Below are positions 1 to 32,000 of a DNA stretch of 32,000 bases, piece by piece. A program made the position numbers and the translations under genes. The number at the start of each line of letters is the position of its first letter. Position 1 is the first letter of the stretch. The notes under the pieces are model-generated. The model made no database searches, was not told the DNA's origin, and saw only the letters and a list, made by a program, of their open reading frames with translations. Location of the stretch: positions 29,096 through 61,095 of the forward strand of contig JAOTZM010000001.1 in the NCBI GenBank assembly GCA_029861345.1, in the 5' to 3' direction. This stretch comes from Nitrosopumilus sp. (GTDB lineage: Archaea; Thermoproteota; Nitrososphaeria; Nitrososphaerales; Nitrosopumilaceae).

Positions 1-1709
1 AATTCGTAGGCATATTTGTCGCTGGATATAAGATCACTTACAGGAAACCATGTTTCATCATCTCCTAGGAGAATGATTTGAGGTTCAGAATTTTTTTTAC
101 TGTAATTAAGTGCTGAAGATGCGGACCCTTTAGAGTCAAAAGGAGATGAAAAAGTCAAGGGGGCACCTGAAATTTTTGGTGAAAATCTACCATCTCGAGG
201 TACAAAACCTAGAAATTCCGATGCTATTATTTCATCACTCAAATTTTCTGCAGAAAAGTCATGAAGAATAGTATCTCCATGATCAGCTAAAACCACGTTT
301 CCATATGCAACACTTATCCTAAGTTTTTCTGGTTCCTTTCCTACATTTGAATCAGGATCCACTGCATTTTTCTCCCAGAGACACAAAGGAAATGGCAATG
401 CGTCCTCATCGTTCCAACTAATTTCAACAAGAGGAATCTGAGTTAATTCATCAAGGATATTTGTTACCGAAGTTAGACGTACTGCATGTTTATGAGATAC
501 ATCACGATCAGATTTTCTCCAAGTTAGAGGAGAACGTATCTCTTCAAAAATCAAAACATCCCCTTCTTGTAATGTAAGATTGTTGTCATACAAAGTGGCA
601 GATGTTGTTCCTTTTGGTAAGGTGCACTTTGGATCATCCCATGTGTAAAAGTAGATTTCATTGTGTTCTGAATAAAGCTCAACATCATGCATTGTTTCAA
701 AAATCTGAGTATCATCTTTTATTTCCCTATCAAAATCATAAGGCCTTACAACTGTCTTTGTAGAATTGAAGCTGTTAGTTAGGAGTTTTGTTCCCTCGGG
801 AATCAAAATCGGCATATTTTCAGAGTTTTTATTTTTTGCCAAGATATCATTTACCTGGATTGTTATCCAAACACGCGAATTGCATCCCTCGTTAATGAAA
901 TAATCAAGCAATCTTGCATGACGTCTAACTGAAATTCTTTGGCGAGCAGTAGAAAGATAGGCTTCAGTAGCTACTGCATCTTGATAATAGCTGAGCTGAT
1001 CCCCTACATAGGCAAGCATTTCAATTATGGCTACGCCCATATCGGCAGGGTTTTGCTCATTCCAATTTGGGTTTATCAGAGAAAGCCTGTCAAGCATTAA
1101 TTTGCGAAAGCTTGTATAATCTTTTGACATATAGTCAATTACAGGCTCAGAGATTGGCGGCAATGAAGGGATATTTTTAGAATTTAGTACACTTTCAGCA
1201 TAATCAAAGTTAACAGGACAATCGATTCTAAAGCTAAAATCAGTTTTTGATAAGATAGTATCAAAATTAGGAGGAGGTTTGTTATAGTCATCAGATGAGA
1301 CCAATTGTATAGAATACAAAGTCAGGTCGCCTACTTTATCAGGTCTGACAACAAGAATCTTTTCAGGATTATCTCTTAATTCTGCTATTGTAGATTCTTC
1401 TTTTGTTAACAATTTAGATGAGAGGTTAGAGTCTGCAAGAAGAACATTTGCAGGATATGCCCACTCTACGTTTACGTTCTTAATTCTAATGCCACCATCA
1501 ATTAGAACATTGTCTTCACTTAGATTACTAATTGGTTTAAGGCAATGAATTAAAATAAGGGATCGAAAAGATTCTTCTGAAATATCAGGTGATAAAACAA
1601 AGTCAGAAATTTTGTTTGTAAAAACATCTAGATAGTCAATTCCGTTTATTGTTTTTGATTCTTTTACTGCAATTCTCCTTTCAGAATTATCACACGTTTG
1701 AGATGACAA
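1..1709 (-). CDS. Baseplate-J/gp6-like baseplate assembly protein of a contractile phage-tail-like module (Afp11-like, TIGR02243-type). Only the N-terminal ~569 aa are visible; the 3' part lies beyond the left edge.
   Basis: My own translation of the minus strand is open with no stop from position 1733 down to the window edge. The first start-like codon is TTG at 1709-1707. It sits 1 nt after the gp25 stop and 6 nt after an SD-like GGAGG (1720-1716). Conserved blocks read from the sequence: CDNSERRIAVKESKTINGIDYLDV; DYMSKDYTSFRKLMLDRLSLINPNWNEQNPADMGVAIIEMLAYVGDQLSYYQDAVATEAYLSTARQRISVRRHARLLDY; GDVLIFEE..HAVRLTSV..LVEISWNDEDALPFPLCLW; AYGNVVLADHG. From memory these match the 'putative baseplate assembly protein' family found in eCIS/phage-tail-like loci. 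It is absent from the supplied ORF track because it has no ATG start and is truncated by the window. Confidence 0.75.
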   Translation of the reverse strand, partial: MSSQTCDNSERRIAVKESKTINGIDYLDVFTNKISDFVLSPDISEESFRSLILIHCLKPISNLSEDNVLIDGGIRIKNVNVEWAYPANVLLADSNLSSKLLTKEESTIAELRDNPEKILVVRPDKVGDLTLYSIQLVSSDDYNKPPPNFDTILSKTDFSFRIDCPVNFDYAESVLNSKNIPSLPPISEPVIDYMSKDYTSFRKLMLDRLSLINPNWNEQNPADMGVAIIEMLAYVGDQLSYYQDAVATEAYLSTARQRISVRRHARLLDYFINEGCNSRVWITIQVNDILAKNKNSENMPILIPEGTKLLTNSFNSTKTVVRPYDFDREIKDDTQIFETMHDVELYSEHNEIYFYTWDDPKCTLPKGTTSATLYDNNLTLQEGDVLIFEEIRSPLTWRKSDRDVSHKHAVRLTSVTNILDELTQIPLVEISWNDEDALPFPLCLWEKNAVDPDSNVGKEPEKLRISVAYGNVVLADHGDTILHDFSAENLSDEIIASEFLGFVPRDGRFSPKISGAPLTFSSPFDSKGSASSALNYSKKNSEPQIILLGDDETWFPVSDLISSDKYAYE

Positions 1710-1710
1710 A

Positions 1711-2073
1711 TCAGACCTCCGTTGTAAATTGAGCTACAGTACTGGCAGATTTGTTTTTGATTTTGTATTGAACTGTAATAACTAGTTTTGATTCATCATT
1801 TTTTATCATTACAGATTCAACAGTGATCAAGTCGCCGAGCCACTTTTGAAGAGAGCCTTGAACAAGAAATTGTGTTGAGATTACTAGTTCATCGCTGTTT
1901 GATGCAAAAACTAATTGGTTTAAGCCACATCCAAAATCAGGTCGGTTTACCCGTTCTCCAGGAGATGTAAAAAGAATCTGTTCTATCATCTGTTTGATAT
2001 GAATGTCATTGTCAACTGTTGCGGTGTTTCCGTTCTTATCAATTTGAAAAGGAAAATTATAATGCATTTTCAC
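1711..2073 (-). CDS. GPW/gp25-family baseplate wedge protein (Afp9-like)
   Basis: 120-aa ORF. The motif IEQILFTSPGERVNRPDFGCGL is the hallmark of the GPW/gp25 family (Pfam PF04965, recalled). The start is GTG at 2073, giving a GTGA overlap with the upstream stop, or ATG at 2067. It sits between the PAAR-like and baseplate-J-like genes. Confidence 0.85.
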   Translation of the reverse strand: MKMHYNFPFQIDKNGNTATVDNDIHIKQMIEQILFTSPGERVNRPDFGCGLNQLVFASNSDELVISTQFLVQGSLQKWLGDLITVESVMIKNDESKLVITVQYKIKNKSASTVAQFTTEV

Positions 2074-2405
2074 ATTCCTTTGACTCTAGGCTGAGTTACA
2101 AGAATATTGGGAGGTCCTTGTGGTGCCTGTGCAGCGCTCTGACAGATTCCTGTACTAGTTTTTAGGATTACCTGTTGCCCATTAATCCGAACTCTTGTAG
2201 CTGGAACTAACCATCTCACAAGTATACATGGTTGTGGACTTGGAGATGTTGCAAGAAAAGTACATCCAGCTACTGTAAAAGTATCGGACATTGTAACAAC
2301 TGGTTGTCCTGATACCTTCACCCGGGTGTTGGAAGTAATTGCAGTAACATTGCCCATATGAGGACAAGTAATGGTAGCACCAACCTGAACTATTTCACTT
2401 GACAT
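2070..2405 (-). CDS. PAAR-like / DUF4280-like spike-tip (cone) protein
   Basis: 111-aa ORF with ATG at 2405. It has three short beta-strand repeats with conserved Cys/His/Gly: ITCPHMGNV..RVKVSGQPVV; VAGCTF..PQPCILVRW; RVRINGQQVI..TGICQS. These resemble PAAR-like/DUF4280 domains that cap VgrG/gp5 spikes. It lies immediately 5' of gp25, as in many eCIS loci. There is no literal P-A-A-R motif, so the family call is tentative. Confidence 0.55.
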   Translation of the reverse strand: MSSEIVQVGATITCPHMGNVTAITSNTRVKVSGQPVVTMSDTFTVAGCTFLATSPSPQPCILVRWLVPATRVRINGQQVILKTSTGICQSAAQAPQGPPNILVTQPRVKGM

Positions 2406-2593
2406 TAAGAATAATCCTCATTTGGTATGAAAAATATGTCTAAAAAAGAATTTAACATAACAAAAGAACTGAATTCAAACATCGTGTTTCATGTTGATTT
2501 GAGTTTACTAATTATTAACATTTATCATGAGATTTGTATTTCTAAAAAAATAATTTCCGAGATCTTTAAAATATCAAAATATTGAATTAATCT

Positions 2594-2603
2594 AAAGAAA
2601 AAA
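2594..2603 (-). terminator. Oligo-T tract (archaeal-type terminator candidate) downstream of the 221-aa gene
   Basis: The minus strand after the stop at 2629 reads AAAAACCCTACCCCTCAGGTCCAAGTTTTTTCTTTAGA. A T6 run followed by a T3 run lies about 25 nt after the stop. This separates the 753-aa/221-aa operon from the baseplate operon. Confidence 0.3.
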
Positions 2604-2628
2604 CTTGGACCTGAGGGGTAGGGTTTTT

Positions 2629-3294
2629 TTACAATGAATAATTTATCTCTGAAAGGTCTTTTTCAAATTCTAATTCTTTTAGGACTTTTGGTTCGTCAAC
2701 AGAAATAGCATTATGAAAACCACGAAACTGCAGCAATGATATTTTTAGATGAGATAGCAGATTTCCCAAATGAATAATTCTTTGGTCCTCATTTGAGAGA
2801 AATCCTAAATCAAACATTTTAACATCTGAATCAATCTGAAACAGAGCTTTTAATTTTAGTACTTCAACTCCGTTTATTTTTTTTATAAATTCTACATAGG
2901 GTTTTATTGGATCCAAAGTAAATTCTAGATCAAACTTTACACTCTTTTCAATTCCTTGAGTTTGAATTTTAATATTATCCAGTAGAAGCTGTCCAAAATA
3001 AGAAGGAATTTGTTGCATTAATTTTTCAACTATTTTGTTTGCCAATCCTGAAAAGACAGAATCAACCTTAGAGACTGTATCTGTAGAATATGTGTCTTGG
3101 ACTGGAGATATTGGCGATGCAAAATTTTCAATATTTTGAGAATTTGCTGATTCTTTTATCCATTCTTCTACTTCCTGAAACTCCTGCAGATAACTCAATT
3201 CGGTATTGTCTTTTATTGCCGATGAGATACTGTCTTCCAAAGGAGGTGTTATTTTGTGTAACACTTCAGGCATAGGATTTGAAATGTCTGACAT
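2629..3294 (-). CDS. Hypothetical acidic protein (221 aa), co-transcribed with the upstream PKD/Ig surface protein
   Basis: ATG-initiated ORF beginning 15 nt after the stop of the 753-aa gene. I see no TM segment or signal peptide and recognise no family. Confidence 0.6.
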   Translation of the reverse strand: MSDISNPMPEVLHKITPPLEDSISSAIKDNTELSYLQEFQEVEEWIKESANSQNIENFASPISPVQDTYSTDTVSKVDSVFSGLANKIVEKLMQQIPSYFGQLLLDNIKIQTQGIEKSVKFDLEFTLDPIKPYVEFIKKINGVEVLKLKALFQIDSDVKMFDLGFLSNEDQRIIHLGNLLSHLKISLLQFRGFHNAISVDEPKVLKELEFEKDLSEINYSL

Positions 3295-3309
3295 TACAGA
3301 ATCACCATT

Positions 3310-5571
3310 TTATTTTTCAAGGCCACTCCTATATTCGACAGTTACTGTAGACTGTATAGGCTTTGGTTCTGTTGGAGGTTCAGGTTTATGTATCAAAGTC
3401 TTTGCTGCAACGCCACCTACACTTGCTGCAGCTACTCCACCAATTACAAGTAGTGCCCAGGGAAACTGTTCTTTTACATGAACCAATATTTCTTGTGTAT
3501 CTTTACCACCATCATCATCTGCAATTACCAAAGTTATGGTGTAATTACCTGGTTTTTCGAATTTGTAATTTTGTATTACAGATTGAGGTGAATCTGTTTC
3601 ATCTGCATATTGTTTATTATCTATATACCATATTATTGTAAAAGTATCATCTTTACCAGGATCTGCAAACATACCTTCAAATCTTAATGATTCGTTAGGC
3701 TCTATCTCATAGCTTTCAGAATTAAATGTAATTTTAGGTGCCTTATTTTTAATATCTAATGTTTTATCTACAGAGATTTCACTAAGGGAATCTCTGATTG
3801 AAAGTCTTACCTCATATTGACCATTATCATTATAACTATGAGTTACCTTATTATTATAACCAAAATTTCCATCACCAAAATCCCAAAGATAGCTGTCAAT
3901 GCCTTGTAGATTAGAACCACTAGTAGTAAATGTGATTTTAGATCCTTCTTCCATAGTGCCGGTAACTACAATTTCAGGTTCTGGTATAATCACTTTTTTT
4001 ACGGTAATGTATGTACTGGTTGTTTTTTCTTGTTGAATAGAATCAGTTACTGTAAGATTTACTTCGTAAGAATTGTTATCAGCAGTATGAAAAACATAAC
4101 TTAAATTTTCTGAGGGAGGAAATGAATTATCATTAATCTTCCAAAGAAATTGGTATGGAGGAGCTCCTCCCAAAACTTTGGACTGAAATGTCACTGTCAG
4201 TGGAGGCTCTCCTGATGTCTTATCTGGAATTATCTCTACATGTAATGGAGTCGGAACATCGTGCTTGAGAACAGAAAATACCACTTGGTTACTTGTAAAA
4301 TCTCTACCATTACATTCACATTGTGCATAAATGCTCTTTTCTCCTATGTATTCATCAGGTAAATTCCAAGTGCTAGAAAAACTTCTGTCATCAAGGATAG
4401 TTGAGGTAGATCTTAACGTTTCATCTATTTCTTTTATTAGAACTATTTCATCCTGAAATCCATCATTTGTTATGTATCCTTGTAAAATAACGTTTGAACC
4501 TTGCTTAGCATTAGATATAGGTTCAAGAATTAATTTTATTTCGGGCGGCTGGGGTGGGATAATTGAAATAGGATCTACAGTAACAGTAATTGGTAAACTA
4601 GACCCTGATGGAACTCCTTTTAAGAAGGATTTGAATTGTACATAAATCTGATGAGTGCCAATATCCTCAGAATTAGTATTCCATGTTCCTCTATAATTTC
4701 CATTTGCATCAGTAGTAGCAAAACCAATTTCACTTCCATCCGATTTATGTATAGATACAAACGAGCCAGATAATGGTTTTCCATCTTGTAACAAATTTCC
4801 TGAAAAGTTAATTGTTTGGCCCTCTGTGACACTAGTTGGAGTGGCGTGTAATGTTAAAGTTGGAAGAGCTAAAATATCAATGTCAACAGGATTGCTATTA
4901 TCTATGAAACGTACATCAGGATATGTTGCATGATTCTCAACTGCAACCAGGGTATAATGACCAATATCATTGGCGGTTGTGTTCCAATCAATAGAATATT
5001 GACCCTTAGGATCAGTTATAGTATGTTCAATTATTTGTGGCGGTGTGGAGCTATCTATTATGGATATGATTTTACCTGAGAGCGCAAAATGTCCATACAA
5101 AAAACTTCCAGAAAATGTAATTGTTTGACCTTCTGTGATACTAGTTGGAGTGGCGTGTAATGTTAAAGTTGGAGGAGATATCACTAAAGTTTTTTGAGTT
5201 TGGTAAAGTAAAAAACCACTAAGTCTAGGGCTTGATGCCTTAATTGTATGCTTTCCTTTATTATCACTTGAGTCAGTATTCCATGTTAAAGAATAATTTC
5301 CATTTGGATCAGTAGTAACTTGTCCAAGGGTTTCACGTGTAAAGACATCCACTATAGTAACTACTCTGCCTGCAATACCTCTTCCATTATCGATATACTT
5401 GCCTGAAAAAGTCACTGGCTCGCCTGCCTTGACCTCTGAAGGCGATATGGTTAATGTTAAACGACTAGATACCTGTTGCGCACTTTGTGCTAAAACAGTT
5501 TCTGTTGGAAAAACAATTGTAACAGATAGAAGCAATACAATAATCGGAATTAAGAAATACCAAATTTTCAT
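3310..5571 (-). CDS. Secreted, C-terminally membrane-anchored surface protein with Ig-like/CarboxypepD_reg-like repeats and three PKD-like domains
   Basis: N-terminal signal/TM segment (MKIWYFLIPIIVLLLSVTIVF). Three repeats of the type TDPNGNYSLTWNT / TDPKGQYSIDWNT / TDANGNYRGTWNT, preceded by PTLTLHATPTS(I/V)TEGQTI(T/N)FSG. PKD-type blocks include the classic WDFGDG..THSY..G.Y.V.L.. motif (YLWDFGDGNFGYNNKVTHSYNDNGQYEVRLSIRDS). A C-terminal TM helix (FPWALLVIGGVAAASVGGVAA) is followed by a short tail. Confidence 0.85.
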   Translation of the reverse strand: MKIWYFLIPIIVLLLSVTIVFPTETVLAQSAQQVSSRLTLTISPSEVKAGEPVTFSGKYIDNGRGIAGRVVTIVDVFTRETLGQVTTDPNGNYSLTWNTDSSDNKGKHTIKASSPRLSGFLLYQTQKTLVISPPTLTLHATPTSITEGQTITFSGSFLYGHFALSGKIISIIDSSTPPQIIEHTITDPKGQYSIDWNTTANDIGHYTLVAVENHATYPDVRFIDNSNPVDIDILALPTLTLHATPTSVTEGQTINFSGNLLQDGKPLSGSFVSIHKSDGSEIGFATTDANGNYRGTWNTNSEDIGTHQIYVQFKSFLKGVPSGSSLPITVTVDPISIIPPQPPEIKLILEPISNAKQGSNVILQGYITNDGFQDEIVLIKEIDETLRSTSTILDDRSFSSTWNLPDEYIGEKSIYAQCECNGRDFTSNQVVFSVLKHDVPTPLHVEIIPDKTSGEPPLTVTFQSKVLGGAPPYQFLWKINDNSFPPSENLSYVFHTADNNSYEVNLTVTDSIQQEKTTSTYITVKKVIIPEPEIVVTGTMEEGSKITFTTSGSNLQGIDSYLWDFGDGNFGYNNKVTHSYNDNGQYEVRLSIRDSLSEISVDKTLDIKNKAPKITFNSESYEIEPNESLRFEGMFADPGKDDTFTIIWYIDNKQYADETDSPQSVIQNYKFEKPGNYTITLVIADDDGGKDTQEILVHVKEQFPWALLVIGGVAAASVGGVAAKTLIHKPEPPTEPKPIQSTVTVEYRSGLEK
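4802..4864. repeat. Intragenic repeat copy A (pairs with 5111-5173; offset 309 bp = 103 codons)
   Basis: By-eye alignment gives 58/63 identical bases, including a perfect 33-bp core ctagttggagtggcgtgtaatgttaaagttgga. It encodes the PTLTLHATPTS..TEGQTI.FSG domain boundary of the 753-aa protein. Confidence 0.8.
5111..5173. repeat. Intragenic repeat copy B (pairs with 4802-4864)
   Basis: See copy A. The same 33-bp perfect core lies at 5141-5173. Confidence 0.8.
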
Positions 5572-5896
5572 ACAATATTTAACTACTAACTTAGTAGTAA
5601 GTTTAGCTCAGACAAGTATTTTTAAAAAATACAACACTATAAGATAGTGTCAGATGGAAAAAAACTTTATAAAAAAATGCAAATCACAAAATAGTTTTAA
5701 TTTTATTGTAATTACATTTGTTTTTCAGAGGTAGTCTTTCATTTTAGTAATCCCATGTATTTTTTCAATAATATGTCATATCTTCCTATAGATGTGAATT
5801 TCAATTCATGGTTTGTATTTAATCAGAATTTATCAAAAAAAGACAGAGTTCTACCTCTTGACTCATGGTAATTCAATCACACAATTTTCTAGAAAA

Positions 5897-6991
5897 TTAG
5901 TTTTTCACGCCTGATGCCAAAACAGCATCTGTAATGATACTAGTGTATTTTTTCATTGGATCATCAGAGTTTTTAGGTATTAGTCCACGTGTCTCAGCTA
6001 TTGCCGCAGCAGTAATCCTTTTGTTTACTTCTGCTTCAAATATCCCCTCAAGTGACTTGTATGCCCAGCCCTCAGCACCAGTATTTTGCAATAAATCCTT
6101 TACATATCCCCGGATAAAGGCCTCTTTTACTTTCTCGTCTTTTGTCTGCCATTCCACAATATATGGCACAGCATCAACACTTTGTTTTATTATTTTCTCG
6201 ACTTGCTTTTGTTCTAATGGAAAACTTTCAATTTTCTTTTGCGCAACTGCTGCCTCTATTGCCTTTTTGAATACTTGACCGCCAACATTTGATAACAAAT
6301 TTGAATATCTCTCGCCACCAAAATTTTGATAAATAGAGTTTAGTGCCAAGTCTTGAAGTTTTTCTTTATAATTTTGTGGAAGATTCCCGTCATCGTCTCT
6401 TAATTGTGCAGCTGATTTTTGATACATGGATACTGCCTTAATTGCGTCCTGTGTGATCATGGTTATTTGTTCAGATTTTATTTGAATATCATATTTTTCT
6501 TTTAGAAATTTTGAAACTATCGGTCCCACTATAGTCGCCACTAGTACCATAAAGAAGTTTGATTCTAAAATTCTGGTAAAGGGGTTTTCAAATCCTGCCG
6601 TGTTACAGTTTGGAAGAGGGCATATTATTGCAAGAACCATCAATAAACCAATTACAACAATTGTAGATATGGCAATATAGTCCATATATCGTGAAAACTT
6701 TTTTTCTTCAGCAGTCCTTTTTTCATCATCTTTTAGTTTCTTTGGTGTCTCAATTTCGTTTAGCTCTTTTTCGGTTTTTTTACTTTTTGCAAAAAGGGCT
6801 ATCTTGTTTTCTTGGCATTTTTTCAGTATCTTATCAAAAATGGCTTTTTGGTTTTCAGGAATGTCATCTTTTATCTTTTTTAGGTTAACGTCATATTCTT
6901 TATCTCCCATCTCTTTGCATAACTTTTCATTAATTTGCCACTCATCGTCAATCTTTGTCACAAGTTTTTCTGAGGAGATATTCACTGTCAC
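5897..6991 (-). CDS. Hypothetical membrane protein: charged ~100-aa N-terminus, two TM helices, long helical C-terminal region with an internal duplication
   Basis: 364-aa ORF. The annotated start is GTG at 6991, and the first in-frame ATG is codon 28. TM candidates are YIAISTIVVIGLLMVLAIICPL and FFMVLVATIVGPIVSKFL. The C-terminal halves end in similar motifs: KKAIEAAVAQKK and EGIFEAEVNKR. Confidence 0.6.
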   Translation of the reverse strand: MTVNISSEKLVTKIDDEWQINEKLCKEMGDKEYDVNLKKIKDDIPENQKAIFDKILKKCQENKIALFAKSKKTEKELNEIETPKKLKDDEKRTAEEKKFSRYMDYIAISTIVVIGLLMVLAIICPLPNCNTAGFENPFTRILESNFFMVLVATIVGPIVSKFLKEKYDIQIKSEQITMITQDAIKAVSMYQKSAAQLRDDDGNLPQNYKEKLQDLALNSIYQNFGGERYSNLLSNVGGQVFKKAIEAAVAQKKIESFPLEQKQVEKIIKQSVDAVPYIVEWQTKDEKVKEAFIRGYVKDLLQNTGAEGWAYKSLEGIFEAEVNKRITAAAIAETRGLIPKNSDDPMKKYTSIITDAVLASGVKN

Positions 6992-7372
6992 ATGAAATTT
7001 ACAAAAAGGTACTACATTAACATATTCAGATAAAGTAAAGCCATTACTTTTCTTATGATTTTTTATTTTAATAGTTTAATTTCATCATCACGGATCGTAG
7101 ATAAGAAATTTCAAGAGGTTATGGTAGTCAAATTTTTAATATATAAAAAAGAAATTATTGGATTGGATTCATCATAGAATAGATCGATTTGAAAATCAGC
7201 CTCTAAAAGCATAACCTAATGGAATCATAATTAAAACAATAATTACAGAAAGATGGAAAATGTATACCATTAGAAATAATTAGATGAAATAAAGTTAAGA
7301 GTTTTCATACAGAATTTTAATAGATTAGTCGTAATTAAAAATATTTTTAAATTAACAATTATTTGTAAAGAT

Positions 7373-7801
7373 ATGGCAAAGAGACATGCAACACCGCAAG
7401 ATAAGTTTAGATTTTCTACAGGTAACTTTATTTTCCGTTCAGGCAAATTGGTTGATCCTAATGGTTCTGAAGGGAAAATAATTGAATCTATTCTGAGAAG
7501 ACAAAAAGAAACTAGGGAACTCAATGCAAGACAAAAAGAGAAATTTCAAAAGATAACCAGTGCCAAAACCTACAAGGATGTGTTGCACTTGATCCAACTA
7601 AAACCGGGCAAATCAACTATTCCTGCACGCGAACAAATGAAGAGAATGACAGACAAAAACAGATGGCATCTTGGAGACAAAACAAAAGAGGTATTACTTC
7701 AAGAAAAAAAAGCCCTTGAGAACATAAAACCTGGATTCAGAGACTCTTTGTGGTTAAAGAAGCATACTGCCCTAAATAGAGCTATCAAAGATCTGTTTTA
7801 G
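7373..7801 (+). CDS. Hypothetical basic protein (142 aa)
   Basis: ATG-initiated ORF, rich in Lys/Arg. I recognise no family. Confidence 0.5.
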   Translation: MAKRHATPQDKFRFSTGNFIFRSGKLVDPNGSEGKIIESILRRQKETRELNARQKEKFQKITSAKTYKDVLHLIQLKPGKSTIPAREQMKRMTDKNRWHLGDKTKEVLLQEKKALENIKPGFRDSLWLKKHTALNRAIKDLF

Positions 7802-8135
7802 AAAGAGATGTAATAGATAAGCAATTCATTGCAACTTGACTTGTTGTAGCATTAGTGTTGGACTGCTATATTTTATAGGCTAACAGTTTTTTAATCTCCA
7901 TTCTGTAAATAATTTTTTTCTTCAAACTCTGCATGAACTTTTATCAAATTATCGGATTCATCCGAGTTCTTTGATTATATCAATCCAAAACTTCCATGTT
8001 TATTAGTAACTCTGATTTCCGGCCGTCATAACGTTATAGTTTTAGTATTGACTATATGTTGTTTCCAGCAAATCATATCATCGTCTCCCTTTAGTCAATC
8101 TGTAAAATTTGTTCGTAAAAGGGAGGATTCTCTTT

Positions 8136-10328
8136 TTACTCTTTGTCGATAAACTCGTTTACACCTGGGGGTTCTGGAGCCAATCCCTTTCTCTTTCTAA
8201 TATCGGCCACAGCAGTTGCCAACATTGATTTAGGAACCTCAGTCCATTCCTTAAAAGAAGTATTCCAAGTAGCACGTCCTGCAGTCTGACCTCTCATTTC
8301 TTCAGAAAGAGTAAATGTCTCAGAAGCTGGAATCTCACCTGTAACAATACTTGATGCACCTTTTTGCACCATATCTAGCACTTTGCCACGTTTACCAGAA
8401 AGAACAGTTGCAACATTTCCAACCAAGTCAGTTGGAACACGAACCTCAATAGCTAGGGTTGGCTCTAAAACGGCAGTACCAGCAGTTAACAATGCACCCA
8501 TACAGGCTCTTCGAGAAGCAGGACCCAATTGGGATAGACCTCTATGTGCAGTATCCTCATGAGGCACAAAATGAGTAAAGATAAACTTACAGTTCCTCAT
8601 CTGTTCTTTACAGAGAGGACCTTCTTTCATTACGTCCTCAAATCCAGAGTTAATAGAATCAGATGACTCTTGAACAAACTGGACACCTTTAGTTCCGTTA
8701 ATCAAAACATTTCCACGGGAATCAAGCTTCATTACTCTCTTGACTGTATCAGTATCCCATCCTGCACCTTTTAGCAAGTCTGCAACCATCTTCTTGTCTT
8801 TCATGTCACTGATTTCTCCAGTTCTAAGCATGTGTGCAATCTCTGGCTCCAGTGGTTCGACTTTCATGAAGATCTTGTTGTGTCTGTTGGGGGATTTTGC
8901 CATGACGGCTTCACATGAACCCTTTACAGTCTCTCTGTAGTTAATCAAAGGCTCTGATGTTATAATTTCTACTTTAGTATCTTGGATACGATGTGTTGCA
9001 ACATCAAGATGCAATACGCCCATTCCTGCAACTATAGTCTCACCACTTTCCTCGTCAATTTTTACTACAAGGTTAGGATCCTCAATTGTAAGTTGTTTAA
9101 GCACTTCAACTAATTTAGGTAAGTCTTTAGGATGTTTTGGCTCTATTGCAACTTGAACTACTGGCTCTGAAACATATTTTACACCTTCAAACATTTGAAT
9201 GCCTTTGACAGAAGATAGTGTGTTTCCTGCTCTAGCTTCAGTTAATCCTAATAATGCTGGAATGTTTCCTGCACCAAGTTCTCCTACTTGTTCTCTTTGG
9301 TTTCCCATGAAAAAGTTTACCGATTGAATTCTTCCTTCTCTTTTCTCATCAATAATGTTAATTGTTTGTCCATCTTTGATAGTGCCAGAAAACAGCCTTC
9401 CTATCGCAACAGGTCCTGCTGCAGGATCCAATACCATGTTTACAATCATCATAATTGTTGGGCCTTCATCGCTGCATGCAAGTAATGCCTTTCCGACATC
9501 AGATTCCAAATCTCCCTTCCAAATTTGGGGAATTCTATACTTGACTGCTTCATGTGGTGCCGGGTGATGTTTTACAACCATACCAAGTACAGCATCAGCC
9601 AATGGAGCTTTTTCTACAAGGTCTGAAACTTTTTCATTAACATAAGCATCAATAACATCTTTGAATGTGATTCCTCGTTCTTTCATCAAGTCAATGTTGA
9701 TTGCCCATCTATCTTTTGCAGAACCAAATGTAACACTTGCATCCTGAATTGATACTTTCCATTTTTCTTTGTATTCAGGTTCTGCGTATGTGTCAATTAG
9801 CTGGTTAAAGTTTGAAACAACCTCAGCTAGTTGTTGCTGCATTTTTTCAGGGGTTAATCGTAATTCTTTGATAAGCCTATCTACTTTGTTGATAAATAAG
9901 ACAGGTTTTACTCTCTCTTCTAATGCCATTCTAGTCACAGTCTCAGTCTGGGTCATGATTCCTTCTACTGCATCACATACTACTACTGCACCATCAATTG
10001 CCCTGAGGCTACGAATTACCCTTCCACTAAAGTCAACGTGCCCAGGAGTATCAATCATGTTAATGACGTATTCCTTTTCTTTGTGAGTAAAGTGCAAAGT
10101 AACATTTGCCTGATAAATTGTAATTCCTCTTTGCTGCTCCTCTTTATCAAAGTCCATTGCCAAGGCCTTACCTGCTGCAGATGGAGCAATAATGCCAGAG
10201 TAAGCTAGGAGACTATCACTCATGGTAGTCTTTCCGTGGTCAACGTGAGCGATAACACCAAAGTTACGGATTTGATCCTTGTTTTTGATGATTTTAAGAA
10301 CCTCACCTGTTGACTTGAATTTCACCAT
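8136..10328 (-). CDS. fusA: Translation elongation factor 2 (aEF-2)
   Basis: 730-aa ORF with GTPase motifs AHVDHGKTT, DTPGHVDF and NKVDR, followed by the EF-2 domain II-V layout. Full-length and unambiguous. Confidence 0.97.
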   Translation of the reverse strand: MVKFKSTGEVLKIIKNKDQIRNFGVIAHVDHGKTTMSDSLLAYSGIIAPSAAGKALAMDFDKEEQQRGITIYQANVTLHFTHKEKEYVINMIDTPGHVDFSGRVIRSLRAIDGAVVVCDAVEGIMTQTETVTRMALEERVKPVLFINKVDRLIKELRLTPEKMQQQLAEVVSNFNQLIDTYAEPEYKEKWKVSIQDASVTFGSAKDRWAINIDLMKERGITFKDVIDAYVNEKVSDLVEKAPLADAVLGMVVKHHPAPHEAVKYRIPQIWKGDLESDVGKALLACSDEGPTIMMIVNMVLDPAAGPVAIGRLFSGTIKDGQTINIIDEKREGRIQSVNFFMGNQREQVGELGAGNIPALLGLTEARAGNTLSSVKGIQMFEGVKYVSEPVVQVAIEPKHPKDLPKLVEVLKQLTIEDPNLVVKIDEESGETIVAGMGVLHLDVATHRIQDTKVEIITSEPLINYRETVKGSCEAVMAKSPNRHNKIFMKVEPLEPEIAHMLRTGEISDMKDKKMVADLLKGAGWDTDTVKRVMKLDSRGNVLINGTKGVQFVQESSDSINSGFEDVMKEGPLCKEQMRNCKFIFTHFVPHEDTAHRGLSQLGPASRRACMGALLTAGTAVLEPTLAIEVRVPTDLVGNVATVLSGKRGKVLDMVQKGASSIVTGEIPASETFTLSEEMRGQTAGRATWNTSFKEWTEVPKSMLATAVADIRKRKGLAPEPPGVNEFIDKE

Positions 10329-10376
10329 ATTCGCACACCCTAGTATTCAGCTATTAAACCTTAGCCTTACAAAAGA

Positions 10377-11282
10377 TCAATAGATCATTTGGTTACTAAC
10401 ATTACGAATTTTTTTTGCTGTAACAAAATGACAATTTTGTTTTCTTTTCTTTTTGGCTTCAAAAAGTGGAACTAGTTGAGAAAAGAATGTACAGTATATC
10501 ATCTGGGATATTTTCTCTGAAGGTATGTTAGGATGGATTACATTAATACCGATTTTTTTGAGGTTTCTTGCAAGTCGTCTGTTGTGAGAATTTTTTTCCT
10601 CAAAGATAATTACAGTGTTACCTTTCTGAGCTGAAAACATCTCCATATGAGAAAACTGCTCCAGTTTACAATAGTGAGCATCATAACCTAATATTTCATA
10701 AAACTTTGCAGCGCAATACATTGCCAATGGAAAGGTAAACAGATTTCCGAGAATGAAAATTCTTTTTGATATTATTGCTTTTTTTGCATCTGTCCTAGCC
10801 TTTGAAAATAGTTTACAGTCTTTTGGAATTGTAATTGTTCTTACCAAAGAGATGCAGATCAACGCACTTTCCAAAAATGAGATGCTTCCAGCAGTAAATA
10901 CATCATTGTTTGGAGAAGCAAGCAAAATAGTCTCATTAGAGACCTTTGTCAGCCTACTTTGAGGCTTTGAAGTGATAGCAGTGGCGCTTTTTGCAATCTT
11001 TGCTACCTTGATGTTTGTAATAGTATTTCCAGATATTGAGACAAAGTAGACATGTTTTGATTTTGCCAATTTCCTATTTTTGTACAGATCCAGTGGATCC
11101 ATTGCTTTGACCACCCCACTAGAAAATGATTCAGCTAGCATTGCAGATGCCAATGAATCCCCACTGCCCGAAAAAATTACGTTTTTTTGTTGATTGTCAG
11201 ATAGGGGTTTTTGTTTTCTAAAGGATTTTAAAAAATTTGATTGAAGTTCGATATCTTTTTCATATGCTTCAATGGTATTCAT
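10377..11282 (-). CDS. SIS (sugar isomerase) domain protein
   Basis: 301 aa. The phosphosugar-binding-like motifs FSGSGDSLASA and VSISGNT resemble the GxGxS / SxSGxT blocks of SIS domains (GlmS isomerase-type). The specific substrate is unknown. Confidence 0.6.
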   Translation of the reverse strand: MNTIEAYEKDIELQSNFLKSFRKQKPLSDNQQKNVIFSGSGDSLASAMLAESFSSGVVKAMDPLDLYKNRKLAKSKHVYFVSISGNTITNIKVAKIAKSATAITSKPQSRLTKVSNETILLASPNNDVFTAGSISFLESALICISLVRTITIPKDCKLFSKARTDAKKAIISKRIFILGNLFTFPLAMYCAAKFYEILGYDAHYCKLEQFSHMEMFSAQKGNTVIIFEEKNSHNRRLARNLKKIGINVIHPNIPSEKISQMIYCTFFSQLVPLFEAKKKRKQNCHFVTAKKIRNVSNQMIY

Positions 11283-11365
11283 GATTCCAAATATTTCCTG
11301 ACATATATTAGAAAAACGATTTTACGCTGGTTTTGATTTTTATTACGACCATTTGGCAAAAAATC

Positions 11366-12193
11366 ATGGAAATTTCTGTAGGACATACTCCTGATTCAGA
11401 TGACGCATTCATGTTTTATGGAATGTTTACAGGCAAAATACCATCTCCAGACTTTAAGGTAAATCACATAATTGAAGATATTGAAAAGTTAAACCGTAAA
11501 GCAACTGATCCGCAGCTTGATGTTACTGCAGTTTCAGTTCATGCATGTGCATATATTCCAGGGTATACAATCTTGAGAAGTGGCGGGAGTTTTGGAATTG
11601 GGTATGGCCCCATAGTTACCGCAAGAGAACAAATGTCAAGGGAGGAGATAAAAAAATGCAAGATTGCGATTCCAGGAAAGATGACATCAGCATTTTTGTT
11701 ACTCCAATTAATGATTGGAAAATTTGATTATGTAGAGATGAATTTCAGTGACATACCAAAAGCTGTCAAAAATGGCGAGGTAGATGCAGGACTTGTAATT
11801 CATGAGACCCAGCTATCATATGAGCAAGAAGGGAATATCAAGATTTTAGATGTGGGAGAATGGTGGGATAAGACAACAAATGGACTTCCCGTACCTCTAG
11901 GAATCAACGTAATGAAGACAGATTTGGGAATGGAAACGATTCATAAATTTGACAAGTATCTCCAAGCATCAATAGAGTATGGATTAGAGAATTTAGAGGA
12001 TGCATTAGAATATGCAATGCAGTACTCTAGAGGAAAACCAAGAGAACTGATTGAAAAATTTGTAAAGATGTATGTCAACAAAGTGACTGTCAATATGGGA
12101 GATTCGGGAGAAGAATCAATTAGAAGACTCTTTGAGATGGCAAAAGAGAAAAGCCTGGTTCCAGATTTTGAGATAAGTATAGCCATCAAGTAA
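11366..12193 (+). CDS. MqnA/MqnD-family protein (futalosine pathway of menaquinone biosynthesis)
   Basis: The N-terminal motif GHTPDSDDAFMFYGM is typical of the MqnA/MqnD (DUF191) periplasmic-binding-fold family. I place the start at ATG 11366 (MEISVGH...) rather than the track's TTG at 11333. Confidence 0.75.
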   Translation: MEISVGHTPDSDDAFMFYGMFTGKIPSPDFKVNHIIEDIEKLNRKATDPQLDVTAVSVHACAYIPGYTILRSGGSFGIGYGPIVTAREQMSREEIKKCKIAIPGKMTSAFLLLQLMIGKFDYVEMNFSDIPKAVKNGEVDAGLVIHETQLSYEQEGNIKILDVGEWWDKTTNGLPVPLGINVMKTDLGMETIHKFDKYLQASIEYGLENLEDALEYAMQYSRGKPRELIEKFVKMYVNKVTVNMGDSGEESIRRLFEMAKEKSLVPDFEISIAIK

Positions 12194-12220
12194 TTATAGA
12201 ACGAGAAATTTTTAGAAATC

Positions 12221-12514
12221 ATGGGAGACGGAATAGGAGGTCCAGTAATGACAATTCTGACAAATAACGCATTTGAGTTACTTGTAAGTCACATAAGAAA
12301 AGACAACAAAGAAGATTATGGTAAGACTGAAAAAATAATCATTGCAAAGATTGATAATCCTGATGAACCACAATATACAGAAACTACACAAGTACAGTTA
12401 GAACAGGCACTCAAAGGAAAGTTTGTTTCATGCAATGTTCAATACAGAGATTCAAAAACAGATGCGCTTGTTTGTAATGTTTTTGTTCAAAAACCACCTG
12501 AAGGATTTGGCTAA
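12221..12514 (+). CDS. Hypothetical protein (97 aa)
   Basis: ATG-initiated ORF beginning 27 nt after the Mqn-family gene. I recognise no family. Confidence 0.5.
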   Translation: MGDGIGGPVMTILTNNAFELLVSHIRKDNKEDYGKTEKIIIAKIDNPDEPQYTETTQVQLEQALKGKFVSCNVQYRDSKTDALVCNVFVQKPPEGFG

Positions 12515-12634
12515 TAGCATAATTTGAGCAGGGAATACAACATCGATAATATGCAAATTATATTAAATTAAAAAAAGATATTTTGAGAATATCAATGAGT
12601 TAATTAAGTTTAAAATTAATTAAACAAAACCAAA

Positions 12635-12772
12635 CTAAAAGCTTCTACTACGATGTTTTGGTAAACACTCTCGACAATAAACTGGTCTTCCTTCCTTTGG
12701 TTCAAAAGGAACTTCAGATTCTTTACCGCAGTCTGAGCATGTACATTTGTACATTTTTCTGTCTTCTGACAT
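12635..12772 (-). CDS. Small CxxC-x17-CxxC zinc-ribbon protein (45 aa)
   Basis: My own translation: MSEDRKMYKCTCSDCGKESEVPFEPKEGRPVYCRECLPKHRSRSF. The spacing is exactly C-x2-C-x17-C-x2-C with the VPF.P...RPVYC.EC core of the TIGR04272-type domain. It is below the ORF-track length cut-off. It is a paralogue of the repeat unit in 26145-26672. Confidence 0.7.
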   Translation of the reverse strand: MSEDRKMYKCTCSDCGKESEVPFEPKEGRPVYCRECLPKHRSRSF

Positions 12773-12954
12773 AATTTTATGGGATTTCTTACCTATAAGA
12801 AGGAATCACATTTTCATAAAAAAACTTAGAAATTCATTAGGTGGCCTGCTCAAAGAAAATAAAAAGTATGCAAAAAAATAAGAACCCGATTCTGAAAAAT
12901 AGTTATTGGTATCCGGTTAAAAAAATCAATTCAATCAAAAGCAAGTTACAAACG

Positions 12955-13872
12955 TCAAAATTCAGACTTTGCTTGATCTGCTTTTAATCCTTTGTAGCGA
13001 TTTCTTATGGTAACTTCTGTGACTCCTGCAGCTTCTGCAATGTCTCGCTGAGTAACAGATACTCCGTTATGAACACATGATAGATATAATGCAGATGCTG
13101 CAAGACCCATAGGATCCTTCCCAGCTGATTCTTTACGTTCTTGTGCCTTTTGGAGAACTTTAATTGCATATCGTTTTGTTTTTTCTGTAATCTCAAGTTT
13201 GCTTGAAATTCTAGCAATACATTGAACTGAATCGACAACAGGCATCTTGAGCTCTAATTCATGATGTAGTAATCTGTAACATCTTGCAATATCTTTGCGT
13301 TTAACATTAGCAGCATCAGAGATATCTTTTAGAGTTCTAGGTGTTTCAGTATCTCTACAGGAAGCATAAAGAGATGCAGCAATCATTGCAGAGATAGATC
13401 TTCCACGAACTAACTTTTTCTCCAAGGCCTTTCTGTAAATGTAAGCAGCTTTCTCAAGAACATTTGCAGAAACTGAAACCTTGTCTTTTAATTTATTTAA
13501 TTCACTTAGTGCTTGTCTCAAATTTCTATCAACAGGTTCATGAACTTGACTCCTACTGTCCCATGTCCTGAGTCTTTCAATGGTGCTTTTCATAGAGGTA
13601 GAAAGTGGTTTTCCTGATGCATCCTTGTTTAATGGATTGATAACAGTCGATAACCCCATATCATGTATTGTAAGTGATGATGGGGCACCAGTTCTAGCAG
13701 GATCTGAACCACCAGTTTTTTGAAATGATCTCCATTCTGGTCCTGACTCTTGTGATTTTTCAGAAATAACATAACCACATTTTGAACAAAATTGTTCTCC
13801 TGTAACTTCATCAGTCAATAAAGAATTTTTTCCACAACGCAGACAATTAGAATTTGGTTCGAAAGTAGTCAT
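12955..13872 (-). CDS. tfb: Transcription initiation factor B (TFB/TFIIB)
   Basis: 305 aa. N-terminal zinc ribbon (CLRCGKNSLLTDEVTGEQFCSKCG) followed by two cyclin-fold repeats typical of TFB. Confidence 0.95.
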   Translation of the reverse strand: MTTFEPNSNCLRCGKNSLLTDEVTGEQFCSKCGYVISEKSQESGPEWRSFQKTGGSDPARTGAPSSLTIHDMGLSTVINPLNKDASGKPLSTSMKSTIERLRTWDSRSQVHEPVDRNLRQALSELNKLKDKVSVSANVLEKAAYIYRKALEKKLVRGRSISAMIAASLYASCRDTETPRTLKDISDAANVKRKDIARCYRLLHHELELKMPVVDSVQCIARISSKLEITEKTKRYAIKVLQKAQERKESAGKDPMGLAASALYLSCVHNGVSVTQRDIAEAAGVTEVTIRNRYKGLKADQAKSEF

Positions 13873-14168
13873 GTAAACTGCCTTATACTGCTGACCCTTT
13901 TTATTGGAATTTCAATTGTCGAAATGTTCCTATTTTTTGCATCAACTGATACAAGTGATTCTGAGCCTATCTGAATATCTTCAACCATAAATGAAGGATT
14001 AGTTTTACGCAGCATTATTTGTACTACACCAACTGCATGCCCCATACTGAGCCGTCTTTCCTTGATTGCAACCAAAGGTATTGTTGCTAATTGAATTATT
14101 GTAGAAGTGAAATAAGTTATTAGTGATTTTTTTCCAATGAACATGGTATCTTTTCTACGGCTTATCAT
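13869..14168 (-). CDS. Small protein co-transcribed with tfb; possibly H/ACA RNP component Gar1
   Basis: 99-aa ORF with a 4-nt ATGA overlap onto tfb. A gar1-tfb linkage is common in archaea (recalled). There is weak pattern similarity to archaeal Gar1: RRLSMGHAVGVVQIMLRKTNPSFMV versus KRL..VG.V.DVFGPV..PYV.I. Confidence 0.4.
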   Translation of the reverse strand: MISRRKDTMFIGKKSLITYFTSTIIQLATIPLVAIKERRLSMGHAVGVVQIMLRKTNPSFMVEDIQIGSESLVSVDAKNRNISTIEIPIKRVSSIRQFT

Positions 14169-14189
14169 GCAAAATTAACTCTTATGGCT

Positions 14190-14197
14190 AATTTAAA
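14190..14197 (-). promoter_or_regulatory. TATA box (TTTAAATT) for a leaderless gar1-like/tfb transcript
   Basis: The minus strand reads CAGTTTAAATTAGCC. The box centre is about 26 nt upstream of the ATG at 14168, which fits archaeal TATA-to-TSS spacing with a leaderless mRNA. Confidence 0.45.
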
Positions 14198-14571
14198 CTG
14201 AGTATGATTCTATCTAATGTATTCATCAACAATAAAGAAAATTATTGATTCAATTGAAGAATTATCAAGAAAAATTGAATTCTAAACTTTTTATTATTTC
14301 AAAAGTCTAAAGATCACTCAAAAATTAGAAAATTATTTGATTAAGTAATGACAAAGAAAAGTTCTTGGTAAAAAAGACTTGAATGATTACATAAATTCAT
14401 GGCAGTATAGGTGTTGTACGATAAATCATTAGAAGTGATTATTCTAAACGCAAGTTTTCCAAATTCTGCATCAAAAGTCATGAAGGAAATTTAAAAATGC
14501 CTGAGAGGATATAGTGATAGATGTAAGAAGAGAGATAATATATGATGAAAATATATGATTATTGAAAATAA

Positions 14572-14850
14572 ATGGTATTAGTTAATAAAAAAATTCTGTC
14601 AGGAGGGATTACGATGTTAGTTGTAGGGGGAATAATTTTGGTTTACTTGAACTCAGCAGTTCCTGTAGGACAATCTGGAATGACCGAAGAAGAGATTCTA
14701 GATTTAATGGTTAAAGAGCAAGAGAATCAAGACATGAATACTCTTGCAGGAATTTTGTTTGGAGTAGGGTTTTTGTTAGTTTTGATAAGTTTTGGAGCTA
14801 GAAGAAATAAAGATAGTACCAAAAAAATAGAAAAAAAACCAGCTGAATGA
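14572..14850 (+). CDS. Hypothetical two-TM membrane protein (92 aa)
   Basis: Two hydrophobic helices (ITMLVVGGIILVYL and LAGILFGVGFLLVLISF) separated by an acidic loop, with a basic C-terminus. Confidence 0.5.
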   Translation: MVLVNKKILSGGITMLVVGGIILVYLNSAVPVGQSGMTEEEILDLMVKEQENQDMNTLAGILFGVGFLLVLISFGARRNKDSTKKIEKKPAE

Positions 14851-15035
14851 TTCAAACCTTTTAATCTCTAATTATCTCATCGATACCGTTGATTCAAGCT
14901 AGGAATAATGTAAAACGACACTAATTTTTCGTTATTTTCTAGAAAACATCCACCATTCAGTCCTAGTTCGTTTTGTATTTTGGTTACAGTTTTGGTGTAA
15001 GAAAGAAGGACATTGTGAAAAAATAGAGTTATTTA

Positions 15036-15317
15036 CTAATTCTTGTTTTTTGAAATCTTGTTTGTTTTTGTTTTATTAGTTGATTTTTTCACAGGTTTGG
15101 TTTTTGTAATTTTAAATTTCTTTATTATTTTCTTTGACGTTTTCTTACTCGAATTTATATCAGGTGGTTTATCTGACTTATTCCAAACAGAGCCAGTAAC
15201 TATTGGTTTTTTCATGTCTCCTTGTTCAAATTTAACAAACACTTTATCATTAGTTTCAGGAGTATAATTAGATCTTTTTTTATTCTTTGGTTTTTCTTTA
15301 CTCATCTTTTTCGTCAT
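15036..15317 (-). CDS. 93-aa ORF carrying a VgrG/gp5 (baseplate spike OB-fold) motif followed by a Lys-rich tail; an orphan spike fragment or possible pseudogene remnant
   Basis: From ATG 15317: MTKKMSKEKPKNKKRSNYTPETNDKVFVKFEQGDMKKPIVTGSVWNKSDKPPDINSSKK... Residues 24-52 match the conserved VgrG/Phage_base_V block (EV.V.F..GD...P.I.G..(W/Y)N....PP). The track's longer 162-aa version (up to 15524) uses a non-ATG start, and its extension looks non-coding. Confidence 0.45.
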   Translation of the reverse strand: MTKKMSKEKPKNKKRSNYTPETNDKVFVKFEQGDMKKPIVTGSVWNKSDKPPDINSSKKTSKKIIKKFKITKTKPVKKSTNKTKTNKISKNKN

Positions 15318-15578
15318 AAAATAAAATACTAAAAACTCATACTTAAAACTGAAAAAGACCTGACTGCAGATAACTCCCCGACAGTCAGATCCAGTGGATT
15401 TGGATACAGATAGATAAACTATATGGAATTGTTTATCTTGATTTTGTCTTGTATGATTTTGGATAAAAGGGAAATGATGTGATGAGTAGCAATGCTTTAG
15501 TATTGATTTGGCGGAGATGAACAAACTAATCTTTACTCAACAATGTTTAAAAATATCAAATGTTGTTTCTTAAAATAA

Positions 15579-16127
15579 ATGAAAACCGTGGTTTACATCA
15601 TTATAACTGCAGTCATGATATTTGGTCTTACATCTTCTTCTACTGATTTCATTGAAGCATCAACAAAATCAGTTTTTTATACCACAGAATATGGCTCAAT
15701 AACAATAGATCATGAACAATACCTAAAACCAAAATATGTTCATGAACCAATACAACTCCATATTTCTGGCACAATAGAAAACTATCAAAGAGCTGAATCC
15801 ACCCAAATGACCATAACATCACCTTCAGGAGATGTTATCGAAAATGTAATTTGTCCTACCAGAGAAGGAGAATTTGATTTTATATCTCAGATAACCAGTA
15901 ATCATTCTACTGGGCAATATGAAATTCGTGTTATTCACAAGGAAATGATAATTGGGCCTGCTATGTTCAAGATTATCACAGAAACAGAAAATGAGTTAAA
16001 AATACAGAATATTCCAAGTTGGGTAAAAAACAATGCAGGCTGGTGGGCACAGGGACAAATAGGAACTAGTGACTTTTTGAAAGGAGTTCAGTTCCTTGTT
16101 GAACAAGGAATAATCAAGCTTGCATAA
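15579..16127 (+). CDS. Secreted protein with a C-terminal W-rich 37-aa motif (IPxWxKNNAxWW..G.I...F..G(I/V)QF(L/M)(V/I)(K/E)(E/N/Q)GII)
   Basis: Signal peptide MKTVVYIIITAVMIFGLTSS. The C-terminal motif lies at 16011-16124 (IPSWVKNNAGWWAQGQIGTSDFLKGVQFLVEQGIIKLA). The same motif occurs twice in the ORF at 16660-16935. Confidence 0.7.
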   Translation: MKTVVYIIITAVMIFGLTSSSTDFIEASTKSVFYTTEYGSITIDHEQYLKPKYVHEPIQLHISGTIENYQRAESTQMTITSPSGDVIENVICPTREGEFDFISQITSNHSTGQYEIRVIHKEMIIGPAMFKIITETENELKIQNIPSWVKNNAGWWAQGQIGTSDFLKGVQFLVEQGIIKLA

Positions 16128-16257
16128 TCCTATCTAAATTTTGAAAATTCATACCTAATTCTCTAATCTACGTTCTTTTCCATTCTGGTCTGTCATTCTG
16201 AGAAAATTAGCTGAAATAATCTGATGAGAAGTGTTTAAGAAAAATGAAAAGAAATTC

Positions 16258-16422
16258 TTATCTTCGTCTAGTTGTTTTCTTTTTTTGCTTTGGACCTGCT
16301 GAGCCTGCAACTTTTCTTGGATTTGTTTTTGGTTTTTTCTTTAATCCTGATTCAGAATGCCATTTTGTAGTTTTGGTATCATCAAAAACACACTCAATAA
16401 ACGCAATGTAGGTACGAGCCAT
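16258..16422 (-). CDS. Hypothetical small basic protein (54 aa)
   Basis: My own translation: MARTYIAFIECVFDDTKTTKWHSESGLKKKPKTNPRKVAGSAGPKQKKKTTRRR. An A/T-rich TATA-like tract (AATAAATAA) lies about 25-30 nt upstream of the ATG. Below the ORF-track cut-off, with no family recognised. Confidence 0.35.
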   Translation of the reverse strand: MARTYIAFIECVFDDTKTTKWHSESGLKKKPKTNPRKVAGSAGPKQKKKTTRRR

Positions 16423-16659
16423 TATAATGGATTTTTTCTGTCTTATTTATTCAATTAGTTCTCTTTTCCCTTTACAATTTCATACTATCATTGAGACGTT
16501 TCATATACGGCGAAGACCCAGCTTCACAAAACGATTTCCACGGAATAGCAATCCATGAACTACCAGAGATTACAATGGACGATGAGACCCCGATGTCATT
16601 ACTGCGAGATATTTATGCAATCAGGAACACAAGTTTTGATAAAAAGGAAATCAAATAAT

Positions 16660-16935
16660 CTAAACTGCAATTATTCCATTTTCAACCATAAACTGTATTC
16701 CTTTGATGAAATCACCATCTGAGATTAATCCCTGTGACCACCAATCAGCATTATTTTTAATCCATGAAGGAATCTCTTGAGAACTAGATGTAGAAGATTG
16801 TGTAGTTTCTGGAATTTGTATGATTCCTTCTTTGATTAGAAATTGTATCCCACCAACAAATGCCTGGTCGTCAATGGTGCCATCTACCCACCAAGAGGCA
16901 TTGTTTCGAATCCAGTCTGGAATTGGAGATTTCAC
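16660..16935 (-). pseudogene. 3' fragment of a surface-protein gene: two tandem W-rich motifs with no signal peptide and no ATG start
   Basis: The ORF starts at GTG, only 4 codons before the first motif. Motif copies lie at 16813-16923 and 16663-16773. There is no N-terminal secretion signal, unlike the intact paralogue at 15579-16127. It abuts the truncated integrase with a 4-nt overlap. Confidence 0.5.
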
Positions 16936-17549
16936 ATTAGATACATCTTGTATGGAAGGTGAATCTCAACTGGATCCTCATCAAAGTCAATGTCTCTCTT
17001 CATAACTTGGCACAGTTCACCGTCTCGAGCTCCTGAATCATTCATTGTCATATAGAGTAGTCTTCTACTTTCTGACGCACGGTTGCATACCCATCGGATT
17101 TCCTCATGTGTAAAGGACTCAGGATCAATCTCCTCTTCAATTGTTGGCAATGAAACATTGTCGTTAAAGTCCTCAATGTCAATTGGCAAACCACGCATCT
17201 TTGCATATTTTCTGGCCTTACTGATGTATCCCTTAATTGAGCTTGGCATCTTTGCCTCAAAGGGTTTACGCTTTGCTCCTTTTTGTGAAGGGTTGTAAAG
17301 AATCTCAAGATGATCCTCCTGTAGAAAATTAACAAACTTTTGGAAAAATACGAATGTCTTTCTGGAGTTATTAACAGAAATCAAATCATCAATTACCTGA
17401 TCCATCTCTTTTTGGTAGATATGTTGGCAGAATATCTCCAGATTCCTAAGTGCAGTTTCGGCATTATGTCTGGCACTTTCTGACCTTGACTTTCTATAAA
17501 TTTTGTCAAAGAAATTTTCCTTTGTGATTTTATCGTCAATGTAGGACAT
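16932..17549 (-). pseudogene. Truncated tyrosine recombinase/integrase: N-terminal core-binding domain plus the start of the catalytic domain only
   Basis: 205 aa. FTHEEIRWVCNRASESRRLLYMTMNDSGARDGELCQVMKRDIDFDEDPVEIHLP is the canonical 'LT.eE...l......r....l....tG.R.gEl..l...Di' block containing the first catalytic Arg. The ORF stops 8 codons later, so the K, HxxR, H/W and Tyr nucleophile regions are missing. Confidence 0.6.
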
Positions 17550-17609
17550 TCTTATTAAAAAATATGCAAGAAGTTATTATTAAAGAAAAGAAATCAGTGT
17601 GTATCCACA

Positions 17610-17915
17610 ATGATTCAAGCTGAAATCAGCGTCTATCCTATGGCAACAAGGACAACTAGTTCCAGTTTTTATATTGCAAAGGCAATAGAATCAATTCAGA
17701 ATATCAATCGCCTGAGATACAAAATCAATTCAATGGGGACAGTTTTGGAATCAGATGAGATTGATATCATCTATGAGGCATCAAAGAAGATGATGGAAAC
17801 AGTTCACAATTTAGGAATTGACAGAGTAGAAGTTGTAATAAAAATAGATTCAAGAAGAGACAAACATGTAAAGATGGAAGAAAAGATTGATTCAATAAAA
17901 AAACATTTGATCTAA
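17610..17915 (+). CDS. MTH1187/YkoF-family (UPF0045, thiamine-binding-like) protein
   Basis: 101 aa. It begins (I)SVYPM..., contains MGTVLE and has an ACT-like fold length, all typical of the MTH1187/YkoF family (recalled). Confidence 0.75.
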   Translation: MIQAEISVYPMATRTTSSSFYIAKAIESIQNINRLRYKINSMGTVLESDEIDIIYEASKKMMETVHNLGIDRVEVVIKIDSRRDKHVKMEEKIDSIKKHLI

Positions 17916-19009
17916 AACTGTTTTAAGATCCCAAAGTGAGTATTTCTCTGAGCAGGAGAACGGTCGATTTCTTTAACCATTGTTGCTAGTTCATCAACAG
18001 ATGATGCAGTTGGTTTTCCAGCAGCACGATAAATCTCTTCAGAAAATGCAGTTCCAACCAAATCACTTCCACCATTAGATAGTGCAACCTGTGCAAGTTT
18101 CTTGCCATATGCAACCCAATAAACTGAGATATTGTTTAGAACATTTGCAAGCATAAGCCTTGAGAGTGCAATTATTTGTAAATCATACACAGATGAGCAT
18201 TCGTTATTTACTAGATGTTTTTGCTCTAATTCTGTATTATCTAAGCTAAATTTTAAAGGAATCAAAGTAATGAAACCATTAGTTTTCTTCTGTAAATCAC
18301 GAATTTTTATGAGATGATCAACTATATGTTCTGGTTTTTCTATATGGCCATAAAGCATTGTTACGTTGCTTTGAATTCCCATGTTGTGTGCCTCTTCAAT
18401 AACATCAAGCCATTCTTGTCCACTGCACTTTCCTCTAACAATCTTGTTTCTAATGTCAGGATGAAATAGTTCTGCACCACCACCGGGCATTGAATCAAGT
18501 CCAGCATCTTTAAGACGAGATAGAATTTCTTTAGTAGAATTTTTAGTTAGTTTTGATAAATAAAAGATCTCAGCTGCAGTCAGTGCTTTGATATTAAGTT
18601 GAGGGTGATTCTTTTTGATTATTCTCATCATATCCTCATAGTATTCTAGGGGAAGTTTTGGATGAAAACCTCCAACTATGTGAACTTCCGTTGCGCCCAT
18701 CTGTTTTGCAATTCCAACTCTTTGCTCGATTTCTTGTGGAGTTAGGGTATAAGCATCATCTGCTCCTTCTTTTCGATAAAATGCACACATCTGACAACTT
18801 GCAGCACAGACATTTGTGTAATTCATGTAGTAAGATGCTGCAAAGGTAACAGTATCGCCGACAATCTTCTTTCGGGTAGAATCTGCAACGGCTCCCAGTA
18901 GATGTAGGTTATCATAATTGATTAGTTCAAGACCGTCTTTGTAAGAAAGTTCTTCTCCTGCAATGGCTCGATCTAAGGCTTGTGAGTCCCCAACTAGTTT
19001 CTCTAGCAT
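17912..19009 (-). CDS. Radical SAM enzyme of the MqnC/MqnE (CofH-like) family, futalosine pathway
   Basis: 365 aa. Contains the radical-SAM cluster motif NVCAASCQMCAF plus GGFHP and PGGGAELF blocks characteristic of MqnC/MqnE/CofH-type enzymes. I cannot distinguish MqnC from MqnE by eye. Confidence 0.8.
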   Translation of the reverse strand: MLEKLVGDSQALDRAIAGEELSYKDGLELINYDNLHLLGAVADSTRKKIVGDTVTFAASYYMNYTNVCAASCQMCAFYRKEGADDAYTLTPQEIEQRVGIAKQMGATEVHIVGGFHPKLPLEYYEDMMRIIKKNHPQLNIKALTAAEIFYLSKLTKNSTKEILSRLKDAGLDSMPGGGAELFHPDIRNKIVRGKCSGQEWLDVIEEAHNMGIQSNVTMLYGHIEKPEHIVDHLIKIRDLQKKTNGFITLIPLKFSLDNTELEQKHLVNNECSSVYDLQIIALSRLMLANVLNNISVYWVAYGKKLAQVALSNGGSDLVGTAFSEEIYRAAGKPTASSVDELATMVKEIDRSPAQRNTHFGILKQF

Positions 19010-19083
19010 GTTGTGTTATTAACTCATCATGATATATTCGTTATAATATTAAGAAATAAGTAGCCTATCATGCCAGTAGTAAC

Positions 19084-19257
19084 GTGGTACTCCCCCTAGT
19101 TGATGAATACAAACCAAAATGCTATTTGTGTCACAAGGGTTTTGAGAGTATTGAGAAATTAAGAGACCATCAGAATACAGCACATAAAGACCATTTTGAA
19201 TCACATGAAAAACAGATCACTCGAGAGCCTGCACCAGGAGACGTTACTGTATTTTAG
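19084..19257 (+). CDS. Small C2H2-type zinc-finger protein (57 aa)
   Basis: My own translation from GTG 19084: (M)VLPLVDEYKPKCYLCHKGFESIEKLRDHQNTAHKDHFESHEKQITREPAPGDVTVF. The spacing is C-x2-C-x12-H-x4-H. A TATA-like ttataatatta lies about 35-40 nt upstream. The 3' end overlaps the convergent TPR gene by 14 nt. Below the ORF-track cut-off. Confidence 0.45.
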   Translation: MVLPLVDEYKPKCYLCHKGFESIEKLRDHQNTAHKDHFESHEKQITREPAPGDVTVF

Positions 19258-19741
19258 ATTTCTTTTCTTTTATTGATTTTAGTAGTTTTTGTGCAGTATC
19301 CTTTGAAAGGCTTGCCAAGTCATAATGCTGATCAATAGATAGTGCTTTTTTGAAATGTTTTATAGCACCTTGTAGTTGCCCCATCTCGCCTAATGACAGT
19401 CCTTTGTATGCAAGTGCCATTGCAGATTTTTTGTCAATTTTCAAGGCCAGATCATAGCACTCAATTGCTTCTAGGTATTTCTGATCTGAATGCAATGCTG
19501 CGCCTTTGTTTAGTAATGCATCAAGATTATCAGGAGAAATGGTAAGAGCCTTGTCATAGGATCGAATAGCAAGTTTGAATCTTCCCATGTTTTGTAGTGT
19601 AGCTCCCTTGTCAACAAGGGCAGAAATGTTGCCGGGTTCTTGCTTGAGTACCTGATCATAGATTTTTAGCGCATCATCAAAATTTCCATCTTCGACATAC
19701 TCAAAGGCATCGACCAGCATCCTATCTATTTCACTACTCAA
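19244..19741 (-). CDS. TPR-repeat protein (165 aa)
   Basis: Four to five 34-aa TPR units: ALKIYDQVLKQEPGN, AIRSYDKALTISPDN, AIECYDLALKIDKKS, AIKHFKKALSIDQHY. The annotated start is TTG. Confidence 0.85.
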   Translation of the reverse strand: MSSEIDRMLVDAFEYVEDGNFDDALKIYDQVLKQEPGNISALVDKGATLQNMGRFKLAIRSYDKALTISPDNLDALLNKGAALHSDQKYLEAIECYDLALKIDKKSAMALAYKGLSLGEMGQLQGAIKHFKKALSIDQHYDLASLSKDTAQKLLKSIKEKKSKIQ

Positions 19742-19878
19742 TGTATCAGATAATGTATTGTTAATAATATAGATTAACCAATTGTAAAGGATGTTTTCAC
19801 AATTATCAATCTATGATCTGTAAAAATATTGCCGCGAATTATTCACGTACGGTCAATCAATGTAGTTAACACCAAAAA

Positions 19879-20139
19879 TTATAAAGATTCCTCTTCTCCT
19901 TCAAGAATTAGTAGAAGTTTATCGATAAGGAGATTTTGCACCGCCATTTCCATTTTACTTGATGAATGTGTAATGATATTCTGACTATGTTTAATTTCAT
20001 TTTCCAATCTTTCTCGTATTGCCTGATCATCTAAGATTTGATATTTTAATGAGATTGCCTGTTTCTTATTACTGGCATAAATTTGGATCCAATAATAGCC
20101 TGTTTGACTGTCATCAATTTCTATTTCAGTTATTTTCAC
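19879..20139 (-). CDS. Hypothetical protein (86 aa)
   Basis: GTG-initiated ORF between two TPR genes on the same strand. I recognise no family. Confidence 0.35.
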   Translation of the reverse strand: MKITEIEIDDSQTGYYWIQIYASNKKQAISLKYQILDDQAIRERLENEIKHSQNIITHSSSKMEMAVQNLLIDKLLLILEGEEESL

Positions 20140-20218
20140 AATAGAACTACATCGTATTTGCTTTTTAGAGTTTCAATTATTTGGCTACAGTATGGATCCA
20201 TAACTAGTCTACACAGAA

Positions 20219-20446
20219 TCAAGATGCATTTTTGTCTCGTGGATCAATCTTCAAGGACTTGTTAAAACATTCCATTGCTTCCTCGTATCTTCCCAAACTT
20301 CGAAGTGCTATTCCCTTAAGATTCCAAAGATCAGGATCATCCTGATTCAAAAGAAGTGCTTGCTCAAAAAAACCAAGGGCATCACCAAACTTTCCAGATT
20401 CCATGAAAGTCTGTCCCTTTAAAACAAGGTCTTGGATTTTTTCCAT
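20219..20446 (-). CDS. Small TPR-repeat protein (75 aa)
   Basis: Two TPR units: ALGFFEQALLLNQDD and AMECFNKSLKIDPRD. ATG start. Confidence 0.75.
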   Translation of the reverse strand: MEKIQDLVLKGQTFMESGKFGDALGFFEQALLLNQDDPDLWNLKGIALRSLGRYEEAMECFNKSLKIDPRDKNAS

Positions 20447-20539
20447 AAATTAAAGAAAAGTACATTTGTATTAAACCTAAAAATCAACACCAAAAAGAAT
20501 TCAATAAAACTAAACAAATTTACATTGATTTAGCGAAAA

Positions 20540-20547
20540 TTTAAATA
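20540..20547 (+). promoter_or_regulatory. BRE/TATA promoter (cgaaaa-TTTAAATA) for a leaderless Lrp/AsnC transcript
   Basis: A consensus archaeal TATA box (TTTAAATA) is preceded by a purine-rich BRE-like tract. The box centre is about 26 nt upstream of the ATG at 20569. Confidence 0.5.
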
Positions 20548-20568
20548 AATTTTTCAGCATTATAGATT

Positions 20569-21012
20569 ATGAATCTAGATAACACAGATGAAAAGATTCT
20601 CAAAAATTTGATGGTAGATGCAAGACTATCAGCAAGACAACTCGGATTAAAACTTGGAATGTCTACTGTTACAGTACTATCTAGAATCAAAAAGTTAGAA
20701 AAGAAAAAGATTATTCAGGGATATACTGCAATAATTGACCATGAAAAATTAGGATACTCTCTCACTGCCATTATCGAAATTATCGCCAAAAATGACAAGA
20801 TTATAAATATAGAAGAGCAGATATCAAAATTTGAAAATGTTTGTGGAGTTTATGATATTACAGGTTCAACAGATACTCTGATTATAGCAAAATTCAAGGA
20901 ACGAAATGAACTAAGTAATTTTGTAAAGGGTCTGACTGCAATTCCAAATGTGGAAAATACTATTACTCATGTAGTTCTAAATACCGCAAAAGAAGATTTC
21001 AGATTAACATAG
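20569..21012 (+). CDS. Lrp/AsnC-family transcriptional regulator
   Basis: 147 aa. N-terminal HTH (DEKILKNLMVDARLSARQLGLKLGMSTVTVLSRIKKLEKKKII) followed by a C-terminal RAM/AsnC_trans_reg domain. Confidence 0.9.
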   Translation: MNLDNTDEKILKNLMVDARLSARQLGLKLGMSTVTVLSRIKKLEKKKIIQGYTAIIDHEKLGYSLTAIIEIIAKNDKIINIEEQISKFENVCGVYDITGSTDTLIIAKFKERNELSNFVKGLTAIPNVENTITHVVLNTAKEDFRLT

Positions 21013-21022
21013 TGAAGACAAG

Positions 21023-21580
21023 ATGAAAAGATTAGGCATTTTTTTAATTTTAGGCATTATTATCTTTGGAGTATTCCAAACAGGATATGCTCAGAGCGAT
21101 GAGCTAGATATGGATCTTAAAGTTTCGGATGAAGAAAAGATAGTTCTCTTTGCAGGTTTTGCAATTGCAATTATTGTAATCTTTTTGTTTTTAGCAAGAG
21201 ACATCATACTTCGAAAAAAGACATCTTATGATAAATCTGAATTTGAATCAAAAAGAGAAAAAACATTTGAAAAATATCATTCTAACTGGGGTGAGGATTA
21301 TGAAGAATTGGGAAAGAGGAAAAATACAAAAGAAGATAGAGAATTTCGAAATGCTGCAATAAACGATGAACTCCCAAACTTCTATGATGTTTTAGGAGTT
21401 TCTAAAGATGCAACACAAGAAGAAATCAAAAAAAAATTCAGGGAGCTTGCAAAGAAAACACACCCAGATAAAACAAAAGAAGATTCTGAAGAAGAAATGG
21501 CGGCGTTAAATAAGGCATATGAAATACTATCAGATGAAGAACGAAGAGCAAAGTATGACAAATATCTAAAAGTAGATTAG
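21023..21580 (+). CDS. Membrane-anchored J-domain (DnaJ-like) protein
   Basis: N-terminal signal/TM segment plus a second TM. C-terminal J domain with the HPD motif: NFYDVLGVSKDATQEEIKKKFRELAKKTHPDK...LNKAYEILSDEERRAKYD. Confidence 0.85.
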   Translation: MKRLGIFLILGIIIFGVFQTGYAQSDELDMDLKVSDEEKIVLFAGFAIAIIVIFLFLARDIILRKKTSYDKSEFESKREKTFEKYHSNWGEDYEELGKRKNTKEDREFRNAAINDELPNFYDVLGVSKDATQEEIKKKFRELAKKTHPDKTKEDSEEEMAALNKAYEILSDEERRAKYDKYLKVD

Positions 21581-21981
21581 ACAGATTGTAGTTTTATAAT
21601 AATCATGTTGAGCTCAATTGAGCTGGGAGTCTGAACACTGTTTGTAAGATTGGTAAAGATTTCAAGGTTCGTAGGGATTCCATTAGATTCAATTTGAGTT
21701 GTGATTTTGAGAGCACCAAATTCGGTGTTAGGTCCAAGCATTTTCTTTGTCAGTTGTGGAACAACAGAAAGATCTTCAATTATTCCTTTCATTTTATAGG
21801 CAAATTTGTCTGAAAAATATACCCCTCCACGGGTAGTGGGTTCATTAACAGGAATAGAAGTATTGTTAATTGATACACTCGTAATTGAATAAGTAAAATT
21901 ATTTAGATGAAGTAGAAAATCCGGAGACTGTTTTTCATTAAACTCCATGAGAAGTTCAAGCAAATCATGATTTATGGACAT
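21577..21981 (-). CDS. Hypothetical protein (134 aa)
   Basis: ATG-initiated ORF convergent with the J-domain gene (4-nt overlap). I recognise no family. Confidence 0.5.
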   Translation of the reverse strand: MSINHDLLELLMEFNEKQSPDFLLHLNNFTYSITSVSINNTSIPVNEPTTRGGVYFSDKFAYKMKGIIEDLSVVPQLTKKMLGPNTEFGALKITTQIESNGIPTNLEIFTNLTNSVQTPSSIELNMIIIKLQSV

Positions 21982-22093
21982 TCAAAAATAACCAGATCAT
22001 AATTCTATTGAATCTTTCTAAACATATCCGATAAAAATAAAATAAATTTTCTAGAAGACATAGATCATCTTTAAAAATAGGAATTATGATAAA

Positions 22094-23416
22094 ATGGTAT
22101 TGCAGCAATTTGCAAATACGCATTCAATGCGAAACGAAATCCTGAATCTAATGGTGCAAAAAGGATTAGAAGACGATTATTATGTAGAGATGTTAGATTA
22201 TACCATTGACTTGTTTGAGAGCCAGGGTCTTGGAACGGAATACTACGGGTATCATAACATCAATCATGAATTAGAAGTAACATATGTCTCACTTTTAGCT
22301 ACAGATCAAGATAAATTTCAATTCACTAATGAAGATATAAAGTATCTATACATTGCAGCATTGTTTCATGATTTTGATCCTCAAAAAAATGTAGATAAAC
22401 CACATGAGGAAAGTGTTCTAAGGTTTATCTCAATGGATAGAAAACTCCGCCAGTTAATTAACACAGCAAATATTGATTTAGAAATTATTAAGGTCTTGAT
22501 TTTAAGAACAACATACCCTTGGAGTGGAGAACTTAAAAAAAATGCGGAGGTACAAATCAAACAATGCTTCCAAAATTCAGATTTAACAAAAAACAATCAA
22601 CAATATCAACAACACGTCATGGAAATGGGATGGTATCTATCAGTAGTAGATAGAATTAGCGGTTATGCATTAGGGGATTTTGTAAAAGCAATGGAGATGG
22701 CAAAGATGAATGCTCACGCGCTTGCATGGAGGCCATCATTAATTGTAAGAAGCGCAGTAGCATATTTTGAGGAATTATTAAACAAAGAAACAGAAATGGC
22801 AAAAGGGATCCTCAAGGCTCTTCCAAAGGAGATGAGAAAGAATTTTTTTGATACAGTACTATCATTTATGAAAATCAGGCAACAGGAGATTACTATTCAA
22901 GCAGATTACTCTTATGAAAATCTCAAGCTAGTCCCTATAATAGAATGTATGACAACAAGAGAAGACTCAAATTTCATCAAGACATTATATGAGATCTTTT
23001 TAGAGTTACCAACACCCCTGCAATTTGAAAAAGAAAAATTCGAAGAATCAGTTAAAGATCCACAGATAATCATTAACACACTTAGACTAAATGATAAAAA
23101 CGGAGAGATTGTAGGATTTTCGAAAGGAGGACCACTTGAAAAATATAAGCTTCGCGAAGAGATTAGAGATGAAAATTATGGTCTTAGAAACACGATATTT
23201 CTTGAACCACTAGCACTAAAGATGGGGTATTGGGGACTAAAAGGAGGAAGCGAGATGCGTCATATGTTTATCATGCAATCTCACTCTATGAAGTACAAAT
23301 TTCTAACAAGTTTTGCATTGCGAGATGTCATCAGGTCAAGAATAGACAGAGAACAGGCAGAGTTTGTGACACTATTTGATCCTGAGAGATGGGATTACTA
23401 TAGAATCAAAGTTTAG
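22094..23416 (+). CDS. Hypothetical protein with an N-terminal HD-like metal-dependent phosphohydrolase motif
   Basis: 440 aa. H..H...(HD) pattern: YHNINHELEV ... AALFHDFDP. The C-terminal half may have an acyltransferase-like fold (weak impression only). Confidence 0.5.
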   Translation: MVLQQFANTHSMRNEILNLMVQKGLEDDYYVEMLDYTIDLFESQGLGTEYYGYHNINHELEVTYVSLLATDQDKFQFTNEDIKYLYIAALFHDFDPQKNVDKPHEESVLRFISMDRKLRQLINTANIDLEIIKVLILRTTYPWSGELKKNAEVQIKQCFQNSDLTKNNQQYQQHVMEMGWYLSVVDRISGYALGDFVKAMEMAKMNAHALAWRPSLIVRSAVAYFEELLNKETEMAKGILKALPKEMRKNFFDTVLSFMKIRQQEITIQADYSYENLKLVPIIECMTTREDSNFIKTLYEIFLELPTPLQFEKEKFEESVKDPQIIINTLRLNDKNGEIVGFSKGGPLEKYKLREEIRDENYGLRNTIFLEPLALKMGYWGLKGGSEMRHMFIMQSHSMKYKFLTSFALRDVIRSRIDREQAEFVTLFDPERWDYYRIKV

Positions 23417-23425
23417 ATTCATCAT

Positions 23426-24877
23426 ATGAACAAATCAATTCTAAAATCACTACAGCCAACAATTAAAGGAGATGTTTTTTCTCAAAAGGAATTCAGAGAA
23501 TTTTATTCTGTGGATGCAAGCTCATACCAAATAATTCCAAAAGTAATAGTAATTCCAAAAAATGAAAAAGATGTAATTAATGCAGTAAGGATTGCAAATA
23601 AATTCAAAACATCAATTACCGTACGAGGTGCGGGAACAGGGCTTGTCGGAAGTGCATTAAACAAGGGAATAATTCTGGATATGAAGAATTTTGTTTCGTG
23701 TAAACTTGCCAAAGATAGTGTAATTGTAGGTCCAGGCACAATTAAAGGCAAACTTGACAGGAAACTAGAGGAGTGTCAAAAGTTTTTTCCACCTAATCCG
23801 TCAATTGGTTCTTTTTGCTCAGTTGGTGGAATGTTAGGAAATAATTCCAGTGGAAGCAGAAGTCTAAAGTATGGAAGTGTTATTGATAATGTCTTAGAAA
23901 TTACATTTGTTGACGGCAATGGAAACAAGATTACTCTTCCAAAAAATAAAAGAGTTGCAGAAAAGATTTTAGGGTTTACCAAAAAAATTGATAAATGTGG
24001 ATTCCCAAATGTTACAAAAAACTCTTCAGGGTATAGAATTGACAAAGTAAAATCAATTAATGATGCTCACAAAGTAATCATAGGTTCTGAAGGAACATTA
24101 GGTATTGTTTTATCAGCAAAACTGAAAATCAGGAATAACCCAAAAAAGAGAATTCTTTTTGTAATAGAGTACAAATCAATTATGGATGCCTCAAAAAATT
24201 GTATTGAGATCAATAAAACAGAGCCATCTGCAATGGAATTTGTAGATAGAACGACACTTAATCAAATAAAATTCAAATTTAACAAGAAAACAAAATGTTT
24301 ACTTTTTGTAGAGTATGATGAAAATATTAGTTTTAATGAAAAGAAATTAAAAATAATATCTACTGGAAATATTATTAAGATATTTAAAAAAAAGGCTGAA
24401 ATTTCTCAGTGGTGGAAATATAGAGATCTATCATTGTATTATAGTTTAAAATCAATAAAAAAAGAGAAACGAGTTCCACATGTAATTGAAGATGCTGCAG
24501 TCCCTTTGGAGAGTCTTCCAAAATTATTTACAATTTTAAACAAGATAAACAAAAAATATAAAACTAAATCAATTGCTTATGGACACATAGGAAACGGAAA
24601 TATTCATTTCCGTTTGGTTTCAGATAGAAAAAAAATTGTTGCCATAAAAAATATCGCAACACAGTACTTTGAGGAAATAATCAAGCTCGGTGGAACCATA
24701 ACTGCTGAACACGGAGATGGTCTTGCTCGCTCAGAATTTGTCAGAAGACAGTATGGTGCAAAGAACTATGAAGTATTCAAAGAAATCAAAAAATTCTTTG
24801 ATCCAGAAGATATACTCAATCCAGACAAAATAATCACAAAGAAAAGTACCATTATAGAAAATCTAGAAAAGTTCTAA
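23426..24877 (+). CDS. FAD-linked oxidase (GlcD / D-lactate dehydrogenase-like, FAD_binding_4 family)
   Basis: 483 aa. FAD-binding PCMH-type motifs (VRGAGTGLVGSA, GGMLGNNSSGSRSLKYG, GSEGTLGIV) and a C-terminal block AEHGDGLARSEF. Confidence 0.85.
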   Translation: MNKSILKSLQPTIKGDVFSQKEFREFYSVDASSYQIIPKVIVIPKNEKDVINAVRIANKFKTSITVRGAGTGLVGSALNKGIILDMKNFVSCKLAKDSVIVGPGTIKGKLDRKLEECQKFFPPNPSIGSFCSVGGMLGNNSSGSRSLKYGSVIDNVLEITFVDGNGNKITLPKNKRVAEKILGFTKKIDKCGFPNVTKNSSGYRIDKVKSINDAHKVIIGSEGTLGIVLSAKLKIRNNPKKRILFVIEYKSIMDASKNCIEINKTEPSAMEFVDRTTLNQIKFKFNKKTKCLLFVEYDENISFNEKKLKIISTGNIIKIFKKKAEISQWWKYRDLSLYYSLKSIKKEKRVPHVIEDAAVPLESLPKLFTILNKINKKYKTKSIAYGHIGNGNIHFRLVSDRKKIVAIKNIATQYFEEIIKLGGTITAEHGDGLARSEFVRRQYGAKNYEVFKEIKKFFDPEDILNPDKIITKKSTIIENLEKF

Positions 24878-24948
24878 TTTATTTAAAGTTAAAATCAAAA
24901 ATATCAATTCAGAAACGCTTTATTAACAAAAAAATTGTCCAAAATACT

Positions 24949-25377
24949 GTGTTAAGTAAGGCTATAGGAGTATTAACAATTTTACTAGTATTTACTATTA
25001 GTTTTACCCCGGTATTTGCATCAACAGAATTACAAAGAGCAACGATAAGTGATCCAAGATTAGAAAACTTTTTTGGTTCACAAATAGTGGATAATGTGAA
25101 TGTAAATCAACAAATTCAAATCTCATCTGACATTACAAATCTTCAAGAAAAATCCCAAGCATTTGTGTATCTTGTCCAAATAAAAAATAAAGTAGGTTTT
25201 GTTGTTTCATTGGGATGGATTAGTGGACAATTAACACCAGATCAAAAACTTAGTCCGTCATTATCATGGGCTCCCGATAAGGAAGGAGAGTTTACTGCAG
25301 AAATTTTTGTATGGGAAGGACTGATAAACCATAGTGCATTATCTGAATCTACAACATTACAAATCAACGTCAGTTAA
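24949..25377 (+). CDS. Hypothetical secreted protein (142 aa)
   Basis: GTG start. Signal peptide (LSKAIGVLTILLVFTISFTPVFAS). I recognise no family. Confidence 0.55.
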   Translation: MLSKAIGVLTILLVFTISFTPVFASTELQRATISDPRLENFFGSQIVDNVNVNQQIQISSDITNLQEKSQAFVYLVQIKNKVGFVVSLGWISGQLTPDQKLSPSLSWAPDKEGEFTAEIFVWEGLINHSALSESTTLQINVS

Positions 25378-25574
25378 AATTTTTGACAAGATAAATTAGA
25401 TTGCAAATTAATTTATTATTTAAGAAATTCGAATAATTTGTTCCTAAATTTATCAAAAAATATCCGATATGGAAAAAATTGTTGTGAAACCTAACAATCA
25501 AGATCGCAGATTTGCCTCTTAGTGAAAAAAATTCAACAAGGTCTCGCTAATAGGACCTCAAGCCAAGTGCAGTT

Positions 25575-25718
25575 ATGACAATAGGATATTGTGTTAAGTG
25601 CCGAGATAAACGCGACATCAAAGGTGCTAAACCATACACCATGAAAAATGGTAAACCTGCAATTAAGGGCACATGCCCAACATGCAGTACTGCCATTTTC
25701 AGAATAGGTAGAGGATAA
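25575..25718 (+). CDS. Small zinc-ribbon protein, DUF5679-like (47 aa)
   Basis: My own translation: MTIGYCVKCRDKRDIKGAKPYTMKNGKPAIKGTCPTCSTAIFRIGRG. The pattern CxxC...KNG(K/R)PA.KG.CP.C.T..FRIG matches DUF5679 as recalled. It replaces the antisense 76-aa track ORF at 25533-25763. Confidence 0.7.
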   Translation: MTIGYCVKCRDKRDIKGAKPYTMKNGKPAIKGTCPTCSTAIFRIGRG

Positions 25719-26138
25719 ATTTCTCAGAAAAAATCCAGAACTACCATTCAACAGTAGAGCCATTCCAAGGCAAATGATTGGGGATGGATCTTTTTCTATT
25801 TCTTCTATAATTCTATTTTTTTAAAAAAAATTCTAAAGGAAACGTTCCAACATCAACTCCCACCGCTTCAATTTTGAAAAACCATGTATTGCCAGATACC
25901 CCTGTAAAATAGATATTTAGTAAGCAGAATACGACTTAAATTCTTAATTTATTGAAATTTGTTTTGAAATAATTTTTGTGTTATCGGTCATATTGACGCG
26001 TAAACATATCTGATTATTCCATCCATGAATATTTTTTTGTTCATCAATTTCTCAACAACATTTTAAAATTTTATACAATGGTTTAATTACAGTACAGTTT
26101 CACCACAATTTTAGAAAGACTTGTCATTTGATAGAGAA

Positions 26139-26664
26139 AGAGAGATGTTTACTGCAACATGTGGTGACTGTGGTAATGAATGCCAAATACCATTCAGACC
26201 AAAAGATGACAGACCTGTTTATTGCAACGAATGTTTCCCAAATCATAAGCCACAAGATAGTGGCAGATCTAGATTTAGTAGAGGATCAGGTTATGGTAGA
26301 AATGACAGAGGTTCTAGGTTTAGAGGTTCAAGAGATGACAGACCCAGAGAGATGTTTACTGCAACATGTGGTGACTGTGGTAATGAATGCCAAATACCAT
26401 TCAGACCAAAAGATGACAGACCTGTTTATTGCAACGAATGTTTCCCAAATCATAAGCCACAAGATAGTGGCAGATCTAGATTTAGTAGAGGATCAGGTTA
26501 TGGTAGAAATGACAGAGGTTCTAGGTTTAGAGGTTCAAGAGATGACAGACCCAGAGAGATGTTTACTGCAACATGTGGTGACTGTGGTAATGAATGCCAA
26601 ATACCATTCAGACCAAAAGATGACAGACCTGTTTATTGCAACGAATGTTTCCCAAATCATAAGC
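26139..26664. repeat. Perfect 207-bp tandem repeat, 2.54 copies (units start at 26139, 26346 and 26553), inside a coding region
   Basis: Read by eye, copies 1 and 2 are identical over all 207 nt. Copy 3 is identical until position 26664, where it diverges into ...CAAAATTAA (stop). The period of 207 nt equals 69 codons. Confidence 0.9.
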
Positions 26665-26672
26665 AAAATTAA
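26145..26672 (+). CDS. Triple CxxC-x17-CxxC zinc-ribbon protein with two Arg/Gly/Ser-rich linkers (175 aa from the ATG)
   Basis: There are three copies of MFTATCGDCGNECQIPFRPKDDRPVYCNECFPNHK (C-x2-C-x17-C-x2-C, TIGR04272-type as recalled). They are separated by PQDSGRSRFSRGSGYGRNDRGSRFRGSRDDRPRE. The track starts at TTG 26121, but the first ATG is at 26145. Confidence 0.8.
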   Translation: MFTATCGDCGNECQIPFRPKDDRPVYCNECFPNHKPQDSGRSRFSRGSGYGRNDRGSRFRGSRDDRPREMFTATCGDCGNECQIPFRPKDDRPVYCNECFPNHKPQDSGRSRFSRGSGYGRNDRGSRFRGSRDDRPREMFTATCGDCGNECQIPFRPKDDRPVYCNECFPNHKQN

Positions 26673-26753
26673 AAAAATGTTTTGAGCAACCCTTAATACA
26701 GCATAATTTTATCAAAACAAAGATTTAGAATTATTCATCAATATCTAACACTA

Positions 26754-26951
26754 TTGGATTCAACACCTTCAAGAGATAAAATAAAAATCAGAGTAAAGGT
26801 ACAGATAATACAAAAACAAGATCAACGTACAGGGAATTTGACTGAGGGCACGGTTAAAAGAATTCTTACTTCAGATAATTTTCATCCTCATGGAATTAAG
26901 GTAGAGTTGACAGACGGAAGAATAGGACGTGTTCAAAAAATAATATCATGA
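26754..26951 (+). CDS. YwbE/DUF2196-family small protein
   Basis: 65 aa. KQDQRTGNLTEGTVKRILTSDNFHPHGIKVELTDGRIGRVQKI closely follows the B. subtilis YwbE pattern (KKDQRTGKLT.G.VK.ILT....HPHGIKV.L.DG..GRVQ.I, recalled). TTG start. Confidence 0.75.
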   Translation: MDSTPSRDKIKIRVKVQIIQKQDQRTGNLTEGTVKRILTSDNFHPHGIKVELTDGRIGRVQKIIS

Positions 26952-27048
26952 CTTTGAACTCATCATTTTATTAGAGTTAGGTATAAAAACTAAAATAATT
27001 AATTTAAAAGTCTAGCCAAATTTGGTAGTAATGAAAAATAAAAAGAGA

Positions 27049-27423
27049 TTATTTTAAACGTCGGTAGATCTCTTTGAATTCAACTGAAAGATTGTATGAC
27101 AGGTTAAGCAAATGAGCTAGTTGATTCATTGATGTCTTATCATGTCCTAGTTGTCTTAATAGAGTCAAGGCTTTTTGGGGAGAACTTACAAAGAGGGGAC
27201 TTTGACCAGACCAAGTCTTGAAGGCATCTTCTACATCCAAGCAGAAATTCAAAACAAATTCCCTCCAATTTGGCATTGCTTTAAGTGCCTTTTCACTAAG
27301 AAGCACTTGTGACAATTCGCGAAATTCATTTTTTCTATCTATGTACAACATCTCAAGGGTTTGATGGATTTTTTCTTCCTCGTATTCTCCCGTATTTAGC
27401 ATATACATGCCGATGGTACTCAT
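27049..27423 (-). CDS. Hypothetical protein (124 aa)
   Basis: ATG-initiated ORF that looks helical. I recognise no family. Confidence 0.5.
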   Translation of the reverse strand: MSTIGMYMLNTGEYEEEKIHQTLEMLYIDRKNEFRELSQVLLSEKALKAMPNWREFVLNFCLDVEDAFKTWSGQSPLFVSSPQKALTLLRQLGHDKTSMNQLAHLLNLSYNLSVEFKEIYRRLK

Positions 27424-27546
27424 GGATTAATTTTCTCATGATCAAAGATAAATCGGGTAGTTGATTTTCTAAAAATTTGTAAGATTTTTTTAATTAAAAT
27501 TAACAAATGTAAAGATTCCAAAAAATAAGAAAAAAGAGATTAGATC

Positions 27547-28800
27547 TTATTGGAACGGATCAATAAATGGACAATTAACAATGTGGTCACTATCCATTGG
27601 ACGTGCAATACCAATATCGATCAAACCAGCTTCTCTGTATGCGTTCATATCATCAATGGTTTCTAACAGTTGAGCATTTTCAGGAGTATTCCATCCTATC
27701 ATAAAGATTCTCCACATTGGTGAATAGTTTACATCACCTGGAGCTCCTGCTGCTATTCCAGGTTGGAATCCCAATGGACCAGTTCCTGTTATGCCATTTC
27801 TGAATTGATACAGGTCTACAGCTGCTGAATTTGCAATCAAGCTTGCAGATGTTGGTGCACTTACAACTCCCATCATTTCGGCAGGACCACTTGGAGTAGC
27901 ATCTGTTACAATGTAATAGATTGTTCTACCATCTGGGCCCCATCCACGATGAGCAATGAAAGTTACATTCATCTCTTCTGTATCGATATCAAGAACTTGT
28001 CCACCACCATAAGGTGTCTCATCAGTCAAAGTTTTATCTTCTTTAACCATTATCTGACCTTCAGGCCAAATAATTTGTGGCATGTTCAAAACTACATCAA
28101 TTTCTGTTAATGTAATCTGTCCGTTATCAGCTGCTGTCATAATCATTTCTTCTGAGTCAAGTACTCTAGATGATACTCCTTCATTCCATGTAACATGGAC
28201 ATGTGAAGTCAATGCACTGTACATCTCTGCTTGTGCAGGAGTACTTGTAAAGACTTCACCTTGGAAACCATGAACACCATCGCCTTCAATGCCGTTGGTG
28301 AACATGTAAGTTGTTGAAAGTGCTGCATCTGGAGCATTCTTCAATAAGGGTGCAAGCTCTACTTGCCAGCCCTGATTTTTTGTAATGATTTCTGCATGTG
28401 TAGGGTCACTAGAGTCAGTGATGATAAAGTAAACATCTTCACCGTTGTAGTATCCTTGATGCAGTGGAATAGTTGCTGGAACGTTTGCTCTTGATAATCT
28501 AAGTACAGAACCCAAGTCTGCCTCAGTTACTGCTTCTTCATGAGTATCTTCCATCTCATCTATCTCTTCAGTAACTGTTGCTTCAGGAGTTGGTTCTTGT
28601 TGTGCCTTCCATGCAGCTTTACCACCTGGAATTTCAGAACATAACTGTAATCCACATACATTAGTACTAGAACCGTACTTTGAGGATCCAACACCTTGGC
28701 TTTTTAGAGCCTCAGCATCTGTGAAATAATCAGTTCCCAATCCTGCTGTAAACAAGGGGAGAATTGCAAGAATTGCAATGTATCTTAGACTCTTGTTCAT
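27547..28800 (-). CDS. Secreted protein of unknown function with an internal duplication
   Basis: Signal peptide (MNKSLRYIAILAILPLFTAGLG) and a VCGLQLCSE motif. The two homologous halves are ..IPLHQGYYNGEDVYFIITDSSDP..YMFTNGIEGDGVHGFQGEV.. and ..FIAHRGWGPDGRTIYYIVTDATPS..YQFRNGITGTGPLGFQPGI..NYSPMWRI. Confidence 0.7.
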   Translation of the reverse strand: MNKSLRYIAILAILPLFTAGLGTDYFTDAEALKSQGVGSSKYGSSTNVCGLQLCSEIPGGKAAWKAQQEPTPEATVTEEIDEMEDTHEEAVTEADLGSVLRLSRANVPATIPLHQGYYNGEDVYFIITDSSDPTHAEIITKNQGWQVELAPLLKNAPDAALSTTYMFTNGIEGDGVHGFQGEVFTSTPAQAEMYSALTSHVHVTWNEGVSSRVLDSEEMIMTAADNGQITLTEIDVVLNMPQIIWPEGQIMVKEDKTLTDETPYGGGQVLDIDTEEMNVTFIAHRGWGPDGRTIYYIVTDATPSGPAEMMGVVSAPTSASLIANSAAVDLYQFRNGITGTGPLGFQPGIAAGAPGDVNYSPMWRIFMIGWNTPENAQLLETIDDMNAYREAGLIDIGIARPMDSDHIVNCPFIDPFQ

Positions 28801-28851
28801 ATGTAGAAAAATTCAATTTCTCTTTAAAAGAATTTATCCAAATCAGACATT

Positions 28852-29475
28852 TTATCCCGGAAGTTCGGAGAATCGATTTCCCACATAATCCCAGTTAACA
28901 ATATTCCACCATGCATTAACATAGTCTGGCCTTCTATTTTGATATTTTAGATAGTATGCATGTTCCCATACATCCAATCCCAACAAAGGTGTTTTTTGAA
29001 GAGTCCAAGGACTATCTTGATTGGTGGTTGTAATGATTTCAATTTTGTTATAAGTCTGATTAAAAACCAACCAACACCAACCACTTCCCTGAATTAAATT
29101 TGCTTTTTCTGAAAAAACTTTTTTGAATTTTTCAAAATCACCAAAATAAACATCAATTGAATCTTCTAATTTTCCTCCAGGATAACCACTACTATTTGGA
29201 GTCATGATTTCCCAGAACAATCTATGATTCTCAAAACCTCCACCAAAAAAATTGACTGCACTTCTTCCTGATTCAGGAATTGAGTTTAGATCTGATAGTA
29301 TCGATGAGATATACTGGGGATGTGATGCACCACCAATTTGCTCAAGGGATTTGTTAAGCCCATCAACATATGCTTGATGATGATGCTGATGGTGAATTCT
29401 CATTGTTTCTGAGTCAATGAACGGTTCTAGTTCAGCATAATCATAAGGCAATCTTGGAAGTTCATATCGAACCAT
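28852..29475 (-). CDS. sod: Fe/Mn superoxide dismutase
   Basis: 207 aa. LPYDY..LEP.I....M..HH.HHHQAYV at the N-terminus and DVWEHAYYLKYQNRRPDY at the C-terminus are the classic Fe/Mn-SOD signatures. Confidence 0.95.
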   Translation of the reverse strand: MVRYELPRLPYDYAELEPFIDSETMRIHHQHHHQAYVDGLNKSLEQIGGASHPQYISSILSDLNSIPESGRSAVNFFGGGFENHRLFWEIMTPNSSGYPGGKLEDSIDVYFGDFEKFKKVFSEKANLIQGSGWCWLVFNQTYNKIEIITTTNQDSPWTLQKTPLLGLDVWEHAYYLKYQNRRPDYVNAWWNIVNWDYVGNRFSELPG

Positions 29476-29636
29476 AAATCAAATAATTTGTATCCACATA
29501 TATTTTTGAAGAGTAAAAGTCAAATCTAGTGTTTAATAAATTTCATTTTCAGGCAATCTTACTTAAAAGAATAAGTCTTCAGAAAACATCCAAAATGGGA
29601 TTTCAAAAAGGAAAGCATGATAAATCTTGCATGTAA

Positions 29637-30260
29637 ATGAATAATATGAGAAAACTAGGGACTGTGGATTTGGAAATTTTACATTTGGCAATTAAAGAAA
29701 ACGGAACATTTAATGAAAACAGTCTAGAGAATTCAGAGTTAAAGAGATTAGGGGTTGGAAGAATTCTTGATGTACTTGCGTCATTAAAAGATCGAAAACT
29801 AATATCATTAAATAATGATGGCTCTTTTTCTATCACAAATTTTGCTCAAGAGATACTTTGGAGTAATAACGTTCCAACCTGGGGGAAAATTTTACGGCTT
29901 CTTCAGATAAAGTCTTGTAGTATGAACCAGATTGTTGATATTCTAGGAATATCAGAAGACATACTGCTTGAAGATGTTGAAAAATTGAGGAAAAATCAAT
30001 TTATTCTAATGTCACCACAAAGAAAAGAAGGTAAACTTGTGAAAATTTACGAAATACTATCTGAAGGAATAAATGAAATGGATAAGACAGAAACGGAGGG
30101 ATTTAACAATACCAATTTTGGAGAATTCAAGCCAGAAGTTGAGATTCTAAGCTTAATTGACAATTTAATGAAAGAGATTCAAGATTCTCAATTAGACCAA
30201 CCAAAAAAAGATACCATCATTAGAAAATTATCTAAACTAAAAGACAAATTAGAGATTTAG
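29637..30260 (+). CDS. Hypothetical protein, possibly with two winged-helix DNA-binding domains
   Basis: 207 aa. wHTH-like segments: LEILHLAIKENG...RILDVLASLKDRKLISL and MNQIVDILGISEDILLEDVEKLRKNQFILMS. The C-terminus is a coiled coil. This is a weak call. Confidence 0.4.
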   Translation: MNNMRKLGTVDLEILHLAIKENGTFNENSLENSELKRLGVGRILDVLASLKDRKLISLNNDGSFSITNFAQEILWSNNVPTWGKILRLLQIKSCSMNQIVDILGISEDILLEDVEKLRKNQFILMSPQRKEGKLVKIYEILSEGINEMDKTETEGFNNTNFGEFKPEVEILSLIDNLMKEIQDSQLDQPKKDTIIRKLSKLKDKLEI

Positions 30261-31985
30261 TTATTTTGAACGGATTTTGTCTTGTATCTGAGCTAAGATA
30301 AGCTCGGCTTTGTTCTTGTTTTCATAGTTATCGGCGGATTCATCAATAATTTCATCAATCTCATAGCTCTTATCTACCAAAATATTTGCAACGTGATCAT
30401 CTAATGTTCCGTTTCCTATCAAATAATATGCAAAGACAGTATTTTGTTGACCAATTCTGTGAAGTCTGTCTTCGGCTTGCCTGTGGATTGCAGGACTCCA
30501 ATCAAGTTCTGCAAAGATGACATATTTTGCTCGAGTCAAATTAATACCAACGTTTCCTGCACGAAGACCTGCAATCATCAGTTTTGATTCACCTTTTTGA
30601 AATTTATCAATCTGATCTTGTCTAAATGAATCGGATTGTCCCCCAATAATAGACACGGGAAAGAATTCTTGAAGACTTTCATGAAGCAGTTTATGAATTA
30701 CCTTATGATGACAAAATACCACAACACTTTCTTCAATCTCCATAATATTTTTAACAAAATTAATTACATGAGGTAGTTTGGCAACCCCTGCAATCTGTCT
30801 TTCACTTTGAATAGCTCTATGATACGATGCAGATTTTGAGAATTCTGTTTCCGCAACCTTTTGTTCTTCTTCAAGTTTCTTCCAGATTTTATCAAGTTCT
30901 TCTAGATAGTAATCAGTATTAGATGCAATGACTTCTTTGTAACGAACCTTATCTTTGAGTTCTTTTAGGACGTCAGATTTTTTCCTTCTAAGCATCACAT
31001 GTTTTTGTAATTCGTTTCTAAGTGAAGCTCTTTTATTTTCTAAAACAATAGCTTTACCCTTTTCATTGACATAGCAAAAGTATTCACAGAATTCCTTAAA
31101 ACTTCCCAGAAGACCAGGTTTTATAATGTCAATAATTGGCCATATTTCAGAACCTCTATTGTAAATAGGAGTTCCAGAAAGGCCTATTCGATACAAAACC
31201 GAAGGCAATGCAGCCAGTTTTTTGACGGACTTGTATTTCTGAGTAGTTTTTGATCTTAGATTATGTACCTCATCACATACAATGGTTTTAATTCCAAGTT
31301 TTGCCAGGTCATCATATCTTTTGAAAAGTAATTCATAATTAATTACATAAATATCAGACTTTGGAAGGTCCTTAGACTTTCCTGTTCGAATAAGGGTGAC
31401 ACTAGGAGATTCAGATTCAACCAATCTACCATTTCTGCTCTTTTTCTTTAGGAACTTTCCAATCTCTCGTTCCCAATTGTTCAATGTAACTAATGGTGCA
31501 ACAACAAGTGTAGGAAATGTTTGTTTTTCAGTAGCTACATATGATAATGTCTGTACAGTTTTTCCAAGACCCATTTCATCTGCTAGTAAAGCATTGCCAG
31601 AAGATTTTAGTAAAAAGTCTAGTCCCTCTTTTTGGAAATTCAAAAGCTTTCCTCGGAATTGTCCACCAGTTTTTGCACGCTTTAGTTTGTGTTTTATTGG
31701 AGGCAACGTAGGTTTAGGTGCAAAAGTCTTTACAATTTTTCTTTGCCATGTAGATTTTGATAAAATTTCGAGTGGATATCTATCCATGATGAGTTTTATT
31801 TGTTTTACACTTTCAGTACTATCAGGGATGATCACTTCATTTACGTTTTCTCCATACCAAGCTTCAGGAACCAACCTTGAAATCATATTAACGGCACGAT
31901 CACCAGTGATTTTCCAGCTCCAGATTTTAGAATATTTATCAAGCACATATTCTAACGTGCCAATATTTTCCATGGTTGTTTCCAT
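30261..31985 (-). CDS. SNF2/SWI2-family helicase-like ATPase
   Basis: 574 aa. Motif I LADEMGLGKTVQ, motif II DEVHNLRS, motif III LSGTPIYN, and C-terminal helicase motifs AGNVGINLT and DWSPAIHRQAEDRLHRIGQ. Confidence 0.9.
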   Translation of the reverse strand: METTMENIGTLEYVLDKYSKIWSWKITGDRAVNMISRLVPEAWYGENVNEVIIPDSTESVKQIKLIMDRYPLEILSKSTWQRKIVKTFAPKPTLPPIKHKLKRAKTGGQFRGKLLNFQKEGLDFLLKSSGNALLADEMGLGKTVQTLSYVATEKQTFPTLVVAPLVTLNNWEREIGKFLKKKSRNGRLVESESPSVTLIRTGKSKDLPKSDIYVINYELLFKRYDDLAKLGIKTIVCDEVHNLRSKTTQKYKSVKKLAALPSVLYRIGLSGTPIYNRGSEIWPIIDIIKPGLLGSFKEFCEYFCYVNEKGKAIVLENKRASLRNELQKHVMLRRKKSDVLKELKDKVRYKEVIASNTDYYLEELDKIWKKLEEEQKVAETEFSKSASYHRAIQSERQIAGVAKLPHVINFVKNIMEIEESVVVFCHHKVIHKLLHESLQEFFPVSIIGGQSDSFRQDQIDKFQKGESKLMIAGLRAGNVGINLTRAKYVIFAELDWSPAIHRQAEDRLHRIGQQNTVFAYYLIGNGTLDDHVANILVDKSYEIDEIIDESADNYENKNKAELILAQIQDKIRSK

Positions 31986-32000
31986 AATTTGTGGTTAGGA

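Follow-up and report, generated by a model that had tools for sequence, protein, structure and literature searches.

A gene cluster for a probable contractile injection system in a marine ammonia-oxidising Nitrosopumilus

The stretch of DNA analyzed here (the window, 32,000 nucleotides) opens at its left edge with three minus-strand genes for wedge and spike-tip proteins of a contractile baseplate, which are preceded by an AT-rich spacer and a further minus-strand gene. The features on this side of the window are:

1..1709, minus strand: Baseplate_J/TIGR02243 wedge protein "J1", Cis11-like, first 569 codons of 874 aa, TTG start, cut at the window edge
1711..2067, minus strand: gp25-like baseplate wedge protein, Cis9-like, 118 aa from ATG (PF04965, E-value 9e-17)
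2070..2405, minus strand: spike-tip protein, Cis10-like, PAAR/DUF4280 family, 111 aa, ATG start, first gene of the main operon (24730-25065 in JAOUAR010000001.1)
2406..2628, minus strand: AT-rich spacer upstream of the operon, 223 nt, with a T-tract after the stop of the upstream gene
2629..3294, minus strand: 221-aa protein, function unassigned, directly upstream of the PAAR gene and also present in the closest related cluster
3310..8135, no strand assigned: window-side remainder of a genomic island, three proteins whose membership in the injection system is not implied
3310..5571, minus strand: 753-aa PKD/Ig surface protein with signal peptide and C-terminal TM segment (Pfam PKD/Big matches, TM scan)
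5897..6991, minus strand: 364-aa two-TM protein (TM scan)
7373..7801, plus strand: 142-aa protein

The PAAR-like protein on its own is sub-threshold (DUF4280 E-value 5.6e-5, 24.1 bits against a Pfam cutoff of 26.3) and has no sequence match in the PDB, but the spike-tip assignment made in the initial annotation is borne out by its homologues, which bear PF05488 and/or PF14107. The identical protein is named "DUF4280 domain-containing protein [Nitrosopumilus sp.]" by NCBI, and Cys14, His16, Cys48, and Cys60 are invariant. The AlphaFold (AF2) model (pLDDT 80) points to the same fold, as its best Foldseek matches are PAAR structures (9jg9_B, 9vyi, T4 gp5.4 4ku0_D, and 4jiw_D; TM 0.55-0.72), with E-values of 0.1-0.2 and none reaching 0.001. 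Both wedge genes exceed their family cutoffs, in keeping with the families first proposed for them. The gp25-like protein matches PF04965 with 61 bits (cutoff 27) and the J1 fragment in the window matches TIGR02243 (E-value 5.6e-33), while the full 874-aa J1, read from a contig 100% identical to the window, reaches 243 bits for TIGR02243 (cutoff 155.8) and 40.6 bits for PF04865 (cutoff 21.1). The best PDB sequence match of J1 is the Streptomyces CIS baseplate J protein 9gtp_1K.

The three ORFs lie where they were originally called (2070..2405, 1711..2073, and a long ORF from the TTG at 1709), and the junction between gp25 and J1 is as described: the gp25 stop (1713-1711) is followed by one base and then the TTG (1709-1707), with an SD-like GGAGG at 1720-1716. 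The GTGA overlap reported for the other junction is present in the sequence (2073-2070), where an alternative GTG start of gp25 at 2073 (ORF 1711..2073, minus strand) overlaps the upstream stop, but the conserved start is instead the ATG at 2067, 2 nt past the PAAR stop; the closest relative has GTA in place of the GTG, and gene callers choose the ATG, giving 118 aa. The TTG start of J1 is supported because its N-terminal motif RRxAVKESKTxNGIDYL(D/E)V recurs a few residues from the start of homologues that begin with ATG. The claim that J1 is invisible to ATG-based ORF callers goes too far, as an ATG-only caller would trim about 190 residues and not miss the gene.

The AT-rich spacer and its T-tract are present in the sequence as initially noted. 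Its proximal part of ~150 nt (2406-2555) is conserved, and in it lie TTTTTTAGA (TATA-like), GTGAGGAT (SD-like), and a short palindrome. These ~150 nt share ~80% nucleotide identity with the related loci L023/L024, whereas the adjacent upstream gene shares only 36% protein identity (221 aa here and 216 aa at the same position there, E-value 7e-36), a pattern that fits a regulatory region with a putative promoter. A structured RNA was considered for the conserved spacer and rejected (z = 0.47, no Rfam match). The family of the 221-aa protein is small, with 76 cluster representatives among 1.84 billion; the protein has no Pfam match and no PDB sequence match, and its AF2 model (pLDDT 86.5) gave no meaningful fold match. 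It is possibly an accessory gene of the injection system.

Leftward of the window, the locus could be followed in public data, since 12,405 bp of the window are 100% identical to public contigs that run further in that direction. Three overlapping loci join without any mismatch into a composite of 61.5 kb, in which all genes to the left of window position 1 are drawn from further assemblies of this population and the far boundary of the island lies outside. The identical sequence was recovered from six metagenome samples (JGI, ENA, and Logan), and the core ORFs are all intact across several independent assemblies. The whole cluster (coordinates given in JAOUAR010000001.1) spans 25.7 kb and encodes, in a marine Nitrosopumilus that oxidises ammonia, a contractile injection machine resembling a phage tail, so that the operon visible in the window represents about its first tenth. 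Beyond J1, the cluster contains:

Main operon: J2, second Baseplate_J/TIGR02243 paralogue, 877 aa (TIGR02243, 179 bits, cutoff 155.8)
Main operon: P2_I-like wedge protein, 697 aa (PF09684, 27 bits, cutoff 20.6)
Main operon: DUF6519/eBAP5 fibre, 1361 aa (FG-GAP-like repeat match)
Main operon: sheath, 499 aa (PF04984 and PF17482)
Main operon: tube, 170 aa (PF06841; TIGR02241, 145.8 bits, cutoff 62.4)
Main operon: T4_baseplate-like zinc-ribbon protein, 281 aa
Main operon: low-complexity protein, 345 aa, at the position expected for a tape measure
Main operon: Pvc16_N (DUF4255) cap, 404 aa (E-value 9.3e-36)
Main operon: Afp15-like Cdc48/VCP-type AAA+ ATPase, 665 aa (WHD and AAA)
Main operon: two small ORFs, listed between the AAA+ ATPase and the DUF4157 gene
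Main operon: DUF4157/eCIS_core effector, 392 aa (PF13699, E-value 1.3e-32)
Convergent operon: 274-aa ORF and 69-aa ORF
Convergent operon: CIS_tube-like adaptor, 219 aa
Convergent operon: LysM-like protein, 96 aa
Convergent operon, far end of the cluster: split VgrG, consisting of a 379-aa GPD-like hub and a 164-aa gp5-OB spike (Phage_base_V)

Leftward extension, which the initial annotation had proposed, therefore recovered the sheath (PF04984), tube (PF06841/TIGR02241), Pvc16_N/DUF4255 cap, Afp15-like AAA+ ATPase, and DUF4157/eCIS_core protein; the sheath and tube genes both lie on a contig identical to the window. J1 and J2 are distant paralogues. The 281-aa protein has no sequence match in the PDB, and the 345-aa protein has no family match; the related clusters L012 and L014 encode homologues that are 50% identical to it. 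The DUF6519 domain is a published fibre attachment domain, eBAP5 (PMC12923769), and a relative of the fibre with 87% identity exists (P0001). In a haloarchaeal system, DUF4157 proteins are the secreted cargo, and they also serve to mark eCIS loci (PMC11566945; PMC8213781). Here, the 392-aa effector carries an HExxH motif (HELTH) and a C-terminal TM hairpin; related clusters have two to three DUF4157 genes each, the effectors have a common N-terminal leader of ~72 aa, and an orphan 76-aa leader fragment is also present in the cluster. The VgrG/gp27-gp5 hub, first reported as absent, is indeed lacking beside the PAAR and gp25 genes, but a split VgrG lies in the convergent operon ~22 kb away, so that hub and PAAR genes are not adjacent. 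The 379-aa hub is 37% identical to a Phage_GPD protein (E-value 3e-78), the 164-aa spike matches PF04717, and the two together tile the NCBIfam VgrG_rel model. No lysis, release, membrane anchor, or immunity gene was identified among the cluster proteins.

The host is Nitrosopumilus, as the EF-2 and TFB clusters carry the name Nitrosopumilus sp. Synteny with a related Nitrosopumilus genome holds to the end of EF-2 (window 8136) and nothing is common over the 10 kb compared beyond it, and therefore the cluster sits in a strain-variable island. The 90%-identity clusters of the window-side island proteins have 1-6 members against 984 for EF-2. The GC content of the cluster (0.349, compared with 0.337 for host genes) suggests no recent import, and no tRNA that could serve as an integration site was found at either side of the cluster. 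A scan of species-representative genomes gave only one match, a Blastocatellia MAG at 40% identity; the genome of the window is therefore not itself a species representative. A metagenome scan returned distant relatives only (L006-L009).

Taken with the sheath and tube, the wedge set, the VgrG hub with gp5-OB and PAAR proteins, the cap with AAA+ ATPase, and the DUF4157 cargo, which together place the cluster in the eCIS/PLTS superfamily as delimited by two surveys (PMC8213781; PMC12210884), the three left-edge genes very probably represent the start of the main operon of a complete contractile injection system on the Nitrosopumilus chromosome. Judged from its genes, the system is genuine and probably functional. 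In its best solved matches the sheath resembles non-phage systems (Streptomyces 8bky, 253 bits; haloarchaeal 9ezm, 233 bits; pyocin sheath, 38.6 bits), and all structural genes have dN/dS values of 0.03-0.16 (0.14 for the PAAR-like gene and 0.05 for gp25), approximate because dS is near saturation, indicating purifying selection. Assignment to the R-type tailocins (pyocin/diffocin type) was rejected, given the AAA+ ATPase and Pvc16_N cap, the pyocin sheath score, and the lack of detected lysis genes.

That the genes are instead the tail module of an integrated or decaying Nitrosopumilus myovirus is extremely improbable, even though all core parts have phage tail homologues, the strain-variable island starts right after EF-2, and the 274-aa ORF at the island end has a weak, sub-threshold IS1595 transposase-like match. 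Caudoviral proviruses are, moreover, known in this phylum. Against a head-tail provirus, Pfam lists and our own scans revealed no capsid, portal, terminase, protease, or integrase in the 61.5-kb composite, which upholds the initial preference for a tail-like particle over a complete provirus. The CIS-specific cap, ATPase, and eCIS_core effector, the GC content equal to that of the host, and the strong purifying selection also argue against it. Among 50,697 phage genomes, identity to the cluster sheath does not exceed 30%, and identity to the J protein does not exceed 29% over less than half its length. The sheath of a related cluster (L011) is 56-64% identical to chromosomal CIS sheaths of other organisms, and the fibre protein, the sole query scanned against 2.9 million IMG/VR viral contigs, has no relative there. 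An inactive relic of horizontal transfer, giving no working particle, could account for the broken canonical order, in which, compared with L022 and L010, the hub block has moved and changed orientation, for the orphan leader fragment, and for the lack of a recognized tape measure. Such a relic is very unlikely, however, as the core ORFs are intact in independent assemblies, the dN/dS values are low, and the rearranged order is common to Nitrosopumilus and Nitrososphaera, and therefore old and maintained.

Comparison with known systems places the machine among recognisable contractile injection systems. Its parts match Afp1/5, Afp2-4, Afp7-12, Afp13, Afp15, and Afp16 of Serratia Afp and Photorhabdus PVC (6RAO and 6J0B), which likewise have N-terminal loading signals on effectors and no head genes. 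However, the sheath matches these systems with only 146-152 bits and in its C-terminal half only, there is one sheath gene in place of three, VgrG is split, the order is rearranged, a DUF6519 fibre replaces the adenovirus-like Afp13, and no tape measure homologue was found. The CISs of Streptomyces coelicolor and S. venezuelae (8BKY, 8BL4, and 9GTP) have the same core parts and give the best J match and sheath scores of 253 and 244 bits, but belong to bacterial hosts and act inside the producer, tied to cell death and development, whereas the lectin-like fibre and leader-bearing DUF4157 effectors found here suggest that other cells are the target. The T6SS of Halogeometricum borinquense (clade IIa; 9EZM; PMC11566945) is also encoded by an archaeon with an S-layer envelope and has in common the sheath, tube, gp25, PAAR, P2_I-like wedge, Pvc16_N cap, and AAA+ ATPase, as well as two structural subclusters, DUF4157 cargo, no recognisable tape measure (Cis14), and a duplicated J and split VgrG, which in that system are implied by the names Cis11a and Cis8a. 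It differs in belonging to a halophile of another phylum and not to a chemolithoautotrophic ammonia oxidiser, and in lying on a plasmid; the Nitrosopumilus cluster is chromosomal, starts with the baseplate block, carries its hub block in convergent orientation, and has a DUF6519 fibre and no six-TM anchor homologue seen.

The unusual gene order from the J proteins onward also occurs in Candidatus Nitrososphaera evergladensis SR1 (CP007174.1, 416.5-438.1 kb), which has J, J, third wedge, DUF6519 fibre, sheath, tube, T4_baseplate-like, unannotated ~350-aa, Pvc16_N, and AAA+ proteins, and a convergent block for 237-aa, 95-aa, 379-aa hub, and gp5-OB proteins. The sheaths of SR1 and of the related cluster L011 share 56% identity. 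SR1 differs in being a soil lineage of another order, in an extra 143-aa gene before the sheath, and in that the 21.6 kb compared, which cover the cluster from the J genes to the convergent block, showed no DUF4157 gene. The baseplate-first order, followed by fibre, sheath, and tube, is common to marine Nitrosopumilus and soil Nitrososphaera.

In the assembly that we envisage, the hub, spike, and PAAR tip would nucleate a sixfold wedge ring of gp25, J1, J2, and the P2_I-like protein, which would bear the DUF6519 fibres. Sheath and tube would polymerise on this baseplate and be capped by Pvc16_N, and the AAA+ ATPase may aid assembly and the loading of DUF4157 effectors, with their common leader, into the particle. 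On contraction, the sheath would then push spike and cargo into an adjacent cell, whose membrane the TM-hairpin effector may attack. A released, fibre-targeted particle (eCIS mode) is weakly favoured over an envelope-anchored, T6SS-like mode, and this reading is weakened because the sheaths of the classical released PVC and Afp particles are less similar to this one than are those of the Streptomyces (cytoplasmic) and haloarchaeal (membrane-anchored) systems. An intracellular archaeal T6SS, built baseplate-first on the cytoplasmic membrane and firing through the S-layer on contact, as in H. borinquense, is a less probable but substantial alternative. The sole functionally studied archaeal CIS works in this way (PMC11566945), its sheath ranks with the best solved matches, neither lysis nor release genes were found in the cluster, and the likenesses in subclusters, tape measure, cargo, Cis8, and Cis11 described above point in the same direction. 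On the other hand, the large eBAP5 fibre is of a kind catalogued for target binding by free particles, and among 26 proteins of the cluster and its flanks, hydropathy scanning gave no more than two TM-like segments per protein (in the 364-aa protein and the effector) and no protein like the six-TM anchor Hbor_38620, although this count of TM segments is compatible with a non-homologous anchor. The lack of detected release or anchor genes would also suit a cytoplasmic CIS acting on its producer, whether in regulated cell death or in response to stress or viruses, as in Streptomyces, which provides the best solved sheath (8bky and 8bl4) and J (9gtp) matches. We regard this as improbable, since the fibre and the effector with leader and TM hairpin point to delivery into another cell, and the Streptomyces similarity reflects lineage and not mode of action, because Streptomyces Cis2 is likewise the nearest relative of the haloarchaeal T6SS sheath.

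A key step of the global nitrogen cycle depends on ammonia-oxidising archaea, which are generally portrayed as small, streamlined autotrophs whose competitive strength lies mostly in their affinity for ammonia. A broader proposal, which we hold tentatively and consider doubtful as a whole, is that they carry their own long-maintained CIS lineage, marked by the baseplate-first order and the convergent split-VgrG operon. It would serve antagonism among nitrifiers or against bacteria with membrane-inserting DUF4157 effectors, and it would include the 221-aa protein as a new accessory part specific to the lineage, for instance an anchor adaptor, regulator, or immunity factor. A complete machine of this kind, under purifying selection, placed in a strain-variable island, and equipped with interchangeable toxin cassettes, would imply that some populations also fight or otherwise manipulate their neighbours directly. 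The advance lies in host range and ecology and not in mechanism. The Nitrosopumilus locus and its Ca. N. evergladensis counterpart widen the known host range of CISs, and Ca. N. evergladensis, an enrichment culture with a closed genome, offers an experimental handle. The initial description of contractile injection systems as essentially uncharacterised in archaea is outdated, since a haloarchaeal CIS was studied structurally and functionally as a T6SS in 2024 (PMC11566945), while its statement that they are unstudied in ammonia oxidisers agrees with the literature searched, in which no published description was found. Two large surveys each report only one archaeal phylum with such systems (PMC8213781; PMC12210884), and the sole literature mention found of the SR1 cluster is its sheath homologue, listed in a table (PMC9230969). 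Most parts of the Nitrosopumilus cluster are already named by the NCBI annotation pipeline.

The left edge of the window is occupied by three consecutive genes, with the limits of the PAAR-like gene taken from the ORF listing and raw sequence and those of the gp25-like gene from the ORF listing and comparison with relatives:
1..1709, minus strand: J1 gene (874-aa Baseplate_J/TIGR02243 protein), TTG start at 1709, 569 codons in the window and then past its left edge
stop at 1711, conserved ATG at 2067, minus strand: gp25-like gene
2070..2405, minus strand: PAAR-like gene, 111-aa ORF with an ATG start

The gene junctions described in the initial annotation (a GTGA overlap, a 1-nt gap, and GGAGG before the TTG at 1709) are all present in the raw sequence. 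A GTG at 2073 overlaps the PAAR stop TGA (2072-2070), while the gp25 stop at 1713-1711 is followed by one base and then the TTG at 1709, with GGAGG at 1720-1716. The GTG-stop overlap exists, but the conserved gp25 start is instead the ATG at 2067, two bases past the PAAR stop; the closest relative has GTA at the site of the GTG, and all gp25 homologues start with MHY/MQY/MNI at ATG 2067. The TTG start claimed for J1 is corroborated because the motif RRxAVKESKTxNGIDYL(D/E)V is common to ATG-starting homologues, in which it lies no more than approximately 10 residues from the start.

The three family assignments proposed from the sequence (PAAR-like, gp25, and Baseplate_J) stand on profile, homologue, and structural evidence. 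The gp25 protein matches PF04965 (E 9e-17) and the window fragment of J1 matches TIGR02243 (E 5.6e-33), with the full-length J1 scoring 243 bits to TIGR02243 (cutoff 155.8) and 40.6 bits to Pfam Baseplate_J (cutoff 21.1). The PAAR-like protein alone scores 24.1 bits to DUF4280, under the threshold of 26.3. However, PAAR_motif and/or DUF4280 matches are frequent among its 147 detectable homologues; many of these are labelled by JGI as “Zn-binding protein involved in type VI secretion,” and the identical protein is labelled DUF4280 by NCBI. Cys14, His16, Cys48, and Cys60 are invariant. The best structural matches of its AlphaFold model (pLDDT 80) are PAAR proteins, including a T6SS PAAR on VgrG, phage P1 baseplate, T4 gp5.4, and E. 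coli c1882 (Foldseek TM-scores 0.55-0.72 and probabilities 0.98-1.0, with E-values of only 0.1-0.2).

Exact-sequence look-up of the PAAR protein identified contigs in JGI, ENA, Logan, and NCBI assemblies, which match the window at 100% identity across as much as 12,405 bp. The contig JAOUAR010000001.1 (56,607 bp, GCA_029860705.1; the same sequence as JGI Ga0224503_10000012) was read from 14,730 to its end, and the overlapping pieces and the window yielded a 61,473-bp composite without mismatch. The whole cluster spans 25.7 kb and, in the leftward extension, the main operon encodes:
J2, 877 aa: distant J1 paralogue (21-28% identical, E 7e-13), TIGR02243 179 bits
wedge protein, 697 aa: P2_I/TIGR02242-like
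fibre protein, 1361 aa: DUF6519, also an FG-GAP-like repeat match
sheath, 499 aa: PF04984 and PF17482
tube, 170 aa: TIGR02241 145.8 bits
T4_baseplate-like protein, 281 aa: two Cys clusters
low-complexity protein, 345 aa: no family match
cap, 404 aa: Pvc16_N, E 9e-36
ATPase, 665 aa: WHD and AAA, Cdc48/VCP type
two small ORFs, 94 and 76 aa: no family match
eCIS_core/DUF4157 protein, 392 aa: E 1.3e-32

A second operon converges on the main operon and contains:
274-aa ORF and 69-aa ORF
CIS_tube-like protein, 219 aa: 29 bits against a cutoff of 27
96-aa protein: weak LysM signal
hub, 379 aa: full-length match at 37% identity (E 3e-78) to the Phage_GPD hub of a bacterial relative
Phage_base_V protein, 164 aa

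The 379-aa and 164-aa proteins cover consecutive parts of NCBIfam VgrG_rel. Together with the Phage_GPD match, this indicates that the hub gene, initially considered absent, is indeed not beside the PAAR and gp25 genes but is present as a split VgrG approximately 22 kb away from PAAR. The 274-aa ORF, located at this operon's outer end (L019 6189-7013; record 49595-50419), has a weak, sub-threshold match to an IS1595-type DDE transposase domain (E 9.5e-4) and may be left over from the mobility by which the cluster was rearranged or imported.

In bacterial relatives the canonical order is retained (hub, gp5-OB, PAAR, gp25, J, J, P2_I-like protein, fibre), and in a Blastocatellia locus (L010) the cluster stops after the fibre. 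In the Nitrosopumilus cluster and the related loci L011, L012, and L014, sheath and tube come immediately after the baseplate and fibre block, and cap and ATPase come next, with the L011 contig ending before the cap and ATPase position. In Nitrosopumilus, the tube adaptor, LysM-like protein, hub, and spike block is displaced and inverted. The same layout is seen in the soil ammonia oxidizer Ca. Nitrososphaera evergladensis SR1 (closed genome, CP007174.1 416513-438078), including a convergent split-VgrG block (237-aa, 95-aa, 379-aa, and 170-aa genes), and accordingly the rearranged order is conserved across two orders of ammonia oxidizers. The baseplate-to-sheath order is also shared by a Thaumarchaeota MAG (SCLI03000113.1).

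The full cluster confirms the contractile tail-like operon seen at the window edge and supports its interpretation as something other than a provirus. Consistent with the initial observation that head and integration genes are missing nearby, precomputed and new domain scans across the 61.5-kb composite found no capsid, portal, terminase, protease, or integrase; past the cluster end there are a lectin, a 358-aa protein without assignment, an Exo_endo_phos nuclease or phosphatase, and other small genes. The best matches in 50,697 phage genomes reach 30% identity for the sheath and 29% over less than half of the protein for J, and the fibre protein, the sole query against 2.9 million viral contigs, has no relative there. 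The sheath of the related cluster L011, used as a query, is 56-64% identical to chromosomal sheaths of contractile injection systems (CISs) in other organisms. Moreover, the cap, ATPase, and DUF4157 genes are markers that separate CISs from phages and pyocins in published surveys (PMC8213781, PMC12210884). The provirus reading was rejected on these grounds.

The remaining window genes code for EF-2, TFB, MqnA- and MqnC-like menaquinone enzymes, SOD, an Lrp regulator, DnaJ, and an SNF2 helicase, and all named members of the 90%-identity clusters of EF-2 and TFB are Nitrosopumilus sp. The GC content is 0.349 in the cluster compared with 0.337 in the housekeeping part, and no tRNA was found on either side. 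A 1.84-Mb Nitrosopumilus contig (L027, with an EF-2 identity of at least 90%) is collinear with the window across the stretch that starts at the radical-SAM gene, includes TFB and MqnA, and finishes where EF-2 ends, whereas the 10 kb of it compared past EF-2 has nothing in common with the following 37.6 kb of the composite. The CIS therefore sits in a strain-variable island that starts at approximately 8135 in the window, extends at least 37.6 kb leftward, and also holds 142-aa, 364-aa, 753-aa (PKD surface protein), and 221-aa genes. Measured against the relative L014/L023, which has a PAAR protein of 81% identity, dN/dS is 0.03-0.16 for PAAR, gp25, J1, J2, the P2_I-like protein, fibre, sheath, tube, cap, and ATPase and 0.34 for the 345-aa protein, values that are approximate because dS (0.7-2.5) is near saturation. 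Independent assemblies of six metagenome samples show every ORF of the cluster intact, and the system is complete and apparently maintained. Source samples include JGI 3300022201 and 3300022220 and ENA ERZ28013244, ERZ27296376, and ERZ27296365.

The effector module consists of two features:
L015 17520-17750 (JAOUAR010000001.1 44602-44832): 76-aa ORF upstream of the effector gene, 73% identical to the effector N-terminal segment alone
L015 18065-19243 (JAOUAR010000001.1 45147-46325): 392-aa DUF4157 effector

The effector comprises an N-terminal segment of approximately 72 aa, an eCIS_core domain with HELTH, two adjacent hydrophobic helices (residues 292-337), and a charged coiled-coil tail. In related clusters (L012, L014), two or three effector genes or orphan fragments are headed by this same leader of approximately 72 aa but differ in their bodies. 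This pattern fits, and suggests, a shared loading signal on exchangeable toxin bodies, an arrangement described for PVC payloads (PMC11495950). The haloarchaeal system secretes DUF4157 proteins (PMC11566945), which likewise fit the effector pattern. No immunity gene was found.

We interpret the cluster as encoding a putative injection particle that would deliver DUF4157 cargo into other cells. Release of the particle is tentatively put at somewhat under an even chance. The fibre points towards release, as DUF6519 has been published as eBAP5, the domain by which extracellular CIS fibres attach to the baseplate (PMC12923769). On the other hand, the sheath is closest to Streptomyces CIS sheaths (253 and 244 bits) and the haloarchaeal sheath (233 bits) and matches PVC/Afp sheaths less well (146-152 bits), which, like the lack of lysis genes in the cluster, points away from a classical released particle. 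Anchoring to the envelope, as in the haloarchaeal system, is rather unlikely; a hydropathy scan of 26 cluster and flank proteins found no multi-pass protein like the haloarchaeal anchor. The remaining probability falls to an intracellular role or inactivity.

The Nitrosopumilus CIS is a known kind of machine with a lineage-typical gene order. A haloarchaeal CIS was described in 2024 as a membrane-anchored T6SS killing other archaea (PMC11566945), and surveys of isolate genomes and MAGs reported CISs in one archaeal phylum each (PMC8213781, PMC12210884). Full-text literature searches for contractile injection systems, tail sheaths, or virulence cassettes in Nitrosopumilus, Nitrososphaera, Thaumarchaeota, or ammonia oxidizers among the archaea turned up nothing of relevance except one table listing an N. 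evergladensis sheath among chromosomal sheath homologues (PMC9230969). The relevance of the system lies mainly in nitrifier ecology, with Ca. N. evergladensis offering a way into experimental work.

Upstream of the PAAR gene are:
2406..2555, minus strand: non-coding spacer, 150 nt, approximately 80% identical to the closest related cluster (L023/L024)
2629..3294, minus strand: 221-aa protein gene, directly upstream of PAAR, position kept in the nearest related cluster
3310..5571, minus strand: 753-aa surface protein; signal peptide, Big/PKD domains in repeats, C-terminal TM anchor

The spacer is better conserved against L023/L024 than the adjoining coding gene, contains the TATA-like TTTTTTAGA, the SD-like GTGAGGAT, and the palindrome GAAACA-N2-ATGTT, and has no RNA-structure signal (z = 0.47); it is probably a promoter with an operator. 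The 221-aa protein is 36% identical in the nearest related cluster, compared with 81% for PAAR, and only 76 of 1.84 billion cluster representatives belong to its family. Neither Pfam nor the PDB yielded a match for it. Its AlphaFold model is confident (pLDDT 86.5) and combines N-terminal helices with a sheet built from very long strands, but it matches no fold in a meaningful way. The 753-aa gene, which has internal DNA repeats (4790-4868 and 5099-5177, 88.6% identical), ends 15 nt before the 221-aa gene, and both may therefore be co-transcribed. In L011 (1-1168; ENA ERZ28013244 k141_2367189; fibre 53% identical), an 808-aa protein combining eCIS_core with an XOO_2897-type deaminase toxin is encoded directly upstream of PAAR, showing cargo variability at this position.

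What the first reader, a model, noticed from the sequence alone, without database searches (positions are those of the whole stretch)
26139..26664. Nucleotide-perfect 207-bp tandem triplication building a three-zinc-ribbon, RG-linker protein
The 207-bp (69-codon) unit encodes one CxxC-x17-CxxC ribbon plus a 34-35-aa Arg/Gly/Ser-rich linker (SGRSRFSRGSGYGRNDRGSRFRGSRDDRPRE, RGG-box-like). It is repeated 2.54 times with zero mismatches as read by eye. The array ends precisely after the third ribbon. A single-ribbon paralogue of only 45 aa sits at 12635-12772, so the ancestral state is probably one ribbon. Zero divergence implies a very recent expansion or ongoing concerted evolution, so copy number is likely polymorphic between cells or strains. 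It is also prone to collapse or expansion in short-read assemblies. Multivalent zinc ribbons joined by RGG-like disordered linkers are an architecture associated with RNA binding and condensate formation in eukaryotes. The function of this archaeal/bacterial domain family is unknown. The gene sits in a run of small putative nucleic-acid-binding proteins: DUF5679-like at 25575-25718 and YwbE-like at 26754-26951.
Basis: partly seen in the sequence, partly recalled or inferred. Interest (0 to 1): 0.65.

Follow-up and report, generated by a model that had tools for sequence, protein, structure and literature searches.

The report
Recently triplicated archaeal zinc-finger gene repeat
A small zinc-finger gene of a marine ammonia-oxidising archaeon (Nitrosopumilus) normally encodes two identical zinc-binding modules but here encodes three, apparently through one very recent in-frame duplication; this kind of change recurs in the gene family and is mildly interesting, not exceptional.

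Summary
Window 26139-26664 is a 207-bp unit repeated 2.54 times with no mismatch, inside one ORF (26121/26145-26672, + strand). The ORF encodes three CxxC-x17-CxxC modules (Pfam PF23477 zf_Tbcl_2, NCBIfam TIGR04272) joined by two identical Arg/Ser/Gly/Asp-rich linkers that are predicted to be disordered.

The interpretation needs correcting. This is the orthologue of a conserved Nitrosopumilaceae gene that almost always has two ribbons and one linker, so the ancestral state of this gene is two ribbons, not one. The 45-aa single-ribbon gene, on the minus strand, belongs to a separate conserved family.

Sister populations (94-99% flank identity) carry a two-ribbon allele with a 112-nt perfect direct repeat spaced exactly 207 nt apart. 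One unequal crossover or slippage event between those repeats gives the 526-nt array seen here. Four of five ribbon substitutions between alleles are shared by all copies within an allele, which is direct evidence of concerted evolution. Independent three-ribbon arrays at 98-100% identity occur in at least three other lineages.

Copy number rests on what appear to be short-read MAG assemblies, so three is the assembled value, not a proven one. Zinc binding has been shown for Methanosarcina homologues. Nucleic-acid binding is inferred. Novelty is modest.

The parts
26121..26672 (+). Gene for a 183-aa protein (TTG start; an alternative ATG at 26145 gives 175 aa) with three CxxC-x17-CxxC zinc modules and two linkers
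   Evidence: ORF list. PF23477 x3 and TIGR04272 x3. Orthologues have ATG at the TTG position and the same N-terminus.
26139..26664 (+). Perfect tandem array: 207-bp unit x 2.54 (ribbon-linker-ribbon-linker-ribbon)
   Evidence: TRF: 100% matches, 0 indels. Identical in L085 and L001.
26139..26249 (+). Zinc module 1 (REMFTATCGDCGNECQIPFRPKDDRPVYCNECFPNHK)
   Evidence: Pfam and NCBIfam stretches. AF2 shows a hairpin plus a short helix; single-module pLDDT 87.7.
26250..26345 (+). Linker 1 (PQDSGRSRFSRGSGYGRNDRGSRFRGSRDDRP), R/S/G/D-rich, predicted disordered
   Evidence: pLDDT below 50 for residues 43-74. Composition.
26346..26456 (+). Zinc module 2, nucleotide-identical to module 1
26457..26552 (+). 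Linker 2, nucleotide-identical to linker 1
26553..26663 (+). Zinc module 3, identical to modules 1 and 2, followed by QN-stop
26081..26090 (+). GTTTAATTAC, the core of an upstream block that is nearly invariant across genera; probably the promoter (TATA-like) element of this gene
   Evidence: Alignment of 18 upstream regions. The functional assignment is inferred.
26754..26951 (+). YwbE/DUF2196 gene, the conserved downstream neighbour
   Evidence: TIGR03833 E 2.6e-27. Present about 85 nt downstream in about 20 related loci.
12635..12772 (-). 45-aa single-module paralogue, a member of a separate conserved single-ribbon family
   Evidence: ORF. PF23477 E 1.9e-18. 149 homologues, all single-module.

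Best explanation
**What it is.** This is a real protein-coding gene. It is the Nitrosopumilus orthologue of a conserved two-module zinc-finger gene of the CxxC-x17-CxxC family (PF23477/TIGR04272). In this population it has gained a third module.

**How the array arose.**
1. In the ancestral allele the two modules are kept nucleotide-identical by intragenic gene conversion.
2. That leaves a 112-nt perfect direct repeat spaced 207 nt apart.
3. One unequal homologous crossover, or one replication slippage event, between these repeats added exactly one [linker + module] unit (207 bp, 69 codons, in frame).
4. The product is ribbon-linker-ribbon-linker-ribbon, with no time yet to diverge.

This accounts for the perfect identity, for the 2.54 copies, and for the array ending precisely after the third ribbon.

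**Inferred function.** Each module is taken to bind one Zn through its four cysteines. The basic, disordered linkers and the family-wide association with RGG-like and histone-H1-like tails suggest a multivalent nucleic-acid-binding protein, most likely RNA-binding, whose valency changes with module number.

**Shown here:** the repeat, family membership, the two-module ancestry, concerted evolution, and recurrent independent expansions.
**Inferred:** the recombination mechanism, zinc binding by this particular protein, and nucleic-acid binding.
For: - **Repeat and domains:**
- **Two-ribbon orthologues:** nearly all Nitrosopumilaceae species representatives have two ribbons, including long-read chromosomes OZ244732, OZ253671 and CAXXKU01. 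Of the 80 best homologue clusters, 69 have two ribbons.
- **Sister alleles:** L083, L084 and L089 have two ribbons, the same linker and both unique flanks.
- **Matching geometry:** L083 has its ribbon direct repeat spaced 207 nt start to start, which equals the window's period (112 nt of perfect identity follows).
- **Concerted evolution:** L083 differs from the window at ribbon positions 62, 90 and 96 in both copies. L089 differs at position 66 in both copies and has one private change. Within-gene ribbon identity is 100% in long-read L026 and L036, although these are at most 96-99% identical to ribbons of other species.
- **Independent expansions:** unit lengths equal the local linker spacing in L002 (213 bp, 99%), L086 (231 bp, 98%) and L087 (207 bp, 100%, different sequence). 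Units that are not identical cannot be assembly loops.
- **Zinc binding:** shown for M. mazei family members (PMC12704099).
- **Structure prediction:** modules fold and linkers are disordered.
- **Family context:** members carry RGG and AKK-rich tails.
Against: - All three contigs with the three-ribbon allele (the window, L001, L085) are identical. They appear to come from one short-read MAG project (2x150 Illumina, metaSPAdes/MEGAHIT, PMC10720571). This provenance is inferred from the accession series.
- A 319-nt perfect self-overlap cannot be spanned by 150-nt reads, so the exact copy number could be 2, 3 or more.
- L001 starts 63 nt upstream of the repeat, and L082 starts inside a linker, which shows a tangled assembly graph at this locus.
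- No direct evidence of nucleic-acid binding exists for any member of the family.
- Fold searches found no significant structural relative.
- Gene neighbourhood (YwbE, function unknown) gives no functional lead.
Confidence: 0.7

Rival explanations
1. Assembly artefact or wrong copy number. The organism has the ordinary two-ribbon gene (or more than three ribbons), and the assembler traversed the ribbon-linker loop an arbitrary number of times.
For: - The data are probably short-read MAGs (inferred).
- Contig ends pile up at this gene: 16 of 80 loci against about 2 expected.
- L001 begins 63 nt upstream of the array and L082 begins inside a linker.
- L012/L016 and L002/L060 are split or collapsed versions within single MAGs.
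- The three supporting contigs are 100% identical and may share reads.
Against: - Three assemblies give the same three-ribbon structure, and two of them (the window and L085) have both flanks.
- 150-nt reads can span the 112-nt ribbon together with both linker edges. A linker-ribbon-linker path therefore needs read support, which only an allele with at least three ribbons provides.
- Three-unit arrays with a few differences between units (L002 at 99%, L086 at 98%), and a multi-unit array in a contig whose name and 495-kb length suggest a long-read assembly (L088), show that such alleles really exist in this family.
Confidence: 0.2
2. An ancient, stable three-ribbon architecture kept identical purely by purifying selection on protein and codons, with no recent duplication.
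For: - The ribbons are strongly conserved. L089 ribbons are 98-99% identical to the window's while the flanks are only 93-94% identical.
- Some distant relatives have three diverged ribbons: P0005 and P0009 at 69-83% amino-acid identity between ribbons.
Against: - The closest relatives have two ribbons.
- The two low-complexity linkers, which are highly variable between species, are also nucleotide-identical here.
- Synonymous differences between alleles are shared by all copies within an allele. Selection on the protein cannot produce that pattern.
Confidence: 0.03
3. The gene and its origin are as described, but the function is different. The modules would serve as zinc storage or buffering sites, or as protein-protein adaptors such as a transcription-machinery cofactor, and would not bind nucleic acid.
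For: - Zinc binding is the only demonstrated activity in the family. The authors of that study speculate about transcription, because TFIIB-type ribbons have a similar Cys spacing.
- Some database entries are named 'DNA-directed RNA polymerase'.
- The window's single-ribbon paralogue lies just downstream of a TFB gene.
Against: - The TFB adjacency is not conserved (L090).
- The RNA polymerase name has no support from Pfam or NCBIfam.
- Arg-rich disordered linkers and H1-like AKK tails across the family are typical of nucleic-acid binders. This is correlation only.
Confidence: 0.25

Closest known systems
CxxC-x17-CxxC domain family (NCBIfam TIGR04272 cxxc_cxxc_Mbark; Pfam PF23477 zf_Tbcl_2), including the eight small proteins of Methanosarcina mazei
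   Same: Same domain, well above the curated cut-offs: 176.6 bits against a cut-off of 36, and 174.4 bits against 27. Same Cys spacing and the conserved PF.P...RPVYC core. Zinc binding was shown for two M. mazei members (PMC12704099). Multi-module members with 2-5 ribbons and Arg/Gly-rich flanks are common.
   Different: The M. mazei proteins are single-module small proteins. This gene is a two-module orthologue expanded to three modules with no nucleotide divergence. I found no paper describing concerted evolution or copy-number change in this family.
Minisatellite-like zinc-finger arrays of animals (PRDM9, KRAB-ZNF genes), which evolve by unequal crossover and gene conversion (from my own knowledge)
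   Same: In-frame tandem units each encode one zinc module. Units are homogenised within a genome. Copy number changes between close relatives.
   Different: Unrelated fold (C2H2), 84-bp units, many more copies, and meiotic recombination. Here the unit is 207 bp including a disordered linker, there are 2-3 copies, and the organism is an archaeon. No role in DNA-sequence recognition is known.
Eukaryotic ZnF-plus-RGG RNA-binding proteins (FUS/EWS/TAF15, ZRANB2, with RanBP2-type zinc fingers) (from my own knowledge)
   Same: Small Cys4 zinc modules are embedded in Arg/Gly-rich disordered segments. Orthologues of this gene carry GAR-like GGRFGGRSGGYGG linkers.
   Different: No sequence or profile similarity to zf-RanBP. 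No structural match. This allele has no RGG tripeptide. RNA binding and condensation are untested.
Intragenic tandem-repeat (VNTR) genes of microbes, such as yeast FLO adhesins and bacterial surface proteins (from my own knowledge)
   Same: Long, near-perfect, in-frame repeats whose number changes by recombination or slippage, and which break short-read assemblies.
   Different: Those are mostly surface proteins under diversifying selection. This is a small, basic protein with no evident signal peptide or membrane segment (judged by eye; no predictor was run), a strongly conserved module sequence and only 2-3 units.

Membership tests
PF23477 zf_Tbcl_2 / TIGR04272 CxxC-x17-CxxC domain | Profile HMM score above the curated cut-off | tested here: met
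   PF23477 174.4 bits (cut-off 27), 3 stretches. TIGR04272 176.6 bits (cut-off 36), 3 stretches.
PF23477 zf_Tbcl_2 / TIGR04272 CxxC-x17-CxxC domain | CxxC, exactly 17 residues, CxxC | tested here: met
   Three exact motifs at 26160, 26367 and 26574.
PF23477 zf_Tbcl_2 / TIGR04272 CxxC-x17-CxxC domain | One zinc ion bound per module | not testable with these tools
   Shown by ICP-MS for two M. mazei homologues (PMC12704099). Inferred for this protein.
RGG/GAR box | Clustered RGG (or RG) repeats | tested here: not met
   The linker has 0 RGG, 3 RGS and 5 RG/GR dipeptides. Orthologues such as P0054, P0056 and P0094 do have GGRFGGRSGGYGG.
Nitrosopumilaceae two-ribbon orthologue group | Shared N-terminus, conserved upstream block, and YwbE downstream | tested here: met
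   M-S/P-F-D-R-E-R-E-M-F N-terminus. Upstream AGTTTAATTAC...GAAAGAC-ATG block. YwbE follows in about 20 loci.
Concertedly evolving intragenic tandem repeat (VNTR) | Copies within a genome are more alike than orthologous copies between genomes, and substitutions are shared by all copies | tested here: met
   4 of 5 ribbon substitutions among the window, L083 and L089 alleles are present in every copy of an allele. The intragenic partner is the nearest neighbour in about a dozen species.
Concertedly evolving intragenic tandem repeat (VNTR) | Copy number differs between close relatives | tested here: met
   3 ribbons in the window, L001 and L085. 2 ribbons in L083, L084 and L089, which have 94-96% flank identity. 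Caveat: these appear to be short-read assemblies.

The most novel reading that the evidence does not exclude
The CxxC-x17-CxxC family would be an archaeal (and CPR-bacterial) counterpart of eukaryotic ZnF-RGG RNA-binding proteins. The number of zinc modules, and therefore the binding valency or condensate-forming propensity, would be tuned on ecological time scales by recombination between homogenised modules. Ribbon number would then be a selectable, rapidly switching trait in ammonia-oxidiser populations.
Probability: 0.1. Interest if true: 0.7.

Novelty: new member of a known kind. Interest (0 to 1): 0.35.

Why it matters
**For annotation and population genomics.**
- This conserved small gene of abundant marine ammonia oxidisers is a recombination-prone locus. 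It is systematically broken, collapsed or possibly mis-counted in short-read MAGs.
- Its true start here is probably a TTG, which one gene call on record missed (P0001, 175 aa from the internal ATG; another call, P0121, used the TTG).

**For biology.**
- It is a clean natural series of one, two and three or more identical zinc modules joined by disordered basic linkers.
- The family is abundant at the protein level in methanogens, binds zinc, and has no known function.
- The series therefore offers a ready-made valency set for testing RNA or DNA binding.
- It also documents intragenic gene conversion in Nitrosopumilaceae.

None of this overturns current understanding.

Tried and rejected
- **PDB sequence search** with the full protein gave only chance-level hits to MCM and L31 zinc sites (E at least 0.09).
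- **Rfam and tRNA scans** of the whole window found nothing.
- **Promoter and terminator scan:** the sigma-70 scan is uninformative for an archaeon. Its only repeat-associated output is a 5-bp palindrome on the minus strand inside each full unit.
- **TFB linkage.** I considered that the single-ribbon paralogue's position next to TFB might indicate a transcription role, but the adjacency is absent in L090. One look-up (P0201) found no record.
- **Metagenome scan** with the exact 5' junction returned only one further contig, L089 with two ribbons. Population-level copy-number frequencies could therefore not be measured.
- **Literature searches** for the family identifiers found nothing. The only functional paper is the M. 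mazei study.
- **Shared origin of the three-ribbon arrays.** I considered that L002 and L086 share the window's triplication and rejected it. Their unit lengths (213 and 231 bp) and their sequences differ from the window's unit and from each other. For L002, the ribbon type (NECKIPF...CNECFQNHK) also groups with the two-ribbon proteins P0013 and P0017.
- **Second ORF.** The frame +2 ORF at 26128-26685 (185 aa) is rejected as a by-product of the repeat. It was not scanned against the family libraries; the coding frame is set by the PF23477/TIGR04272 matches of the other frame.

Full report
**1. Observation**

Tandem Repeats Finder finds a single strong array at 26139-26664: period 207, 2.5 copies, 100% matches, no indels, score 1052. 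It lies inside one ORF on the + strand, from 26121 (TTG) or 26145 (ATG) to 26672.

The protein has three identical modules, REMFTATCGDCGNECQIPFRPKDDRPVYCNECFPNHK. They are joined by two identical linkers, PQDSGRSRFSRGSGYGRNDRGSRFRGSRDDRP. The modules match Pfam PF23477 (zf_Tbcl_2, 'probable treble clef zinc finger', 174 bits, 3 stretches) and NCBIfam TIGR04272 (CxxC-x17-CxxC domain, 177 bits, 3 stretches).

The 45-aa single-module gene at 12635-12772 exists but is on the minus strand.

**2. Source and copies of the locus**

The window is a Nitrosopumilus MAG contig.
- L085 (GCA_029860825.1) is 100% identical over window 22290-27166 and has the same three modules with both flanks.
- L001 (GCA_029862225.1) has one mismatch in 5,925 bp, but its contig begins only 63 nt upstream of the array.

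The neighbouring accession series carries 'SF_Bin' isolate names. The San Francisco Bay MAG paper describes 2x150 Illumina reads assembled with metaSPAdes and MEGAHIT (PMC10720571). I therefore infer short-read origin; this is not proven for these exact records.

**3. Orthologues have two modules**

A protein search gave 3,324 relatives. Most close Nitrosopumilus and Nitrosarchaeum orthologues are 105-120 aa and cover 63% of the query, meaning module-linker-module.
- In GTDB species representatives, essentially all Nitrosopumilaceae orthologues have two modules, including those in long contigs and complete chromosomes (OZ244732, OZ253671, OZ244579, CAXXKU01). Only L002 has three.
- Of the 80 best homologue clusters, 69 have two modules and 11 have three. 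Ranking by bit score favours the three-module ones.
- The orthologues share the N-terminus M-S/P-F-D-R-E-R-E-M-F, with ATG where the window has TTG 26121.
- They also share a strikingly conserved upstream block, AGTTTAATTAC...GAAAGAC-ATG.
- In about 20 loci they have YwbE about 85 nt downstream.

The ancestral state of this gene is therefore two modules. The 45-aa gene belongs to a distinct, widespread single-module family.

**4. Sister alleles and mechanism**

The 90%-identity cluster of the window protein contains a 106-aa two-module member, P0122. It is encoded on:
- L083 (ENA, k141 contig, both flanks);
- L084 (JGI 3300022220, both flanks);
- L082 (GCA_029860705.1).

A metagenome scan with the 5' junction found a third two-module allele, L089. 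Flank identities to the window are about 96% for L083 and L084 and about 94% for L089.

In L083 the two modules form a direct repeat with start-to-start spacing of 207 nt, which is exactly the window's period; 112 nt of it are perfectly identical. One unequal crossover or slippage event between these repeats would add one 207-bp unit. That gives 2 x 207 + 112 = 526 nt, the observed array. It also explains why the array stops right after the third module.

**5. Concerted evolution**
- Relative to the window module, both L083 modules carry the same three changes: position 62 A>G (K>R), position 90 A>G and position 96 C>T.
- Both L089 modules carry T66C, and one of them has a private C69T.
- Four of five variable sites are therefore homogenised across all copies within an allele.

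Across species, within-gene module identity ranges from 86% to 100%. It is 100% in L026 and L036, whose ribbons are at most 96-99% identical to those of other species. In other species the first and second modules keep position-specific signatures (FTATC...NEC against FDAKC...NDC). This indicates episodic gene conversion on an old two-module gene.

**6. The expansion is recurrent**

Independent arrays with unit lengths matching the local linker occur in:
- L002 (213 bp, 99%);
- L086 (231 bp, 98%);
- L087 (207 bp, 100%, Nitrosopelagicus-like sequence);
- L088, in the long paralogue, on a 495-kb contig that looks long-read from its name and length (183 bp, 98%).

Arrays whose units differ slightly cannot be loop-traversal artefacts. 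Some relatives (P0005, P0009) have three well-diverged modules, so three-module forms can persist.

**7. Assembly caveat**

The gene lies within 100 nt of a contig end in 16 of 80 related loci, against about 2.1 expected. L082 starts inside a linker. L012/L016 and L002/L060 are split or collapsed versions within single MAGs.

A 150-nt read can span one 112-nt module plus both edges, so a linker-module-linker path implies at least three modules. The exact number cannot be verified here. I put about 0.2 on the assembled copy number being wrong.

**8. Structure and function**

The only experimental data are from Methanosarcina mazei. Eight CxxC-x17-CxxC small proteins were detected with high confidence, and two were purified and shown to bind zinc. 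Their function is unknown, and a role in transcription was only speculated (PMC12704099).

An exhaustive profile search finds 7,273 representative clusters with up to five modules per protein. Many have RGG-rich flanks. CPR-bacterial members have histone-H1-like AKK-rich tails.

On this basis I infer a multivalent zinc-module protein that binds nucleic acid, most likely RNA. This is inference only. The window's own linker has no RGG tripeptide.

**9. Verdict**

The feature is real and correctly described. Its origin is a very recent 2-to-3 module expansion of a concertedly evolving, conserved archaeal zinc-finger gene. It is a new allele of a known family that shows a known evolutionary mode. 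Interest is modest.

Noticed in passing
window 26031-26123: The upstream region of the gene is unusually conserved across Nitrosopumilus and Nitrosarchaeum species. AGTTTAATTAC (window 26081-26090) and GAAAGAC just before the start codon are nearly invariant, while the sequence further upstream is unalignable. This is probably a strong promoter with a short leader. The window and L083 have TTG where the others have ATG (L086 has GTG).
   Followed up: partly
L082 against window 26410-31817: All 31 mismatches between L082 and the window fall in 26410-27017, covering the zinc-finger gene, YwbE and the intergenic spacer. The next 4.8 kb have none. This is either a homologous-recombination tract imported from the L083-like population or a chimeric MAG contig joining two co-occurring strains at the repeat.
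   Followed up: partly
L082 position 1-21; L012/L016; L002/L060; L068; L072: L082 begins with linker sequence (RDDRPRE) before its first module, which hints at three or more modules in that allele too. L060, L068 and L072 show one-module versions with the orthologous N-terminus (L060 is followed by YwbE). These could be reciprocal deletion products or collapsed assemblies.
   Followed up: no
window 26249-26264 and 26456-26471: A 5-bp-stem palindrome, GCCACAAGATAGTGGC, sits exactly at the module/linker boundary of each full unit, immediately after the point where homology with the terminal module ends. It could favour slippage. It was picked up only as a terminator-like site on the minus strand.
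   Followed up: no
window 26128-26685 (+, other frame): A 185-aa ORF without stops in a second frame overlaps the whole array. It has no family support and looks like a side effect of the repeat.
   Followed up: partly
L004, L037, L059, L063, L066, L073; P0004, P0010, P0028: Nitrosopumilaceae also carry a longer paralogue of about 300 aa. It has 1-3 modules, microsatellite-like linkers (for example DDRGSRYSR repeated many times, with an N-run gap in L037) and a C-terminal Cys-rich domain (CSSCGF...LCLNCN) that has no Pfam match. L055 and L056 end inside these linker repeats.
   Followed up: no
L043-L047, L051, L054, L064, L067: Heimdallarchaeota encode proteins with 3-4 modules, Ser/Arg-rich linkers and a divergent terminal module preceded by a conserved VERFGDRPGPYR segment. 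L046 carries two such genes close together.
   Followed up: no
P0265, P0275, P0289, P0302, P0324: Some two-module members have RGG-rich N-termini, a short predicted helical segment and Lys/Ala/Pro-rich histone-H1-like C-terminal tails. The genome loci with similar architecture (L053, L058, L062) are from CPR bacteria. This is an independent hint at nucleic-acid binding.
   Followed up: no
window 12635-13872 (-): The 45-aa single-module paralogue lies about 180 nt downstream of a TFB (TFIIB) gene on the same strand. The adjacency is not seen in L090, so it is probably coincidental.
   Followed up: partly
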